Shown here piece by piece: positions 1-64,000 of a stretch of 64,000 bases of DNA. Source of the stretch: an uncultured Nitrososphaerales archaeon (GTDB lineage: Archaea; Thermoproteota; Nitrososphaeria; Nitrososphaerales; Nitrososphaeraceae); assembly GCA_963695855.1 (NCBI GenBank), contig CAVOHZ010000003.1, forward strand, positions 288,001 through 352,000, written 5' to 3'. Each line of letters begins with the position of its first letter. Position 1 is the stretch's first letter. The notes under the pieces are model-generated. The model did no database searches. It saw only the letters and a program-made list of their open reading frames with translations, and was not told where the DNA came from. A program made the position numbers and the translations under genes.

Positions 1-360
1 CAATATTGGACTTACAAGCCAACAATCCGTTTTGATATTTTCAACATCAGATAATGAAATAGAATCACCTTTTGCATATAAGGATATTTCTCTACCTTTT
101 TCAATAATTTTTATAGTGAATCTAGTGGTAGGTTTTTCAGAAAAAATATTTTTATGCATGTCAAGATCATTTTCTTTAAAAAATGATAGATGTTTGCCTT
201 TGAGGTCTTTTCCGAACTTAGTAACTAGTTCAACTTTAAACCCAAATTGTTTGGCTGTAAGGCCACAATAGCATGGAGGTCCTCCCAGACTGTCAATAAT
301 TTGTCCATCTTGATTAATTATCCTATCCAAGGCAATATTTGAGATTATTGTTATCTTCAT
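1..360 (-). CDS. PfkB/ribokinase-family carbohydrate kinase, N-terminal part (runs off the window)
   Basis: Manual translation from ATG at 360: MKITIISNIALDRII...DSLGGPPCYCGLTAKQFGFKVELVTKFGKD. The GG motif and the '(K)FGxD' motif are PfkB-like. The frame stays open to position 1. Confidence 0.75.
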   Translation of the reverse strand, partial: MKITIISNIALDRIINQDGQIIDSLGGPPCYCGLTAKQFGFKVELVTKFGKDLKGKHLSFFKENDLDMHKNIFSEKPTTRFTIKIIEKGREISLYAKGDSISLSDVENIKTDCWLVSPIL

Positions 361-630
361 AATTACAATTTCCTAATATTCTTTTAATGTTAATATTAAC
401 CTATATTATTAGCATGGTAGTAAAAATAGTAATTACAAGATTCATAGATATAATCAATATGAATGATATCCAATTTAGAAGGTAGAGAATTTAAATTTTA
501 TAATTATTTAGACACATTTAAAAGAATAGATATAACGTAAATTACTCAAAATAATGTTCAATAAATAAATAGATATTTGATTTATAAATAATAAATAAAT
601 ACAATGAATCATTATATATAAACAGATTAA

Positions 631-1023
631 ATGGTGGATAATATTTTTGAAGAATTTTATGATAAAAAATATATTAATTTACAAACCTTTAAAAAGAATG
701 GAAAAATAGTTTCTACTCCCGTCTGGTTTGTATTAATAAACAATGAAATACTTTTTAGATCTGATAGAAATTCTGGAAAGGTCAAGAGAATTAGGAACAA
801 TAACAATGTAAAGTTATCGATTTGCGACATTAGGGGAAATATCAAAGGACAAACATATACAGGAATAGCGAATTTTCAAGATAAATCTAGATATAAAGAG
901 ATCAATTCTTTATTTGACAAAAAATATAGTTTAATGTCACCAATACTAAAAATTGTCTACAAGTTGAGAAAAATTAATCTTGTAATATTGTCCATAACCT
1001 TGGATATTAATCTCAGTAAATAA
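631..1023 (+). CDS. PPOX-class (pyridoxamine 5'-phosphate oxidase-like) F420/flavin-dependent oxidoreductase
   Basis: Motifs YINLQTFKKNG...TPVWF...SGKVKRIRNN...CDIRG, characteristic of the PPOX/F420 split-barrel family. Confidence 0.85.
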   Translation: MVDNIFEEFYDKKYINLQTFKKNGKIVSTPVWFVLINNEILFRSDRNSGKVKRIRNNNNVKLSICDIRGNIKGQTYTGIANFQDKSRYKEINSLFDKKYSLMSPILKIVYKLRKINLVILSITLDINLSK

Positions 1024-1190
1024 TTCATTTTAAAACTATTTGACATACGGAATTAATTGCTAAATCATTAAATGAATAGGACTGGTGTTATTATATTACA
1101 AATTAATTAAAGAGAAATTGGGTACGTCTCATACATTAAAGAGAAAGGATGTCTATTAAATTTTATATCCTAAATTTATGTATTTATTAA

Positions 1191-2141
1191 CTATAGTCTG
1201 GTTAGACTTCTATCATCTTGAAGTTCGACATATATTTTAGATGGATTAACATAAGGAATAACTTCTATTACCTTCTGTTCAATCTTGTCAATTAGAATTT
1301 CAATATTATCAGTTAGCAGGTTATCCACTATGCTTACTTCTATAGCGACTATAACATCTTCAGGACCTAGATGCATAGTACGCATAGTAATAACTCTATT
1401 TACCTCAGATAAAGTCAAGATCGATTTTATAATTCTGTTAGAGTCCTTTTTTGAGATGGCTTCTCCAATAAGTAAGGCTTTATTCTCTTTTGCAAGAAAG
1501 AACGCGAAGCCCATCAATACGAAACCAATTATTAATGAACTAATTGAGTCATATAATACGTTTCCTGTTAAATGAGATAGTGAAATTCCTATTGCGGCAA
1601 TAGCAATACCTAACAACGCTGCAGAATCTTCCACTAAAACAGTAAGGATGGTAGGATCCTTACTTTCGCGAAATTCATTCAGAATTGTTTTAATCGTTAA
1701 TTTTTGTCCACGGGCATGTATATTTTTACTAAAAATAACAAAGGCTATTCTTAGAGCGTTTGATTCAAAAATAGCTGAAATGGCCAAAATGATATAATTA
1801 ATTTCTATATTTTCTATTATGTGAGGTTTACCTAGTAAACTCTCTAATCCTTGTTGAAGAGATAAAACGCCAGATATACCAAAGATCATTGTGGACACAA
1901 GAAATGACCAAAAAAATTGTTCTTTACCATATCCAAAAGGATGTCGTTCGCTTGCTGGTCTAGAACTGCTCTTAATGCCAATTAAGAGCAAGACTTGATT
2001 AATTGTATCTGAGAAGGAATGATAAGTCTCCGCCCACATGGCACTGCTTCCAGTAAAAAGTGCTGCTAGGAGTTTTGCTATGGCGATGCCGAGGTTGCCT
2101 AATAATGCAGCATATACAGCCTTCTTAGATTTTACAACCAA
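1191..2141 (-). CDS. Cation diffusion facilitator (CDF) family transporter
   Basis: GSSAMWAETYHSFSD, HPFGYGKE, EDSAAL, multiple TM helices and a C-terminal TMHLGP domain. Confidence 0.92.
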   Translation of the reverse strand: MVVKSKKAVYAALLGNLGIAIAKLLAALFTGSSAMWAETYHSFSDTINQVLLLIGIKSSSRPASERHPFGYGKEQFFWSFLVSTMIFGISGVLSLQQGLESLLGKPHIIENIEINYIILAISAIFESNALRIAFVIFSKNIHARGQKLTIKTILNEFRESKDPTILTVLVEDSAALLGIAIAAIGISLSHLTGNVLYDSISSLIIGFVLMGFAFFLAKENKALLIGEAISKKDSNRIIKSILTLSEVNRVITMRTMHLGPEDVIVAIEVSIVDNLLTDNIEILIDKIEQKVIEVIPYVNPSKIYVELQDDRSLTRL

Positions 2142-2314
2142 TTATTAAATTAAATAATATTAACTAAACTAGATAATTAACGTTTTTGAATATTCAATTA
2201 AAGTAGATTTTTAAGAACAGATAATGAATTTAATCTATTGTAAAAATTATTTGTATCAAATAAAAGGCGCGATATGTACAGAATCTACATATCTAGTAAA
2301 ATCTCTTCTAGTGT

Positions 2315-3877
2315 TCAAAGTGGCTCTGTATGAACAACTACTCTAGTCGCGTTTGTTTCTTTTATTATCCTTTCTTGAACACTTGTTGCTATTTCGTGAG
2401 CTTCCTGTAAAGATATCTTCGAGGTTTTGGAAAATTTAATGAGTATAGTTAGCGTGACGTGTTGATTTCCGTTCATATCTACTATACCTACATCTTTGCA
2501 ATCTACTACGCCTTGTACTTCAAGACATAATTTTTTTATTTTCTCTATATAAGATTCAGCAACCCTTTTTTCAACTCCCATAGTTTTAATGTCTTCACTA
2601 GTATCAATTTCTATGTGCGATGTGATATTTTCAATTTCTTGTATTTCCTTCTTCACCATTTTTTCAAAAGACTCAACGATATCGTGTGCAGTTTTGAGAT
2701 CAAGACGGTTATCAACCTGAACATCCAGATACAAGTGAAGTGATGATTTAGTTGTTTTATTTGGCGTTTCTACGTGAGACTTGTTTGACGCATCATCATT
2801 ATAGTCAGAAGTGCCACTATTTTTTTTAACTTCACCTGAATCTCTTGAGAGTTTGGATAAGTATATTGAATGAATATTCTTAATTCCTTCAGTCTCGGCT
2901 GCAATCAATCTTATCCTGTCAGAAATTGTTTCAGACTCTGATTCTGTAGCATCTACATGAACGAGAACATCTGCATTTGGGATAGCCTGTCTAATCTTTT
3001 GTTCCACGTTTGTAGCTATCTTATGTGCTTTATCATGGGTACTAATCCTTGGAACTTCTATATGTAGGTCAATAAACATAGTTGAGCCTACACTTCGTAT
3101 CCGTAAATCATGTGCCATATTAACACCCTCTAGTCCAGAAATAGATTCCATGACAACGTGATTGAATCCTTTTGGCGCTTTATCTAAAAGAACATCAAGA
3201 GTTCGCTTTCCTAGTCCAAGTGAGGTATACAATATCATTCCAGCAATAATTATTGCAGCATAGGCATCAGCATTTGGGATATGTAAAAATAATACACTTG
3301 CTAATCCTACAATAATTATGGCAGATGAGATCATGTCTGCTTTAAAATGTAGGGCATCAGCTTCTATTGCTTGACTACCATATTTTCTCGCTACTCGGAA
3401 TAATGCCCTTGATCTGCCATAATCTACTGCTATGGAGATAAGCATTATTAAGAAGGAAAAAATTGTAATTTCTGGTTCTATATTCGTGAAGAATGCCCTC
3501 TCTATTCCTTCGTAGAATATCCAGCCAGCTACAAGTAATAGAAGCAGGATTTCAGTCAAACTGGAAATACTCTCGATTTTAGCATAACCGTACGTAAACT
3601 TTAGATCTGGTGGTTTGATCACTGCTCTAATTGCATATAGAGTCATGAACGCAGCAAAGACATCCAATCCCGAATGCAGTGCTTCGGATAGTATTCCAAG
3701 ACTGTTTGTGGAAAAGCCGATAACGAATTTTATAATTGCTAAACAAGAAGAAGCTATTATAGAAGTAATTACTATACGATTTTTTTCCCTATAAGATTGT
3801 TCTCGTTTCTTATTTTTAATATAATAATCTTGTTGTTTCTTATCTTCATTGGTGCCTCCAAGATTATTATCAGTCAC
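2315..3877 (-). CDS. CDF/FieF-like cation efflux transporter with three tandem C-terminal metal-binding domains
   Basis: SEALHSGLD, YGYAKIE, ADALHFKAD, followed by three repeats of the AH..A / (V/S)H(V/I/T)(D/E) C-terminal-domain pattern. Confidence 0.9.
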   Translation of the reverse strand: MTDNNLGGTNEDKKQQDYYIKNKKREQSYREKNRIVITSIIASSCLAIIKFVIGFSTNSLGILSEALHSGLDVFAAFMTLYAIRAVIKPPDLKFTYGYAKIESISSLTEILLLLLVAGWIFYEGIERAFFTNIEPEITIFSFLIMLISIAVDYGRSRALFRVARKYGSQAIEADALHFKADMISSAIIIVGLASVLFLHIPNADAYAAIIIAGMILYTSLGLGKRTLDVLLDKAPKGFNHVVMESISGLEGVNMAHDLRIRSVGSTMFIDLHIEVPRISTHDKAHKIATNVEQKIRQAIPNADVLVHVDATESESETISDRIRLIAAETEGIKNIHSIYLSKLSRDSGEVKKNSGTSDYNDDASNKSHVETPNKTTKSSLHLYLDVQVDNRLDLKTAHDIVESFEKMVKKEIQEIENITSHIEIDTSEDIKTMGVEKRVAESYIEKIKKLCLEVQGVVDCKDVGIVDMNGNQHVTLTILIKFSKTSKISLQEAHEIATSVQERIIKETNATRVVVHTEPL

Positions 3878-4313
3878 AACTGAGTAAATAGCTATATCAA
3901 TTGTTATATATAGTAACCAAGGTTTGATAGTTGATATTATTTAATATTTTAGGGGGAAACATCTTTTAATTTGATTCTATTTAATTGTGTTTGTTAAGAA
4001 TTAGAATTTAGTAGTCATATCAGTTTAAGAATATTTTTTTGTTTTACCTATTTGTTAAATGATAAAAAAAGTAAATTGATCCTAAGCATTAGATATAAAC
4101 ATTAGAAGTGCTGATTGCCATTTTTGTCGCTGTATTAAGATCTGTTTAATGTGAATGCATACCACCTCAATAAAATAATACGCTAAAATTAACATATGTC
4201 CCTATTATAAAACCTAGTTATCAGATCGTCAAATAAAAAAATGATTATACGATATAGTGTCTAGTTGTGTGGATCATAATTCCTAAAATATTTAGCTAAC
4301 CCATTATAGTCAT

Positions 4314-4806
4314 AATGCGTTATAATAGAAAGAAATACAAAGAATCTCTTGAAAACAGAGCAGAAATGCTACTTGCTTATTGTATTACTGACAACAGGAA
4401 TACAGAATTAGAAGATGGTAATGAAGATGAGAAGTTTGTATATCGAGATTCATTTACCTAGAAATTGGGTTATATGATAGCCTATTTTCATCTGCCGTAT
4501 AGACAGAATCTATTTGGAGTACGATCTCATCCTGCAAATACGGGATGATCAATCCCTGATATAGCAATATAAACAGACGAATAAACAGATTGAATGTCAA
4601 AATCAATGGAGGTATTAAAATATACGATGATGATTTTGTAATAGCAATTGATTCTACTGGAATGAACCAACCAACCGATGAGAATAGATACGTCAAAGAT
4701 GAAATATCAAGAAAGGATATCCAAAAATGTAGATATCATTTGACATAAAAAAAGAAGAGAATCCTATCGTTTCGAGCAACCAATGAATGGTTCATGATGG
4801 AAAGTA
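4314..4806 (+). pseudogene. Degraded IS5-family DDE transposase fragment
   Basis: Translation across frameshifts and stops: MRYN.KKY...FVY.DSF...LGYM.AYFHLPYRQ...INRRINRLNVKI...FVIAIDSTG...KKGY.K...DIKKKRILS...VHDGKVL. Truncated at the stop of the convergent HAD gene. Confidence 0.75.
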
Positions 4807-5673
4807 CTATCTGAGCTCGTGGATGAACATGTTTGAAAAATGAAAATCGAGATCGTGCAAGCGAGTGAGAAAATTTGTTAAGTCATTAAATTCAAGCCCG
4901 TAATGTGTCTTTAATGCAGTATTAATTCTTTCATCTGAATGTACATTTATTGAAAGATCAGCTTTCAAAAACGCAGGAATATCATTTTCCGAATCTCCCA
5001 AGTATAGAATTTTTTCATTTTTATCGAAATTTAATATCTGTCTAATTTTATCTAAAGCCTTACCTTTGTCGAATTTAGTAGAGTATATATCAATAAAAGG
5101 GTGACTGGTATATGTCTTCACATTAATGTCGTTTAAATATAATGAATTATTCTTGATATATTCATTAATTCTGTTTAATATAATAGGTTCAATATTACTT
5201 TTATAATTTTGCCATTTTAACAGATGTCTATAGTCGAATGTTAGACCAGCTAGAACTTTTTCTTTATATGTATATTTCTTTTCAATCCTAATATCACTAA
5301 ATCTATCCATTATACGAACCGAAAGATCTTCGAGAATCGGAGAATTTGATAATAATTTTTCTTTATCGTAAATATAAAAACTTGTGTAGTCATCTAAAAA
5401 ATGACTAGTTGGATACTCGTTTTTTTTTAGATCACTTTTTTCTGAAAAAACAATTGTCTCTATTCCAAGAATACAAGAGATAATTTTAGCAAAAGTACAG
5501 CTAGTTACTAATAAATCAAAAGATTTACTTGAAAGAATGCAAACAGGAATTTTGCTTGAAATTTTTAAGAGGATCGAATAAAGGTCTTCAGGTATAGGAT
5601 TAACTTTTGAATAAATTGAACTAGTAGGGCAGATAGTTCCATCGTAATCTGAAATGATAGCAGATATCTTCAA
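4807..5673 (-). CDS. HAD-superfamily (IIB-type) phosphatase, trehalose-phosphatase-like
   Basis: Motif I SDYDGT, DKGKA and motif IV YLGDSEND. Confidence 0.8.
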   Translation of the reverse strand: MKISAIISDYDGTICPTSSIYSKVNPIPEDLYSILLKISSKIPVCILSSKSFDLLVTSCTFAKIISCILGIETIVFSEKSDLKKNEYPTSHFLDDYTSFYIYDKEKLLSNSPILEDLSVRIMDRFSDIRIEKKYTYKEKVLAGLTFDYRHLLKWQNYKSNIEPIILNRINEYIKNNSLYLNDINVKTYTSHPFIDIYSTKFDKGKALDKIRQILNFDKNEKILYLGDSENDIPAFLKADLSINVHSDERINTALKTHYGLEFNDLTNFLTRLHDLDFHFSNMFIHELR

Positions 5674-6690
5674 CTATATTATTATTAGAAACTAGAGATA
5701 TTTATTTCTCTAAACTCTTAAATACAAAGATATCACAAAAATCTATTTTTTTTAATAGGAAGAAATTTCAAGTCATAAACTTACGATTGTACTTGATTTA
5801 ATTTCCAAATTCGCTTAGAGGCTATCTCGAAATTGATAGCAATATGACTATTTGGTTCCTTTATTACCAGAGTAATAATTGAATAACAATAATCAGCGAA
5901 GACATTATTTTACAACAATGAAACACATTCTAGATCATCTGAGTAATGCGATTAGAAAAATTTACCAAATACATGCATATAACAGGATTAGATAATCGAG
6001 AACTTTTAAAAAGGATCGTATATAATTAGCTAGTAAAAAAAGATTGTAGTACTAAAAGCAAATGTGATGGTAAAATTTTCTTTCAACGAGTTGGTTAACG
6101 TGTAGTTAGATATGATATTTGATAACTAAAATATATTTTACCAACCCCATCATATGCAGGTATATTTTATGCTCGTTTTAAACAGATCTATAGTTATTTT
6201 TTGACAAAAATGAGTTTTCTTACCTTTTTACTAACAATTAAAATTATACATTTTATGTCGAAGTTAGAATATTTTTTAAAACTACTTTTGCGCCTACATA
6301 AGAACGACTATAAACTTAATAATTGGAATTCCTTGAGTTTTGATGATTACACTCGTTACGGGTTCAACAATTCTTTTCTTTACTAGTGCTAAAACACAAG
6401 CACAGTTGGACGACTGCGATTCTTCATATCCAGATATGTATATGCTATATACATCACCACACTTGAATTGTGATGATACTTCAGATAAAATTTTATAATT
6501 TTGTTCCCAGATCCGCACGGGAAACCAATCTTTTAATCTATCTAAACGATTCGGTCATATTTATAAAAGGTCTAGCGTAAAAAAGCAATTCTAGGTAATC
6601 TATTCGTCTTGGCATCAAGATTTGATCTAATTGCTATTTTTTTTAAACGAATCAAAAAAAAATAAAGTATTTCGTGTTCTCACAAAAACA

Positions 6691-7013
6691 TTATTGTCTT
6701 TGTTTCTGTATTTTATTCTGTACATCTTCATATCTTTTTAAAGCAACAATTTTTACGGTATTAAAAGATGTAATTCCTGCATCTATACATAGACTCTCTA
6801 TATCATGAGCACTTTCTGCTTCGCAAATTATCATCCATTCATGCTCGAGTACTGACATGTAAAAAGATTCTATCTCTTTTACTCCATACTTTGACTTGTT
6901 TTTTTTGCCAGTTTATCTTTGATTTCAAGAAATAGCCTTTTATTTTCCAAATTGTTGATAGAGCCGCATTCGGGACTATGTATCGCGAAGGCACCGAATA
7001 GACTTTGGTCCAT
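6691..7013 (-). pseudogene. Frameshifted hypothetical protein of about 107 aa (HSPEC motif; possibly GYD/DUF3303-like fold)
   Basis: MDQSLFGAFAIHSPECGSINN...DKLAKK then, after an A8 tract (6899-6906), KYGVKEIESFYMSVLEHEWMIICEAESAHDIE...TVKIVALK. The span is 323 nt, one base short of in-frame. Confidence 0.65.
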
Positions 7014-7126
7014 TGTAATAATTTTTACGAATTTGAGATATTAACTATATGATCAGTAATTGCATTACTGCGTATGGAATCAATTTTTTCTAATGATTAT
7101 AAATATATATTTGGCCGAAGAGAACC

Positions 7127-7270
7127 ATGAATATCCCAAGAAAAACTGTATATGGAAAGTGCCCAAAATGTAGGGCTAAAAGTCAACTCGAGATCACTTC
7201 AAATAATCCCGGAAAGGAGAAGTTTAAATGCAATATTTGTTTTCAGGTCTTTGGAATGGATGACCTTTGA
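7127..7270 (+). CDS. 47-aa zinc-ribbon microprotein (CPKC...CNIC)
   Basis: MNIPRKTVYGKCPKCRAKSQLEITSNNPGKEKFKCNICFQVFGMDDL*. A TATA-like ttataaata lies about 25 nt upstream. Not in the ORF track. Confidence 0.7.
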   Translation: MNIPRKTVYGKCPKCRAKSQLEITSNNPGKEKFKCNICFQVFGMDDL

Positions 7271-7810
7271 GTTTTGAAAAAGATCATGTCATTATCCGTA
7301 TAAATCTTGAATAATGAATAATACTGAAAACAAAGTTTGAAGTATAATATCTATAAACAAATATTTATATATGTCTAAATCTTTTTTGCAAAAAAATAAA
7401 ATGCTTTTGATTTTATTCTTTATAAATTATTAGTAAATAGTTACCATCTTTACAAAAAATAATTTGTATAGTTTACATATTGTTCTCTTATAAAAATTTG
7501 AAATGGGTTTCAATTAGAAACATATCCCGAAAAAATATAATAAATAAAAAAATTAATTGACTTGGATTTCATTATGATTTATTGTAAAATATATAATAAA
7601 TCTATAAATAAATCTATTGAGCCAAAAACAATCTGATTAAATTTCAAGATTCGAAAAAAAAATAAATCAAAATCTCTATCCTATCCTGTACACAGATTAT
7701 TTAATTAATACCTTTCATTGAAAGTTATACGATAAGAAAGTAGGATAAGATTCACCAATAATACTTTTGAAATAAATTTAAATCCTAAATGATCTAAAAA
7801 AATTTTAGTT

Positions 7811-8497
7811 ATGAATAATAAATCTTTTGTGATGATTTATGGTTTACTCTTAGTCAGTATACTTTCTTTTCCTAATGTCTTTGCGCAAATTAATGCTAAT
7901 TTTACAGTTAATAACGAGATTCCCCAACCTCCAGTTCTTAAACCTAAAGTAGATGTTTCGATAGACGGAACCTCTGCTGATGATAAAATTCGAGGAGGGG
8001 AAGGAGATGATAAAATATCTGGTAAAAAGGGTGATGACATATTAAGCGGACATGAAGGAAATGATGAGCTTGATGGAGGATCTGGAGATGATCAGCTTGA
8101 TGGAGGATCTGGAGATGATCAGATTGATGGAGGATCTGGAGATGATCAGCTTGATGGAGGCGTAGGGGTTGATGAACTAAAGGGAGGAAAAGGAGAAGAC
8201 CTCTTTATTTGTGATGAACAAGATATAGTAATTGATTTTAATTCTTTAGAAAATGATGAAAAACAAGGTAATTGTGAAATTATTGATAGAGCATTAGCGG
8301 AAAAACCCCCATTTTCAGGATTTGAAAATAATGAAAGAGAGGGTTTCAATGATGGTTTCAATGATGGTTTCAATGATGGTTTCAATGATGGTTTCAATGA
8401 TGGTTTCAATGATGGTTTCAATGATGATTTCAATGATGGTTTCAATGGTGATCAGTACAATCCTTATCACGGAAATCCTTATGACCGCTTATATTGA
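7811..8497 (+). CDS. Secreted RTX/hemolysin-type Ca2+-binding repeat protein with GFND repeat tail
   Basis: Signal peptide ending VFA-Q, GGxGxDxL nonapeptides and a C-terminal (GFND)n tail. Confidence 0.85.
   Translation: MNNKSFVMIYGLLLVSILSFPNVFAQINANFTVNNEIPQPPVLKPKVDVSIDGTSADDKIRGGEGDDKISGKKGDDILSGHEGNDELDGGSGDDQLDGGSGDDQIDGGSGDDQLDGGVGVDELKGGKGEDLFICDEQDIVIDFNSLENDEKQGNCEIIDRALAEKPPFSGFENNEREGFNDGFNDGFNDGFNDGFNDGFNDGFNDDFNDGFNGDQYNPYHGNPYDRLY
8342..8449 (+). repeat. 12-bp tandem repeat (ggtttcaatgat), about 9 units, encoding GFND
   Basis: Directly visible; two units carry single substitutions. Confidence 0.95.
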
Positions 8498-8680
8498 GAT
8501 TATGATGTGGAAATAGCTTTTATTTGAAAGTAATTTGAAGAAACTAAAAAAGACATATATAATATTTCATAGAGAAAATGATTAAAATTTCATCATTAAA
8601 GTTTTAATCATTAGGCCATTTTCTTAATAAAAATATACTCAAAATATAAATTAGAAGAATATGAAGGAAAATTATTAGAT

Positions 8681-9472
8681 TTGAATAAAATTTTATTTAT
8701 TTTTGTATTAGGTGTATTAATTTCGATGATATTTTCCTTAAATTTTGGCAATGCGCAAACAAATGCAACTACACTTGTAGAAAACCAGGCTGAGGATGTT
8801 AATAATTCATATATATCCACTCCAAAAATAGATGTTTTCATTGAAGGAACATCTGTTAATGATAATCTCAAAGGAGGATCAGGCAATGATGGCATATCCG
8901 GAGAAACTGGAGATGACAAACTTCTAGGAAATAATGGAGATGACGATATTGATGGTGGAGAAGGAGATGACATACTCGATGGTGGACCGGGTAAAGATAA
9001 ACTAAGAGGTGGAGCAGGGTATGATCTTTTCATCTGTGATAAAGACGATCAGCCTATAGATTTTGATTCAGACGACAAAAAACAAGGCCCCTGTAAGGCG
9101 ATAAAGAAAGATGATGACAACGATGACAAGAAGAAGAAGAAAGATGATGACAACGATGACAAGAAGAAGAAGAAAGATGATGACAACGATGACAAGAAGA
9201 AGAAGAAAGATGATGACAACGATGACAAGAAGAAGAAGAAAGATGATGACAACGATGACAAGAAGAAGAAGAAAGATGATGACAACGATGACAAGAAGAA
9301 GAAGAAAGATGATGACAACGATGACAAGAAGAAGAAGAAAGATGATGGCGAGATGGCGGAGATGGCGGAGATGGCGGAGATGGCGGAGATGGCGGAGATG
9401 GCGGAGATGGCGGAGATGGCGGAGATGGCGGAGATGGCGGAGATGGCGGAGATGATTAATATTTTTTCTTAA
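8681..9472 (+). CDS. Secreted RTX-repeat protein paralogue with charged repeat tail
   Basis: Signal peptide; PKIDVFIEGT matches PKVDVSIDGT of the upstream paralogue; GGxGxD repeats; DLFICD shared. Confidence 0.85.
   Translation: MNKILFIFVLGVLISMIFSLNFGNAQTNATTLVENQAEDVNNSYISTPKIDVFIEGTSVNDNLKGGSGNDGISGETGDDKLLGNNGDDDIDGGEGDDILDGGPGKDKLRGGAGYDLFICDKDDQPIDFDSDDKKQGPCKAIKKDDDNDDKKKKKDDDNDDKKKKKDDDNDDKKKKKDDDNDDKKKKKDDDNDDKKKKKDDDNDDKKKKKDDDNDDKKKKKDDGEMAEMAEMAEMAEMAEMAEMAEMAEMAEMAEMAEMINIFS
9107..9346 (+). repeat. 33-bp tandem repeat x7 encoding DDDNDDKKKKK
   Basis: Unit aaagatgatgacaacgatgacaagaagaagaag, perfect copies. Confidence 0.95.
9347..9453 (+). repeat. 9-bp tandem repeat (ggcggagat) x11 preceded by one 8-bp defective unit
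   Basis: Directly visible; the first unit ggcgagat lacks one G. Confidence 0.95.
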
Positions 9473-9674
9473 AAATAAAGTATTTTTTACGACGTACAAT
9501 GTGTAATTAAAAATAATAATTAGCGTATGTCATTTAATTTTCAGACATTATGACTCATCTTCTTTAATTTAATTTAAATTCATGAATAAATTGTTGTTTT
9601 TATGTACTGTTAAATATGTCTATAACTTGAGTACTGCTTAAAAGTATTAGACAAAACAAGAAATTATTGTATCT

Positions 9675-9945
9675 AAAAATAAAAAAGTTCTCATATTCTT
9701 GCATCCAATACTCAAATGGGTTCAAATCTGCAACAGTATCATATCTTTTGCCATAACAAAATATCTATATCTTCACCACTAGTAATAATGTCATTGCCAA
9801 CTATTGCCTGGATGAGCTTATTATTCATAATTTCATTAAATTGATTTGAACTGTATGTTCCTTGATATATGTTCCCAGAAGCTATTTCCATTAAATTAAC
9901 AATACCAGCCAACGATATTGATGAAATTATCAATATTATACCCAT
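9675..9945 (-). pseudogene. Degenerate third RTX-type secreted protein paralogue
   Basis: Hydrophobic N-terminus, YQGT...GNDIITSGED, and a shifted frame reading FCYGKRYDTVADLNPFE that resembles LFICDEQDIVIDFNSLE of the 7811 ORF. Confidence 0.45.
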
Positions 9946-11145
9946 ATATTTTAAAAAAAATTTTTTATCGATATTATATAACTAAAAGGATTAATAATAT
10001 TTCGAAACATCAATACGTACTTAAAATCTGAAAAATTTAACGGATTTTCTTTCTGAATTAAAAACAGAAAATAATTTTGTATAAGTCAGTTCTAATGTAA
10101 AATTTGAAGATATGTACTAATATGTAGTAAGTAATTGGACAACCACATTTTTAAATATTAGTATAAATTTTCAAAACCATTTCCGACTTAATAGACAGGA
10201 ATTCCGAATATAAAATCTAGAAAAGAGACCGAAAAGATTTCCAATTTAATTAATGTATGACTAAAATTTTCATTGTCAAAATATCCCCTCATTCAATTTA
10301 TACTTTTATACATATTATAACCGCCAAATTCGGCAAGTTATATGAGATGATCAAAAATCATTCCGATAAATAAGTAAAGAGCAAATCCTAACGAGATCAA
10401 GGAAAAACCAAAAGGAATTATCTTATTTTTAAATAAAGAATAGTTAAATCTTTTTAATTTATCTGTAGTCTTTGTCTGCACATAAAAATATAGCTCTTTA
10501 AACTCTTTTTCTTTTCGAATATATTTTTAAGAACACTCTTAGAATAAAATTTTAGATTAAAATCTAGCAAGTGATAGCAGTTGTTTTTACACACCTAGAA
10601 TAAAATATATTTTTCCTTAGAAATGAAATGTTATTGGGTTTAGGATGGAATTTGAATATAATATGTTAATTTAACATATGATGAAAAAATCCTGACTAAC
10701 AAAAATTCATTTACATATTCTTTTCAAAAAAAATGTTTATTAGAATTGAAAATGATATTTTCGATATTTATAGAATATAAGAAATTTAGCCGGTGCTGTT
10801 AAGTTAACAAAAGAACTAACTATATGTTAACAAGTCCAGTAAATCCAAATCAGACAGTAAGTTATGCTCTAACAGTAGTATGATGTATGTGGGAATGGAT
10901 CTACATAAGAACTACTTACAGATTGCAGTAATGGATGAGAAAAAAAAAGTAATCAGCAATAGCAAAATAGATAATGATATACAAAAGATACGGAGATTTT
11001 TTGACCAGATCAAGAATAAAAAGAAAGATGATGATGATAGGAACTACTACAATCATCATCAAAAGGTAGTAATGGAATCATCATGTGTATGGTATAACAT
11101 ATACGAATACTTGTCTGAAGAAAGAAATCTTGATGTAATACTACC

Positions 11146-12198
11146 TGTTGTACTTACTAACATAGGTTACAATTTCATTTACTGACATGGGTAACACTTT
11201 CTAGTTCTGCTAGGAAGTGTATAAAAAATAGAAATACAAACAAGATATAATTTAATTCATGAAAAAGAATGGACTGGAGATACGGTAACTGATATTTGTA
11301 CTAGATATCAAATATCCAGAAAGATATACTACAAGTGGAGGAACAGGTACCTAAAGTATGGAATAAATGGTCTACATGATAGAAGTAGAAAACCACACAA
11401 TATACAACCTGCAAAAATAACAAAAGAGATAGAAGAAGAAATATTGGATTTACGTATAACAAAAAGATTTGGATGTAACCGGATCAGATTCAGGTTAAAA
11501 AGACTAGAGGAGATGTCACTAAGTACAAGAATCATATACAAGATATTGAAAAGACATGGTCTGAATATCCTGGAATGCAAGATAAGGAATAAAAGAAAAT
11601 GGAATAGGTTTGCAATGAAAAAACCCAATCAAATGGTACAGATGGATATTTTAGGTCCTTTTTATCTAGAAAATTGTGCTCAAAAGAACTATTTTATCAG
11701 TTGTGAAGATGATTGTTCAAGAAAGGTATCAAGTGACTGGTCTGAAAGAAAAAGAAGCATAGATGTATTGCATGTACTAGAAGACTATATTGTAGAGAAT
11801 GGGAAACCAGAAAAGGTAATGCATGATAATGGTAAACAGTTTACATCCAGAATATTTAGACGTTTTCTACAACGTAATAACATTAAAGATAAATCCATAC
11901 CTGCCAGATATCCGCAACTACAGGGAAAGATAGAAGCATATAACAAGATAGTAAAAAACGAATTTTTAGCAGTAGAAAATATTCCTAATGTAGAAGATGG
12001 AAAGAGAATGTATTCCATGTTTGTAAAAGCATACAATGAAGAAAGAGAACATGGTGGCATCAATGGTCACACACCATCTGAAATGTTTCTTAGGAAAGGA
12101 AGATTAAATAATCATAATGGTAACAAGAAAATCAAGCAGCTAAAAAGTGTTACCCATGTTGGTAAGTGAATCTGTTACCGATCTATGTAAGTACAACA
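11146..12198 (+). mobile_element. IS481-family insertion sequence nested in IS110
   Basis: TGT...ACA ends; 12-bp perfect terminal IR tgttgtacttac plus a subterminal IR (catgggtaacacttt); 6-bp target duplication actacc/actatc with one mismatch. Confidence 0.92.
11217..12169 (+). pseudogene. IS481 DDE transposase (HTH plus integrase core), frameshifted at the 5' end
   Basis: ISRKIYYKWRNRY..G..GLHDRSRKPH; PNQMVQMD; DDCSR; HDNGKQF; PQLQGKIE. The GTG at 11217 is out of frame by 1 nt at an A6 tract. Confidence 0.85.
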
Positions 12199-13075
12199 AC
12201 TATCAAATCCAATTAAAACAAGAGCAATTGCATCAGCAAAAATAAAGACAGACAAAATAGATGCAGTAAAACTGGCAGGTTTACTGAGAGGAGGATTCAT
12301 ATCAGAATGTTATGTATCTAAAAAAACTATGGAAGTACGTGAGATGATAAGACATAGGATTGCATTAGTAAGAATGAGAACCAGATTGAAGAACAAGATC
12401 CATGGGATAATGCTTATGAAAGGAATGTGAATTAATAGTAACAATAATAGTACTGCTCGCTTCATAATAGAGTATATCAATAAACTACAAGCATTGAACG
12501 ATTATAGAATTGATGCTTACATTCATCTGATAGACTCATTTGATTATGAGATTAAACATGTATCCAAGCAGATTGCTGTATATGCAAAAGAAAAGAAGAT
12601 ATTGCAAGATTATTGTTGGTGACAGTACCTGGTATCGGATACTATTCTGCTCTTCTTCTTCTAATAAGTGAAATTGGCGATATTAACAGATTTACAGATT
12701 CAAACCATCTTTGTTCTTATGCGGGATTGATACCATCAACTCATAGTTCTGGTGGAATAACATATCATGGTAAAATAAATAAAACAGGCAGTAAATATTT
12801 GAGATGGATAATGGTTGAATGTGTAGGTTCTCATATCAGAACTCAACCTGACAGTAACATAACAAAATTCTATTATAGACTGGCAAAAAAGAAGGGAAGT
12901 GCTAAAGCAACAGTTGCAGCATCATCCAAAATGTTAAAGATAGTTTACTGGATAATGAAAGAGAAGAGAGAATATACATATACAAATAACAACAACAATA
13001 ACAATAACAATGATAAAATTGAAAAAAAGAATTAAAATTATTATTTTAGTTAAGGTGATAACAAATTATTATTAC

Positions 13076-13193
13076 AGCCACAAGACAGCTATTGAGGGAA
13101 AGCCTCGTCGATCTAACTGTGCTAACTCCTTAACAAATGGATAAAGAAGGTAATAATGAGGGAGAGCCTCGGATGGATAAGAAGTATCCGTTT
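13076..13193 (+). ncRNA. Candidate IS110 bridge/seek RNA (two stem-internal loop-hairpin modules)
   Basis: Twin hairpins tgagg-gaaag-cctcg and tgagg-gagag-cctcg, each closed across an internal loop by an outer stem (agccacaag/ctgtgct; aaatggata/tatccgttt), in the non-coding end downstream of the transposase. Confidence 0.65.
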
Positions 13194-13496
13194 CTACAAA
13201 TAAACAGATAATGTGGAGATGAATGAATAAAAAAAATAACAATTATGAATTAAGATAAATATTTAATAATACTTCACATGGACATGGATATCGTATGTGT
13301 ACGATTGGATCAAATTATTCATATATCTATATAACACCAAAATCAGGAATACAATAATATTCAGTATATGAGGTGAACTAGTCTTAACTTAACAGACCAT
13401 TTAATTAGTTACTATATATGCATTCAATATATTCTTAAATTTCAACGCCTAACTTGTTATAAGTATTTATTTCCACCCTGATTTAATTTTATTAGA

Positions 13497-14297
13497 TTGA
13501 AATTTCTGCTTACAGAAACGCAATTAAATATCCTAATTATTAAAATCAATCGACCTGAGGTTTTAAATGCCTTGAATTTTGAGGTAGTTTCTGAAATATC
13601 TGAAACTCTAGATTCTATTCCAGCAGATGAAGAAATAAAAGCAATTATTATCACTGGCGAAGGAGATAAATCATTTTGTGTAGGGGGAGATCTGAAATAT
13701 GTATCTAATTTAACCCCTAATGAAGCCGAATTATATGCAATTCATGTACATAAACTATTGAACAAAATTGAAAATTTTGATACCCCAGTGATAGCAGCGA
13801 TAAATGGGTATGCTCTAGGAGGTGGATGTCAATTAGCCTTAGCGTGTGATCTAAGATTTGCTTCAAATAACGCCAGAATTGGACAAACAGAGGTAACAAT
13901 TGGCATTCCTCCGGGCTGGGGTGGAACTCAGAGATTGGCTAGAATTGTTGGAGTCTCAAAAGCTAAAGAATTAATTTATACTGGCAGAATAATCTCAGCA
14001 CATGAAGCAAAAGATATCGGATTAGTAAATGAAATAATTAAATTCGAAATGAATCAATCAAATAATAATAAAATTAATCATAAAAAAAAATTAAAACAAG
14101 AATCATTTATCTCTAGATGCATTTCTTTATGTGAATTAATAACCAGGAACAATTCTTTTGCACTTAAGATAAGTAAAACCTTGATCAATAAAGCAAGAGA
14201 TGTAAATATAGAAGGTGGTCTTTTGATGGAGAGATATGGTTGTAGTCTTTGCTTTACAAATCTGAATACGGAGAAGATTAAAGATTTATTATCTTAA
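13497..14297 (+). CDS. Enoyl-CoA hydratase/isomerase (crotonase) family protein
   Basis: NRPEVLNAL, FCVGGDL, AAINGYALGGGCQLA, GIPPGWGGTQRL. Confidence 0.92.
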   Translation: MKFLLTETQLNILIIKINRPEVLNALNFEVVSEISETLDSIPADEEIKAIIITGEGDKSFCVGGDLKYVSNLTPNEAELYAIHVHKLLNKIENFDTPVIAAINGYALGGGCQLALACDLRFASNNARIGQTEVTIGIPPGWGGTQRLARIVGVSKAKELIYTGRIISAHEAKDIGLVNEIIKFEMNQSNNNKINHKKKLKQESFISRCISLCELITRNNSFALKISKTLINKARDVNIEGGLLMERYGCSLCFTNLNTEKIKDLLS

Positions 14298-15284
14298 TAC
14301 TAGCGAAACATAACATTCGATTCTTATGATGTAGCGATTTAAGAAATAATTAAACGCTTGATAAATTCATTATTTCTTCTAAATAAATTAAATTAAATTA
14401 AATTAAATTTAAATATCTTTTAGCGACCAGATATGTCCAAATTAAGTTGTTTACTTCGTTTCACATTATTTCTTCCGAATTATTTCGATATTTTCCTTCG
14501 TTATAATCTGATACATTTCTGGATCATCATGGGATGATTCATAGTGAGGCGATTCGTAGTACTATTGTTCCTCTTCCTGTTCAACGTCAGCAGCTGTTGT
14601 TCTTTCGCCTGTTGTTGATCCTGATAACCTTCATGTTTCAGAAATCTTTTCTAAAAGTATCTCTTGAATGAATTTTACGTTATTTTATAAAGTTCATTGA
14701 ATATTCAATTTCATGTAGTTCTAGATTCAAATTAATGACTGGATATGTGGAAGACCTATTTTGGGATTTTGGTTCAGAAAATTTTATTGAAACATCTTGA
14801 TATTTTCAGGTTTAATATTAACCTTTTTTTCGTTGATACTAGAATTTTCTCTAAGTTTTAAATCATAATAACTCGAATAAATTCATTCCAAGAATACATA
14901 TATTTCAAAAATATTATTATATTTTTCAACTTTATGTTAAACTATATTTAAGAAAAGTCATATAGACCAATAAGATATAATAGGTGAGATACAAATAAGA
15001 TATTGTTATTTACAACTTGTCAAACACATCTTACTTTTTTTAACTCAAAAATAAAATATAGAGTACAAACAATAGCATAAAACTTGATTTTCAACCTATA
15101 TGTTTAACGGTAACAAAAAACATAAGACAATAATAAAAATAGAATTTTAATTTAAAACAACTATAATAAATACGACCTAGGATTCCTAATTCTATAAGGC
15201 TTAGATTTATTTGACTGTTGACAGCAATTTTTTATTTTATTTTTTTCCGAATAAATAATTTTTAAAACAAATTATAAATTGGAT

Positions 15285-16250
15285 TTAATTGTTATCCCCT
15301 GTCATTTCAAGATTTTCTATTTTATCTATCAATTCGTTCATCTTGGCCGTGAAAGGGTGTTTTGGATGTTTCAATACAGTCATAAATTCGCTACTATCAA
15401 ATTGAATATCACAATAACACGGCACGCTACTCATTACGTCCATAGCAAGATCTTTTTTCAATTTCTCTATGGTTTGAGATTGTTCATTTAGAACTACAGC
15501 ATAATTGATTTCTGGCGTATACGAATAATCTTGAAGATTTGGAGGAAGACAATAGCCTGCAACTCTATTCAAAAGAAGATATGATTTAACTCCTAATTTC
15601 ATAAATGAAGAATAAATTTCACTAGCCATTCTTCTAGTTCCCTCTATATCAATACCATCCATTTTTAAAGAGAGTAAAATCATATCTGCAATAGCCAAAG
15701 AATTTATTGACCAATATCTTATTCCTGGGCTTGTATCAATTATGATATAGTCAATATTCTTTTTTGATGCCATTTCTTCTTTAATATGAATAAATTTTCT
15801 CAATAATTCTATTTTTGATGAGTCGCTACGTATCGCACCATCAAGTTTTGCTATCTCGTTTTTTGAAGAGTTAGAAAAGGAAACAAAAAGTTTACCCATT
15901 TTTAAATTTTCATTATGATCGGATTCCTCAGAGAATTTCTCTACCTTGTTGGTAAGGTCGTATACAACCTCATCAAAATCAGCTACTTCAAAAAGAAAGT
16001 CATTGATCCATTTATCTGGAGATGTGTTAAAATAAGTTTGCAGGCTTGGTGCATAAACATCCATATCCAAAAGCAAAACATTCAGTCCTCTACGGGTTAG
16101 CAGAGCTGCGATATTTGAACTCATAGTAGACTTACCTGTACCACCCTTGTAGGAATGGAAGGCAATACATTTTTTCAATAAAATTGTAAATAAGTCGTGT
16201 TTATTAAAATTTTCATATATTGGGGAATTCAGTAATAAATTTAATTCCAA
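15285..16250 (-). CDS. MinD/ParA-family ATPase (true start may be the TTG before KKCIAF)
   Basis: Deviant Walker A HSYKGGTGKS, LLDMD.YAPSL, YIIIDTSPG, LLLNRV. Confidence 0.9.
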   Translation of the reverse strand: MELNLLLNSPIYENFNKHDLFTILLKKCIAFHSYKGGTGKSTMSSNIAALLTRRGLNVLLLDMDVYAPSLQTYFNTSPDKWINDFLFEVADFDEVVYDLTNKVEKFSEESDHNENLKMGKLFVSFSNSSKNEIAKLDGAIRSDSSKIELLRKFIHIKEEMASKKNIDYIIIDTSPGIRYWSINSLAIADMILLSLKMDGIDIEGTRRMASEIYSSFMKLGVKSYLLLNRVAGYCLPPNLQDYSYTPEINYAVVLNEQSQTIEKLKKDLAMDVMSSVPCYCDIQFDSSEFMTVLKHPKHPFTAKMNELIDKIENLEMTGDNN

Positions 16251-16430
16251 AATAGATTAGACATTTGAAAAAAAATATTAAACTTTTATTTATTTTTGGT
16301 TGGTCTTGTTTTTCGATTTGAAAACTGGTTGTGAAACCTGTTGGGTATAGCCTGCCGCATTTTCTTTCGATAAAGATAATCAAATATGGGCTTCACCCTA
16401 TTTTTTAGGAAAATGTTTCCCATTATTTTA

Positions 16431-17735
16431 TGGATACTATTTTTCATTACCAATATTCATCATCTTCTCCTCCTCAATATGTGGTGGCATCTTCCAATTT
16501 GAAATGAATTCATAATATCAGATATTATAGTGCGGAATGTATTCTGTTCTGCTTGTAGTCTAAAAATGCATCTCTGATTGCTAGTTCTGCTTGCTGATAG
16601 TTCTGAAAAACATTTGATCAGGTGTACTCCTTCTTTAGTGTTTTATGGAATGATTCGATGTGTCAGTTTTGTTCCTGGGTATTGTAGTAGATATGTTCTA
16701 ATTTCAATCCCAGTACCGATATGGATTTTCTAAATCCTCTGTTTGTATACTCATCCGTTGTCTGTTCCTATTACCAGATCTTGTGGTATTATTTTCTTGT
16801 GTATTAAACAAGATTTTCTACCAATATTATAGCGTTCTCTTTTACTGCGGATAGATCAAAACAGTAATAGATCCATTCCCTTGTCAATAAATTAAATACA
16901 TTGAATAGGTAACCCCATCTATCAATACCACAGTGTAGGTAGGTGAGATCTGCTTCCAATACCTGGTTTGGTCTACCTACTCTTACATTGAATCCTTTTG
17001 ACCGTATAATTTTCTTCTTATTTTTAGATGATGTAATATAACCCATCTTTCTGAAGATTCTCTGTATCTGCTTTCTATTGATTGGTCTACCTAATAGTCT
17101 TGTCAACATTGAATTGTAGCCATTCTTCTTGAACCAAAAGTTGGTCTTCGAGAAATTTGCTGAATCTCTTTTTCTATTGTTTATGATTATCGAGGTGGTA
17201 GTGCTGCAGTTACTGCAGTCACTGCAGCAATATGATTTGTATGATATTCCTTCTGTTCGCTGTGCCGATTGTTGTACTAGTACATATTTTACTACAACTA
17301 GAATATGTCGGTGTCTATCTAATACCCTTAGTATCGATGTTTAGTATTGTTTTGACCACTGCTAACCTTTTCTTCCTGTTTTTAACGTTTTTTAAATGGA
17401 TCTATTGCTGTTGTCTGTTCACCAATGATCTTCTTTAGTCTCTCAATCTCTGGTTATTTGTTCTTGTTTATCGTATTGTGTTTACTGCAACCTGAACGTG
17501 TCATCCTGTCACCATCGATGAATTTGTGTTTCCAGTTGTAGACCACGTCTGCATTGAGATTGTATTTTTTATACGATTGAGCTACTTTGATATTCGTAGT
17601 CAATGATTTCATTACAATCCTTGTCTTGTCTTCTGGTCTCTACGTTCTAATATTATTCTCATTCTTTATCTTTAACATCCTGCATCAGTATGAAATCCTA
17701 TACTTGTCGTAATGATAGGAGTAAAAAAGTCTGCA
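16431..17735 (-). mobile_element. Heavily decayed IS3-family element (orfA HTH plus orfB integrase pseudogenes)
   Basis: orfA remnant RIVMKSLTTNI...KYNL...YNWKHKFIDG; orfB remnant INRKQIQRI...PNQVLEADLTYLHCGIDRWGYLFNVF; TG...CA ends with weak IR; flanking tta/tta; about 1.3 kb. Confidence 0.78.
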
Positions 17736-18161
17736 TTACAAGATGTTCTCATTTTCAATGGATCCAGACCAAATCCTGTCTTTTATTTAAGAAATTCTTC
17801 TGCTCTGTTATCAATATCCTTTGAATCTTTAACTGCGTTTCACAGATCGGTATCTAGCTCTGCTTTGGACATACTTCCAAATAGTTAACAATCTGTTGTT
17901 GTAATATATCTGGTTATTTGTATCAAAATTTTATCAGGCTTGAAAATACATATTTTCCAGTTTTTCAGAATATAGGAAATTTAGTTAGTAACTATAGTTT
18001 GGCATCATACACAAACTCGATGGCAGATCGCTTTTCCTATGTTAGATATGATAATTATCAAATATGATTTGAAAAAATAGGCTTATTGATATAAGTAATC
18101 TTATTTATTAGTTATAATCTTCTTTTAACATTATGATATTTGTTTTATAATCATTTTTAAA

Positions 18162-19748
18162 TTAAAATGTTATTTTTTTTGTCAAAGACTGGAACTTTAG
18201 AGGTAATTCAGAATTTCCAAAATTTTTGTCATCATATGCAGAATACATTTTTATCACCTGACCATGTTTTATCTGATGGTCTCCGATATAATGAATGATC
18301 TCTTTATATTTATCATCTAGTAGTATCAAATTTTCTGCCAGTGCTCCTTCTAACAAAATATGCCATCCATCACCTATATCCATCACTCTTCTTGCAAATA
18401 TAATACCAGGACCCCAAATATTCTGATTATTGTTAATATCGTTGACAATAAAAACTGACCCAGATGCCAATCCAATTCTGATACCAAGTTTGGAATCATC
18501 ATCAAAAGCATTTTCGTTGTGCTTGCGTATTTCATGATGCAACTGGATACTTAGTTCAAGAGGAGCTTCAGGGTTTGAGATGAATCCTATCGCCATACCA
18601 TCACCCGTTGCCAACACTTTTTTTTCAGTATTTTTTCGAAAAGCAGGACAGACAGATATCAAATTGTTTAGTAATTCTATCTTCTGTATCTGCTTTCTTA
18701 CAGATAACAACGGATTTGAAAGTCCTACTATATCTATAAAGAAAAAGTTTGCATCCAGAACTGTGGACTGTCCTATGTTAGTCATTCCAGAGTCTCCATA
18801 AATTCCATGCAATTTAATATAGACTTCTAAATGATTTTTATGAAAAGCCATATCTTGGTGAAAAACTGGATTTTCAGCAATTGGTATCTTACACACGCTA
18901 CAGATTAAGGATACTTTCTTTGATGAAGATGGTTCTTGAAAAAGCAATCTTCCAGTGCCGTTAGTATGGATATTGACCCATTTTGAAGGTATTTTTTCTC
19001 CTGTGAAAGAGGCTATTCGGATCATTCTTTTACTATCTTCAGCGTTTTTACCTTCCTCTATTTTCATTTCTAGTATTGTATCAAATAAGGTACTCACTTT
19101 TTCAATGATGTTCTCATCAAGTGTTAGATTATTTACCGTAAATATGGATTTGATTCCTTTGCTTTTTAGAAAGAGAGATAATAGATTAATAAAACGTAAT
19201 ACGTCTTTTTCCTCAAAAATTGTACATAGATGTGAAATTGAATCTAGTACTAAAACAGTATTATTACTATAACTATCTTTACTTGTTGAACCATCAATAG
19301 AAGCGAGATTCTCCTTATCTTTTGATGTTTCCAGACGATCAGGTCTATGCGAGTTTTGTTCTTTATTATTTTTACTATCTTTATCTATTTCTAAAAATCT
19401 TTGCTCGACTTCTTTAAGAGTTGAGAATAATTTATTATCTATGTTTAATTTATTGTGAATCTTTAAATCATCTGTATCCTCTTTTAGAAAAGGATTGACA
19501 AAAAGAGAATTAGAAAGAATTGTATCTGATATAACATTAGGAAAGAAATTTCGAAATTGTTTTAACATAATATTGGAACTTATGTAAATCACATGGTTAT
19601 TATTAGCCAGGGATTCAGCCAAAAAAGTTTTACAATAAGTTGTCTTGCCTACAGCCCTTGGGCCTATCAATAAGAAAAGATTATTGTCCTCTATCTCTTT
19701 ATATGATATTTTTCTTCCCAATAAGACATCAATACCAGGAATAGGCAT
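18162..19748 (-). CDS. KaiC/RAD55-like P-loop ATPase fused via a C-x2-C-x16-H-x2-H finger to a class III nucleotidyl-cyclase domain
   Basis: IPGIDVLL, Walker A GPRAVGKT, Walker B VLVLDS; CSVC..HKNH; FFFIDIVG, TGDG, IRIGL.SG, NIWGPGII.ARR. Confidence 0.85.
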   Translation of the reverse strand: MPIPGIDVLLGRKISYKEIEDNNLFLLIGPRAVGKTTYCKTFLAESLANNNHVIYISSNIMLKQFRNFFPNVISDTILSNSLFVNPFLKEDTDDLKIHNKLNIDNKLFSTLKEVEQRFLEIDKDSKNNKEQNSHRPDRLETSKDKENLASIDGSTSKDSYSNNTVLVLDSISHLCTIFEEKDVLRFINLLSLFLKSKGIKSIFTVNNLTLDENIIEKVSTLFDTILEMKIEEGKNAEDSKRMIRIASFTGEKIPSKWVNIHTNGTGRLLFQEPSSSKKVSLICSVCKIPIAENPVFHQDMAFHKNHLEVYIKLHGIYGDSGMTNIGQSTVLDANFFFIDIVGLSNPLLSVRKQIQKIELLNNLISVCPAFRKNTEKKVLATGDGMAIGFISNPEAPLELSIQLHHEIRKHNENAFDDDSKLGIRIGLASGSVFIVNDINNNQNIWGPGIIFARRVMDIGDGWHILLEGALAENLILLDDKYKEIIHYIGDHQIKHGQVIKMYSAYDDKNFGNSELPLKFQSLTKKITF

Positions 19749-20544
19749 GTTTATCAGAGATTGACCTGAATATTTATAGTTAAGTTATTAGTTTAAGAAT
19801 ATAATTTTGAAATAAAATTATGGTTGCTATATTTTTTACAGGTTTACTGGTAGTAAAATAATGACTTTATTAGATATAACCTTCTCGATCAAAAATATAA
19901 TACCAGTACATCTTTTTGCAATTAGATAAAATACACACTTTATTTTCAATGTAATTAACTACGGTCATCTCCTGGTATTTTATTCAATAATTTATTATCT
20001 TTAAATCCTGGAAAGCAATCTCTACCTTCTCTATCTAAAGTTCCTAATCTTCTAGTAAGATGGTATAACTTTTGAGGTAGCGGAACATAACTTTTTACTA
20101 GGTTCATATATCATACATCTCTATATATGTTCCTATGATTTAGATCAAACAAAAATTATGATAATGAATTAGTTACTTGTGTATGATTTGTAATATACAA
20201 GAAGTATTAGAAATCTGTCCTTTACTGAATTTTTGAAAAGTCTTCCTACTGCATGAATACATCTGATTCTCTTCTTTTGGATAAATGTTTTACCTAATAT
20301 TTTGGATATTTTCATTCTAATGGCTTGTATATTGAATCAATTTCAATAATTGCAATCCAGTAAAGCACCTGAACAATAACGGCTTTTCAGATATATGTCG
20401 TAATTTAGCAAATGAATAACGAATTGTCCTAGATGGCCTCTTAAATTTTCTTTTAATATTGTCTTCGACAAAAGAAATAATTCTAAGATTTTAGCAGTAT
20501 TTTTGATCTACTTGTTTTAAATTTCTTAAAAAAAGAATTAAATC

Positions 20545-20925
20545 TTGGATGTCTATAATATTTTGACATATAGAGAGATGGCCGCTAAAACTAAAAAAAA
20601 TGATAAAAAAAATGAGGAACAGTCAATAGACAGTAATCTTCCTAATCCTTTTACCTCCATGATAGAATTTTGGCAAAAATATTCAACAGATTGGATGGAA
20701 CAATATGGAGAATTTATAAAAGACATCCAACGGATTGGGGAGTTACAGAAAGAATCTCTGAAAAATACTCAAAGGATGAGTGAATTATATAAAGAATTAG
20801 TAGGTACTGTGGAAAATATGAATCTATTATACAAAGAATCTGTGAAAATTACAGAAAGGATGACAAGATATTGGGTAGATTATTCAAAATCTTTCTTTCA
20901 TGAAGAAAAAAAAGGCTCCGGCTAA
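20545..20925 (+). CDS. Hypothetical helical protein (phasin/PhaE-like character)
   Basis: Amphipathic, Trp-containing helical pattern (FWQKYSTDWMEQY); probable start at the ATG of MAAKTKK. Confidence 0.55.
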   Translation: MDVYNILTYREMAAKTKKNDKKNEEQSIDSNLPNPFTSMIEFWQKYSTDWMEQYGEFIKDIQRIGELQKESLKNTQRMSELYKELVGTVENMNLLYKESVKITERMTRYWVDYSKSFFHEEKKGSG

Positions 20926-21355
20926 AATAAATTATATTTTACAAAGTCCTACAAAATGCATGAAAAATACAAAATAAATTTTATATTCATAAGGACATCT
21001 GTTTTGTAGCTTCTTTATTTATGTAGATGTGAATATACCGAAAAAATTGTAACGTAAAATGGATAGAAATATTCATTAGATAACATTTAGGAAAGCTATT
21101 TACGTATGGTAAAATTTATCTTTTGACCATCCTAAATATTATCTGAAAACTAAAAAATGGAATGGTGAAGTATTATACTAAAAATGGAGTCTTTTTTATA
21201 CGAAAAGTCAACGCAAATTATTTTTAATAGATTTTATTTTGTAGATCAATTATCGCTTCACAAACGAATCTCTACAACAAGATAAGTTTATTATAGAGAT
21301 CACTATTGAATTTCTTTTAGCAATACAAGACAGACAAAAAATTACCATAGATCTT

Positions 21356-21604
21356 TTAGTCAAAGCCTTCATGTTCATTCAGCATACCAAAACTGTTGTA
21401 AAATCTACATTCTGGTATACAACCAGTAAATTGGTTACATCCAATTCCATCATAACCACCCTGTCCATTATTTCTTCTGTACCATGAGCTTTTGTGAAAA
21501 TACCATTGTGATTTATATTCCTGATATTTAGCTTCTGGACTAATCTTTTTCAATACTTGGTTGTCTTCTGATAAGAATAACCTGTTCGCCACAAAGAATA
21601 ACAA
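21356..21604 (-). CDS. Hypothetical small protein with Cys cluster (C..x4..C..x3..C)
   Basis: Protein-like composition (WYRRNNGQGGYDGIGCNQFTGCIPECRFY); start uncertain. Confidence 0.5.
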   Translation of the reverse strand: MLFFVANRLFLSEDNQVLKKISPEAKYQEYKSQWYFHKSSWYRRNNGQGGYDGIGCNQFTGCIPECRFYNSFGMLNEHEGFD

Positions 21605-21879
21605 CAGTTTAACATTTATATGAATACAGTAAGATTAATCTGTAAAAAAATTCTCTATAAATATTCAGATATTTTAAAAATTTAGTAAATATATTACATT
21701 TCTATCTATCCCTAGGAAAGTTTATCAAATATTTCTAGATATTAAATCCAAAAAATAATCTGAAAATAAATCAATAATTGATTCTTTAATTTTCTTTAAT
21801 AATAAACTCACAATATTTGTATGTTCATTTAAAAAGGACACTTATGGATAAATATATATCGTGTTTTTAATTTGTTGAA

Positions 21880-22614
21880 CTATCGAGCATTATTCACACT
21901 ATTATATCTTTTTTCTTGTCCTATTGTTATTTCTTTTGATAATGATATAAGTATGACAGAAGCCAAAATTAATGCTATATTTGTTATAATGTTAGAAATT
22001 GTTTGTGGAAACAAGGATCCGCCTATGAGAGGAAAAACTATCGAAAAAAGAAACAAAACCCACCAGCGTTTAACATTAGAGTTCGAATCACTTAATGAGA
22101 ATTCTTTTGAAAGACCAGTAGCTTGGCTAAAAGTCCAAATTTCTTTCATAATATAATAAGGTTTCCAGAGATTAATAATAGGAAGGATACAATATGCTAC
22201 GGCCTTTATTGGTGAAGATTTCAGACCATGTACTTCTAATGAATAAAGATTGTTGTAAGATCTATAGAACCAATATAGAAAGATAATAGATATCGTTAGA
22301 AATACCATTGAATATAAGGCTCCGTACAAGTAGGTAAAATCTGAAGAAAAAATTGATACATGACCAGAGCCATTGGTCGTATGTGAATTTAGGCCAAGAT
22401 TGCCGTCTCCTGAAGTAGTCAATAAAATAATGCTCATTCCTATAGAAATCAGATTAAATAGTATACCAATACAAAGAACAATAGTTAAAAATAGAGAAAG
22501 TCTAGTAAGTGGAACATAGGAATGTAGTCTATCTGGATAGCTCATATTTATTCTTAAAAAAAACGGTAGATAAAAGCTTTTTAGAGTGAATGATGTTTGA
22601 AAAATAGCCAACAT
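21880..22614 (-). CDS. DUF4328-like membrane protein
   Basis: FLYWFYRSYNNL...SP..AV...LPIINLWKPY..MKEIW...WW; four TM segments. Confidence 0.75.
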   Translation of the reverse strand: MLAIFQTSFTLKSFYLPFFLRINMSYPDRLHSYVPLTRLSLFLTIVLCIGILFNLISIGMSIILLTTSGDGNLGLNSHTTNGSGHVSIFSSDFTYLYGALYSMVFLTISIIFLYWFYRSYNNLYSLEVHGLKSSPIKAVAYCILPIINLWKPYYIMKEIWTFSQATGLSKEFSLSDSNSNVKRWWVLFLFSIVFPLIGGSLFPQTISNIITNIALILASVILISLSKEITIGQEKRYNSVNNAR

Positions 22615-23246
22615 ATCCTAAGTATTCCTACTAAATTTATTTTTTCAACAATACTGAATTATTTTAATCGGATTAAAATAGTTAAATTTTATATTTTCAA
22701 ACCTTTAATAAAATGTGTGACCTATATGAAATTTGTAAAGTGTGAATGAATTTATAACTTTTCAAAGACTTAAACTGGCAAACGCATATATTAAAAACAA
22801 AATATGTTCTAAAGAAATATTTATAGACTTCATATCATCTGAAGGAATTTAAAAATGGTGTCTGCGATTTTTTTATTATATTTTCTACCTAAATGGATAT
22901 TTGAGTTGAACAATAAAAAAAATGACATAGAAATTGTCAAAAATATGAGATACTGCCGTGTGGGGGAGGTAAAAAAAACCGTAGATCTAATCCACCTAAA
23001 TCAAAGGATGGGAATAGAACTAATATCATCTAATTTCATATCTATAAGATAGAAACTAAATGAAATATTCGTTTCGAGTCTCATTTAGTATTAGAATAGT
23101 TCTAGTATGAGGAAAATCTAAACTTAATTTTTGAAAGCAAATGATGATCTGTTTATTTGAAATATAACGATGGTATAATATTCAACAATAGAATAGATCA
23201 AATTAAATAAGATGTATCTTAAATATCAATACAGAGTTCAGATAAT

Positions 23247-23507
23247 ATGAATAAAGCCGATAAATGTAAAATTCATAATACTGCATATAGAAATGGCAAA
23301 ACATTCGAGCAATGCAAACAGGATGCGGTTTCTTTTACTGAGCATTTATCTAAAGAAATTGAAACCAATCAGGAGATCTCATGGTCTAAAGTACTTGAAT
23401 ATGTAGATCATGATGAACTCATTTACAAATTAACTCTAAAATATCTTAGGCAGAAAGGGTATGACATTGGTAATAACAAAACACCCATAATAAAAAAGAG
23501 CAAGTAA
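23247..23507 (+). CDS. Hypothetical protein
   Basis: 86-aa ORF with ATG start and protein-like composition (DHDELIYKLTLKYLRQKGYDIG). Confidence 0.7.
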   Translation: MNKADKCKIHNTAYRNGKTFEQCKQDAVSFTEHLSKEIETNQEISWSKVLEYVDHDELIYKLTLKYLRQKGYDIGNNKTPIIKKSK

Positions 23508-23614
23508 AAAACGAATGGAAAAATCATAAAAGATGAATTACATCGTAGCAACAATAAAATAATAAAAGAAGTTGCTGGCTTGGTAACATTTTTATTCACC
23601 GGACATGAAAAATA

Positions 23615-23998
23615 TTAACGACCGCTTCCAGGTAAACCTATACCTTTAAAGGGTGATCGATATTCACTCTCTTTTATTATACCCTCTTTAGTAGTTACTT
23701 TAACGTCATCGATTTGGGTATCTGGTCTTGGGTAGAAAAAGAAAAATTCTCCTGGTTCGAGAATATTCATTTTCTGGATATCATTCTTTCCTAATATCAC
23801 CTCAATACCTGTTAATGGCTGCATACCAGTATTAGAAACCTTAACTCTGTAAAAAGTTCCTGAAATGTCAGTTTGATCTTTAATCGCATCTATTTCTAAC
23901 GCATAAGGGGGTTTATTTTGTTCCTTGTAAATAAGCAACAGAATGATTAAACAGGCTAATAAAATTGCCGATATAATGAGGTAATTGATTATTTTCAA
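23615..23998 (-). CDS. Membrane-anchored Ig-like hypothetical protein
   Basis: N-terminal TM helix; V.NTG..PLT.I and L.PGE pattern typical of Ig/CARDB-like domains. Confidence 0.7.
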   Translation of the reverse strand: MKIINYLIISAILLACLIILLLIYKEQNKPPYALEIDAIKDQTDISGTFYRVKVSNTGMQPLTGIEVILGKNDIQKMNILEPGEFFFFYPRPDTQIDDVKVTTKEGIIKESEYRSPFKGIGLPGSGR

Positions 23999-24200
23999 AT
24001 CCTAGAAAATATTAATTCCTAAAGAATATTTGAATTATTGCATTAGGCTCGGTAACAAGAAGAAATATTTTTACAAAATTCGAATTTAATATTCGTATCT
24101 TTTGCTTTTGTTCTATATATTATTTCTAATTAAATCATTTATTACATAGATAAAGAGAAGTTTATCAAATTATTTTTTTATTCGCAAGCATATATAATGT

Positions 24201-24386
24201 GTGGCAATGCAAGAATGCACGTGTAATAATTCTCATATCAATAAAGTAATGGAAGTTTTCAAAGTATCAAGCCACTTGACTATATTAAAATGTACCAAGT
24301 GTGGGGGAGGTATTGGCGAATGGATAGATAAAGTTTCCCTATCCAAAAGATCATATGACGAAGATACTCGACAATTATTAAGATGA
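24201..24386 (+). CDS. Small zinc-ribbon protein
   Basis: CTC...H and CTKCGG motifs. Confidence 0.55.
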   Translation: MAMQECTCNNSHINKVMEVFKVSSHLTILKCTKCGGGIGEWIDKVSLSKRSYDEDTRQLLR

Positions 24387-24663
24387 TCGTTTTTGAAAAT
24401 TAATAAATAATATCAAATTATAAATATGAGATTTTAAATAAAATTAAAAATTAGAACAAATTAGTCTATTTATAGAATAATTGAATACAATATACGGAAT
24501 AGTTTTTGAAACAGTTTAAATTTCCCTATCGATAATTGCTTACCACTACCAACTCAAATATTATCATATCATGGGTTTGAATGAATTGCTTTGCATAAAT
24601 TCTGTATTTCTAAAAAAAATGGTTATAAAAATAAGTGAAAGAAAATAGCGGAAAAGATTTTTG

Positions 24664-24972
24664 TCAAGTTATTCCTGTAAAACGTTCCTCTATCTCATTT
24701 AAACGAAAAGAATATCCATCTATTTTTCGGAGATCAGAAAAATCAGAATCTGTTTTTACCTTGTCAAAAAAAGAGAAAACTTCTTCATTCTTTACTCCAT
24801 GTTTCAAATCATATCTGATTCGATTACATACTTTGTTCACTCCACCGTATCTTTTGTGCAACATCCTCTGATATCGGGTTGGATTTTCAGGAAGGCCGGT
24901 TAAATATTTTACAATAGTATTTTGCATGTTTTTGACATGCCAATCACTCATTGGATATCGGTTTGGATTCAA
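24664..24972 (-). CDS. Hypothetical protein
   Basis: 102-aa ORF (YPMSDWH...IRYDLKHGV) with protein-like composition. Confidence 0.7.
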   Translation of the reverse strand: MNPNRYPMSDWHVKNMQNTIVKYLTGLPENPTRYQRMLHKRYGGVNKVCNRIRYDLKHGVKNEEVFSFFDKVKTDSDFSDLRKIDGYSFRLNEIEERFTGIT

Positions 24973-25218
24973 AATGATCGTATTACTATATGATTAGGGC
25001 ATATATAATGAGACCTTTTTTCGTTTTATACGCCAAAAAAGATTTTGGAACAGATTCAGGCAAATAATCAATAAAAGAATTAACGTAAGTTGATAAAAAG
25101 CTAATTTTTTTCAAAAAATGTAATAGCTTTGAAGAAAATAGGAGTAGATTATTAATAACAGATATGGCATAATATTATCTATTTCCAGAGAGTAACCGGT
25201 TTTTTTAAAAAGTGAAGG

Positions 25219-25668
25219 TTGAAATATCTCAAATATTTATTATCATTAACTTTGAAAAATCTAAGTTTGAGAACAGAGTTCTTTGTTAGAAGTAATGAAG
25301 GATCATATGGCGGAGGAGGTTCCAACCGTAGTTATGGTAACCGCAGTTTTTCTCCATATAGAAGATATCCCCCTGCTCCAGTTGAAATAGATCAAGAGTA
25401 CGACGTAAAAATTGAAGCAATGAGTAGACAAGGCAATGCAGGCATTGCAAGAATCCAAGGTTTAGTTATTTTTGTAGATGGAACTAAAGTCGACGATAGT
25501 GTAAGAATAAAAATTAAAAAGATAGGTAGAGGACATGCTATAGGAGAAATAGTAAGTCCAGCATCAGAACAGAATACAGAAAGTCCAGCATCAGAACAGA
25601 ATACAGAAAGTCCAGCATCAGAACAGAATACAGAAAGTCCAGCATCAGAACAGAATACAGAACAATAA
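25219..25668 (+). CDS. TRAM-domain RNA-binding protein with Gly/Arg-rich N-terminus and repeat tail (start probably further downstream)
   Basis: APVEIDQEYDVKIEAMSRQGNAGIARIQGLVIFV...D.V.IKI. Confidence 0.88.
   Translation: MKYLKYLLSLTLKNLSLRTEFFVRSNEGSYGGGGSNRSYGNRSFSPYRRYPPAPVEIDQEYDVKIEAMSRQGNAGIARIQGLVIFVDGTKVDDSVRIKIKKIGRGHAIGEIVSPASEQNTESPASEQNTESPASEQNTESPASEQNTEQ
25555..25662 (+). repeat. 27-bp tandem repeat x4 encoding SPASEQNTE
   Basis: Unit agtccagcatcagaacagaatacagaa. Confidence 0.95.
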
Positions 25669-25910
25669 GAAGGGTAAGATTTTTTCCTTTTATCCTATTA
25701 ATTCAATTTTTATTTTATTAGAAATATAAAGTGGAGAAACAAATAATAGATATCTAAATATCATGTGGTAACCATTCGAACATTCTTATTTCACAAATTA
25801 ATTAGTCTAGGGTACCTTCTAGAATTGGTTACCAGTTATAAGTACGATCGAATGTATTAAAAAGATGATATTTGGATTCTATACTTTCAATTTGCAGACA
25901 AGTGTAGATT

Positions 25911-25955
25911 ATATTGAAATATTGAAATATTGAAATATTGAAATATTGAAATATT
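25911..25955 (+). repeat. Intergenic 8-bp tandem repeat (atattgaa) x5
   Basis: Directly visible. Confidence 0.9.
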
Positions 25956-26104
25956 ATATTATTTAAATGCCATATTTAATCACACAAATACAAATTTAAA
26001 TTATTAAAATTTTACTTTTGACAAAGGTATATTCTATAAATATATGAGAATTTCAGAAGCTATCAAAGAGATGAGTTATATATGTTATTGTAGGTCTAGC
26101 AATC

Positions 26105-26344
26105 TTGGGTATGTTGGCAATAATATTATGGTTTACAAATATGCCTGAGACAATTGAAGATACCGATATTCAGATAATTATTGCATTAGGAATTGGATTA
26201 TTAATAATGGTACTAGACAAACGGCAAGATCTTCACTTTCATGAAATTATTCAAAACCAAAATAAAATGATATCAGAAATCCACGTCACAATGATGCAAG
26301 AAAAAGTAGTAGTCGAAGAAATTAGAAAAATTCTGGACAAATAA
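26105..26344 (+). CDS. Small two-TM membrane protein with coiled-coil tail (5' end possibly frameshifted from the ATG at 26044)
   Basis: Hydrophobic segments; the frame extends upstream as YVIVGLAILG. Confidence 0.55.
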   Translation: MGMLAIILWFTNMPETIEDTDIQIIIALGIGLLIMVLDKRQDLHFHEIIQNQNKMISEIHVTMMQEKVVVEEIRKILDK

Positions 26345-26850
26345 AATCCTTCATGAGCTAGGAAAATAAAATAGTTCTATTGGATGCATTGATTTTTTAT
26401 AAATTGTTCCAATATCTTATCTTTTTTAATCCAAGTTTTCTTTTTGCTCTTTTTGTACATAGATTATATTCTTTTTTAGAAATAAAATTTATGCAACATA
26501 TAAATAAATGTCGTAAAATTCTACGTTTCTAATCATAATCAACATAAAGAAAACTAATTTGTTAGAATATCCAATGATCTGAATTGTATGTGCTGTTTTG
26601 TCTTTGAAATCTCTTTCAGATTGCTTGCAAAAGAACTGTTGGTATGACTGGCAGTTACTATCCTATTCTGCGTTATAAGACTGACAACTTCGACATATTA
26701 TATTCTTCCCTCTAACCTCTCGAACTATGCATGAACACCATCTTTCATCAGAAACAGATTAGGTTAAAATAAACATATCTAGAACGTGTCTAATATACCT
26801 TTAAGCATGACCGAAACATTCGTAAATAAGAGCGGGCACCATTTATTTAT

Positions 26851-27354
26851 TCATTCATATTGTTGCTGATTTTTTAGAGACGTTTGTAGCTTTGAGAGTG
26901 ATTTTCTACATTCTTTTTCCATTTCCTCTGGAGACATATCTATTTTATGAGTAGCTATCGACCAAATATGACCATAGGGGTCTTTTAGCTGTCCACATCT
27001 GTCCCCCCAAGGTGCGTCCATTACATGTACGATCTCCTGTGCACCTGCTAATAATGCCTGACTAAATACTTTATCTGCATCAAGAACGTAAACATATAAA
27101 GATACAGCACTTCCACCAATAGATAACGGAGAGTAACAGCCCATGTCAGGAAATTCGTCAGACAATATAATTATAGAATCACCAAGTTTTAACTCTGCAT
27201 ACATTATTCTTTTTCCATCCGGTGCATAATTTCTAAAGCTTTCAACCATATTGAACGCTCGTTTGTAGAATTCTATAGCTTCATTCCCATTTTTTACGAC
27301 CAAACATGGAGTTACTGTATGATAACCCTCTCGGATAGGGCTAACCTCTATCAT
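26851..27354 (-). CDS. VOC/glyoxalase (PhnB-like) family protein
   Basis: GYHTVTPCL...AIEFYKRAF...AELKLGDS...WGDR.GQLKDPYGHIWSI. Confidence 0.92.
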   Translation of the reverse strand: MIEVSPIREGYHTVTPCLVVKNGNEAIEFYKRAFNMVESFRNYAPDGKRIMYAELKLGDSIIILSDEFPDMGCYSPLSIGGSAVSLYVYVLDADKVFSQALLAGAQEIVHVMDAPWGDRCGQLKDPYGHIWSIATHKIDMSPEEMEKECRKSLSKLQTSLKNQQQYE

Positions 27355-28781
27355 CTTATAATATATAATAGCTAAAGTAATATTTAAGAGAATATACGAA
27401 TTGAAAGATAATTGTAATTAATAGTCGAGAGAGAGTATTACTGCTACACCCAAATAATAGAAATAATTTGTACCAACATAGCACTACATAGTTATAAAAA
27501 CAGGCAGAAGTGCGCGTTAAGTTTTATTCATCTTCTTATTGAAAATCTTTTTTTGGGACAACCTGAAAAAAATATTACTCAGATTACATTGAGATGTACT
27601 ATTTCTTAAATTGAGTGTCATTTATAAGAGATCTACTTAGTAGTTATTTCGGAAGTCAGATGATATTAATTATATTGATCTTCCTTAATATTTAGTAATT
27701 TTTATATTTGAACAACAAACTACAAATACAATTATGTTATTAAAACAAAGTTTCCATCAAAATATATTCAAAATCCCTTCAAATTAATCGTACCCATTAA
27801 AACTTAACCTTTCACTTGATGTTCAGATTATTGCAATAATTTACCTGTTATTGTATTATTAAAGGTAGCATCTTTCTATTACTGATTATCTTTCTGAGCA
27901 TCACTAAAAGTGATCGTGTGTCCATGAGTCGATCTGTGTAAAGTTGTTAAAACCAATAGATAAAAGTTATTTTGATTGATCTGTTTAACTATTAGTTCAT
28001 CGATATTACCTGTTCTGAATTTATATGAGAATTTGTTTTTACATTCCGAATCCTCACACTTCTTTATTTTCCGTTCTCCTTTTCACATCTTCTTTAACTT
28101 TCAAAGTTTTACCTTCAATTTCTAATGTTTTATTTTCATCATCTAAGGATACATTTTCAGATTTTCCTGAATCTCCTGATAAACGTAAAAAGACAATTCT
28201 GCTCCTCTGAAAGAGAAAGAGATATTGCAAAGTTAACTGCTTTGCAACATCCTTTCCATCATTAGTAATTAATGGTTTTTAAAGATGAAATACTAGCTCT
28301 TGAAATTGAACAACTTTTCAATTCATTAAAATCATCTACTTATTCTATTTCGGTGGTAACTCTCCCATCTGGATTTATAATAATACATCACCATACCTTA
28401 TATGTATAAAAAGAATAATGTAAAATTTATAATTAGTAATCCTGTGCATAAACAAATATATGCTTTTTCTAAAAAAAATAATGATTTAAAATTATTCAAC
28501 AAGGAACGATCCAAATATTCACATATGTCAATTATACAAAGTAATTGGATAATTCTGAAATCCTGATAAGACATATCACTAAAAGGAAGTGGAACATAAA
28601 ATAATTAAAGGCGATCGGCTTTTCAGTATCTTTTATTTTATAATCATTTTCTCGTTTTATATTTTATATTTATTTATAATTGTATTTTAATCTATATGTT
28701 ATTTTGTAACAAATAGTTGTCGTTACATATTAAAATCTTAAATGCTAAAAAAAGTATCTTGTTTGAAATTTTCAAAAAAAA

Positions 28782-30809
28782 TTATCCTGTGGTCGTTTCA
28801 ACATTATATTGATCAAATGTGAATTTTCTTTTTCGACCAAAAGGCTTGAAAGGATTTCCGTTACCATGATAAAATTTTGAAAAGAATTCAACATAAATCA
28901 ACCTAGCCCCCTGAATGCCTGGTTCGAATACACCAAGGATGATATTAAAAATGTGACCTATAAAGAAGATTGATATTCCTAGAATAACATGGGGAAGTGG
29001 GTTATCTATGGTTCTAAGAAAAATATGATCAATTACGTCAGCGAGTATAATTGACGCAAGCATTATTCCTACAATTCTAGTATAGGAAAGTATATGACTA
29101 ATTATGGAAGGTAATTCCATCAGAGCCCGAACACCTTCACCGTAAAACATCAATCCTAACCCCCCAAGTATCAGCGCAAAATAAACAGCTCCCGTGATAC
29201 TACCTGTTGGGCTTATATTTTGATGTGCTATGAGTGCCAATCCTAAAAGAGATATTCCCCAGCCAAACGCAAGCCATCCAATTTTGCCGATTGCATGTTT
29301 TTTCTGTCCTTCCCTTAGAGCATTTAGTATTCCCAGTACAAGCCCAAATGAAACCATACCCAGACCTATATACCCACTTATTAGCAATAATTTACGTAGT
29401 CCAAATGTACTAATCGGGTCGAGCAGCGCACCGTCAGGTGGCAAACTGAATCCAAATGTTTCATTTAGAAATGAGAACAGGTATTGATTTAAGTGAAATC
29501 CAAAATAAAGATTGAAACAGAATCCAAGTATAATTGTAAAAATACATCCAGGAATTATTGCCTTGGCTAGCTTCACCATTTGTGTAGGTCTTAAGATTGT
29601 CATTGCAAATTTCCGTAAAAATTTTGGCATTATAGTAAGATTACGCTTACCACCTTCTACCCTTCTTATGACCCATTTAGAGACAAGTAATATAACTATA
29701 CCGTATCCTACGTCACCTATCATCATACCATAAAAAAATGGAAAAATGAAGGCGAACATCACCGTTGGATCGAACTCTTTACCAGAAGGCAAAGAGTAAA
29801 ACCTAATAAATGATTGATAAACTTTCAATTTTTTTGGGGTGGCCTGAAGAGTTGGAGGATTCTCTTTACTCTCCAAATCACACAAAATTGTTCCCTCAGT
29901 ATGTTTTTTAAAAGCTGTTTTTAGGTTTTCTATTTTTGGCTTTGGGACCCATCCTTCCAACGCAAAAGCATCTTCTGTTACTCCTAGATGATCAATGATC
30001 TCTAGTTTTCTATTTTCTATCTCAAGTTGTTCTTCTGCACCCTTCAGAAATTTGTAATGCATTCTGGAAATTTCAGTCATCTGATTATCAATTTGATTTA
30101 ATTTTGATGATAGAGTATTGCTAATATTTTTCTGATTTTGAATAATAATTTCTGGTTTGCCTTTAAGTTTTGGAACGGCCTCTAAATTTACATTATGTGA
30201 ATTAACCGCTGATGCCAAGGAAGCCGATCTAAAGGTTGGAGTAGTAATAAGAACAAAATGTGTTATTTTGCCAGCCTCTTTAGGAATTATAATGATGTCC
30301 GGACTTTCAGATTGTAATTCCTTCCTAAATTCTGGAAATTTATCAGAGGCAACACGTCCAAAGTACGAACGGGCGAAGGATAGATTTAAAATATCGAAAT
30401 CTTCATGAAAGAAAGAAAACTCTTCAACCAGTTTGATATTGTTCTCTGCCTCTCTTTTCTGTGTAGTCAGATTATCCTTTTCCCTTTGCAGAGACGCAAT
30501 TTTACTATCAATATCAAGAGACTTTAATGTCGAAATCAATTCATTTAATGACAAAAATCCAGATTTCCCGACTATTTTTGTTGGTGGAAGAGAGCCAAGT
30601 AATCCTTTAATCCTCAGTAGTTGATCAGAAATTTCATTATGAAATTCACTTTCACGTTCTCTAGCAAGAAAGGATTCTGTTGTTTTTGAAAGAGGTTCGA
30701 GGTGTATTACATTCATTTCATGTAAGATTGTAAGAATTTGTTGTCTAAATTTTTTTAGCCCTACTATAGCTACTCGAACCATAGGAACTGGTTTAAGTAT
30801 CGTAGACAT
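28782..30809 (-). CDS. atpI: A/V-type ATP synthase subunit I (a)
   Basis: EGWVP, PPT, E.DPT, FFYGMMIGDVGYG, SHILSYTRI, RLIYVEFFSKFY.G.G.PFKPFG. Confidence 0.97.
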   Translation of the reverse strand: MSTILKPVPMVRVAIVGLKKFRQQILTILHEMNVIHLEPLSKTTESFLARERESEFHNEISDQLLRIKGLLGSLPPTKIVGKSGFLSLNELISTLKSLDIDSKIASLQREKDNLTTQKREAENNIKLVEEFSFFHEDFDILNLSFARSYFGRVASDKFPEFRKELQSESPDIIIIPKEAGKITHFVLITTPTFRSASLASAVNSHNVNLEAVPKLKGKPEIIIQNQKNISNTLSSKLNQIDNQMTEISRMHYKFLKGAEEQLEIENRKLEIIDHLGVTEDAFALEGWVPKPKIENLKTAFKKHTEGTILCDLESKENPPTLQATPKKLKVYQSFIRFYSLPSGKEFDPTVMFAFIFPFFYGMMIGDVGYGIVILLVSKWVIRRVEGGKRNLTIMPKFLRKFAMTILRPTQMVKLAKAIIPGCIFTIILGFCFNLYFGFHLNQYLFSFLNETFGFSLPPDGALLDPISTFGLRKLLLISGYIGLGMVSFGLVLGILNALREGQKKHAIGKIGWLAFGWGISLLGLALIAHQNISPTGSITGAVYFALILGGLGLMFYGEGVRALMELPSIISHILSYTRIVGIMLASIILADVIDHIFLRTIDNPLPHVILGISIFFIGHIFNIILGVFEPGIQGARLIYVEFFSKFYHGNGNPFKPFGRKRKFTFDQYNVETTTG

Positions 30810-30827
30810 GTTATTCTCTCATCCTAT

Positions 30828-31154
30828 TCACATCTTAGAAAGCAGGATTTCTATTATATTCATTATATTTTGTTTGTCAGAATTGAAAGAGATGGATTTG
30901 GATTTTTTTTCTGCATCCGCAAGAATCTGCTCAGCCTCTTTAGAAGCTTCCTGCTTAGCATGTTTAACACTTTCTTCAACCATTTTTTTTCCTTCTATTT
31001 TTGTTTCAGAGATAACGTTTTCTAGCTCGTCTTGTAAATTTTTAACATCTTGCTCAATAGAAACCCTATGTTTTTCAATTTCTACCTGTACTTGATCTTC
31101 CTTTTCTTTAATTCGCTTTAGTATAGATATATAATCTTGCGGAGAATCTGACAT
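30828..31154 (-). CDS. atpH: A/V-type ATP synthase subunit H (G)
   Basis: Coiled-coil EA...A..EAE.I pattern; operon position. Confidence 0.85.
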   Translation of the reverse strand: MSDSPQDYISILKRIKEKEDQVQVEIEKHRVSIEQDVKNLQDELENVISETKIEGKKMVEESVKHAKQEASKEAEQILADAEKKSKSISFNSDKQNIMNIIEILLSKM

Positions 31155-31330
31155 ATTTTTAAGCTCCTAAAAATTGTTTACCTATAAAGAATAACAAAAC
31201 TGTTGTTCCTATGATATTTCCAATCTTAAAGGCTCTTCCAATGATATAAAATTTTTTTTGCTTGTCGTTTGCAAAATTTCCTTTAGTGTTATTATTTTTA
31301 TTATTGTCTTTATCCTTATTATTATAACTA

Positions 31331-31996
31331 TTATGCATGAATCTCTATTTCCTCCTTCTTTCGAATCATTTCTTCTCTTTCTCCCATTTTCCTCTTTACA
31401 GTTTTCAACATAATGAATGTATCCCGTTCGATCTCATCAAGTCTAAAAGTAATGAATTTCACTGCAGCTAACAGTCTAGGAATCAAGATATTTTCTATTG
31501 CATTATATTTGCGCTTTGTTCTCTCTATTTCATAAAGCAATTTCCTCAATGCAGTTTCTTTCTCTGCTACCTCTAAAACTATTTTATGAACCTTTTGGTA
31601 GGTTCTTAATGCTTCGTTGATAGATGCCGGGAGTTCAAGTAAATGTTCAGCAAGTAATTCTCTTTCCCCACCAGTAATTTTGGGGATGTGAACGCCCATT
31701 ATACTCTTTGATTCTATCTGTAAATTTCTCATTTGCGATATTTTCATCGCCTCATTTTCGAGTTGCATTGTACCAGCCAGCATCTCAGCCATTCTGATAC
31801 TTTCATAGCCTTTTATCAGTTCAGACTGTAAACTACCTCTTAAAGCCGCTGCAGTCTTGCTTGTATTAAAGAATTCAAGAATTAAAGCTTGACGTTTTAG
31901 TTTTAGGAGATTCAAGCCTTTCTTTGCAATCAAAATTCGACGTTTTGTACGTATATATTCAAGGCGAGTTGGTCTAATATCACTAGCGACGGCCAT
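31331..31996 (-). CDS. atpD: A/V-type ATP synthase subunit D
   Basis: PTRLE...AKKGLNLLKLKRQAL; EIERTKRKYNAIENILIP. Confidence 0.96.
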   Translation of the reverse strand: MAVASDIRPTRLEYIRTKRRILIAKKGLNLLKLKRQALILEFFNTSKTAAALRGSLQSELIKGYESIRMAEMLAGTMQLENEAMKISQMRNLQIESKSIMGVHIPKITGGERELLAEHLLELPASINEALRTYQKVHKIVLEVAEKETALRKLLYEIERTKRKYNAIENILIPRLLAAVKFITFRLDEIERDTFIMLKTVKRKMGEREEMIRKKEEIEIHA

Positions 31997-32006
31997 TATT
32001 CACCAA

Positions 32007-33410
32007 TCATGCTCCTTCTGTCCCTGTTTCTACAAGAGCCTTCTTTCTATATTTTGTAATAAATTCCGACTTTATACGTTTCAATTCGGATTCTGGCAGA
32101 TCACTTAAGAGGTCCCACCCAATATCTAGCGTCTGTTCAATCGATCTATTTTCATTTACTCCCTGATTTACGAATTTACGTTCAAAATTATTAGCAATTT
32201 TAACAAATTTTCTATCAGTATCACTTAATGCTTCCTCTCCGACTATTGCGGCCAATCCCCTAGCATCTTTTCCTTGGGCATATGTTGCATAGAGCTGATC
32301 AGCTAGATTTCTGTGATCTTCCCTTGTTCTACCACTACCGATCCCCTGATTCATTAATCTTGAGAGACTTGTTAGTACATCAACTGGAGGTTGAATATTC
32401 AATCTGTTCAGATCTCTACTCAAAACTATCTGACCTTCTGTAATATATCCAGTAAGATCGGGTATAGGATGTGTAATATCATCTGCTGGCATAGCAAGAA
32501 TTGGAATTTGGGTAACAGAACCCTTTCTACCTTTAATTTTTCCTGCACGTTCATAAATTGAGGACAGATCTGTATACATATAACCCGGGTATCCCCTTCT
32601 TCCAGGGACCTCTTCACGTGCTGCGGAAATTTCCCTTAGAGCTTCACAATAATTGGTCATGTCTGTGAGTATAACTAACACATGCATCTCGCGCTCATAG
32701 GCAAGAAATTCTGCTGTTGTTAGGGCAAGTCTTGGAGTAAGTATACGTTCCATTGAAGGATCAGATGATAGATTTAGGAAAAGAACACTTCTACCAAGTG
32801 CTCCACTTTCTTCAAACTGATTCACAAAGAAATTAGCTTCTTCACTTGTAATACCCATTGCAGCAAATACTACAGAAAAATTTTCTGAGGTTCCAAGAAC
32901 TTTGGCTTGTCTAGCAATCTGTGTTGCTAGTAAATTATGTGGTAAGCCAGCACCGGAAAAAATAGGAAGTTTCTGTCCTCTGACAAGAGTATTCATCCCA
33001 TCTATGTTAGACATGCCTGTCTGGATAAATTCAGATGGTTCTTCTCTAGAATAGGGATTTATTCCAGAACCTACCAAATCAAATTTTTGTTTAGATATAA
33101 TTTTCGGTCCATTATCTCTTGGTTTTCCCAATCCGTCAAAAGTTCTTCCGAGCATTTCGTCAGATACGGAAATCATGGCGGTTTCACCCAAGAATTTTGT
33201 TGAAGTTCCGCTAGTAGAAAGTCCATATGTTGCTCCAAATACTTGAACAACTGCCAAGCCTTGTTTTGTATCAAGTACTTGTCCTAAACGACGTTCTCCA
33301 TCTGCTAACTTTATCTCCACCATCTCTCCGTAGGCTGCATTATCAACACCTTCAACAAAAATCAAAGGACCAGCTATCTTGGATAACGTTTTAAACGCTA
33401 CATTAGACAT
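32007..33410 (-). CDS. atpB: A/V-type ATP synthase subunit B
   Basis: [18 protein letters not shown]; [18 protein letters not shown]; [14 protein letters not shown]. Confidence 0.98.
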
Positions 33411-33412
33411 TT

Positions 33413-35179
33413 CTAAAGTGTTACCTCCAGCAACAAATTATCATACTGTTGTTTCATATTTATCTTGATCTCATTAATTAATTGTTCAACCTCTTCTTCT
33501 TTTGTCCATTTCATCTTTGATAAAAGTTTTCGTGCCTCAAGGGAACCAACCTTTGAGGATGGAACCCCTTTCTTTATAGCTTCAGCTTCCATTCTTCCAA
33601 ATTCTAATATCATAGAGAGCATCAAATTCTGTTTTTTGATAGAGGTGTAAGTATCGACCTCATCGTAAGCACTTTGCTGAAGATAGTCTTCTCGAATAGA
33701 TCGTGCAGTATCTAAAATACCTTTTTCAGGTTCAGGTAATGCATCATATCCTATCAGTTGAACAATTTCTTGTAATTCTGACTCCCTTTGCAAAATTTCT
33801 AAAGCTTCCTTCCTATGCGGAATCCATTCAGAAGAGACATTGTTGTTGTACCAGTTAGTCATATCATCAGCATACAAGGAATAACTTGTTAGCCAGTTTA
33901 TAGACGGGAAGTGCCTTCTTGAGGCTAAATTGGCATCGAGCGCCCAAAATACTCTTGTAACTCTTAAAGTATTTTGAGAAACAGGTTCAGAAAAGTCTCC
34001 TCCTGGTGGAGATACTGCACCGACTAAAGTCAGAGAACCCACCCGCTCTTCGGGAGATATTACTATTGCCTTTCCTCCCCTTTCATAAAATTCCGCTAGT
34101 CTTCTTCCAAGGTAAGCGGGATATCCTTCTTCTCCAGGCATTTCTTCCAGCCTGCCTGAGATTTCTCTCAATGCTTCAGCCCACCTTGAGGTACTATCAG
34201 CCATCAAGGCCACGTCATATCCCATGTCTCGATAATATTCACCCATCGTAATACCAGTATAGATACTTGCTTCACGGGCTGCAACAGGCATGTTCGATGT
34301 ATTTGCAACAAGAATTGTTCTCTCCATTAATGGTCTTTTTGATTTTGGATCTTCCAATTCTGGAAAAGTAGTGAGAATCTCTGTCATTTCGTTTCCTCTT
34401 TCACCGCATCCAATGTAAACGATAACACTACTGTCTGCCCACTTTGCAAGTTGCTGTTGAGTTACTGTTTTTCCACTTCCAAATGGTCCTGGAATAGCTG
34501 CTGTCCCACCCTTTGCTACTGGAAAAAAGGTATCAAGAACACGCTGTCCTGTAAGCAAGGGTGACTCTGGTGCAAGTTTGCGAAGAACAGGTCTTGCCAT
34601 TCTTACCATCCACCAACTTGATAAACCAATATCCTCAGTACCGGTATTTGTTTTCACTTGTGCAACATTTTCATTAACTGTGTATTTCCCTTCTGTTATT
34701 TCAGAAAGTTGACCACTAATACCAAATGGAATCATTATTTTGTGACTTATCAATGGAGTTTCTTGAACTTCACCAATTATTTCACCTGGAGAAACGTTTT
34801 CACCATTTTTCTTGATCGGGATAAAATCCCATTTTTTATGTTCGTCTAAAGCGGGAATAATATTGCCTCTACTGATAAAATCACCGCTTTTCTCCCTTAA
34901 TACATCGAGTGGACGCTGAATTCCATCATAAATTGACGTCAACAATCCTGGTCCAAGCTGCATTGATAGAGGTCTCTTTGTGTTGATTACTTTCTCTCCA
35001 GGTCTAAGCCCTGTTGTATCTTCGTATACTTGTATGGTGGCCTTATTACCGTCAAGACGGATAATCTCTCCGAGCAAACCTAAGTCTCCAATTCTTACAA
35101 CATCATACATTTTTGCTGCTTCAACGTCTGTTGCTACAACTACTGGACCCGAAATTCTCGAAACAATAGCAGTTGACAT
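33413..35179 (-). CDS. atpA: A/V-type ATP synthase subunit A (no intein)
   Basis: [41 protein letters not shown]. Confidence 0.98.
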
Positions 35180-35199
35180 ACTAATAATTCACTCCTTCA

Positions 35200-35544
35200 T
35201 CATCCCATTTTAATACTTATCCCAAGTACACGTTTAGCCAACGCCGCGATCGATTCTTCCTGAACACTTCCTTTTAAAGAGGGCATAAATAAAACCAATG
35301 GTTCAATAGATCCTTCGACCCTTGTTCTGAATAAGTGTGGAAGAGAAGCACTAACAAACTGACTAGCGATTATCAAGTTAAACTTACGAGAGAAGAAAAT
35401 ACTTTCCATAGTTTTCAGGGCCTCATCTGCTTGGTTAACTATGTATGTATCGTCTATTCCCAATAGGCGATAGCCCATTACAAGTTCTCTTTCACCTATT
35501 ACAGCAATAGCACCATCTGATTCTGATTTTTGTTTAGTTGACAT
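35200..35544 (-). CDS. atpF: A/V-type ATP synthase subunit F
   Basis: IAVIGERELVMGYRLLGI; C-terminal RVLGI. Confidence 0.93.
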   Translation of the reverse strand: MSTKQKSESDGAIAVIGERELVMGYRLLGIDDTYIVNQADEALKTMESIFFSRKFNLIIASQFVSASLPHLFRTRVEGSIEPLVLFMPSLKGSVQEESIAALAKRVLGISIKMG

Positions 35545-35550
35545 TTTATA

Positions 35551-36618
35551 TCACTCCAAAAGCAGCATTGATTTTATACGTTCAACGGGGATATCATAAC
35601 GTTTTCCATACGCTATTCTTTTTATGTTGTCCCATTCAGATTCTGCAGTTAAGATAAAATGAAAAATTGTTCCTATTGAGAGTGCTATATTTTTCAATCT
35701 TTTTACATATGTTTTAATAATAAATTTATCCAACGCCAGCTCAAAATCTATTAGACTGTTGGTCTTGATAAAGGTATCCAATAATTCATCTAACTTGTAG
35801 TAATCTTGTATTTTCCCTACAAATTCATTAATATTTTTTAATCCAAAAATATCAAGCAAGATATTCAATGGAATGTTCCCCCCTTCGATAAGATGTTTAT
35901 TTAACAATTCTCGATCCAGATTGGAATCCCTAGCTTTTAGTACATTTAAAATGTTCTTTTTATCTATTTGTGCTCTAAATAACTCTCTAATTACTCCCTC
36001 ATCACCTTGAAAAAACTTTAAGGATTCAAGTAATGACTTGTAATAATATGATTGAAGATCAGCCATCATAGGACCAAGGTCGGCTGTTTTTTGATAAGCA
36101 TCAAGATGTTGCATCAATATGGTTCCATATCTATATTTTATGAGTTGATTCACGACACCCTCTACATTGGTTTGCGACAAAATAATTTTCATTTCATCAT
36201 GTGCAATATTTCCCGCTGAGATTCCTGCAGGAACATTTCTACTAGATACCAGAAAATGTTCTGTTTCCGTTATTGCACGTCCTATTATTTTTGAAGATAA
36301 AATTAATTCTATATTATGAATATCCCACTTTAAAAGATAGGCTCTGACTGCAGCCCTTCCACTGAAGGGTGTTGCTTCAAGAGCAATTTTGTTTATATCA
36401 ACCATATGTCTATTGAGAGCTACTTCTAAAAGTTCTGGTGGCGAATATAGAGCTGCTGCTTTTTCTATTTCTGGACCATACGATGTAGGTTCAAGCATTC
36501 TAATAATTTCAGCAACATCTTTAGCTTGAGCAAGACTTAAAATAAAATCCTTAGATAGAAAGCTCATCGAGAGTGCCTGTAATCTTCCAAAAGAAGAGGA
36601 ATATGATGAGGTTGTCAT
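35551..36618 (-). CDS. atpC: A/V-type ATP synthase subunit C
   Basis: KWDIHNIELIL, IDKKNI, E.E..NIKRIAYGK; operon position. Confidence 0.92.
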   Translation of the reverse strand: MTTSSYSSSFGRLQALSMSFLSKDFILSLAQAKDVAEIIRMLEPTSYGPEIEKAAALYSPPELLEVALNRHMVDINKIALEATPFSGRAAVRAYLLKWDIHNIELILSSKIIGRAITETEHFLVSSRNVPAGISAGNIAHDEMKIILSQTNVEGVVNQLIKYRYGTILMQHLDAYQKTADLGPMMADLQSYYYKSLLESLKFFQGDEGVIRELFRAQIDKKNILNVLKARDSNLDRELLNKHLIEGGNIPLNILLDIFGLKNINEFVGKIQDYYKLDELLDTFIKTNSLIDFELALDKFIIKTYVKRLKNIALSIGTIFHFILTAESEWDNIKRIAYGKRYDIPVERIKSMLLLE

Positions 36619-36619
36619 A

Positions 36620-37183
36620 CTACTTTATCATTCTCTCAAGAAGAAAACTTTTTACATCATCTTCATGAGTTCTTAATAACTCTTCAATGGTGAGATCGAG
36701 CTCTCTTGTTCCATTATTATCCTCTGCTAGAATTCCTCCGATAGTATCGATAGTTGCTCCGAGTGTTACGTTCATAGCTTTAATAGCCATACTATCATCA
36801 ACATTAGAATGAATTACTACGTTCTTACCCAAATTCTTTTTTGCATGGTTGACCATCCTTTCCAGAGTTTTTTTGTATTCCGGTTTCTTGGTATAATTTT
36901 TTAATTCTTGTCTTATTGTATTAAAGGTGGAATCCATGTTTTCATTAATTGCATCAAATAGGATCTTTTTTGCGTTTAACCTAGCTGTCTCCACTATCCT
37001 AGCCGCATCTCTTTGAGATTTTACTTTTGCTTCATTAGCATAAAACTCTTCGAGCTCTTTTATTGTAGTCTCCTTTGATCTTTCAATAGCTGTTTTTTTT
37101 TCAGCAAAAGAAGTATCAATGATATCTATTTTTCTTTGTTTCCTCTCATCAATCTCTCGCATGAAAGTGAACAGGCTTGCCAT
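36620..37183 (-). CDS. atpE: A/V-type ATP synthase subunit E
   Basis: N-terminal coiled coil; IGGILAE...DLTIE; operon position. Confidence 0.9.
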   Translation of the reverse strand: MASLFTFMREIDERKQRKIDIIDTSFAEKKTAIERSKETTIKELEEFYANEAKVKSQRDAARIVETARLNAKKILFDAINENMDSTFNTIRQELKNYTKKPEYKKTLERMVNHAKKNLGKNVVIHSNVDDSMAIKAMNVTLGATIDTIGGILAEDNNGTRELDLTIEELLRTHEDDVKSFLLERMIK

Positions 37184-37198
37184 CTAACAAGTCGCCAC

Positions 37199-37543
37199 TT
37201 AGAGTATTCCTAACAGTAGAATTATTCCTAGCACGAAACCGATAATCCAAAGAGTCTCAGGGATTACGAAGAAGAATAGAACTTGTCCAAACTTCTCTGG
37301 TTTCTCTGCTATTATCCCCATTCCTGCCGCACCTATACCTTGCTGAGCATTTCCCGTACCTATAAGACCACCTGCAATCGCTATTGCTGCCGCAATTGCC
37401 AATAATGGCTTCGTAAAATCTGATTTAGTTGCTGCTGATGTCTCTTGGGCGAACACTTGTGTAGAAGATAACGTAAATACAGCTATTGCCAATCCTGCAA
37501 TTATAGTAATAATTGACAATTTTGAACCATTATATCGCATCAT
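37199..37543 (-). CDS. atpK: A/V-type ATP synthase proteolipid subunit K (c), single hairpin with signal-peptide-like extension
   Basis: AQQGIGAAGMGIIAEKPEKFG...IPETL. Confidence 0.95.
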   Translation of the reverse strand: MMRYNGSKLSIITIIAGLAIAVFTLSSTQVFAQETSAATKSDFTKPLLAIAAAIAIAGGLIGTGNAQQGIGAAGMGIIAEKPEKFGQVLFFFVIPETLWIIGFVLGIILLLGIL

Positions 37544-37567
37544 TACTAGATAAGGTTACTTATGTGG

Positions 37568-37586
37568 TTATATTAAGAGTTTTCTC
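37568..37586 (-). promoter_or_regulatory. Putative BRE/TATA promoter of the atp operon
   Basis: Minus strand gagaaaact-cttaatataa, 25-43 nt upstream of the atpK ATG. Confidence 0.5.
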
Positions 37587-38154
37587 CAAAAATCATAAGA
37601 ATTTGTATGCAACCTATGAAAGAACAGGATAGTTTATTAATTAATTTCAACTAATGAATAATAGATTGCATTTTTTAACTCCTATATCATTTAGAAATTC
37701 GAAAAGATATTTCATTAAGCTCTAGATTAAATCTATTAGATAAGAAATAGTAGATGCGTTTTTGGGAGGTAACTGAGGTCAAATAGATTCTTCTATAATA
37801 CTTAGTATCGTATAAAAATATTCAACTTGCTCATTGTTGAATTTCTCCGCTTACCCCGATTTTATAAATTTCATAAAAGTTCGACGTAATTTGCAATGCG
37901 AATTTAGTGAACCAAGAATTGATATTTGGATTTACGTTACTATCATATTGATGTTACCGATGATTTCTGATTGGTTTGCTATTTTTTGTTAATTATTTGA
38001 CACTTCGATCTAATATTCAATAATACAAAAAAAAATTTTTAATTGCTGGTTATACGGTCATATTATGTATGTAAAACATTCCTGAAAATTTGTTATTATA
38101 TTGATTTTAAATTAAGTCGAATCAACAAAAAAAGTCAGGAGAATTTCAATTAAC

Positions 38155-38424
38155 TTACCCAGTCATATTTTGCTCAGTGTTCGTTAGATTAGAAGTTATA
38201 TTTGCAAGAGCACTTGCAGTCGCGTTAACAATACTTTCTGTTGTATTTCCAATAGACTCAACGAATGAAAAATTCTCCAGGGGATTACCGCCAGTCAACT
38301 TTTCTAATTCTTCTATGCTCCCTACGTCCTTCCCATTTTGAGAAGCGTTTTGTGCAAAAACGTTAGCAGTAGATGTCAGTGCCACCAGACTAGCAAAGAT
38401 AACCAAAGTAATTGCTTGATTCAT
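38155..38424 (-). CDS. Small secreted, sequon-rich protein
   Basis: Signal peptide ending VFA-Q; seven N-x-S/T sequons; GSIEEL motif. Confidence 0.75.
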   Translation of the reverse strand: MNQAITLVIFASLVALTSTANVFAQNASQNGKDVGSIEELEKLTGGNPLENFSFVESIGNTTESIVNATASALANITSNLTNTEQNMTG

Positions 38425-38918
38425 AATAAATTTCTGAATCTAATCATATATTATCTTTTATATTCATACAAGATCTAATAAAATTTGAATTTATTCATAC
38501 GTTTCGGCTTGAATTGCAGAACAAATAATCTTCATTCGTCGGTCAAAAAAAATATATTTCTAATATTTTTATCTATATTTTTAACCCATATCCATAATGG
38601 AAGTTTTTCAATTTAGACATAAATCATCACGTCACGTCACGTCATATATTCTATGCCCATCTTATTCTAATTTTATAAATGAAACCGAGTTTTTTCTAAT
38701 TCTTGAATTTAACACCTAGTGATAACTTGTAAAAGAAAGATGTTTTAATATTTGACATATTTTTTACTTATCAATAAGACGGAGATAAAAAGAGTATGGG
38801 ATTAACCAAATATCGGGAAAGTCCCATTGTGAAAAATCTAAGAGATTACCCATATATCATAATGCCGTGATTGAAAGAGATTACAATGCTAATAAAGTTT
38901 GTTAGTTAATATTATTTA

Positions 38919-39125
38919 TTGGGAATTACAGAAAAATTGGAAAACATTATAAGAATTTGCAGATATGAAGACGATGTAGATAAAAAAGTTGTGCTGTTAC
39001 TTTTGATCGATAGCTTGTTGCCAAACACAAATAAATTAAAAATTCCTTCATATGTGACAAGGGACTATATCGATTTGGTTTTAAATGAGCTAGAGAAAAA
39101 GATCGAATATGAAAAAGTAATTTAA
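38919..39125 (+). CDS. Hypothetical protein
   Basis: 68-aa ORF (DSLLP...LKIPS..T.DYID..L) with protein-like composition. Confidence 0.55.
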   Translation: MGITEKLENIIRICRYEDDVDKKVVLLLLIDSLLPNTNKLKIPSYVTRDYIDLVLNELEKKIEYEKVI

Positions 39126-39386
39126 CGAACCAAATGAAAATATAGTATTTCACTGTAATTTTCACGGAATTCTAAATCATAATTACTTTACAATCTCATA
39201 ATATCTAATACTAATTATATAAAATGTATTTCCTAGATCTAGAATTCTTTTTATATATCTTATAATTCAAAATCTTTTTAAAATACCACCAAAATTTCCT
39301 GTTTAAAATAAGTTCAGATTATTATAAACATCCTACAATAAGAATAAAAATTTTAATAGCTTTAAATTTATAATACTGGGAATGAA

Positions 39387-39791
39387 TTGAGAGCAAAAAA
39401 AATTATGATTATAGAAGATGAATTAGATATTTTATTATTGTATAAAGACTACCTTACGAACAAGGGGTATGATGTTATAGGGACCTCTACGACTGCAAAT
39501 GAAATTTTGAAAGATTATGAAAGTTCTCTCCCAGACATTGTTATGTTAGATTATAAATTACCAGGAAATATGAATGGTCTTGAAGCAGCTAAAATGCTCT
39601 TGCAGAAAAACAGGGATTTATCGATAATATTGGTTACTGCTTTTGATGAGGTAAAGAAGGAGATAAATAAAGATCCTTTGTTTTCTGGTAAACATATATC
39701 AGTACTTATTAAACCGGTTAGATTGAACTTGCTTGAAAGACATATAAGGAACTTAGCAAATATTTTTCCAAAAAACAGGAAAAACAAATAA
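39387..39791 (+). CDS. Standalone response-regulator receiver protein
   Basis: IMIIEDE, PDIVMLDYKLPG, LVTA, IKP. Confidence 0.93.
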   Translation: MRAKKIMIIEDELDILLLYKDYLTNKGYDVIGTSTTANEILKDYESSLPDIVMLDYKLPGNMNGLEAAKMLLQKNRDLSIILVTAFDEVKKEINKDPLFSGKHISVLIKPVRLNLLERHIRNLANIFPKNRKNK

Positions 39792-39926
39792 TATTAGATT
39801 AGATTAGATTATGTTTACTATCTTATATGTGTAGTTAATCTAGATTTATAATCTTATTGTGTAAATATTTTTATCATCAATAATTTTTATATATTTGACT
39901 ATTTCACAGACTTAAATATAATAGTT

Positions 39927-40277
39927 TTAGACGACGTACATTTCTGATGCTTTCTGCTTTTCCAGGTCTAAAGCTATTATGAATAAACATGTTTTTAATA
40001 TATCTACGGCATACGAAAGCCTAGTAACATCTATTACATCTTTAGTATTTCTCAGCTCGTAGTTTAATTCAGTTGTGGCATCTTGAATTATCGTTGTTAA
40101 AGAGTACAAGTCATTAACTTTTTCACTTACAAATTTGACCCAGGTCAGGAGTGCTATCTCGACTGATTCATGATATTTAATATTATCTACGAAATTATTG
40201 TCATAGTCTTTGGTTACCTTATTTACAATCTCCATAAAATTTATTTCAGTTTTGAGAGTCATTTTAATCAAAAACAA
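39927..40277 (-). CDS. Hypothetical protein downstream of tfb
   Basis: About 110-aa helical ORF, co-oriented, 33 nt after the tfb stop. Confidence 0.55.
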   Translation of the reverse strand: MFLIKMTLKTEINFMEIVNKVTKDYDNNFVDNIKYHESVEIALLTWVKFVSEKVNDLYSLTTIIQDATTELNYELRNTKDVIDVTRLSYAVDILKTCLFIIALDLEKQKASEMYVV

Positions 40278-40309
40278 AAAAAAGTAGACGGTTGTTAGTC
40301 AAGATTTTT

Positions 40310-41245
40310 TTACTCATTTTTTGATAATGCATTATCTGGCAAATGAGGGAAAATTTGTTTTACGTCAAGAAATCTTTTTCGTAGCGTCACAACACTCATA
40401 TTTCCTGCAGTTGCAATTTTCGATTGAGTTATTTTTTCCCCTTTTTCTAGACAGGCACCATATAAGGTAGCAACAGATAAAGCTGTTGGGTCCTTTCCAT
40501 ACGAGATAGAATCGTCGTTGATTAACCTCATCATTTCTAACGCCCTAACCATAGTTTGTCGAGTTATACCTGCTATACCAGCAATTTTTGTCATGTGAGT
40601 GGTAGAATCAATTAATGGTAGATTGATTATTAAGCGTCTAAGAAGCAGACGATAACAACGCCCTGCAAAGACTTTATCAGCATTAACAGAATTAGCTATC
40701 TCACTTATTGTACGAGGAACTTTCAGTTCTCTGCAAACCACATATACACAGGCAACAATGAATTCTTTAATAGACCGACCTTTTATTATTTTTAAGTCTA
40801 CTACCTTACGGTAATAGTATGCTGATTTTTCGATAATTGTTTCACTTAATGATAACTTATCTTTTATTCGCATTAGAATGCTAAATGCTTTCTTTAAATT
40901 TCTGTGATAGCTTCTGTTACTATTTGATATCTTGTTCCAATGACGTATCTTAACTGCTTTTGAGATTTGTTTAACGTTTAGTTGATTGCCATACGCATCT
41001 ACATTTTGTTGAGAAATTGTTGTAGACAATCCTTTATCAAAAATAAGCAGTGAATTTTTTTCCAAGTTTTGCGATCTATCAACTGAAATATCATCAGTAA
41101 CGAACTGCTCGCAATTTACTACTCCACAATTAGTACAAACTATCTCATTACTAACACTGTCAAAAACAAGGTTTGAATTTTTACAATTAAAGCAAATATC
41201 TTTTGCTGTATCTGGTTTCTGCAATTTTTCTACTAATTTACTCAC
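40310..41245 (-). CDS. tfb: Transcription initiation factor IIB paralogue
   Basis: Zn ribbon CFNC...EIVCTNCG; DKGLSTTI; KGRSI; GKDP; ITQ.KIA...VTLRKR. Confidence 0.93.
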   Translation of the reverse strand: MSKLVEKLQKPDTAKDICFNCKNSNLVFDSVSNEIVCTNCGVVNCEQFVTDDISVDRSQNLEKNSLLIFDKGLSTTISQQNVDAYGNQLNVKQISKAVKIRHWNKISNSNRSYHRNLKKAFSILMRIKDKLSLSETIIEKSAYYYRKVVDLKIIKGRSIKEFIVACVYVVCRELKVPRTISEIANSVNADKVFAGRCYRLLLRRLIINLPLIDSTTHMTKIAGIAGITRQTMVRALEMMRLINDDSISYGKDPTALSVATLYGACLEKGEKITQSKIATAGNMSVVTLRKRFLDVKQIFPHLPDNALSKNE

Positions 41246-41374
41246 AGGTAGAACTTATTTTTGCAAATAATAAAGAATAGGTTTACATTGTACGAAAAAA
41301 ATGTATAAAATTACAAATAACTACAAACAAACACAAAGAAACACAATTATAAGCGCGTAGCATTCTCAAGTATA

Positions 41375-41896
41375 GTGAAATCGGTTACACGATCCTTTAG
41401 AATTGATGATCCTCTATCTAAGATTCTAGATGAAGAAGCGGACAGAATGGGGATTTCCGTCAATGCCTTGGTTAATATAATTATTAAACAATATCTGGAT
41501 TTCACGCGTTATTTGTCAAAAATAGACATGGTTATTATTAATAGAGAGCTCTTGAAGATTTTGTTAGAATCCTTAGAAGAGAAAGAGATCTATGATATTG
41601 CAATTTTATTTGGAAGCACTACACCAAAAGATACAATATTATTTTGGAAAAAAGAACTGTCCAATCATACCGTTTTCGAATACGTTGAAAAAATTGTTTG
41701 TAGATACGGTTTGTTAGGAACGTATGATGAGATAATCCAAAATGACATGAAAACAATTGTTATAAGGCATCGACTTGGAAAAAAAGGTTCGGTCTTTTTT
41801 AGCGGTTATTTGAAATCTACATTGAAAAATACATTAGGAATAGATACATCATTAGACTTGACCGAATCATCTGTAAAAATTGAAATTAAAATATAG
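41375..41896 (+). CDS. Putative ribbon-helix-helix transcriptional regulator
   Basis: N-terminal TRSFRID...L.EEA...GISVNALVN.I; divergent from tfb. Confidence 0.72.
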   Translation: MKSVTRSFRIDDPLSKILDEEADRMGISVNALVNIIIKQYLDFTRYLSKIDMVIINRELLKILLESLEEKEIYDIAILFGSTTPKDTILFWKKELSNHTVFEYVEKIVCRYGLLGTYDEIIQNDMKTIVIRHRLGKKGSVFFSGYLKSTLKNTLGIDTSLDLTESSVKIEIKI

Positions 41897-42306
41897 TAAA
41901 ACATTAGAGAAATTTAATCGGAAAGTGACAATGATTTTTATACGTCTACGGTCTACGATATAACAAGATAAAGCAAAACAGCACGAATTAGAGAAGCATT
42001 AATCTTGGTTTGAAATCCTAATACTACTAGTTATCTTGGAAATTTTGTCCCAGGATGAAATTTTAACAAACCAGATTCATTTGACAGCAGGTTTAATCTT
42101 ATAATTGTTACTACAAATTGTAAGAATTATGAAATCATCTTTGTAAAATGATCTTGGACAAGATCAATATGTAAAAGTAATAATTCAGAATTTAAAATAT
42201 TGTAATAGGGGATAATAAAATTAACGGGCAATGATGAAATGATATTTTACTATATTTGTTTCATTTACTGCTAATAATTATTTCAAAAATCAAGGATATG
42301 TACAGA

Positions 42307-42534
42307 TCAAAAATCATATTTCATCCATCTGTTTTCAACTATCATATTTTCAAAATCTGTTTTACTGCTGAAGTGTTCTTCTATAACATCATCATCCTGA
42401 ATAGAGTACAGAGAATAAGCTGGCAAGTGCTCTACTATAATTGTAGAATCAGATTTCATATCTATAAAAATCTCTAAAGTACTCGTGACCTGTTTTTTAA
42501 TCTCAAAATCCTCGCTCAATTTATAACTTTCCAT
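42307..42534 (-). CDS. Hypothetical acidic protein
   Basis: 75-aa ATG-started ORF. Confidence 0.45.
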   Translation of the reverse strand: MESYKLSEDFEIKKQVTSTLEIFIDMKSDSTIIVEHLPAYSLYSIQDDDVIEEHFSSKTDFENMIVENRWMKYDF

Positions 42535-43298
42535 CCGACATCATTATTATTTGCGCAGCGAAGTAGAAAAACAATTTGGATCATTAGTAAATAAAAATTT
42601 CTAACAACAGACAAAGTATATGCTTTTATTATTGCTAACACGGTTAGATTGAGCCCTTGTAATGAATTTCAATTTTATTTAATTTGATAGATGAGTAAAT
42701 AAGCATTTTAATTCGATAGTATTTGTATTCATTAATTTCATTATTTTGCCCAAAATTACTACTCGTTAAAACACTCATCATAACTACATTATGAACTAAA
42801 AAATTGCTGATCAATAACGACAATCCTAGCTCCAGATTAATTAAATAGAAACTAATTTTTAAATATTGCAACGATTTACAAAATTTGGTCATTAAAAATA
42901 TTTAATTTTCAATTCTATCCCTGTATACGGATCGTTTTGGTAGTTGAATAAAAGTCACTAGACATGTAGCTAAAAATTAGGCAACCGCAGATCCTAGCAA
43001 ATCCAAAAGAAAAATCCGTATCAAAAACCGTTAAATAGACATATTCAATGAGTAACGCATGTTCCAACCAACCAAGAAAAATAATGAATTATTCATGTTA
43101 CGGTGATGTGCTTAGAATTAGGCCTTAAGAATGGTATCTATAAAGGGGGAGGAAATTTATATTTTATTTATACGACTTAATCTCCTCTGATATGACTTCT
43201 TGATGAAAATTATGTAGGAAATCTAACTTTGGCACTAAACGCAACTGCAGTTTTATTTCAATGTCAGTTTTAAAGTTCGATTCTAAAATTGGTATAAA

Positions 43299-43733
43299 TT
43301 GATTTTATTTGACATTGTTTATATTGGAAAATTGATAAATGAATACATGAACAAACCAAGAGTTTTCATCGTTCAGGAAGATGAGGATGCCAACATACTG
43401 TTATCTGGGATGATGTGTTTGAAGGGTATTGAGGCACACAAGTTCACCACGGGAGAAGATTGCATTAAAAAAGTAAAAGAATTCGAAGGAAAGGTAGATG
43501 TAGTAATAATTAGTGGAGATATCGCATCTGACAGATATTTAAAGATTGTATTAACCATTAAACAGATAAATAACAATATTAAAATCTTGGTGATTGCTGA
43601 AGAAGATTCTGAAAAAACTAGACTCTTGGGTTACGGAGCAGATGAATTTACTTTAAAACCGATGAGCCCCGAAAATGTCGCTGATAAAGTTTTTATGTTA
43701 ATTTCTAGGGAAGCTATACTGGATAACAGATAG
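43299..43733 (+). CDS. Atypical (pseudo-)receiver domain protein (probable start MNKPRV)
   Basis: Receiver fold (VFIVQED, LGYGADEFTLKP) but DVVIISG has Ser at the phosphoacceptor Asp position. Confidence 0.8.
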   Translation: MILFDIVYIGKLINEYMNKPRVFIVQEDEDANILLSGMMCLKGIEAHKFTTGEDCIKKVKEFEGKVDVVIISGDIASDRYLKIVLTIKQINNNIKILVIAEEDSEKTRLLGYGADEFTLKPMSPENVADKVFMLISREAILDNR

Positions 43734-43982
43734 CAGTAGTATTATTATTTATTTTTTAACTCTAAGGTGTTTAGCGAGGTCTAGCAATTTAGATATTTTA
43801 GTAAGCCTAAGATATGTTCAATCCAGTAAATATTTTGATCTCAAGAAACGTACGTATAATTTAAAATTAACTTTATAAAGAAATTACAATGTGTTGAAAA
43901 ATAAAATTTAGGTAAAAGGACTTTTGTGTTTAATTTATATTTTTTACTTCTATATTAACTATTATGTATATTATATAATGGA

Positions 43983-44501
43983 ATGAAAGATCTATCCAAG
44001 TATGTAATAATTGCTATTGGATTCGTTGCCATTTCAATATTAGTTCCCAACATCCAGGCACAAAACAATTCAGAAATTTCATCAAGCCAAGGTCAACCTC
44101 AGACTGCATCTAATGAGACAATGTCTTTAATGTCATTAAATATAGGAGATCTCAAAGACTCACTTGTTAATGCAAAAGATGCCGTTTCAACAGGAAATTT
44201 TGAAAATGCATTGACAGAAGTCACAAATGTCGAAAATCAACTATTGCTTGTTAAAGGAGAACAACCACCATTTGTAAGTGATATCCAGGGCATAAAAGAA
44301 TCTATAGCCAATTCAGATGTTCCGAAGACACTCGATGGAATAACGAATATCCAAATTGAACTATTAAAAGCCGAAACGGATATGATGAAAGCAAACCAGG
44401 GAAACCCACAAATGATGATGGCTCAAAATGCCAATAATGACAATAATAACAACCAACAAAACGATAATGATGATAACGCCGATGATAATGATAAAAATTA
44501 A
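43983..44501 (+). CDS. Secreted helical protein with Asn/Asp-rich tail
   Basis: Signal peptide ending IQA-Q; internal helical repeat; low-complexity C-terminus. Confidence 0.75.
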   Translation: MKDLSKYVIIAIGFVAISILVPNIQAQNNSEISSSQGQPQTASNETMSLMSLNIGDLKDSLVNAKDAVSTGNFENALTEVTNVENQLLLVKGEQPPFVSDIQGIKESIANSDVPKTLDGITNIQIELLKAETDMMKANQGNPQMMMAQNANNDNNNNQQNDNDDNADDNDKN

Positions 44502-44672
44502 TGATTAATCTTCCTTTATTTTTTTAGAAATTGAAGTTATTATAAATCCATAAGTTGAAAGTTGAGAAATATTGATTAACGCGGCAAATGCTGAATTCGT
44601 AGTGTTTTCATAGCTTCGAAGGTCTTATGTATGATTTGTATCTCAATCAATAGATATTAATATCCTCAATAT

Positions 44673-45047
44673 GTGTATTTTATTGATACTTTAGAATTTT
44701 ACACATATTTTTATATATTATGTATTACTATAAATAATATGGAGACTTTCCATAATATTTATTGCTATGATCCCATTGATAAGAATGCCAGACTAATAGG
44801 AGGAAAAAGTATTGGAAAAATTAAAAAAATCCTAGATAAAAATATAATTACACAAAGGGATAATGGAGAAATATTTTATTTACCAAATAAGTATATTTAC
44901 GGATTTGATGGAATGAATTTTTGGTTTATGTTATCAGAACGGGACGTATGTGAATATAAAATCAACGGGGTATTTGACATTCAATATTTTTCTTCATCAG
45001 CAAATCCGAGTATCTATTTTATAAGTGATAAATGGATGGTCAATTAA
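44673..45047 (+). CDS. PRC-barrel/DUF2171-like hypothetical protein (probable start at METFHN)
   Basis: IGKIK......IITQR....FYLP..YI.GFDG. Confidence 0.5.
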   Translation: MYFIDTLEFYTYFYILCITINNMETFHNIYCYDPIDKNARLIGGKSIGKIKKILDKNIITQRDNGEIFYLPNKYIYGFDGMNFWFMLSERDVCEYKINGVFDIQYFSSSANPSIYFISDKWMVN

Positions 45048-45154
45048 TATGTGTGGGTAATACGTGCAATTGCATGTTTGAGCATGTTTGATCAAAAGGA
45101 ATTTCCGTAACGTAATTTAATTTACTTTCAACGAGCGAATGATACCTAGATGTA

Positions 45155-45298
45155 TCATCCACCTCCTGCTCCCTCGCCTCCTCCTGTTGATTCAACTTCG
45201 AACGGTTCCATTTCCTTTTTTATTTCTTCTAGGCTTTGATTTTTTAAATCGTCTTGGGTTCCTTTCCTTTCAATCTTTTTTTTGGGTTTTTTGCTCAT
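45155..45298 (-). CDS. 47-aa hydrophilic microprotein with Gly-rich C-terminus (...STGGGEGAGGG*)
   Basis: Manual translation MSKKPKKKIERKGTQDDLKNQSLEEIKKEMEPFEVESTGGGEGAGGG*; TATA-like gttataaaa about 25 nt upstream. Confidence 0.6.
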   Translation of the reverse strand: MSKKPKKKIERKGTQDDLKNQSLEEIKKEMEPFEVESTGGGEGAGGG

Positions 45299-45741
45299 AA
45301 TAGATAATGTATTTCATTTTTTATAACTCTTATCCAATAATTATGTCCCAGACCTTTTAACGAGGTTTTGCTACCATTAAAAATAAAGAAAAATTTCGCA
45401 GAGTAAACAGCTTGGTGGATAGATACAAGTGATAGAGCATTGATTGAGTGGATGGAATTATCATGTATTATATGTAATTTTTGCTTTGTACGTTTTCCAA
45501 GAAAAATACTCCAGGATAAATGAAAATAATAATAAATCTCTAAATTTGTAAATTAGACCTTTAGCTGAAATCTAAATATTTCATTGTTTGGACAAGATAA
45601 AATGAGGTCAATTTCTGATGAGTAAAACATAATCATTTACCATTACCATTTATATCAAATGGGTTAATATTCAAAATCAATTGTTAATAACCAGCCGGGA
45701 TTTCGTTAAACTGTTTTATACTATAATGTAGAGATCTAAGT

Positions 45742-45960
45742 ATGAATGAAATTATCGAATTAGACAATAATGCATATAATATTTCAATAGCCTTAGGACA
45801 TGATGCCAACTTTCTATATGATATTATTAATAAATATCGCGATGATGCAAAAAGATCCAATAGAGATGATTTGGTAAATCTATGGGAAGAAATAAAAAAA
45901 GATAGACAAAGACATTTAGATATTTTGAAAGAAGCATTAGAGAAAGAAATACAAAAATGA
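45742..45960 (+). CDS. Small ferritin-like (two-helix) protein
   Basis: YRDDA...LWEEIKKDRQRHL..LKEAL with a D/E-x2-3-H pattern. Confidence 0.7.
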   Translation: MNEIIELDNNAYNISIALGHDANFLYDIINKYRDDAKRSNRDDLVNLWEEIKKDRQRHLDILKEALEKEIQK

Positions 45961-46424
45961 TTCATAATATTAAAGGATCGGAAATAATTACTTCAGATAA
46001 TAAAAATATTGGTAAGGTAAGGAGGATAGATAAAAAAAATAGGGACTATTTTATTGTTTTTAAAAAGGGTCTTTTTAATGATGAAGAGTTTCATATACCT
46101 TTTGAAGCTATAGTCCGAAAATCGGAAGACGATAATAAAATTTTTTTAAATTTGAAAGAGTCACAACTAAAACATGGTCATGAATTAATAAAAAAACATA
46201 GACCATCGGACCTAGTAAAAGGAAAATCATATCCTACATTTGCTAATCCTATCGAAAAAGAGATAATCCGATATGAAGTATTTTCTACATCGAAAACTAG
46301 AAAGAAAGAAAAAAAAGAGATACCGAGTAAGTTTTTGTGTGATAGCTGCTCAGAACAGTTTGAAAATGGTCAAAATTTAGAACAACATAGAATGGAAGCA
46401 CATTTTGGCCCAGTTGGCATATAA
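45957..46424 (+). CDS. PRC-barrel-like protein with C-terminal C2H2 zinc finger
   Basis: IKG.EIITSDNKNIGKV...KKGLF..EEFHIP..AI; CDSC...F.....LEQH...AH; ATGA overlap with the upstream gene. Confidence 0.8.
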   Translation: MIHNIKGSEIITSDNKNIGKVRRIDKKNRDYFIVFKKGLFNDEEFHIPFEAIVRKSEDDNKIFLNLKESQLKHGHELIKKHRPSDLVKGKSYPTFANPIEKEIIRYEVFSTSKTRKKEKKEIPSKFLCDSCSEQFENGQNLEQHRMEAHFGPVGI

Positions 46425-46989
46425 TATATTTTAAAATATCATATTTTAGATTTTTACTTACTAGTGTCTTTTTTTTAACATAATTAAGTCTATTTCTGCT
46501 TTATTAGCCATCCAATCTTCTATTCCTTTGTGTACAAACATAAGCAATATATAGAATAGTCAGGTACGTCATCTTACACCTTGTATTTGTATTTCTTGCT
46601 CAATGTTCCTTCAAAAAAGAACATTTCAATGCTATAAAGATTAAAAAATAAATTTTGGTGGAATACAAATCCGAGGTTAATATTTAAAATCGAGAACAAA
46701 AAGCAACGAGAGTTGTCTCATTCTTGTCTGGTTAAACAACCTTTGAGAATGGTGATGCAATAATGTTCTAGATCTGTTTTAACCAATACATTATATAATT
46801 TACCTCGTTCAGAAGGTGACCTACAAAACTTCATTGATATGATCCTCTTGGCGACACAAAAAAAGTATATCAAAATTGTTCATAAGATCTATGTGATTAT
46901 GGTTATAAATTAAAAATAATATCATAAAAATAAAAAATAAATTAAGGTATATCTGGATTTAGTTAATAATCCGTAATCTTTATAGATTA

Positions 46990-47150
46990 TTAACTATCCC
47001 TTGAACCTACCTTGGTCATTCCCTTTTTTTGTATTGTTCTTCAGCATAATTGGAGTTTGTACCTGTATTGCCTTGATCGACAATTTCTTGATCATCTTTA
47101 TTTCTCTTAACTGCAGTCGGTTCATGTGAAGTGATTTTTTCGGGAGACAT
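46990..47150 (-). pseudogene. Small hydrophilic protein, probably damaged
   Basis: MSPEKITSHEPTAVKRNKDDQEIVDQGNTGTNSNYAEEQYKK; one extra A in the A7 tract would continue KGMTKVGSRDS*. The upstream frame runs into a 13-bp repeat. Confidence 0.45.
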
Positions 47151-47191
47151 AGGATCCTTTCCTCTATAATTATTTTTTTTCTTTCTTATAT

Positions 47192-47230
47192 TATAATGTA
47201 ATTCTATAATGTAATTCTATAATGTAATTC
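47192..47230 (+). repeat. 13-bp tandem repeat (tataatgtaattc) x3
   Basis: Directly visible. Confidence 0.9.
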
Positions 47231-47376
47231 ATTTTATATAACCATTATAGGAATAATGGTTATGTTTTTTATTTAATTGATATAAATACAAAATCTCACT
47301 TAGGCGCAAACTATGCAATATATATTTTTCTTGTTAACCGTTATAAACTATATTGTATGATTAATATGTAGATATA

Positions 47377-47862
47377 ATGGTAGAAAAGAAAATGATAGAA
47401 CAAAAAATTGGAGAAGCAATAGGCTTAGAGAAAGCAGCTCAAAAGGTAGTGGAAGAACTAAAGTCGAAAGGGTTAATAAAACAAGAACATGAAAAAAAAC
47501 TGATGATCATGAAAGAAGAAGCAAACAATCAACAGACAAAGATGGAAGACCTCATCACACAAATTGCTGAGAGCGAGGGATTAAGTTTAGATAATATTAT
47601 TTCCGTTACTGACGAGACGGCTGAAAAAGCGTACAAAATAATGATTACTTATTTGGGAGAATCACCAGATGAACAAGAAGCTTTGGAATTTTTATGTCTA
47701 GCAGAAGGTGCAGAGGTTACTCATTATGAGGTTCTGTCTTCTATGGCAAAAAAAGTAAAGAGCAGAAAATTTGGGACGACAGTTAGGTCTATATTGAAAG
47801 AAGAAATAGACCATTTGAAATTATGTACAAAATACGCTAAACAAAATATCGTCAGGGAGTAA
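47377..47862 (+). CDS. Ferritin-like four-helix protein (YciF/DUF892-like)
   Basis: LEKAA, EEANNQ, AEGAEVTHYE and EEIDH carboxylate/His motifs. Confidence 0.75.
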   Translation: MVEKKMIEQKIGEAIGLEKAAQKVVEELKSKGLIKQEHEKKLMIMKEEANNQQTKMEDLITQIAESEGLSLDNIISVTDETAEKAYKIMITYLGESPDEQEALEFLCLAEGAEVTHYEVLSSMAKKVKSRKFGTTVRSILKEEIDHLKLCTKYAKQNIVRE

Positions 47863-47878
47863 GAAAATTCAATACAAT

Positions 47879-48652
47879 CTATTTTAATTTACAAACTATT
47901 GGCATATCTTGCTTATGCTGATTTTTATCAATAAGTAATTTTATTTTCAAAATTTTTGTCTTTGAAATATCAGTTGTACTAAGTAAATTAGGTTTTGATT
48001 TTTTATGTTCTAACAATTGGAGAATCTTGTCAATTTCTTCATAATTTATACCTAGTTCTTTTTCGGCCGTTTGACCTTTCCACAAACGGGCGCTACTCGT
48101 TTTATTAATTATTTTAATAGGAATCTCCAAATATTGAGCAAGGGTTCTTACCTCTGATTTATATAGATCACCAATAGGAAATAGGTCAACACCTCCATCT
48201 CCGTATTTTGTGTAATAACCTAACATAATTTCACTCTTATCTCCTGTACCTAAAACTAGGCTGTGCTTTAAAGTTGCATAATAGTAAAGAACTGACATTC
48301 TTAGTCTCACTAAAAGATTAGCGACTGCCATTTTATTTTTAGGCAGTTTTCTTACCAATTCTTTTTTGATCTTTTTGAGATCTATTACCTTATATTTTAT
48401 CTTTAAACTTTTTGCTAGTTTAATAGCGTCCGCTGTATCAGCTCGTGGAGTGACAGAAGAATCCGGAAGCATTAATGCAAATACCCTTTTGCTTCCTAAG
48501 GCTTTAACTGCTAATAGTCCAACTAAAGATGAGTCTACACCACCACTTAAACCTACAACTATGCCTTGGGATTTCCTTTTTTGAACTTCTAGTTTTATAA
48601 AATTCACTATTGTGTTAGGCACGAGATTATTATCATTCTTATCCTTAGTCAA
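47879..48652 (-). CDS. nadE: NH3-dependent NAD+ synthetase
   Basis: VVGLSGGVDS, RLRM..LY, GTGDKSE..LGYYTKYGDGG, SARLWKGQTAE.ELG. Confidence 0.96.
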   Translation of the reverse strand: MTKDKNDNNLVPNTIVNFIKLEVQKRKSQGIVVGLSGGVDSSLVGLLAVKALGSKRVFALMLPDSSVTPRADTADAIKLAKSLKIKYKVIDLKKIKKELVRKLPKNKMAVANLLVRLRMSVLYYYATLKHSLVLGTGDKSEIMLGYYTKYGDGGVDLFPIGDLYKSEVRTLAQYLEIPIKIINKTSSARLWKGQTAEKELGINYEEIDKILQLLEHKKSKPNLLSTTDISKTKILKIKLLIDKNQHKQDMPIVCKLK

Positions 48653-48902
48653 TTTAATATTGATAAATCCTTATTTCTTATATACATATTAATTATTTTT
48701 AATCTTGCATTACTTTATTTAAAAAACTGTTTTAAACTGATAATCAACAAAGTTACTAAGGTCGAGTATTTAATTTCTTTTTCGAACGAGTAATATTACT
48801 AACCTTTAAGTTCGGTGGGACACTTTTTAAAAAAATGTATATAAAATTGCTAGTCTTCTACTAATCATTGCAGTTCAAATAACAAATAATTATATAAAAA
48901 AA

Positions 48903-49376
48903 TTATTGTCCAAAAGGACTTTCTAATTTAGCTCCTGCGGCTACATCAGAACCATTTGGATCCGCATCGTCATTTGGTTCTTCCGTGATCACGAACTGAG
49001 AGTAGGTATATGGATTTACCATTTTCTGAGTAAAGTTTAACTCATTATTGTCAAATTCACCTAAGCTCAATTTATATCCTGATCCACCAGCATCTTCTAA
49101 CCAGCCTTCATATACTCTGTCTTGGGGCGCTGCTACATCAATTTGGGCCTGCAACTTTATGTTATTATCTTGTGAAGAAATCATTAACGTTCCTTTTTTT
49201 TCACCTCCATAAGGAGTAGGTCCTTCTGGGGCAGTAAGGTCTATCTGTGTTTCCTGTGCTAGAACAATAGGAAATAACACTGGGCTCGTTAAAGCTAATG
49301 ATATTATAATTGCTATTGCATAGCTAACTTTATTCACGTTCGACCCTTTTACTTTAAAATAACCTGTCTCTTTCAT
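48903..49376 (-). CDS. Secreted protein with RskA-C-like beta domain
   Basis: Signal peptide ending VLA-Q; VYEGWL...LSLG...FVITEEP. Confidence 0.7.
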   Translation of the reverse strand: MKETGYFKVKGSNVNKVSYAIAIIISLALTSPVLFPIVLAQETQIDLTAPEGPTPYGGEKKGTLMISSQDNNIKLQAQIDVAAPQDRVYEGWLEDAGGSGYKLSLGEFDNNELNFTQKMVNPYTYSQFVITEEPNDDADPNGSDVAAGAKLESPFGQ

Positions 49377-50078
49377 ATTTCTATTAGTACAATAAACTAT
49401 AAATCTGATTATGTACTTAATAGTTTTTTAAATATGTGTCAAGACGGCATAAGTATAACGTAAAATAAATGATGTACCACATGGCATCATTATTTAGAAT
49501 ACAATTATTTTGATTAATTATATCATAACAATGAAGCACAACGAAGCACAATATTGCATTAGATATCTTTAATACGTTACGAATGATTTTACCTTCCGAT
49601 AGTTTAATTCAAGTTTAGTTCAATGGAATAAAAATCTGGTCGTTATTACATGACCAGATGTCTAATGAAATAATTTATAATATTTTAGCTATGGCTAAAT
49701 ATTATATATTTAATTGCACAAGACAGTTAAAATTCAGAAAATTAATGTTTAAACTCATTATAGCCCATTATTCCGCGAGAAGAAATTAAGGTTGTTGCTT
49801 TTAATTCAAAAAATGTAATTAATTTATCTCATTCATAATCTTGTAATTAAAAGAATATATCTCCTCCTTAATCAAAATTTTTAGACAATACAGAATTTTA
49901 GTGTTATACGGTTTTTATATTATTTAAAATATTAGAAATTGCGATTTGAAACTAAGAACTGGCAAACTATAACTAATTTAAGAGATAACATATAGACAAA
50001 ATAGATTTACTTCATAATTTACTTTAGTGCAGTAAAATTTAAAAAAAATAGATGTTAGGAAGGATGATATAATTTGCT

Positions 50079-50366
50079 TTACTTCCCTAAATCTTTTATA
50101 CCTTCCCCAATATCGGATAATACTTCTCCTGTACCCTTGGCAAGACCTTTGGCTGCTTCTCCAGTTTTATTCAGTAATTCTGAGCCAGCTTTAGATGCAT
50201 TATCTTGCGCTTCTTCTGCCGTTTGATTAATAGATTTGGAGGCATCTTTCAGCTTTTGATTTGTCTCTTCGGAAATTGCAAATGCAGGAATTATGATTGA
50301 TCCTACTATAGCCGACAATGTCAATACGAGTGAGAGGAATATTCCAAATTGAATACGGTTAATCAA
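50079..50366 (-). CDS. Small secreted LEA-like helical protein
   Basis: Signal peptide ending AFA; A/K/E/G-rich amphipathic repeats (NKTGEAAK...GEVLSDIG). Confidence 0.7.
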   Translation of the reverse strand: MINRIQFGIFLSLVLTLSAIVGSIIIPAFAISEETNQKLKDASKSINQTAEEAQDNASKAGSELLNKTGEAAKGLAKGTGEVLSDIGEGIKDLGK

Positions 50367-50557
50367 TCCAAAGGTGCCTCTTTAGCTTTTTCTTTCTCGT
50401 ACTCAGTTTCTAGATCTCTATCAGGATCTTGTATTTTTTTGCCTACTGCCTTCAACCCCGCCTTTATTTTATCGCCAGCACCTTCGTCTGTATCAGTATA
50501 ATCAGTCTCGCTATCTGTATCTACTTTATATTCTGTTTCTTTTTTTATATCTACCAT
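50363..50557 (-). CDS. Small hydrophilic (hydrophilin/LEA-like) protein
   Basis: Highly charged 64 aa (GDKIKAGLKAVGKKIQDPDRDLETEYEKEK); overlaps the next gene by 4 nt. Confidence 0.75.
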   Translation of the reverse strand: MVDIKKETEYKVDTDSETDYTDTDEGAGDKIKAGLKAVGKKIQDPDRDLETEYEKEKAKEAPLD

Positions 50558-50698
50558 TGTACTATATTTAACACATTAAACTATATTAAGATGATATACT
50601 TGGTTCAAAAATGTCTAATAATTAGACCTGGTCCTATAATAAAATGCCTGTATTTGGTCAACAAAATATATTAGCATGATCGTTTATATTATTCTTAA

Positions 50699-50869
50699 AT
50701 GGTATCGCTAGAAAGTGGTATTGTCCTAATAATTGTGGGTGTAATAGTGTTATTTCTAAACCGATTGCTCCCGGCACTCCCTGCTCGTATCATGTATGTG
50801 ATAGGTTCGATCTTGCTTGTCATAGGAATAATACTAGTTATTGTATATTTGGTATATGCGGTAGTTTAA
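50699..50869 (+). CDS. 56-aa two-TM membrane microprotein
   Basis: MVSLESGIVLIIVGVIVLFLNRLLPALPARIMYVIGSILLVIGIILVIVYLVYAVV*, followed by a T-rich tract. Confidence 0.75.
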   Translation: MVSLESGIVLIIVGVIVLFLNRLLPALPARIMYVIGSILLVIGIILVIVYLVYAVV

Positions 50870-52009
50870 GTTAGGGCCTCAGCATTTATTTTATTTTTTT
50901 ATTTGTGACTTCATTTTCATACCTTATGGTATAATTTTTATTTTGGTGATTTTACACGTTTAATTTCTATTGGATTTTCAATTAAAGGTTTTTTTATAAA
51001 ATCGTCGACAAAAAGAAGGATTAAAAATCAGAAAGGCCCCCAAATAATTTGTCAAATCATGATGTTTTAATTATTACTTTAAGGATAGTGAACCTGCTTA
51101 TATTATCTACTTAATTCTACTTTATTGATTTAAGGATTGATTTTACGAAGAACGATTTTTGATTTGTTTTTTCGTTTTAATAACGTTTATCATTTTTGTA
51201 TCAAATGATTATTTATTCATAATAAAGCTTATTTGTCCATTAATCTCAAGATAAGGTAATCTTATCTCTGATAGGTCATCCGTACCGTGCAGTCGCATCT
51301 GCGATTCGAATTCATTGTCATTTTAGCCCTTTCTAATGCACCTTCTAAAAACTTTCCATTTTTAACCAACAATATAGTTTTTTCCCATAAATCTTTCGAA
51401 TAATTTAAAAATAAATGAAATTCATTTTCAGAAAGAGAGCTGATTAAAATTATTGTATATTTAACGCCATGTAGGTAATACTTAAAATGATATATGGACA
51501 AGAATTAAATGGATTGTAAAATGGATCCAGGCATTTTTCCCATTTGACTATGACTTCATGTTGAAAAATTAAAAGATAAACTGAAAATTATATAATTTCT
51601 GTATTAAACAATTTTTGTTATAATCGAACATATTAAAGTTAAAAATTAAAATAGTTGCTCTTTTGTAAATTTGTGAGTAAAAATTACAAATGTGGTGATG
51701 ATTTTATTCATTAAATTAATTTTAATAATCTCTTATTCGCTAAATCTTATCTCAAGAGAACTGGATTCCTTTTCTAAATAAAAAAATAAAAATTACTAGT
51801 ATGGGCCTCGCCTTAAAATCCTTTTACTATACACATTATAGATAAACATCTAGAATTAAAAATTATATAATTCTCTTGATATGAAATATAATGAATTGTA
51901 TGAAATCTATAACCTAAAAGATTGTATGAAACCTATAATCTAAAATGTCTACTATTCACAATGAGAAGGAACATTATTTAAATTATAATGTGGTTATAAT
52001 AAATAGCTG

Positions 52010-52573
52010 ATGACCTTAATTGGGGATTTTTATAGATGGATTAGTAGTAAGATATCTCCTAGGCCGACCAATTTTAGCTGGGTCATAAAAGGTCAATTAG
52101 CGGGAAGTGGATTGCCACTAACTTTTAAGCAGTTTCAATGGATACAAAGTGAAGATATTAAGACTATTATAACGTTAAGAGAGATCCCGCTCCCCCCAAA
52201 ATGGTTTGATACCCTAGATAGTTTAAATAGCATTAACAAGTTAGACGATGTAAAAAATCATAAAGAGAATAGAATGAATTATTTACATCTGTATGTAGAA
52301 GATTATAAAGTACCGTCAATTCAAGACATTGATTCCACAGTTAAATTTATTGAAAATGAAATTAAATTAAATAGATCTGTGATGGTTCACTGTGCAGCAG
52401 GTAAGGGAAGGACAGGAACAATATTGGCAGCTTATCTATTAAAGAAAGACAATCTGTCGCCGGAACAAGCAATCAAAAAAATTAGAGAAATTAGACCTGG
52501 CTCAATCCAAACAACAATACAAGAAAAATCTATATACGAATATTCAAGTTATATAAATTCAAGAAAAAACTGA
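52010..52573 (+). CDS. Dual-specificity protein phosphatase (CDC14/PTP-like)
   Basis: NFSWVI..LAGS..P; VEDY..P; VHCAAGKGRTG; RPGSIQT..Q. Confidence 0.95.
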   Translation: MTLIGDFYRWISSKISPRPTNFSWVIKGQLAGSGLPLTFKQFQWIQSEDIKTIITLREIPLPPKWFDTLDSLNSINKLDDVKNHKENRMNYLHLYVEDYKVPSIQDIDSTVKFIENEIKLNRSVMVHCAAGKGRTGTILAAYLLKKDNLSPEQAIKKIREIRPGSIQTTIQEKSIYEYSSYINSRKN

Positions 52574-52675
52574 CACCTGTTCATGACATGACTTTGGTTA
52601 TTGAAAATTAGTATTATCGATTTATAGTGTATACAAATATATGATTATTAATTAATAACTTAGATACATATTAAA

Positions 52676-53065
52676 ATGAATTTTGATCAATTAGATGAAT
52701 GCAGTTATTTAGTAAAGCAGGCAAGAAATAGCGGGAAAGATGAGAAATTTAAAAATCTAGAAGGAAAAATTATAGATTTTATACTAAGTGAAAATTTCAT
52801 GTTTCCTGTGGAAAAAAAAGTTCTAATAAATGACAATAGTGCTTCTTTTGTATACAAAGGCAACAAGACATTCATGAATACTTTTGAATTTCTAAGTGAA
52901 CTGCTTGAATTAGATATTCCTTTCCATTTGAATGGCTGTAAATTTGGTCCGTCAGAAATCATAGTTGCAGCGACCAGCGAAGAAAATGCCAAGACCAAAC
53001 TACAAGAGAATACTCTCACCCTTCAAAAGATGGTCAGATCAAAAATAATAAAGAAAAAGAAGTGA
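52676..53065 (+). CDS. Hypothetical protein
   Basis: 129-aa ORF co-oriented with the phosphatase. Confidence 0.7.
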   Translation: MNFDQLDECSYLVKQARNSGKDEKFKNLEGKIIDFILSENFMFPVEKKVLINDNSASFVYKGNKTFMNTFEFLSELLELDIPFHLNGCKFGPSEIIVAATSEENAKTKLQENTLTLQKMVRSKIIKKKK

Positions 53066-53205
53066 AATGGCCATTATCCCATGTATTATGCAATATGGAG
53101 CAGCACATATAAGGACAAAAAGATAGGACAGGATGAAATTTTCCAAAACTACTGAGCTCAAATGTATTATATGAGACTACATGAATAATTGATTGAAGTG
53201 ATTAT

Positions 53206-54174
53206 TTGAAGAATTCGGAAATTAATAAAGTAATTATTATAAATCCTAGTTCCCAGAGTGGACGTACTGGAAAAGATAAGGATGTACTGTTTAACTCTTT
53301 AAAGGAGTCAATTAAAAATTCTAAAATAATCTTTACAAAGAAACCAGGTGAGGGTAAATCTTTAGCTAGACAGTACTTGAAGAAGGGATACAAAGAGATT
53401 CTTGCTGTTGGAGGTGATGGAACCATAAATGAGGTAGGTAACGGGTTTTTTGAACCTAATAATGTAGATAAACCAGATTTGATAAAAAATATAAATCCTA
53501 AGGCAATATTTTCTATTCTACCTTGTGGAACGAGAAATGTGTTTGCGAATTCACTTGGTCTGCCGCAGCAGTTTGAAGAATGTGTTAATTCGCATTGTAA
53601 ATTAAAACCAAAAAAAATTGATGTCATCGCAGCTATTGTTACTAATCCTATATCAAAAAAACTTACAAAACCTCGTATTTGTTTTAATGCGGTAGAGATT
53701 GGCGCGGCAGCTGAAATAATACAAAGATCAAAGAAAGTCAGAAGTAAAATAAACAGCAGATTAATATCTACTATCACAGGTATTATTTCAACCGTACCGA
53801 CTTATACAAGTAATATGTTAGAGATCACAATTGACGATAAAATAACTATAAATCAAAATGTTACAATTTGTGTCATTGCAAATGGAAAATATTTAGGCGG
53901 ACAATTTAATGTCGCTCCTCAGTCAAGTATTTCAGATGGTTACTTTGATATAATTCTGCTTAAAGATTCTGGAAGTTTGATGATGTTGGGCGGGATTGTT
54001 CGGATGAAAAGTGGCAATTATTTTGAAAAAGATAACATTTTGTATTTTAGAGCCAAGAAAGTCCATATAAAATCTAAAGAAAGAAGTGTAAGCATTAGTG
54101 TTGATGGCGAACCAATAGGAGTTCTTCCAGCAACCTTTCAGATTTTGCACAACAAATTATTTATGAGGATTTAG
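53206..54174 (+). CDS. Diacylglycerol/lipid kinase family protein (YegS/DgkB-like)
   Basis: INPSS.SG, AVGGDGTINEV.NG, LPCGTRNVFA, NGKYLGG, DGYFD, VDGE. Confidence 0.93.
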   Translation: MKNSEINKVIIINPSSQSGRTGKDKDVLFNSLKESIKNSKIIFTKKPGEGKSLARQYLKKGYKEILAVGGDGTINEVGNGFFEPNNVDKPDLIKNINPKAIFSILPCGTRNVFANSLGLPQQFEECVNSHCKLKPKKIDVIAAIVTNPISKKLTKPRICFNAVEIGAAAEIIQRSKKVRSKINSRLISTITGIISTVPTYTSNMLEITIDDKITINQNVTICVIANGKYLGGQFNVAPQSSISDGYFDIILLKDSGSLMMLGGIVRMKSGNYFEKDNILYFRAKKVHIKSKERSVSISVDGEPIGVLPATFQILHNKLFMRI

Positions 54175-54325
54175 TAGGTAAGAATTTGTAATAAGTCAAT
54201 ATCTATAATTATTAGATTATGCCACTCGTTATTTAGATTAATGAAGATTTAAAATTGCAAAATGCAGTTCATGTTGTATTTGCAATAAACAATATAACGT
54301 CACGTTAAGCTTATCTCCTTTTATG

Positions 54326-54604
54326 TTAGTTTTCTATCACGGATTTAATATGAAATTTTATTCCACAAAAGGGACAGTATGAAATTGGAAGTTCGTACAA
54401 CTCTAAATTATTTTCTCCAGCGTAGCCTAAAGTATCGATAAGGTATATCTTTAAATCTTTTACATCATAATTGGAAACGCCTATAAGATTTTTTTTTAAA
54501 GCCTGTTTGAACAAGGCACAACATGTTGTTAACAACTTTTTTTCTCTTAATAAATCACCATCATATTTGATAAGAATTAACATTTCAATCGTATTGCTTT
54601 CCAA
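54326..54604 (-). CDS. Small protein with CC...YCPFCG zinc motif
   Basis: TCC and ISYCPFCG. Confidence 0.6.
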   Translation of the reverse strand: MESNTIEMLILIKYDGDLLREKKLLTTCCALFKQALKKNLIGVSNYDVKDLKIYLIDTLGYAGENNLELYELPISYCPFCGIKFHIKSVIEN

Positions 54605-54981
54605 ATTCTTTTACTAAATTATATACAACATCTATATTAGGTCTTTCAGTTTATCCTTTTTTCAATTAGGTAAAAGCTACATTGTGAAATTAGCTTTCTC
54701 TGAATTTTCTCTGGATGTAAATCTTTTACGTACTTCAAATACTGTGGACCCACCATCTAATTTTGTTTGCGTAATCTTTTTCTTCCTTATTGCCATGATT
54801 CATCGAGACAAACATACATAATCACATTAGCTACATCTCTAGGTCCTACAAGTACTATCAAGACGCACTCATATTTTTTGTCAAGATTGTACTTTCATAT
54901 TTAGTATTAAAGTGGACAATAAAATAAAGAAATCCTAGATATTATTGATCAATTATCCATTTGTTCTTATTTCGTCAGCCT

Positions 54982-56028
54982 TTAAGCCAAGAATGCGAAA
55001 AACATCAAAATTGCAAGCCGTAACGACGAAATGCCAGTCATAAACGGATAAGCGCCATATCCTCTATGCGTTAATGGATTCACCCATTCAAAAAGAAGAA
55101 TATCATAATTTGAATTAGTTTGAAAAAGTTTTCATATCATTTTTTCACATTCGTCTATTTGATTGAACCTCATTCTTGCCATCAGTTCGATACCAGTAAT
55201 CCAGGGCCAAAACGTGTGATTGTGATAATTGTAAGGTGTGTGAATACATGGACCCGTTTTTAACAAAGGTTTCTCCGTTATAGTGGGAAATCGATTCCAC
55301 ATCTTTCTTTTTACTGAGTTAAGCATTTTATTGCATTTTAACAAATTTTCATTACTGATTATATATAATTTATTAAATTCATTATCATCAGAGGTAACCA
55401 ATAAATTAGAATCCGTCAAAAAATTATCATTAATTAGTGCAAATAGATAAAGAAGGGAATCTTGAGTTACCATATTTTCAACATAATAAGATTCATTATC
55501 ACGAATTTTATCTACGTAACATTCTTCTTTATCAGACCACAGTTGTTTCTCAATTGATGCAACAGAATTCCGTGCCATTCTGTCTAATTTTTTGGCATCT
55601 TCAAACTTCTCTAAGGAATATAGGAGGAGGGCAAAATTTTTCAAAGATAATATCCAACATGCTTGACTATATACGACTTTTCCATCTCTTAAAGCAGTAT
55701 CCATCCAATCTTCATTTGGATTTTGTTGCAATATACCATCATTATCAACATCTTTCGTGACAAGATAGTCTATTGCCTTAAATATTTTAGGGATCAATTC
55801 GGGTGTTAATTTACAAAATTCTGTCTTTAGATAACTCTCTTGGTGCATAGGTTTTAGATAAAAACTATAATCACTTTTAATTGAATTGATATGTTTATAA
55901 ATGTGGCAAAGAATCCATGAAGTCGTATAAATCATTAGTGCAGTAGAATCTATATCAGGTTCAATTGCATATATTTCTGAAAATGAAGAGAATATAGTAG
56001 TAGGTAAGGTGGCAACTTTGTCATGCAT
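54982..56028 (-). pseudogene. Glycogen-debranching/amylo-1,6-glucosidase-like (alpha/alpha)6 glycosidase, N-truncated, with an in-frame TGA at 55132-55134
   Basis: PDIDSTALM, D.DNDGIL.Q..NEDWMD, YHN..FWPW. After the TGA the same frame continues KLFQ...FEWVNP..H.G.GAYPF.TG to a TAA at 54982. Confidence 0.75.
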
Positions 56029-56275
56029 TTAATTTTCTATCTTAAATTTTTATTGTGTTCAACATTCACATAACAGATTTATTTTAAATGTAGAGTATGA
56101 TACCGAATTTACATGAAATAAGGGATCATGCTATACCTCTCTATTCAAGATTTTCCTTTTTTTTATAATTATTCCATTAATAGTTACTAACGATCAGTAT
56201 GGCATTAATTATTTGTCCTTATTGAACCTTGTATAGACAGTTAATTAATTTGATGAGGATATTATAATTAGAGAG

Positions 56276-56404
56276 ATGAAAGAAGTAAAAACATATTATG
56301 AATGTAAAATGTGTCAGAATTTCTTCGATTGTCTTGCAGATTTGCAAAGACATATGTTGTTAAATCATCTTCTAAAAATAGACTCGAAGAAAAAACTATT
56401 TTAA
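56276..56404 (+). CDS. 42-aa classical C2H2 zinc-finger microprotein
   Basis: MKEVKTYYECKMCQNFFDCLADLQRHMLLNHLLKIDSKKKLF*, fitting Y-x-C-x2-C-x3-F-x5-L-x2-H-x4-H. Confidence 0.7.
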   Translation: MKEVKTYYECKMCQNFFDCLADLQRHMLLNHLLKIDSKKKLF

Positions 56405-56468
56405 TGAATTTTTTTATAAGTAAATTATTTGCTATAATTAATTTATACTTTAATATACATATATAATT

Positions 56469-56999
56469 ATGAAAAAAATTGCAAGTTTAGGCACATCTTT
56501 CCTAATCTTAATGTTAGGGATTGTAACTGTTGGAATAAATACAGTTATAGCTCAGGCACAAAACGGAACCAATGCAGATTCTAGTCCGTACATCATAGGC
56601 GAACCAGGAATAGGCAGCGTAGAGGAGTTGAATAAGGTGTTGGGAAATAACACTGAAATGTTGACAAACGGAAGCAGTCTTAAAAGTGACAATACATCTA
56701 TTTTCCAGCAATTAGGTCAAGAATCAGCTGTAAGTGGCAATCAGTCAGCTGTAAGTGGCAATCAGTCAGCTGTAAGTGGCAATCAGTCAGCTGTAAGTGG
56801 CAATCAGTCAGCTGTAAGTGGCAATCAGTCAGCTGTAAGTGGCAATCAGTCAGCTGTAAGTGGCAATCAGTCAGCTGTAAGTGGCAATCAGTCAGCTGTA
56901 AGTGGCAATCAGTCAAGCAATGAAGAAGAAAACAAGGGAAATCAAACTAGTAATCCAATAGCAAAAATAGGGAAAGCAATAGGTGACCTATTTAAATAA
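56469..56999 (+). CDS. Secreted protein with (SAVSGNQ)9 repeat
   Basis: Signal peptide; GSVEEL motif; repeat; amphipathic C-terminus NPIAKIGKAIGDLFK. Confidence 0.85.
   Translation: MKKIASLGTSFLILMLGIVTVGINTVIAQAQNGTNADSSPYIIGEPGIGSVEELNKVLGNNTEMLTNGSSLKSDNTSIFQQLGQESAVSGNQSAVSGNQSAVSGNQSAVSGNQSAVSGNQSAVSGNQSAVSGNQSAVSGNQSAVSGNQSSNEEENKGNQTSNPIAKIGKAIGDLFK
56724..56912 (+). repeat. 21-bp tandem repeat x9 (tcagctgtaagtggcaatcag)
   Basis: Perfect copies. Confidence 0.95.
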
Positions 57000-57718
57000 T
57001 TTATTTATTTTTATTAGTTGTAATTGCGTTACTTGGTGATATAGATTATAATTCAGTTAGAAACAGCGCAGATACGTTTAAGTCTGCTAGAGAGTATATA
57101 AAATATAGAATTGCTAACTATTATAGTTCGAATATGATGTAATTTAATTGACAGAAAAGAATGCAATTCAAACATGTAACTGATATCTATGTTGGATATA
57201 ATATCTCCAATAGTCCATGTTACAAGGTTAGTAACACGTATCTGAAGTATAGAGCTCTCGCTCAACATTATTAATGAAAAAAGACACAAGATGTAAGAGG
57301 GAAATGTAAGAAATTAGGACAGGATGTTCTGAAGTTGTTAACAATTAAAAGACCTAATTTCATTGAAAAAATTGAAAAATAGCCAAATGGTACAGATATC
57401 TATTCTAATTTAGGTTACTTTTAGAATTCTACTTAAAATAACTAATTTATAAACTTTGAAGATGACTAACTGTTGAAGAGAAATATCAAGTTATTGATCT
57501 AAAATAAAAAGAATTGTATATTTATTAACTGTAATTATGGCTCTATTAAAGATAATAGTTGTTATGACATAACATTCTGTCAGTCATGAATTAATCACCT
57601 TGTTTGCTGAAAGAGAGTGGAAGACTAATCAAAAATTAATTTGAAAATACCTTTGCTAAAAATATATATTAAAAATATTCAAAGTTACAAAAAATTGATG
57701 TTTTTTAAAAAAAAGAAA

Positions 57719-57865
57719 TTATTGAACTCCGCCTGGTCCTTGTTCTTTTTTGTGTTCTAATTTGATATGCTGTTCCTTCTCTTGGGGAGTTATAAATACC
57801 ATGTTACAGGAATCGCATTTCAATGGATTGTTATTAGAGTTTTGTTGTGGACTATAGTCGCCCAT
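57719..57865 (-). CDS. 48-aa C2H2 zinc-finger microprotein
   Basis: MGDYSPQQNSNNNPLKCDSCNMVFITPQEKEQHIKLEHKKEQGPGGVQ*. Confidence 0.75.
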   Translation of the reverse strand: MGDYSPQQNSNNNPLKCDSCNMVFITPQEKEQHIKLEHKKEQGPGGVQ

Positions 57866-57983
57866 ATAATATATTAGCACGATATCGAATAAATTAATTA
57901 TAGTATCTAACCCAGGTGGACATTCTCCAAATTATCTAGAATTAAATACAATTACTAAATATCATTTTATCCCTATAATAATA

Positions 57984-58697
57984 TTGAAAGGAATTATTTT
58001 TGATCTTGATGGAGTTCTAGTAGATTCAATGCCATTTCATTATCGAGCCTGGAAAAAAGCATTTGAAGAAATAGCGTCTATTGATGTTGATGAAAAACTG
58101 ATTTATTCTTTAGAAGGTATGCCTGGAAAGCAATTGATTAAAAAAGTATTTCAATTAAAAGAATTTACGGATAATTCAAAGATTGAACAAATTAATAACA
58201 AGAAAAAAGAATTATTTCTGAGGGATTTAAATTTTAAATGCTTTCGTTCAGTTAAAACAATGATCAATAATCTTCATTGTACGAAGGGTTTGGTCACTGG
58301 TTCTACAAAAAAGGAAACAGATTTGATACTAAAAAGAATTTTAACGAATTGTAAATTTGAACAAATAATAACAGGAGATAATGTTAAGAAAGGTAAACCC
58401 GACCCACAAGCATTTAATCTCTTCTTGAGCAAAACTGGCTTAAGACCAGAAGAAGTTATGGTTGTAGAAAATTCTCCGCTAGGAGTACAAGCTGCAAGGA
58501 ATTCAAAAATGAGATGTGTTTTAACATTAAATAATAGTCCGCTAGATTCATCTGAATTCAAAAATTTAATTAATCAAGAAAATATTTTTAAAAACACACA
58601 CTCCGTTTATAATTATTTAAGAAGTTGGTGTAATAATGAAAATAGTAAACAAATATCTCATATTAAAGCTAAATCTAGCCCACTCTTTGGCCAATAA
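57984..58697 (+). CDS. HAD-IA family phosphatase (beta-PGM-like)
   Basis: IIFDLDGVLVDS..H..AW; GKPDP; VVENSPLGVQAA. Confidence 0.92.
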   Translation: MKGIIFDLDGVLVDSMPFHYRAWKKAFEEIASIDVDEKLIYSLEGMPGKQLIKKVFQLKEFTDNSKIEQINNKKKELFLRDLNFKCFRSVKTMINNLHCTKGLVTGSTKKETDLILKRILTNCKFEQIITGDNVKKGKPDPQAFNLFLSKTGLRPEEVMVVENSPLGVQAARNSKMRCVLTLNNSPLDSSEFKNLINQENIFKNTHSVYNYLRSWCNNENSKQISHIKAKSSPLFGQ

Positions 58698-59082
58698 ATA
58701 ACAATATTATATAGACAATATAACCCTAAATTTGGACAAAATTATGAAATTAAGTTCAGAATTCAGGAATTATATTATTTAGAAAGTATTGTATTTAGTT
58801 TTTTGTAAACTAAAAAAGTTATATTCCATTTGTAATCTTATATGAAACTATTATTATCCCTAGGAAAGGTTTTAGTGAAATTATACTCATAATTCAAACC
58901 CTAATCCATCAAATTTGTTGTATTAAATCAGATAGGATAAATTCAATATTCAAAAAATAAAGAAATTTAGAATTAATAATATGATCATGTTATCTATTGA
59001 TAGGCTCAAAATTTCTTTTGGTTACCTGGTTCTTATTAGAAATCTATTTGCAAAAATACTAAAATGAACTTATTTTATACCA

Positions 59083-59472
59083 TTATTCCTTGTAATTAAG
59101 TATGGCACTGCCACGGATTTGATAAACTAATGCGCCTACCAAAACTGAAATACTTACAATAGTAACTACGAAAAAGACATTGGCTACTTGAACCACCTGT
59201 TCTCCAACAACTGCCACAAGTATGGCATAAACCACTACGATAAATCCAATTAAAGAGAATAACCCTAAGATTATAAGTCTCAAATTGCTTGTCCCTTTTA
59301 AATACCCTTTATCAAATTCATCACTTTCCAATTTTTCCTGTAAACTATTTACCTTTTTAAAAAACCCTCCTTCCTTTGATTCCGATTTTTTTTGATTATT
59401 TTCTGCTATTGTTTCTTTCTTATTTTGTTCACTTATGGAAGGAATATTTGCAGAAATGGATTCTTTTTCCAT
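59083..59472 (-). CDS. Two-TM membrane protein
   Basis: Charged N-terminus followed by two hydrophobic helices. Confidence 0.7.
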   Translation of the reverse strand: MEKESISANIPSISEQNKKETIAENNQKKSESKEGGFFKKVNSLQEKLESDEFDKGYLKGTSNLRLIILGLFSLIGFIVVVYAILVAVVGEQVVQVANVFFVVTIVSISVLVGALVYQIRGSAILNYKE

Positions 59473-59742
59473 AAGAAAAATAGTACAACATTCTATATAT
59501 ATAGAATTACCGATTAATGTGAAGTACTTGAAACCATCTTTATGTGAATTACTTTATGGCAGATGAAATAATCGTATTTGAAAATTTAACTCTTGGTTAT
59601 ATGTTAGAATAATTGAAAGTCATAATTAGGCAGATATAAATTTAGTAATATCAGTATATTGCCTTACGATTTTACTGCTATGCTAAATTTGCATGTTAAT
59701 GTGGTAAAGGTTAACATGCATCAGAGGATAAACCCAAACTGA

Positions 59743-59910
59743 TTAGGTATCTTTACTAATAAGATGATCTACCTCGAATTCTTCTATATTTTTCTCCGAT
59801 TTATTGTAATCTTTGACGGAATTAACATAATCTAGTGCTTTTTTTTCTGTTGAAAAAATTCCGTCAATAGTTATCCTATCAGATTCGTTCCATATTACCC
59901 ATACCTTCAT
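59743..59910 (-). CDS. 55-aa hypothetical protein
   Basis: MKVWVIWNESDRITIDGIFSTEKKALDYVNSVKDYNKSEKNIEEFEVDHLISKDT*; intact; below the ORF-track cutoff. Confidence 0.65.
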   Translation of the reverse strand: MKVWVIWNESDRITIDGIFSTEKKALDYVNSVKDYNKSEKNIEEFEVDHLISKDT

Positions 59911-60065
59911 AAAATATAATAAACATAATCGAATTTAAGCATATTTTTGTTTCATACTAAAGAAATATTATTACTATCATATGATATCAATGGTTTTGTA
60001 GAATATATCGGAGAATAATCACTTTATTTATAATTCTGTGAACATTATATTTTTAGGACTAAAGA

Positions 60066-60344
60066 CTAGTTCTCTGCTCTCCAGTGCACGACTTTGGATA
60101 TTATATGTTCTGCAAACAGTCTTTTTATAATACATAGAATATCCTTGTTAAAAAATTCGGCAAGATACTTGTTTCTCTCACTATTCTTTCCACTTCCGCT
60201 ACCATGAACAAAGATAACCAGATAATTGGAATGAGGAGGAATCGAGAAAACTCCTTTCAACATTTTATCTTTATTTTCATATGTATCATTAACAGAAATT
60301 GGAATTTTTACTTCATCTTCAATTACTTCACTAACTTCGTCCAA
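60066..60344 (-). pseudogene. Truncated alpha/beta hydrolase (dienelactone-hydrolase-like) N-terminus
   Basis: L.G.F.IP....LVIFVHGSGS...S.RN.YLA; similarity is lost after FFNK. Confidence 0.65.
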
Positions 60345-60810
60345 TTCACTATATGATGTTATCTTAGATAATCCTAAAAAACGTTTTGAAACAACTTAAA
60401 AGCCAGATCATGATATTAGAACAACAGAAAAACTATTGCAACCAACCAACAATTAATAGAAACACAAAATTCTACAACGTATAGCAAATATGGATATTAA
60501 TTGAATTTTAAGAATTATTCAAAACATATTTTTTAAAACTTGATAAATATTATAGATCTATTGCACAATTACACTAGATCTAATTCTCAAAGCGCAAACA
60601 GAACAATAGTTAAAAAACTTTCAACTATAAATTATCAATGTGTATCTTTCATATTTGTCATCTGAATATTGAATTATCAATTAATTTATTATAAACTAAT
60701 ATATTACCATTTTAATGTTAAAATCAATCCCTTTGGATTATATTCACCATAGGTGTATTCGCTTCAAGAATTGGTTGGTTAATAATTTTAAATTAAATTT
60801 TATCTATCAT

Positions 60811-61070
60811 AATAACTGGTCCCACTTTATCGAAGGGTTCAAATCCCACTGGCCCCATTGAACTCTGGGTTCCAATCCTATCTTTACTAGAATTCATGAA
60901 GCAATAATAATAGAAATTAGTAATTAACCTTTACTTTTTGTAATCATTTAATTACAAATCAATTAATCTTACCTAGATTTTTTTAAATTAATAGATACAT
61001 TTATGATATTTGTAAAAGTCTGAAAGGTTCTGTGGGATTTGAACCCTTCGATAAAGTGGGACCAGTTATT
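60811..61070. repeat. 39-bp perfect inverted repeat (60811-60849 / 61032-61070) containing tRNA T-arm-like sequence
   Basis: aataactggtcccactttatcgaagggttcaaatcccac and its exact reverse complement, with 182 nt between them. Confidence 0.9.
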
Positions 61071-61071
61071 G

Positions 61072-61542
61072 TTAGATAGAAATTATCATCATAAATAATG
61101 TTACTAATGTCAGACCATAAATAAAATGACCTGATAAACTCAATATAGCTGCACCTTTCCCAAGAGGATGATTCAATGGATCTATTTTGGTAATTGGTTT
61201 ATGAATTGGAAATAGAGTAAGGATCCAAAGGAAAAAACCATATGATAATCCCAATGGCAATAAATGAATATCTTTTAAAGATGGAATAACCATCAAAGCA
61301 ATTAGTAGCCCAATTCCTCCTAGACTTCCATTTATAAAATGTAATAAAAATATTCCCCAAAAATGAATATTATCAGATTTAACTCTAAAAAACTTGCATG
61401 TTAGAACTTGGTTCTCGTGCCATTCTACTATGCCAGTTAATCCCCATCTTTTCCAAAATGGAATTTGTATAATTGTCATAACTCCAGTTGAAATAAGACC
61501 AGCAAAGAGGCTCACCAAAATTCCGTATAGATCAATTTCCAA
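61072..61542 (-). CDS. Four-TM membrane protein with intramembrane His residues
   Basis: AGLISTGVMT, LLHFING, GHFIYG. Confidence 0.75.
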   Translation of the reverse strand: MEIDLYGILVSLFAGLISTGVMTIIQIPFWKRWGLTGIVEWHENQVLTCKFFRVKSDNIHFWGIFLLHFINGSLGGIGLLIALMVIPSLKDIHLLPLGLSYGFFLWILTLFPIHKPITKIDPLNHPLGKGAAILSLSGHFIYGLTLVTLFMMIISI

Positions 61543-61796
61543 ATTTACCTTTCACGACTAGGATAATTTCTAATTAAACATTAGTGATTTGGGACATGTA
61601 TATTCCAACAGTTTTAGATTCAAAATTTCATTATTAAAAATTTTTCTGAAAAGGTTGAATCCAACACCTCTGTTCAATAGATTAATCAAGCAAACTCACG
61701 CCTGGGTTGCAAAATATACAGTACTAGATAAACGATTTTATTCTCGGACAGTAGCATCGAGCTCATAGTTATAATCTATTATTAGATATTAATTTA

Positions 61797-63392
61797 TTAG
61801 ATATAATACAATTCCCTTGTCAATATAATCTCTTTTTTGTGTTCCACAATTGGTTTGGGATAGCCTCCTACTGATTTAGTAGATTTGTCAATTGCGGAAT
61901 TAACTTTATCCCAATGATGTATTATAGTTTTAGAAACCTCTTTAAGTTCAGGAATCCATTTTTTTATATAAATACAATCGGGATCAAACTTTTTCTGTTG
62001 TAACCAGGGATTAAAAATTCTGAAATAAGGTTGAGCATCACAGCCAGTAGATGATACCCATTGCCAATTACCATTATTAATTGAGGGGTCATAATCAACA
62101 AGTTTTAACGCAAAATATCTTTCTCCATATCTCCAATCAATATGTAAATCCTTTACCAAAAAAGACGCAGCTATTAATCTCAGTCTATTATGCATAAAAC
62201 CTGTTTCATTTAGTTCTCTCATTCCTGCATCAACAATTGGAAAACCTGTTTTTCCGTTGTACCATGCCTCAAATTTCGTTGGGTCATTTTTCCATTCTAT
62301 GATGTTATTTCTATATCTTTCGTGAAAAGAAGTATGAAAGACAAAAGGAAAATGAAATCCTATATATGAAAAAAAATCTCTCCAATATAATTGCTTTAGC
62401 AAAGGATGATTATAACCTAATTCCTTCTGTATTGCAAAATATACTTCCCTAATGGAACATATCCCAAACTTAAGGTAAGCAGAAAAATGAGTTGATAGAT
62501 TGTCTAATGAATATTTTTCGTTTTCTCCCTTATCTTTTTTAAATTTATACATTAATTCAGATATTAAATCTTGATATCTTTTTCTTGTTCCCACCAGAGT
62601 TGATATTGTTAAGTCAGGATTATTTTTAGGAGCTTCTTCAGATATAATTTGCGAAAAAAATTTCTCAAGATTGTCAATTTGTTTTAAATCATTAAAACTT
62701 GTTAGTTTTTTGCTATTGAAACTCATGAATTTATTCTTGTATTTAACTATATCAAAGGAATTTTCCCTTCTTATTGGTCTCTCAATTGCTTTGTTATAAT
62801 ATTGAGAAAATACTTTAAATGGTCTATTATTTGAATTTAGTATTTCTTCTGGTTGATTAATCAGAATATCTGGACATTCAATAAATTCAATATCATGGGT
62901 TTTGCAAATTTCCTTGATCAATATATCTCTTCTTATGCTATATGGAGTATAGTCTCTATTAACAAAAATAGCTTCAACTTCCTTATCTCCTTGTATTATC
63001 GTCTTTATTACTGACCCTGGATCTCCAGCTAGAACAATTAGTTTAGAAGATATACTAATATTGTTTTTTCTTCTCTTTAATTGATTCTTTTCCATAGAAA
63101 ACTGATAAAATTGGTTTTGAAGATCTAACAATGATTCTTTTAGGAATCTTTGTAAATGAATTCTCCTCTGTTTTCGTTTTAAAAGCAGATTAGGAGCTAT
63201 TGGTAAAGAAAACGAAGAATACAATAATTTTGATGATGTTAATAAATTACTATCTAAAATGAAGAGGCAATAAACTAAACTTGAAAAATGTACTGCATCG
63301 AGCAATGCTGTATTATTTTCTAATCGTAAATCTCTTCTAAAAATAAAAATACTTTTCTTATATTTTTGTCTCATTCTGCTTTCTTGATTCAT
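61797..63392 (-). CDS. phrB: Deoxyribodipyrimidine photolyase (CPD photolyase)
   Basis: FRRDLRLENN.AL, SAYLKFG..S.R, WRDFF, TGFPIVDAGMREL..TGFMHNRLR, DYD...NNGNWQW, YFRIFNP. Confidence 0.95.
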   Translation of the reverse strand: MNQESRMRQKYKKSIFIFRRDLRLENNTALLDAVHFSSLVYCLFILDSNLLTSSKLLYSSFSLPIAPNLLLKRKQRRIHLQRFLKESLLDLQNQFYQFSMEKNQLKRRKNNISISSKLIVLAGDPGSVIKTIIQGDKEVEAIFVNRDYTPYSIRRDILIKEICKTHDIEFIECPDILINQPEEILNSNNRPFKVFSQYYNKAIERPIRRENSFDIVKYKNKFMSFNSKKLTSFNDLKQIDNLEKFFSQIISEEAPKNNPDLTISTLVGTRKRYQDLISELMYKFKKDKGENEKYSLDNLSTHFSAYLKFGICSIREVYFAIQKELGYNHPLLKQLYWRDFFSYIGFHFPFVFHTSFHERYRNNIIEWKNDPTKFEAWYNGKTGFPIVDAGMRELNETGFMHNRLRLIAASFLVKDLHIDWRYGERYFALKLVDYDPSINNGNWQWVSSTGCDAQPYFRIFNPWLQQKKFDPDCIYIKKWIPELKEVSKTIIHHWDKVNSAIDKSTKSVGGYPKPIVEHKKEIILTRELYYI

Positions 63393-63658
63393 ATCAAAAA
63401 TTATATTTTATTTATAGTAATAATAAATTCATGAAATAATTTGTTCTAGTGCCCAACCTTTCATCTTTGAATTTAATAGATACAGCTACTATTTTCCACA
63501 TACATAACCAGTCATACAAAATAGGAAAAAATTAGTATCTAAATTTCAAAAACAAGAAACATCATATTTAAAATGAGTCAAAAAAATATGAGTAATAGTG
63601 CCTAATTTAGCAATTAGGTCAATAATTGAAATAAGTTATATTCTATGTTTTATTTATA

Positions 63659-64000
63659 GTGAATAAAAATAGCTAACGAAAATTCTTCAAATATATTTGT
63701 AAAACGTTCTTTAATACCATATAACGTAAATACTGTTTTTGATTTTCATACGCGAAACGGTGCCTTAGAAAGACTTGTCCCTCCTTGGAGTGGATTGGAT
63801 ATAGTTGACCAAAAAGGAGGGATTAATAATGATGCTATTTCTATTTTTCGGCTTAATTTAGGTCCAATAACTTTCAAATGGGGTTGCTAAACATTTTGGT
63901 TACATTCACAATAGGCAATTTCAAGATAAAATGATAAAAGGTCCATTCAAAAAATGGATTCATACTCATTCTTTTATACCTCAACGGTCCAATCAATGTA
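63659..64000 (+). pseudogene. SRPBCC-domain N-terminus (typically fused to a TIGR01777 epimerase), frameshifted, runs off the window
   Basis: VFDFHTRNGALERLVPPW...FKW / VAKH..Y....FQD.MIKGPF.KW.HTHSF; one extra base in the A5 tract (about 63665) and in the G4 tract (63880-63883). Confidence 0.7.

Follow-up and report, generated by a model that had tools for sequence, protein, structure and literature searches.

A decayed IS1111-type insertion sequence in a Nitrososphaerales genome with a probable two-module bridge/seekRNA and a TA core

A broken IS1111-type element inside an IS6-like element

The stretch of DNA analysed here (64,000 nucleotides of a contig from an uncultured Nitrososphaerales archaeon, hereafter the window) contains a decayed insertion sequence bounded by two TA dinucleotides, which we call the cores, at positions 10817-18 on the left and 13289-90 on the right (Table 1). 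Its transposase gene survives in three pieces, with 61 nt of non-coding sequence upstream against 254 nt downstream. An IS481-like insertion, whose ORF matches NF033577 under the cut-off, splits the gene; the middle piece (12197-12589) has an in-frame stop codon and the last one (12613-13035) lies in another frame. Because of this split, the stop and the frameshift, the window copy reads as the dead fossil of a working system, no longer mobile and without activity of its own, in line with the first-pass annotation, which had described a decayed copy. A second copy in the same genome (G000:C10:1354843-1356281, hereafter the sister copy), 88-90% identical, is also broken, and three further left-end fragments were found in this genome (3.55 Mb, 11 contigs). 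An intact cognate transposase was not found in the window's genome, where the next best protein is at most 47% identical over the C-terminal 140 aa.

Both the pseudogene pieces and the intact relatives from other genomes match PF01548 (DEDD_Tnp_IS110) and PF02371 (Transposase_20). An intact relative of 346 aa reaches 242 bits with NF033542, "IS110 family RNA-guided transposase" (cut-off 140), and has matches in the PDB to the transposases of IS621 and ISCro4; the IS621 recombinase is detectably related to the archaeal one (E 7.5e-10 to 8wt6). The 140-aa ORF at 12613-13035 contains GLIPSTHSSG, which fits the motif GL-P----S(t)G given for IS1111 transposases in the parts of PMC11187229 available to us. 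Another mark of the IS1111 group is a pair of subterminal inverted repeats, 7-17 bp long, beyond which the termini extend only a little. The relatives have such a repeat of 8 bp (ATGTGAAC/GTTCACAT), spaced 5 bp from the left TA core and 3 bp from the right one. In the window copy the left repeat is ATGTTAA (10824-30), with a G-to-T change relative to the ATGTGAA of relatives. By all the sequence features tested, the element belongs to the IS1111 group of the IS110 family.

Table 1. Features at the locus (positions in the window).
Feature	Position	Strand	Description or evidence
IS6-like element, first 27 bp	10792..10818	+	Left inverted repeat GGTGCTGTTAAGTTAAC...; alignment with intact ~720-bp copies of the same genome
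Decayed IS1111-type (IS110 family) insertion sequence	10819..13288	+	Sequence common to 5 left-end and 2 right-end genomic copies; same ends in relatives
Left non-coding end, 61 nt	10819..10879	+	
Transposase pseudogene, three pieces (10880-11143, 12197-12589, 12613-13035)	10880..13035	+	tblastn with intact 346-aa relative, ORF list, Pfam
IS481-like insertion, 1055 bp, splitting the transposase gene	11144..12198	+	rve-domain ORF 11444-12169; 4-bp duplication ACTA on both sides
Predicted bridge/seekRNA gene: basal stem, target-binding module, donor-binding module	13049..13189	+	Covariance model match, fold, covariation
Putative target-binding loop, 5' strand	13082..13092	+	ACAGCTAT (13085-92); its reverse complement is ATAGCTGT, the IS6-like target's right half
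Hairpin 1, T-GAGG-GAAAG-CCTC-G	13093..13107	+	U.G, GAGG/CCUC, loop GAAAG
Putative target-binding loop, 3' strand	13108..13118	+	GATC-TA-AC (13110-17): left target, core, first two bases of the element
Second loop, 5' strand, AAGAAGGTAATAA	13144..13156	+	Not complementary to the left end
Hairpin 2, T-GAGG-GAGAG-CCTC-G	13157..13171	+	Loop GAGAG
Second loop, 3' strand	13172..13184	+	ATGGATA (13173-79): right-end tip and core TA
TTTAATA box, possible archaeal TATA box facing out of the right end	13262..13268	+	A/T box equally spaced in 15/18 relatives
Right subterminal inverted repeat TTCACAT (13273-79), tip CATGGA, right core TA (13289-90)	13273..13290	+	
IS6-like element right end, last ~108 bp	13291..13398	+	

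The two ends of the element were defined by comparison of genomic copies. On the right, homology with the sister copy stops at TA 13289-90, where the first-pass annotation had also placed the end. Its left end, at a TA at 10787-88, had to be abandoned: it misses the true end by 30 bp and falls in a separate repeat family of about 100 bp that precedes the IS6-like end. The first base of the element is 10819, next to the TA at 10817-18. Both boundaries enclose the hairpin region described below, which thus lies inside the element. The right-end tip CATGGA is duplicated in the window copy (13277-88).

The left flank is the beginning of an IS6-like element of about 720 bp, present in dozens of copies in the genome; the sequence that the five left-end copies have in common begins with its terminal repeat. 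Its ORF (219-222 aa) matches DDE_Tnp_IS240, and NF033587 (IS6 family) at 95.6 bits, under the curated cut-off of 125. Positions 10792..10818, closing in the core TA, make up the left half of the target. The uninterrupted IS6-like left end reads ...GA(G/T)C-TA-TAGCTGTGAAC, the occupied left junction ...GA(A/T/G)C-TA-ACTATATGTGAAC, and the right junction of the sister copy ...CACATGGA-TA-TAGCTGTGAATG. Comparison of occupied with uninterrupted copies shows that the element flanks have only TA in common; insertion is thus into a sequence-specific target, without a long target duplication. Several copies in another genome (G010) use one common target. An empty site with exactly GATC-TA-TAGCTGT exists in the window's own genome (G000:C10:1244645), so that the ends could be defined against an empty-site allele, as the first-pass annotation had proposed. 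The target specified in the window lineage would be this GATC-TA-TAGCTGT, 25 bp inside the IS6-like left end.

The right flank of the window copy was considered as the target and rejected, since it is the far end of the IS6-like element. As the right TA is adjoined by the IS6-like right end rather than by the left end, about 590 bp of IS6-like sequence have been lost. A half-site GATC-TA is present near the IS6-like right end, and recombination there is one conceivable cause of the loss, offered as a guess. Inside the element, a TTTAA-type box begins about 22-23 nt before the right end in 15 of 18 relatives, its position in the window being shifted by the 6-bp duplication. This spacing would suit an archaeal TATA box starting transcription at a circle junction.

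A two-module fold in the 3' non-coding end

The 254-nt non-coding end downstream of the transposase gene contains the two near-identical hairpins that had drawn attention to the locus; they are the same at 14 of 15 bases. Under each hairpin lies a symmetric internal loop, whose strands measure 11-12 nt in module 1 and 13 nt in module 2, and TA is found in all four loop strands, as the first-pass annotation had stated. Both of the outer stems that it proposed are present. That of module 2 pairs (AAAU)GGAUA (13139-43) with UAUCC(GUU) (13185-89). The outer stem of module 1 is imperfect in the window: CCAC (13078-81) faces GTGC (13119-22), giving three pairs and a C.C mismatch, where relatives have CCAC/GTGG. 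A basal stem, GTTAAGG (13049-55) with CCTTAAC (13128-34), had been overlooked.

Folding energy by itself does not single out this region. We obtained z = -0.53 for 13036-13300, where 62 of 200 shuffles folded as well, and z = -1.30 for 13047-13192, where 22 of 200 did. The minimum free energy fold of the latter interval is exactly the two-module structure, and minimum free energy folds of the window and of two relatives (L018 and L060) each give this structure independently. A search of positions 10000-14000 against Rfam, with E up to 10, gave no match except an unrelated weak one outside the region. A reading of the hairpins as k-turns or C/D boxes was ruled out by eye, the motifs being absent. 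Besides the C.C mismatch in its second stem, the window RNA region has 3-nt insertions in both strands of loop 2; an insertion of 15 nt, also present in the sister copy, separates its basal stem from stem 2.

Among public sequencing runs, words of the window were found in five soil metagenomes (at most 0.11 of the words), mostly flagged "probably DNA". Four of these soil runs were aligned and yielded only contigs of relatives, 88-99% alike, with positions 13159-13293 uncovered in every run.

Conservation and compensatory changes in relatives

We searched related genomes with the C-terminal 140 aa of the transposase. Matches at E <= 1e-20 were found in 15 of 101 genomes, including the window's own, and close relatives with 66-77% identity occur in eight others. 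In nearly all relatives the gene is followed by two GAGG-N-CCTC hairpins, spaced by about 61 nt and set among the same conserved stems. A covariance model (R1) was then built from nine relatives from other genomes, leaving out both the window and the sister copy. In the window it picks out 13064-13192, scoring 74.1 bits (E 4.7e-14), while the score on the reverse strand is 13.2 bits (E 0.73). Across a sample of 151 genomes from the order it has matches in 9, among them the window's own and genomes of more distant families.

The nine closest relatives say little about covariation in the stems, which are 95.7% paired in them: they show one compensatory pair, a number reached by 334 of 500 shuffles. 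Covariation became informative once the model had brought in more distant members. The alignment of 19 distinct Nitrososphaerales sequences has 93.6% of its cells paired, and at 11 of 26 pairs both sides have changed. None of 500 shuffles matches this, although such shuffle counts overstate the case, as the alignment was fitted to the model structure and the sequences are kin. When partner columns were slid by 1-3 positions, only 30-45% of cells were paired and 1-7 pairs were changed on both sides. Compensatory changes occur in the basal stem, in stem 2 (CCAC/GTGG to CCGC/GCGG) and in stem 4 (GGATA/TATCC to TACCA/TGGTA). The stems are thus conserved in homologous elements, the first of the outcomes on which the earlier proposal of a guide RNA depended. 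The capping hairpins are nearly invariant. In L061 both have changed alike (GAGU...GCUC), which suggests that one protein surface reads both.

The first loop follows the target flanks

Loop strands were read from the model alignment and junctions from the loci, and the loop of every element was compared with every junction. The reverse complement of the loop-1 5' strand shares with the element's own right junction a longest common run of 6.33 nt on average (n = 18; maximum 10), against 3.44 for junctions of other targets (n = 296, of which 9 reach 6 and 4 reach 7). Own-junction runs are long in L057 (10), in L018, L021 and L038 (9), in L019 and L061 (8) and in L024, L068 and L020 (7). They are shorter in L031 and L063 (6), L032 and L017 (5), L022, L004 and L060 (4), and in the window and L066 (3). 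The value for the window refers to its right flank as it now stands; against the right junction of the sister copy, which has the IS6-like target, the window's loop-1 5' strand gives a run of 8.

The loop-1 3' strand has the form N5-CTAAC in nearly all elements, where N5 corresponds to the left flank, TA to the core, and AC to the first bases of the element. Consecutive identities beside the core average 3.77 with the element's own flanks (n = 13, maximum about 5) and 0.66 with those of others (n = 128). This left-flank comparison covers 13 elements; the left ends of L032, L038, L057, L061, L063 and L068, which are truncated or decayed, were not found. The window's own left flank, GAAC-TA, has one consecutive identity with the guide GATC-TA and was entered as 0 in the left-flank table. 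In pairs such as L021 and L038 one loop base differs, and the matching flank base differs too.

The first-pass annotation had found the matches between loops and DNA to be only partial. They become good once the IS6-like left end is taken as the target: the window's guides match the empty site at 8/8 and 6/6 bases and the left junction of the sister copy at 9/9. Compared with the empty site at G000:C10:1244645, the runs are 8 for the right target, 9 for the left junction and 7 for the right-end tip. In the same order, 28, 39 and 248 of 2000 dinucleotide shuffles do as well, and none of the 2000 attains all three together. Along the RNA, the top-strand match lies 5' of the bottom-strand match. 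This is the order given for IS1111 seekRNAs, the reverse of the IS110 type, in the accessible part of PMC11187229.

The second loop and the putative reading of the donor

In the second module, the 3' strand of the loop tracks the right-end tip and the TA core through four variants: ATGGATA, ATGGGTA, ATAGATTA and ATGGATTA in the loop, for tips and cores reading ATGGA-TA, ATGGG-TA, ATAGAT-TA and ATGGAT-TA. From its sequence, this strand behaves as a left-donor guide would.

The 5' strand of loop 2 is a different matter. Its reverse complement shares runs of only 3-5 nt with the left end (ACTATATG...) in 13 elements. When the reverse complement of the whole non-coding end of the window was compared with the core and left end in search of a right-donor guide, the longest run was 6, equalled in 1318 of 2000 shuffles. 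Since the loop-2 5' strand does not complement the left end, the fourth guide of a complete bridge was not found, and the expected covariation of the loops with target and donor holds for three strands out of four. In relatives, this strand is instead a same-sense copy of a left-end motif, CAGAC(A/G)GTA(A/G), at positions 33-42 of the element, just upstream of the transposase start codon; in the window copy the motif is AGACAGTAAG (10852-61). The two share runs of 7-9 nt in 7 of 13 elements. Where the motif varies between A and G, the loop mostly has the same base, and the deep-branching L060 has ...TAC in both. It is possible, if rather unlikely, that the archaeal clade reads its donor in a manner unlike IS621, either by pairing of this strand with the bottom strand of a subterminal left-end site, or through an mRNA leader that mimics half of the donor loop.

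These results bear on a second reading, in which only module 1 guides, as in a seekRNA in the narrow sense. Module 2 would be a duplicated protein-binding scaffold, the donor ends would be read by the protein through the subterminal inverted repeats, and the resemblance to the tip would have been retained for another reason. A right-donor guide was found neither in the window nor in the second IS110 relative described below, the module 2 5' strand repeats a motif from within the left end instead of complementing that end, and in the excerpts of Siddiquee et al. 2024 (PMC11187229) available to us IS1111 seekRNAs are reported with target matches only, together with the suggestion that their ends may be recognised differently. 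This reading does not account for the co-variation of the module 2 3' strand with the right-end tip in four variants, nor for the identical loop geometry and hairpin of the two modules; moreover, donor-binding nucleotides are reported for IS1111 bridge RNAs in the part of Durrant et al. 2024 (PMC11208160) that we could consult. We hold it to be a minority possibility, perhaps one to be reckoned with.

A second IS110 relative in the same genome

The window's genome also harbours an unrelated IS110 relative, of 342 aa, in three identical copies. They follow GGCTCTGT-AG within an IS5-like element's end, and three empty sites for this relative are present. Runs of 8, 9 and 9 were obtained for the right target, the left junction and the right-end tip (34, 9 and 1 of 1000 shuffles, respectively). 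A left-end match corresponding to a right-donor guide was not found in this element. Two IS110 relatives of one genome thus insert in IS ends, one IS6-like and the other IS5-like. Site-specific insertion at a fixed position in the terminal repeat region of another mobile element is known elsewhere; the host in the case of the window is an archaeal IS6-like insertion sequence.

Discussion

We conclude that window positions 10819-13288 are, with a probability of roughly 0.87, a dead element of the IS1111 type, carried by a soil-dwelling, ammonia-oxidising member of the Nitrososphaeraceae, in which the 3' non-coding end, 254 nt long, has on the + strand (13049-13189) the gene of a bridge/seekRNA of about 140 nt. 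The sequences show a conserved structure, loops that covary with the flanks, defined ends, a defined target and a protein of the family. At the level of the family, these observations argue for the two-module guide RNA with a TA core that the first-pass annotation had suggested for an archaeal IS110 3' end. All features of a bridge/seekRNA that can be sought in sequence are present, with the exception of a right-donor guide.

By analogy with IS621 and ISEc11, the DEDD recombinase would bind the two-module RNA. Module 1 would form the target-binding loop, its 5' strand pairing with the target's top strand on the right side of the TA core and its 3' strand with the bottom strand on the left side; the additional AC, the first bases of the element, would act in the manner of a handshake guide. 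Module 2 would hold the donor, its 3' strand pairing with the bottom strand of the right-end tip and TA, and recombination at the TA core would insert the circular element. Transcription, binding of RNA by the protein, strand pairing and catalysis are all borrowed, in this scheme, from the bacterial elements.

A reading without any RNA, in which the inverted repeats act as DNA (transposase sites or cruciforms) and the matches between loops and flanks are pieces of target carried along, seems to us very improbable. The ends of insertion sequences do have protein-binding repeats, and the public runs showed soil metagenome contigs, with no transcript seen. Yet both hairpins are closed at their base by U.G, in 17 and 18 of the 19 sequences respectively, and G.U variants occur in stem 4; since these would be A.C mismatches on the other strand, they fit the + strand only, as does the large difference between the model scores of the two strands. 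In addition, the matches are buried 170-200 bp deep in the element, and one is a reverse complement; a carried-along flank would not give this. That the hairpins are products of chance, or generic transcription terminators following the transposase gene, is next to impossible, for in spite of the weak folding z-scores and the A+T rich region it is contradicted by the covariance model match, the compensatory changes and the covariation with flanks, the two-module unit being conserved across several families of the order and no T-run following the hairpins.

To our knowledge, bridge RNAs and seekRNAs have been characterised experimentally in bacterial elements only. As far as the consulted parts of PMC11187229 describe them, the IS1111 seekRNA elements ISEc11, ISPa11 and ISKpn4 resemble the archaeal one in their DEDD transposase of 330-350 aa with GL-P----SG and in their subterminal inverted repeats. 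IS1111 seekRNAs as described there are also alike in the long non-coding region downstream of the transposase gene, and in a top-strand segment placed 5' of a bottom-strand segment, the two overlapping at the insertion point. Unlike them, the RNA predicted here has an archaeal host, an IS6-like end as its target and a TA core, and is known from sequence alone; its second module, a near-copy of the first, reads the right-end tip. Bridge RNAs were predicted in 93% of the IS1111 elements in ISfinder, according to the portion of Durrant et al. (PMC11208160) at hand. In many of these RNAs, the same portion indicates, the donor-binding bases lie in a multi-loop, whereas the archaeal family has a simple internal loop, as in IS621.

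The IS621 bridge RNA, as portrayed in the sections of PMC11208160 and of the excision structure paper PMC13626964 that we had, is likewise built of two internal loops, each with a capping stem-loop. The two strands of each loop read opposite DNA strands beside a 2-nt core, and past the core handshake dinucleotides match the partner DNA, again as proposed here. According to the same sections it differs from the archaeal family in its position in the 5' left end, in a reversed guide order and a CT core, and in having a right-donor guide, for which we found no counterpart in the archaeal family.

A link between IS110 and the Nop5 of box C/D RNPs has been proposed (Vaysset et al. 2024, bioRxiv 10.1101/2024.06.21.599552, seen in part). 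From what is available of that work, box C/D sRNAs with Nop5 share with the archaeal RNA a two-fold architecture, two large guide-bearing internal loops, a protein of the Nop/IS110 fold and an occurrence in archaea. Unlike box C/D sRNAs, the archaeal RNA showed no C/D box or k-turn motifs, and its guides read DNA flanks rather than rRNA; membership is not claimed.

Archaeal IS110 recombinases have been catalogued before, 662 of them according to the same incomplete view of Vaysset et al., and intergenic regions adjacent to IS110 genes of bacteria and archaea have been mined at scale, as far as the part we saw of a 2026 preprint (10.64898/2026.10.21.760802) indicates. The RNA family described here may be included in the database of that preprint. 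Our literature searches, combining IS110 with Nitrososphaer* and bridge RNA with phylum names, found no description of IS110 RNAs of ammonia-oxidising archaea.

Should one of the two readings of loop 2 that we consider rather unlikely prove true, it would have further consequences. Pairing of the loop-2 5' strand with a subterminal left-end site would be a new synapsis geometry, and an mRNA leader mimicking the donor loop would imply that the recombinase regulates its own translation. The loop-2 reading together with the outward-facing TATA-like box would then be an archaeal version of the junction-promoter life cycle.

That these elements home to IS6-like and IS5-like ends offers an explanation of nested IS structures in Nitrososphaeraceae genomes. 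The predicted system would be a concrete archaeal bridge RNA to set beside box C/D sRNAs, and so bears on the proposal that Nop5 arose from an IS110-like ancestor. It would also be a compact natural system, consisting of a recombinase of 337-346 aa, the intact one from L022 having 337 aa and that from L018 346 aa, and an RNA of about 125-140 nt. Its regular twin-loop design, TA core and about a dozen natural guide/target pairs would provide a specificity table on which programmability could be tested.

Loop 2, the left-end motif and a box near the right end

In the window-type IS1111 element and in the relatives compared, the 5′ strand of the second loop (loop 2) of the two-module RNA copies, in the same sense, a conserved left-end motif, which lies 33-42 nt inside the left end, immediately 5′ of the transposase start codon. 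No complementarity of this strand to the left-end tip was found in the window or in the same relatives. Of 18 elements, 15 share a conserved TTTAA(G/T/A)A box some 22 nt short of the right end, which could possibly serve as an outward or junction TATA box.

Coordinates of the features discussed in this section
Feature	Location	Position	Strand
Repeat of ~100 bp	window	10686-10789	
Conserved left-end motif	window	10852-10861	
Loop-2 5′ strand	window	13144-13156	
TTTAA(G/T/A)A box	window	13262-13268	
Last 108 bp of the IS6-like host	window	13291-13398	
Second IS110-family element	L005	784-2068 (G000:C10:140666-141950)	
Two-module RNA of the element without transposase	L066 (G037:C1:41667-44808)	1501-1642	-

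IS6-like elements as targets

The left end of an IS6-like element (GGCTCTGTTAAGTTAAC...) also hosts a second lineage of the window-type family (left junctions of loci L024 and L048). This lineage sits 6 bp deeper than the window's lineage, and its guides match its own insertion site. Alignment with the IS6-like consensus shows that some 590 bp of the host element in the window are missing, from the insertion site up to the final 108 bp. At the point of this loss, IS6-like copies carry GATC-TA, the left half-site of the guide, which makes a recombinase-mediated deletion conceivable.

The IS6-like end is directly adjoined by a repeat of about 100 bp that terminates near ...TTAGCCAGTAT and occurs roughly a dozen times in the genome; it may be either a MITE or a repeat that carries a promoter. 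The TA that the first-pass annotation had taken as the left end of the element (10787-88) falls within this repeat.

A second IS110-family element in the same genome

The genome of the window (G000) also harbours another IS110-family element with a 342-aa ORF, in three identical copies (L005, L006 and L007). Its host is an IS5-like element, in whose left end it is inserted after GGCTCTGT-AG, and empty sites were found on contigs C2, C10 and C3. In its 3′ non-coding end, CCATCATA (as reverse complement) matches the right target, TCTGTAGGT the left junction, and ATGGGAGAA the right-end tip and core. This core is AG, and the RNA architecture differs from that of the window-type element.

Variant forms of the RNA among relatives

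The L066 element, a derivative without transposase, is a MITE-like form that has retained the RNA: its left end (TA-ACGGTATGTGAAC) lies just 106 nt 5′ of the two-module RNA, which is followed by a normal right end. Its left guide matches its own left flank; the right guide does not fit its own right flank. L037 and L045 (genome G010) carry three hairpins 3′ of the transposase gene, resulting from a partial tandem duplication, and the extra unit combines a loop-2 5′ strand with a 3′ strand that resembles the one in loop 1 and carries a different guide (GATAGAGCTGAAC). In L061 (genome G096), GAGG...CCUC is replaced by GAGU...GCUC in both capping hairpins. This parallel change suggests that the same protein surface reads both hairpins.

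Follow-up and report, generated by a model that had tools for sequence, protein, structure and literature searches.

A MinD-like ATPase gene and a gene fusing a KaiC-like ATPase, a zinc knuckle and a class III cyclase-homology domain stand side by side across the Nitrososphaeraceae, a family of ammonia-oxidising soil archaea, and we rate it an even chance that the two constitute a conserved signalling module there. The MinD-like gene adjoins the fusion in 63 of 80 related loci. It is this linkage that forms the main new result, the architecture of the fusion itself being already known to annotation pipelines. The window analysed is a stretch of 64,000 nucleotides from an uncultured Nitrososphaerales archaeon, in which the features of interest are the following.

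15285..16250, minus strand: MinD/ParA-fold ATPase (Pfam, NCBIfam, model, Foldseek), with C234 in a GYC motif and C278/C280 in a PCYCD motif
about 16288..17939, no strand assigned: decayed IS3-family insertion of about 1.65 kb (NCBIfam, comparison with the related locus L002)
16804-17109, minus strand: IS3 transposase fragment of 101 aa (NCBIfam transpos_IS3, E 7.8e-9, 35.2 bits against a cut-off of 160)
17454-17612, minus strand: small ORF inside the insertion
18162..19748, minus strand: fusion gene of 528 aa, with a KaiC/ArlH-like domain, a zinc knuckle and a class III cyclase-homology domain (ORF listing, Pfam, AlphaFold, Foldseek)
18180..18770, minus strand: class III cyclase-homology domain, residues 327-523 (Pfam, profile search, Foldseek, site census)
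18795..18911, minus strand: single C2H2-type zinc knuckle (C283, C286, H303, H306) linking the KaiC-like and cyclase domains (conservation, model)
18939..19748, minus strand: KaiC/RecA-like P-loop domain, residues about 1-270 (Pfam, profile search, Foldseek)

The Fusion Protein and Its N-Terminal Half

The three-part architecture first read from the window, a KaiC-like ATPase followed by a finger and a class III cyclase, is upheld by Pfam, profile searches, AlphaFold (mean pLDDT 81.5) and Foldseek. The fusion is no singleton and belongs to a family that spans the Nitrososphaeraceae, with 1112 database matches and 219 genomic relatives, and among the 120 matches listed the homologues are near-full-length, at 90-100% query coverage. 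They already carry the pipeline label "FlaH/class 3 adenylate cyclase". The initial annotation knew of no characterised system with this architecture, which stands insofar as no published characterisation was found in a literature scope that did not contain the source paper on KaiC hubs (Makarova 2017), but the architecture is common in Nitrososphaeraceae and has been annotated by machine.

The N-terminal domain matches PF06745 (KaiC) above the cut-off (E 2e-9, 37.6 bits against 26.6), and the NCBIfam KaiC model scores far under its own. Profile searches with this domain reach KaiC (8zn5, E 1.7e-14), PH0284, SSO2452 and FlaH, and Foldseek returns FlaH 4yds as the best match (E 1.9e-10, TM 0.68 on the target), together with KaiC and PH0284. 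Assignment as the archaellum protein ArlH/FlaH was rejected on the basis of an NCBIfam ArlH score of 31.2 bits against a cut-off of 215 and the absence of archaellum genes from the conserved neighbours. As the first reading had it, this is a KaiC-type ATPase with Walker A (GPRAVGKT, K35) and Walker B (VLVLD169) motifs, K35 being kept in 137 and D169 in 138 of 139 family members. Pfam and the model find a single KaiC-like domain and no CI/CII duplication; residues about 90-165 form a variable, disordered insert (pLDDT <50 at 134-160). The K-x-R finger of KaiC is indeed replaced, since S-F-T-G (247-250) is placed opposite K-M-R-G of KaiC in the profile alignment, and of the 139 members 66 have Thr at position 249, 45 have Lys and five have Arg. 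The catalytic Glu would be expected after strand 2, which we take to be positions 57-61, a site placed by motif position rather than by alignment; an acidic residue is not common there among the 139 members, and positions 59-61 read T/S-L/M-T. In our reading the KaiC-like domain is degenerate, probably binding nucleotide but hydrolysing it poorly.

The finger that follows had been called LIM-like. Its spacing, C283-x2-C286-x16-H303-x2-H306, is confirmed, but a LIM identity was discarded, as there is one C2H2 set, the second finger is absent, and no LIM or zinc-finger family of Pfam matches the fusion at E<=1. C283 is kept in all 139 family members, C286 in 138 and H306 in 127, while H303 is kept in 129 and replaced by Asp in the remaining 10. 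The AlphaFold model shows residues 295-302 as a beta-hairpin and 307-317 as a helix.

The Cyclase Domain

The modelled C-terminal domain has a class III cyclase-homology fold, which Foldseek aligns with Rv1900c (TM 0.82), Ma1120 (0.79) and the C2 domain of mammalian adenylate cyclase (1azs_B, 0.74) at an rmsd of about 3 Å, with 3mr7 also matched. Profile searches recover 45 PDB cyclase sequences at E<=1, with Ma1120 as the best (E 1.9e-13) and rhodopsin guanylyl cyclase, AC9 and others further down. PF00211 (Guanylate_cyc) covers residues 335-474 of the window protein just below its cut-off (E 2e-4, 21.4 bits against 21.9), and in precomputed annotation many relatives of the fusion exceed it. 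The metal-binding residues D339 (IDIVG) and D383 (TGDG), which the first reading had already picked out, are each kept in 143 of 146 rows of the fusion family, the remaining three being gaps, and R454 is kept in 144 and K494 in 143. The two metal Asps, like the Arg and the Lys, hardly vary within the fusion family or the wider subfamily, and a catalytic set conserved throughout the family speaks for an enzyme rather than a relic.

The purine is selected by a Lys/Asp pair in adenylate cyclases and by Glu/Cys in guanylate cyclases. Neither canonical pair fits the fusion, whose base pocket holds Leu379 (141/146 rows) and Asn443 (143/146). Leu379 is aligned with a Lys of Ma1120 that is Glu in the depositors' specificity mutant, in agreement with the earlier reading of this position, and Asn443 lies opposite an Asp that was mutated there too; the adjacent A380 is peculiar to the window's clade, Pro being usual elsewhere. 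The canonical transition-state Asn (N-x-A-x-R; N-x-x-x-R) presumably corresponds to Ile450, as had been noted, if the motif register is right, and Ile occupies this position in 143 of the 146 rows. However, Ma1120, an active mycobacterial cyclase of solved structure, has Ala there, indicating that the canonical Asn is not universal. The atypical residues are thus present as first described, but they are not special to the window gene: the Leu/Asn pocket and the Ile are traits of a large divergent cyclase subfamily with many architectures. Subfamily-wide occurrence, together with the missing Asn of Ma1120, means that they predict neither inactivity nor a pyrimidine product; at the same time, with Ile for Asn and Leu/Asn for Lys/Asp, cyclase activity is not assured.

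The residues just described are what keeps a pseudo-enzyme in consideration, an unlikely reading, though the strongest of the alternatives. The cyclase domain would then only bind nucleotide or dimerise, and the two proteins, in analogy to ArlH and the FleN/MinD regulators, would act as a scaffold or positioning device powered by ATP, with pili, the archaellum or division as conceivable targets. The KaiC-like domain without the K-x-R finger, with FlaH as its best fold match, is in line with this, as is the account in PMC4858521 that both FlaH-like and FleN/MinD-like ATPases regulate type IV pilus systems of archaea. Near-invariance of the metal Asps, the Arg and the gamma-phosphate Lys in family and subfamily is nevertheless hard to explain without catalysis, Ma1120 likewise departs from Asn, the ArlH score is far too low, and the neighbour census of the related loci contained no pilus or archaellum genes conserved beside the pair.

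The MinD-like ATPase

By fold, by its KGGxGK[ST] motif, by the catalytic Asp and by Walker B, the partner is a deviant Walker A ATPase. Pfam assigns it to AAA_31/ParA/CbiA, and its model (pTM 0.80) is matched by Foldseek to the archaeal MinD structures 1hyq and 1g3q and to Soj. The motifs comprise a deviant Walker A (KGGTGKS, with K35 and K40), D62/D64 and Walker B (IIIDTSPG), and K35, G36, G37, G39, K40, D62, D64 and D172 are invariant in 36 sequences. D64 lies opposite an Asp of Soj that chain 8jmj carries as Ala, and Foldseek lists the sibling entry 8jml under the name 'Soj mutant D41A'. The unusual Cys motifs for which this MinD/ParA ATPase had been singled out, GYC and PCYCD, both occur in 120/120 database homologues; C234 and C280 are kept in 56/56 relatives and C278 in 98%. 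All three cysteines fall within a divergent C-terminal third, and the alignments to solved structures stop short of it. The true start of the gene is more likely the TTG at 16178, since the family consensus begins with MxKCIAF and residues 1-24 have a pLDDT <50.

Linkage of the Two Genes

The link between the two genes had been guessed from their co-orientation and is substantiated by the relatives, since the genes lie side by side in the 63 loci mentioned, and 45 of these belong to the 50 loci that have 1200 nt or more of flank on either side. Among the 63, the MinD-like gene is upstream of the fusion on the same strand in 46, upstream and divergent in 15, and downstream in two, with an intergenic gap of at most 300 nt in 60; most same-strand upstream pairs are 46-150 nt apart, consistent with an operon. 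Counted by source, the neighbour census gives 79 for the fusion and 61 for the MinD-like gene, and at most 20 for every other neighbour family: the other neighbours turn over while the pairing stays, in three gene orders. The divergent order makes up one clade of 14 rows (support 100/99) and the window's order lies in another, so that the adjacency has survived at least two rearrangements. Ancestrally the MinD-like gene preceded the fusion, probably in a single operon, whereas in the window's clade the fusion comes first and the MinD-like gene second. Furthermore, the gene tree groups rows by the genus in the record titles, with all Nitrosocosmicus rows in one 12-row clade, and both families lie near the A-type ATP synthase operon, a housekeeping context, which together point to vertical core inheritance. 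Across 1378 pairs from 53 loci, pairwise identity in the one protein follows that in the other with r = 0.97, a value equally expected for any two linked, vertically inherited genes.

In the window the two genes are separated by the IS3 relic that the initial annotation had described. The region from about 16288 to 17939 is missing from L002, a 95%-identical locus with a spacer of about 310 nt, indicating a true insertion that is now a relic, and L001 carries a related insertion in the same place. A complete IS3 element was rejected, as the transposase is represented by the 101-aa fragment and a search of the insertion found no clean terminal inverted repeats. On this comparison, an IS3-type element entered a spacer of roughly 310 nt and left both genes unbroken; dN/dS between the window and L002 is 0.21 for the fusion and 0.12 for the MinD-like gene, indicating purifying selection on both window genes.

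A MinD-like neighbour is missing at five of the 50 fully flanked loci (L003, L004, L067, L070 and L072), of which L003 and L004 form the nearest sister clade to the window's fusion gene, and also at L012, an additional copy from the assembly that contains L009. These five loci and the paralogue would suit inherited synteny without functional coupling, in which case the fusion would be a normal adenylate cyclase that works alone and has a regulatory N-domain, and the interaction of the two proteins is putative. We regard this as quite unlikely, however, given an adjacency kept in three orders and orientations amid the turnover of all other neighbours, and the operon-like spacing of most same-strand pairs. 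A defence system against viruses that pairs a cyclase with a partner, as Pycsar does, is highly improbable: it is suggested by weak PADLOC matches (mad8, E 2e-5, N-domain; PDC-M28B, E 9e-11, MinD-like protein), by the occurrence of related cyclase domains in fusions with STAND NTPases and CHAT proteases and by the nearby IS remnants, but generic P-loop similarity can explain the PADLOC matches, the PycC model does not match the window protein at E<=0.1, no effector carrying a cyclic-nucleotide-binding, TIR or membrane domain lies alongside, and the genus-wise tree and ATP synthase context speak for vertical core inheritance.

A Possible Mode of Action

Class III cyclase domains function only as dimers, and ATPases of the MinD/ParA type are of the kind that forms an ATP-dependent dimer. 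In the signalling module that we favour, ATP-dependent oligomerisation of the KaiC-like domain and/or docking of the fusion onto the ATP-bound MinD-like dimer would set the pairing of the cyclase domains, and pairing would switch on synthesis of a cyclic nucleotide. The default guess for the product would be cAMP, with a base specificity left unfixed by the Leu/Asn pocket. The three cysteines of the MinD-like protein may supply a metal or redox input, while the C2H2 zinc knuckle would be a structural part. Control of the cyclase by ATP or oligomer state and a positioning role for the MinD-like protein, as originally suggested, are inferences.

A bolder version, which we consider a long shot, would unite both proteins in a single complex whose cyclase is gated by ATP together with a metal or redox signal. 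The three invariant MinD-like cysteines would read that signal, perhaps assisted on the side of the fusion by Cys39 or the zinc knuckle. The nucleotide messenger made in the Leu/Asn pocket would be neither cAMP nor cGMP, and the ParA-type partner would serve as a regulatory subunit instead of a positioning device. If true, ammonia-oxidising archaea would have their first defined second-messenger synthase, one that links the metal status of the cell (copper, iron) to signalling.

Comparison With Known Systems

PycC resembles the fusion as a class III-like cyclase with a non-canonical base pocket, and its clade D carries a zinc finger; PMC11224242 describes a regulatory C3H zinc site in one clade. 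The published specificity residues (F100/R142/Q144, F60/K104/F109 and Y50/D94/R97) do not appear to correspond to L379, T381 and A386 of the fusion when placed by their distance from the metal Asp. In the fusion the zinc knuckle is N-terminal to the cyclase and not C-terminal, and there is no effector gene here; Pycsar was set aside as an assignment, given the lack of a PycC match and of any cNMP-binding effector among the neighbours of related loci.

With the deviant Walker A ATPases MinD, ParA and FleN, the MinD-like protein shares the fold, KGGxGK[ST], the catalytic Asp and Walker B. It differs in its three invariant cysteines (GYC, PCYCD), in its divergent C-terminal third, and in being linked to a cyclase fusion instead of MinC/MinE, ParB or FleQ. 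NCBIfam scores of 42.9 bits against 201.75 for minD_arch and 31.9 against 212.9 for minD_bact speak against cell-division MinD proper.

Archaeal KaiC-like ATPases regarded as signal transduction hubs (among them inactivated iKaiC domains and ArlH/FlaH) have in common with the fusion a single RecA/KaiC-like domain, Walker A/B and a signalling output, and the idea of KaiC-like or iKaiC domains joined to signalling domains is set out in PMC5847659. By contrast, the output of the fusion is a cyclase, S-F-T-G replaces K-x-R-G, the gene lies outside an archaellum operon, and the NCBIfam ArlH and KaiC scores are far below cut-off.

In its catalytic part the fusion is akin to class III cyclases with N-terminal regulators (Ma1120, Rv1900c, Rv1625c, photoactivated and STAND-linked forms), which similarly place a regulatory module ahead of the catalytic domain and share with the fusion the fold (TM 0.74-0.82), the profile (E 1.9e-13), the metal Asps, the transition-state Arg and the gamma-phosphate Lys. 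To our knowledge, no class III cyclase from archaea has been characterised. According to a review, not one archaeal protein for making, degrading or binding cAMP has been characterised (PMC10249747). What sets the fusion apart from these cyclases is the Leu379/Asn443 pocket with Ile at the Asn position, a regulator made of a KaiC-like P-loop domain and a zinc knuckle, the conserved MinD-like partner gene and its archaeal lineage.

Architecture of the fusion protein

The KaiC-like ATPase and the class III cyclase occupy a single intact ORF of 528 codons, and the MinD-like ATPase is encoded on the same strand by an intact ORF of 321 codons, with only short ORFs between the two genes:

15285-16250, minus strand: MinD-like gene (MinD/ParA-fold ATPase with the Cys motifs GYC and PCYCD)
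16804-17109, minus strand: partial match to the IS3 transposase model (E 7.8e-9; 35 bits, cut-off 160)
18162-19748, minus strand: fusion gene (KaiC/ArlH-like domain, zinc knuckle and class III cyclase domain)

Against Pfam, the fusion exceeds the cut-off for KaiC (E 2e-9) and falls slightly below that for Guanylate_cyc (21.4 versus 21.9 bits). A profile of its first 280 residues, made from 17 family members, matched KaiC structures (best E 1.7e-14), PH0284, SSO2452 and FlaH, while one of the C-terminal domain, for which 20 relatives with mostly a single domain were used, retrieved 45 cyclase sequences of the PDB, the best being Ma1120 (E 1.9e-13); the profile was required for these matches, the cyclase domain giving none in the PDB as a single sequence. 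The AlphaFold model, built with 41 sequences, has a mean pLDDT of 81.5, and in Foldseek its N-domain matched FlaH (4yds, E 1.9e-10), KaiC and PH0284 and its C-domain class III cyclases (target TM 0.74-0.82, rmsd about 3 Å). The three-part architecture proposed in the initial annotation is supported. In the model the interdomain linker comprises a β-hairpin (295-302) and a helix (307-317) and bears C283, C286, H303 and H306, which are found in 139, 138, 129 (the other 10 having Asp) and 127 of 139 family members, respectively. This finger had been likened to the first LIM finger on account of its spacing. Instead, the linker is a single C2H2-type knuckle, the fusion having no second finger and matching neither LIM nor any zinc-finger family of Pfam at E≤1, so that the LIM comparison was abandoned.

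Active sites of the two domains

The Walker motifs, initially described as intact, are indeed kept throughout the family, with K35 of Walker A in 137 and D169 of Walker B in 138 of 139 members. The K-x-R finger of KaiC had been noted as replaced, and in the profile alignment S-F-T-G of the fusion lies opposite the KaiC sensor motif K-M-R-G. The stretch after strand 2, which we take to be the site of the catalytic Glu in KaiC-type ATPases, reads S-S-T/S-L/M-T, and an acidic residue is not common there among the 139 members. From these motifs, the KaiC-like domain is read as one that would bind nucleotide and hydrolyse it poorly. Residues about 90-165 form a variable, disordered insert (pLDDT <50 at 134-160 in the model).

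For the cyclase domain, the active site was surveyed in 146 rows of the fusion family and in 124 with other architectures. What had been seen in the single gene, namely two retained metal-binding Asps, Leu at the purine-selecting position and Ile in place of the catalytic Asn, holds across the family.

Residues at the cyclase active site (window fusion numbering; role; fusion family, n = 146; other architectures, n = 124)
D339; metal-binding Asp; Asp 143; Asp 115
D383; metal-binding Asp; Asp 143; Asp 119
R454; transition-state Arg; Arg 144; Arg 119
K494; γ-phosphate Lys; Lys 143; Lys 113
379; base-selecting Lys/Glu; Leu 141; Leu 79, Ile 14
443; base-selecting Asp/Cys; Asn 143; Asn 104
450; canonical Asn; Ile 143; Ile 58, Asn 49, Val 11

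In aligned sequences, the wild type of Ma1120 and the depositors' specificity mutant differ by K to E, D to G and A to Y, and these three positions lie opposite Leu379, Asn443 and Arg453 of the window fusion. A rival reading of the pair as a pseudo-enzyme scaffold is favoured by the replaced Asn and opposed by the retained metal, transition-state and γ-phosphate residues; the lost Asn does not imply a dead enzyme, because Ma1120 itself has Ala at this position. Residue 380, which lies beside the Leu of the base pocket and near the second of the metal-binding Asps, is Ala in the clade of the window (window and its homologue P0001; L-A-T-G-D-G) and Pro in at least 90% of the family (L-P-T-G-D-G).

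The MinD-like protein

The MinD-like protein matches AAA_31, ParA and CbiA of Pfam. Its best NCBIfam model is a KGGVGR-variant AAA domain (75 bits against a cut-off of 90), and the NCBIfam MinD models score far under their cut-offs. The structural model (pTM 0.80) matches archaeal MinD (1hyq and 1g3q), Soj, ParA and FlhG. Among 36 sequences, down to 47% identity, K35, G36, G37, G39, K40, D62, D64 and D172 are invariant, as are C234, C278, C280 and H298; D64 lies opposite an Asp of Soj for which chain 8jmj has Ala, and the sibling entry 8jml is named “Soj mutant D41A” in Foldseek. The GYCLPP and PCYCD motifs had been singled out as unusual for a MinD/ParA ATPase, and both Cys motifs recur in 120 of 120 database homologues. 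They lie in a divergent C-terminal third beyond every PDB alignment, including the MinD/Soj profile alignment, with low model confidence at residues 231-248; PCYCD may replace the I-P-x-D turn of MinD. The motifs may form a metal or redox site. The ORF probably starts at TTG 16178 (297 aa) and not at 16250, since the family consensus begins with MxKCIAF, most homologues are 289-297 aa long and pLDDT is <50 over residues 1-24 when the longer form is modelled.

Linkage of the two genes

A genome scan yielded 219 stretches encoding a fusion relative, of which 80 loci were retained; tblastn with the MinD-like protein (E≤1e-5) matched 63 of them, with a gap of at most 300 nt between the genes in 60.

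Position of the MinD-like gene relative to the fusion gene (80 loci)
Upstream, same strand (most gaps 46-150 nt): 46
Upstream, divergent: 15
Downstream, same strand: 2
Not found: 17

Twelve of the 17 loci lacking a match have less than 1200 nt on at least one side. The link between fusion and MinD-like gene drawn in the initial annotation is backed by adjacency in relatives, the two genes adjoining in 45 of the 50 loci that are flanked by 1200 nt or more on each side; the MinD-like gene is absent from the other five (L003, L004, L067, L070 and L072), and a weak tblastn (E≤10) recovered no MinD-like remnant in these five, L001 or L012. Two fusion copies, one with (L009) and one without (L012) a MinD-like neighbour, occur in one assembly (DATFBJ01), so that some neighbour-less loci may be paralogues.

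In an IQ-TREE phylogeny of 72 fusion proteins, the divergent gene order forms one 14-row clade (support 100/99). Together with L001 and L002, the window forms a group whose sister comprises L003 and L004 (100/100), within a larger set that includes the divergent clade (96/95), and the same-strand upstream order occupies the remaining branches. The two genes have therefore stayed side by side through at least two rearrangements, which counts against a rival reading of the pair as mere synteny. The pairwise identities of the two proteins are closely correlated (r = 0.97; 1378 pairs from 53 loci), for which linked vertical inheritance alone suffices. When all ORFs of the loci were clustered, the fusion occurred in 79 sources, compared with 61 for the MinD-like gene, the other widely shared clusters were only shadow ORFs within the fusion gene, and no other neighbour family occurred in more than 20 sources. 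The commonest further neighbour, a receiver-only protein, is restricted to one clade. In the clade with divergent order, this CheY-like gene lies just downstream of the fusion and convergent to it (ORF cluster in 20 loci, e.g. L005:10891-11349 and L007:8655-9122, both minus strand, and 18 others), and could be a clade-specific third component.

The IS3 relic reported between the genes was recovered as the transposase fragment, and the stretch around it (window about 16288-17939) has no counterpart in L002, a 95% identical locus in which the MinD-like gene follows about 310 nt after the fusion. Terminal inverted repeats of the window insertion have not survived. A related insertion occupies the same spot in L001 (fusion 95% identical; L001:11821-12538 against window 16288-17939, about 77% identical over 480 nt), the contig stopping inside it. 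Either this spacer has seemingly served as a landing site more than once, or the insertion is polymorphic among members of the species group. Both genes are under purifying selection, with dN/dS against L002 of 0.21 (fusion) and 0.12 (MinD-like).

The window is otherwise ordinary chromosome of a low-GC archaeon (27-38% GC), which also encodes TFB, receiver-domain proteins, NAD synthase and photolyase. The surroundings of the module are IS-rich, and the stretch at 8-10 kb has a strongly positive GC skew. Further features are:

7811-8497 and 8681-9472, plus strand: two adjoining ORFs with RTX calcium-binding nonapeptide repeats (HemolysinCabind, E 1.7e-16 and 2.2e-10)
11444-12169, plus strand: rve integrase-core ORF, a mobile-element remnant near the module
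12613-13035, plus strand: IS110-family transposase fragment near the module
28782-37543, minus strand: complete A-type ATP synthase operon (subunits I, D, B, A, F, C, E, K), separated from the module by 9 kb

Genes of the A-type ATP synthase operon also lie near the fusion in L004 and L024, and this shared proximity suggests that the chromosomal placement of the module is loosely conserved.

Fusion family and wider cyclase subfamily

The fusion is a family, not a singleton. A word-indexed search gave 1112 homologues at E≤0.001 among 8000 candidates scored; the 120 matches listed have 90-100% query coverage and 42-95% identity, and among them all with an organism name belong to Nitrososphaeraceae, many carrying the JGI name “archaellum biogenesis ATPase FlaH/class 3 adenylate cyclase”. 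An exhaustive search of 1.84 billion representatives returned 2808 matches at E≤0.001 (1389 at E≤1e-10), and among the best 150 of the 2808 about 25 are full-length, the others covering only residues about 330-520. Thirty of these cyclase-domain-only matches were scanned with Pfam, and 28 contain PF00211, combined with a protein kinase in five (some with FHA), NB-ARC or AAA_16 and TPR in six (two of them also with CHAT), TPR only in one, methyltransferases in four, cupredoxin in one and no other domain in 11. Proteins of about 380-405 aa, P0145-P0155, have an N-terminal Leu/Asn-pocket cyclase domain 47-50% identical to that of the window and a C-terminal half of about 200 aa without Pfam match.

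A FastTree phylogeny of the cyclase domain retained 158 of 254 sequences, after P0001-P0120 had been thinned to one in five and rows of fewer than 150 residues dropped. All 41 fusion rows fall into one 45-row clade (support 98), together with three fragments and one other row, and the fusion therefore has a single origin, from a large and divergent Leu/Asn-pocket cyclase subfamily. When shorter or split forms of the N-terminal 325 residues were sought, there were five matches, two being fragments of the same family and three distant stand-alone KaiC-like proteins (24-26% identity). Atlas searches with both proteins returned only their own Nitrososphaerota families and generic MinD/ParA clusters.

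Interpretation and comparison with known systems

The analysis establishes which domains are present, that the catalytic set is conserved and that the two genes are linked. The best reading of the fusion and the MinD-like gene is a two-gene signalling module, in which the partners would bind each other, and an ATP-dimerising MinD-type protein and the nucleotide-binding KaiC-like domain would together set the pairing of the cyclase domains and thereby control cyclase activity, and hence formation of the putative product. A defence system is a further rival reading of the pair; models of PycC, the Pycsar cyclase, gave no match to the window fusion. The signalling module would be of interest since cAMP and other cyclic nucleotides are present in archaea. 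According to a 2023 review, none of the archaeal proteins making, degrading or binding cAMP has been characterised (PMC10249747), and PMC13577086 goes no further than naming class III adenylate cyclase as one of the clusters that Nitrososphaeraceae conserve. Full-text searching found no description of the fusion or the pair, although a 2017 paper on KaiC-like hubs may catalogue the fusion, and searching found no characterisation of the Leu/Asn pocket. The fusion family, conserved and with its catalytic set kept, is a concrete candidate cyclase in globally important soil nitrifiers, its conserved partner gene is directly testable, and it draws attention to a large Leu/Asn-pocket subfamily (1389 representatives).

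The pocket differs from that of Pycsar-type pyrimidine cyclases, whose specificity residues, as given in PMC11224242, do not correspond to those of the window fusion. By its predicted nucleotide binding and poor hydrolysis, the KaiC-like domain resembles the “iKaiC” domains mentioned in a passage of PMC5847659. FlaH/KaiC-like and FleN/MinD-like ATPases are treated as regulators in a section of PMC4858521, according to which the second component of KaiC-like ATPases is usually unknown or missing; to such a “hub” protein, the pair adds a defined second component.
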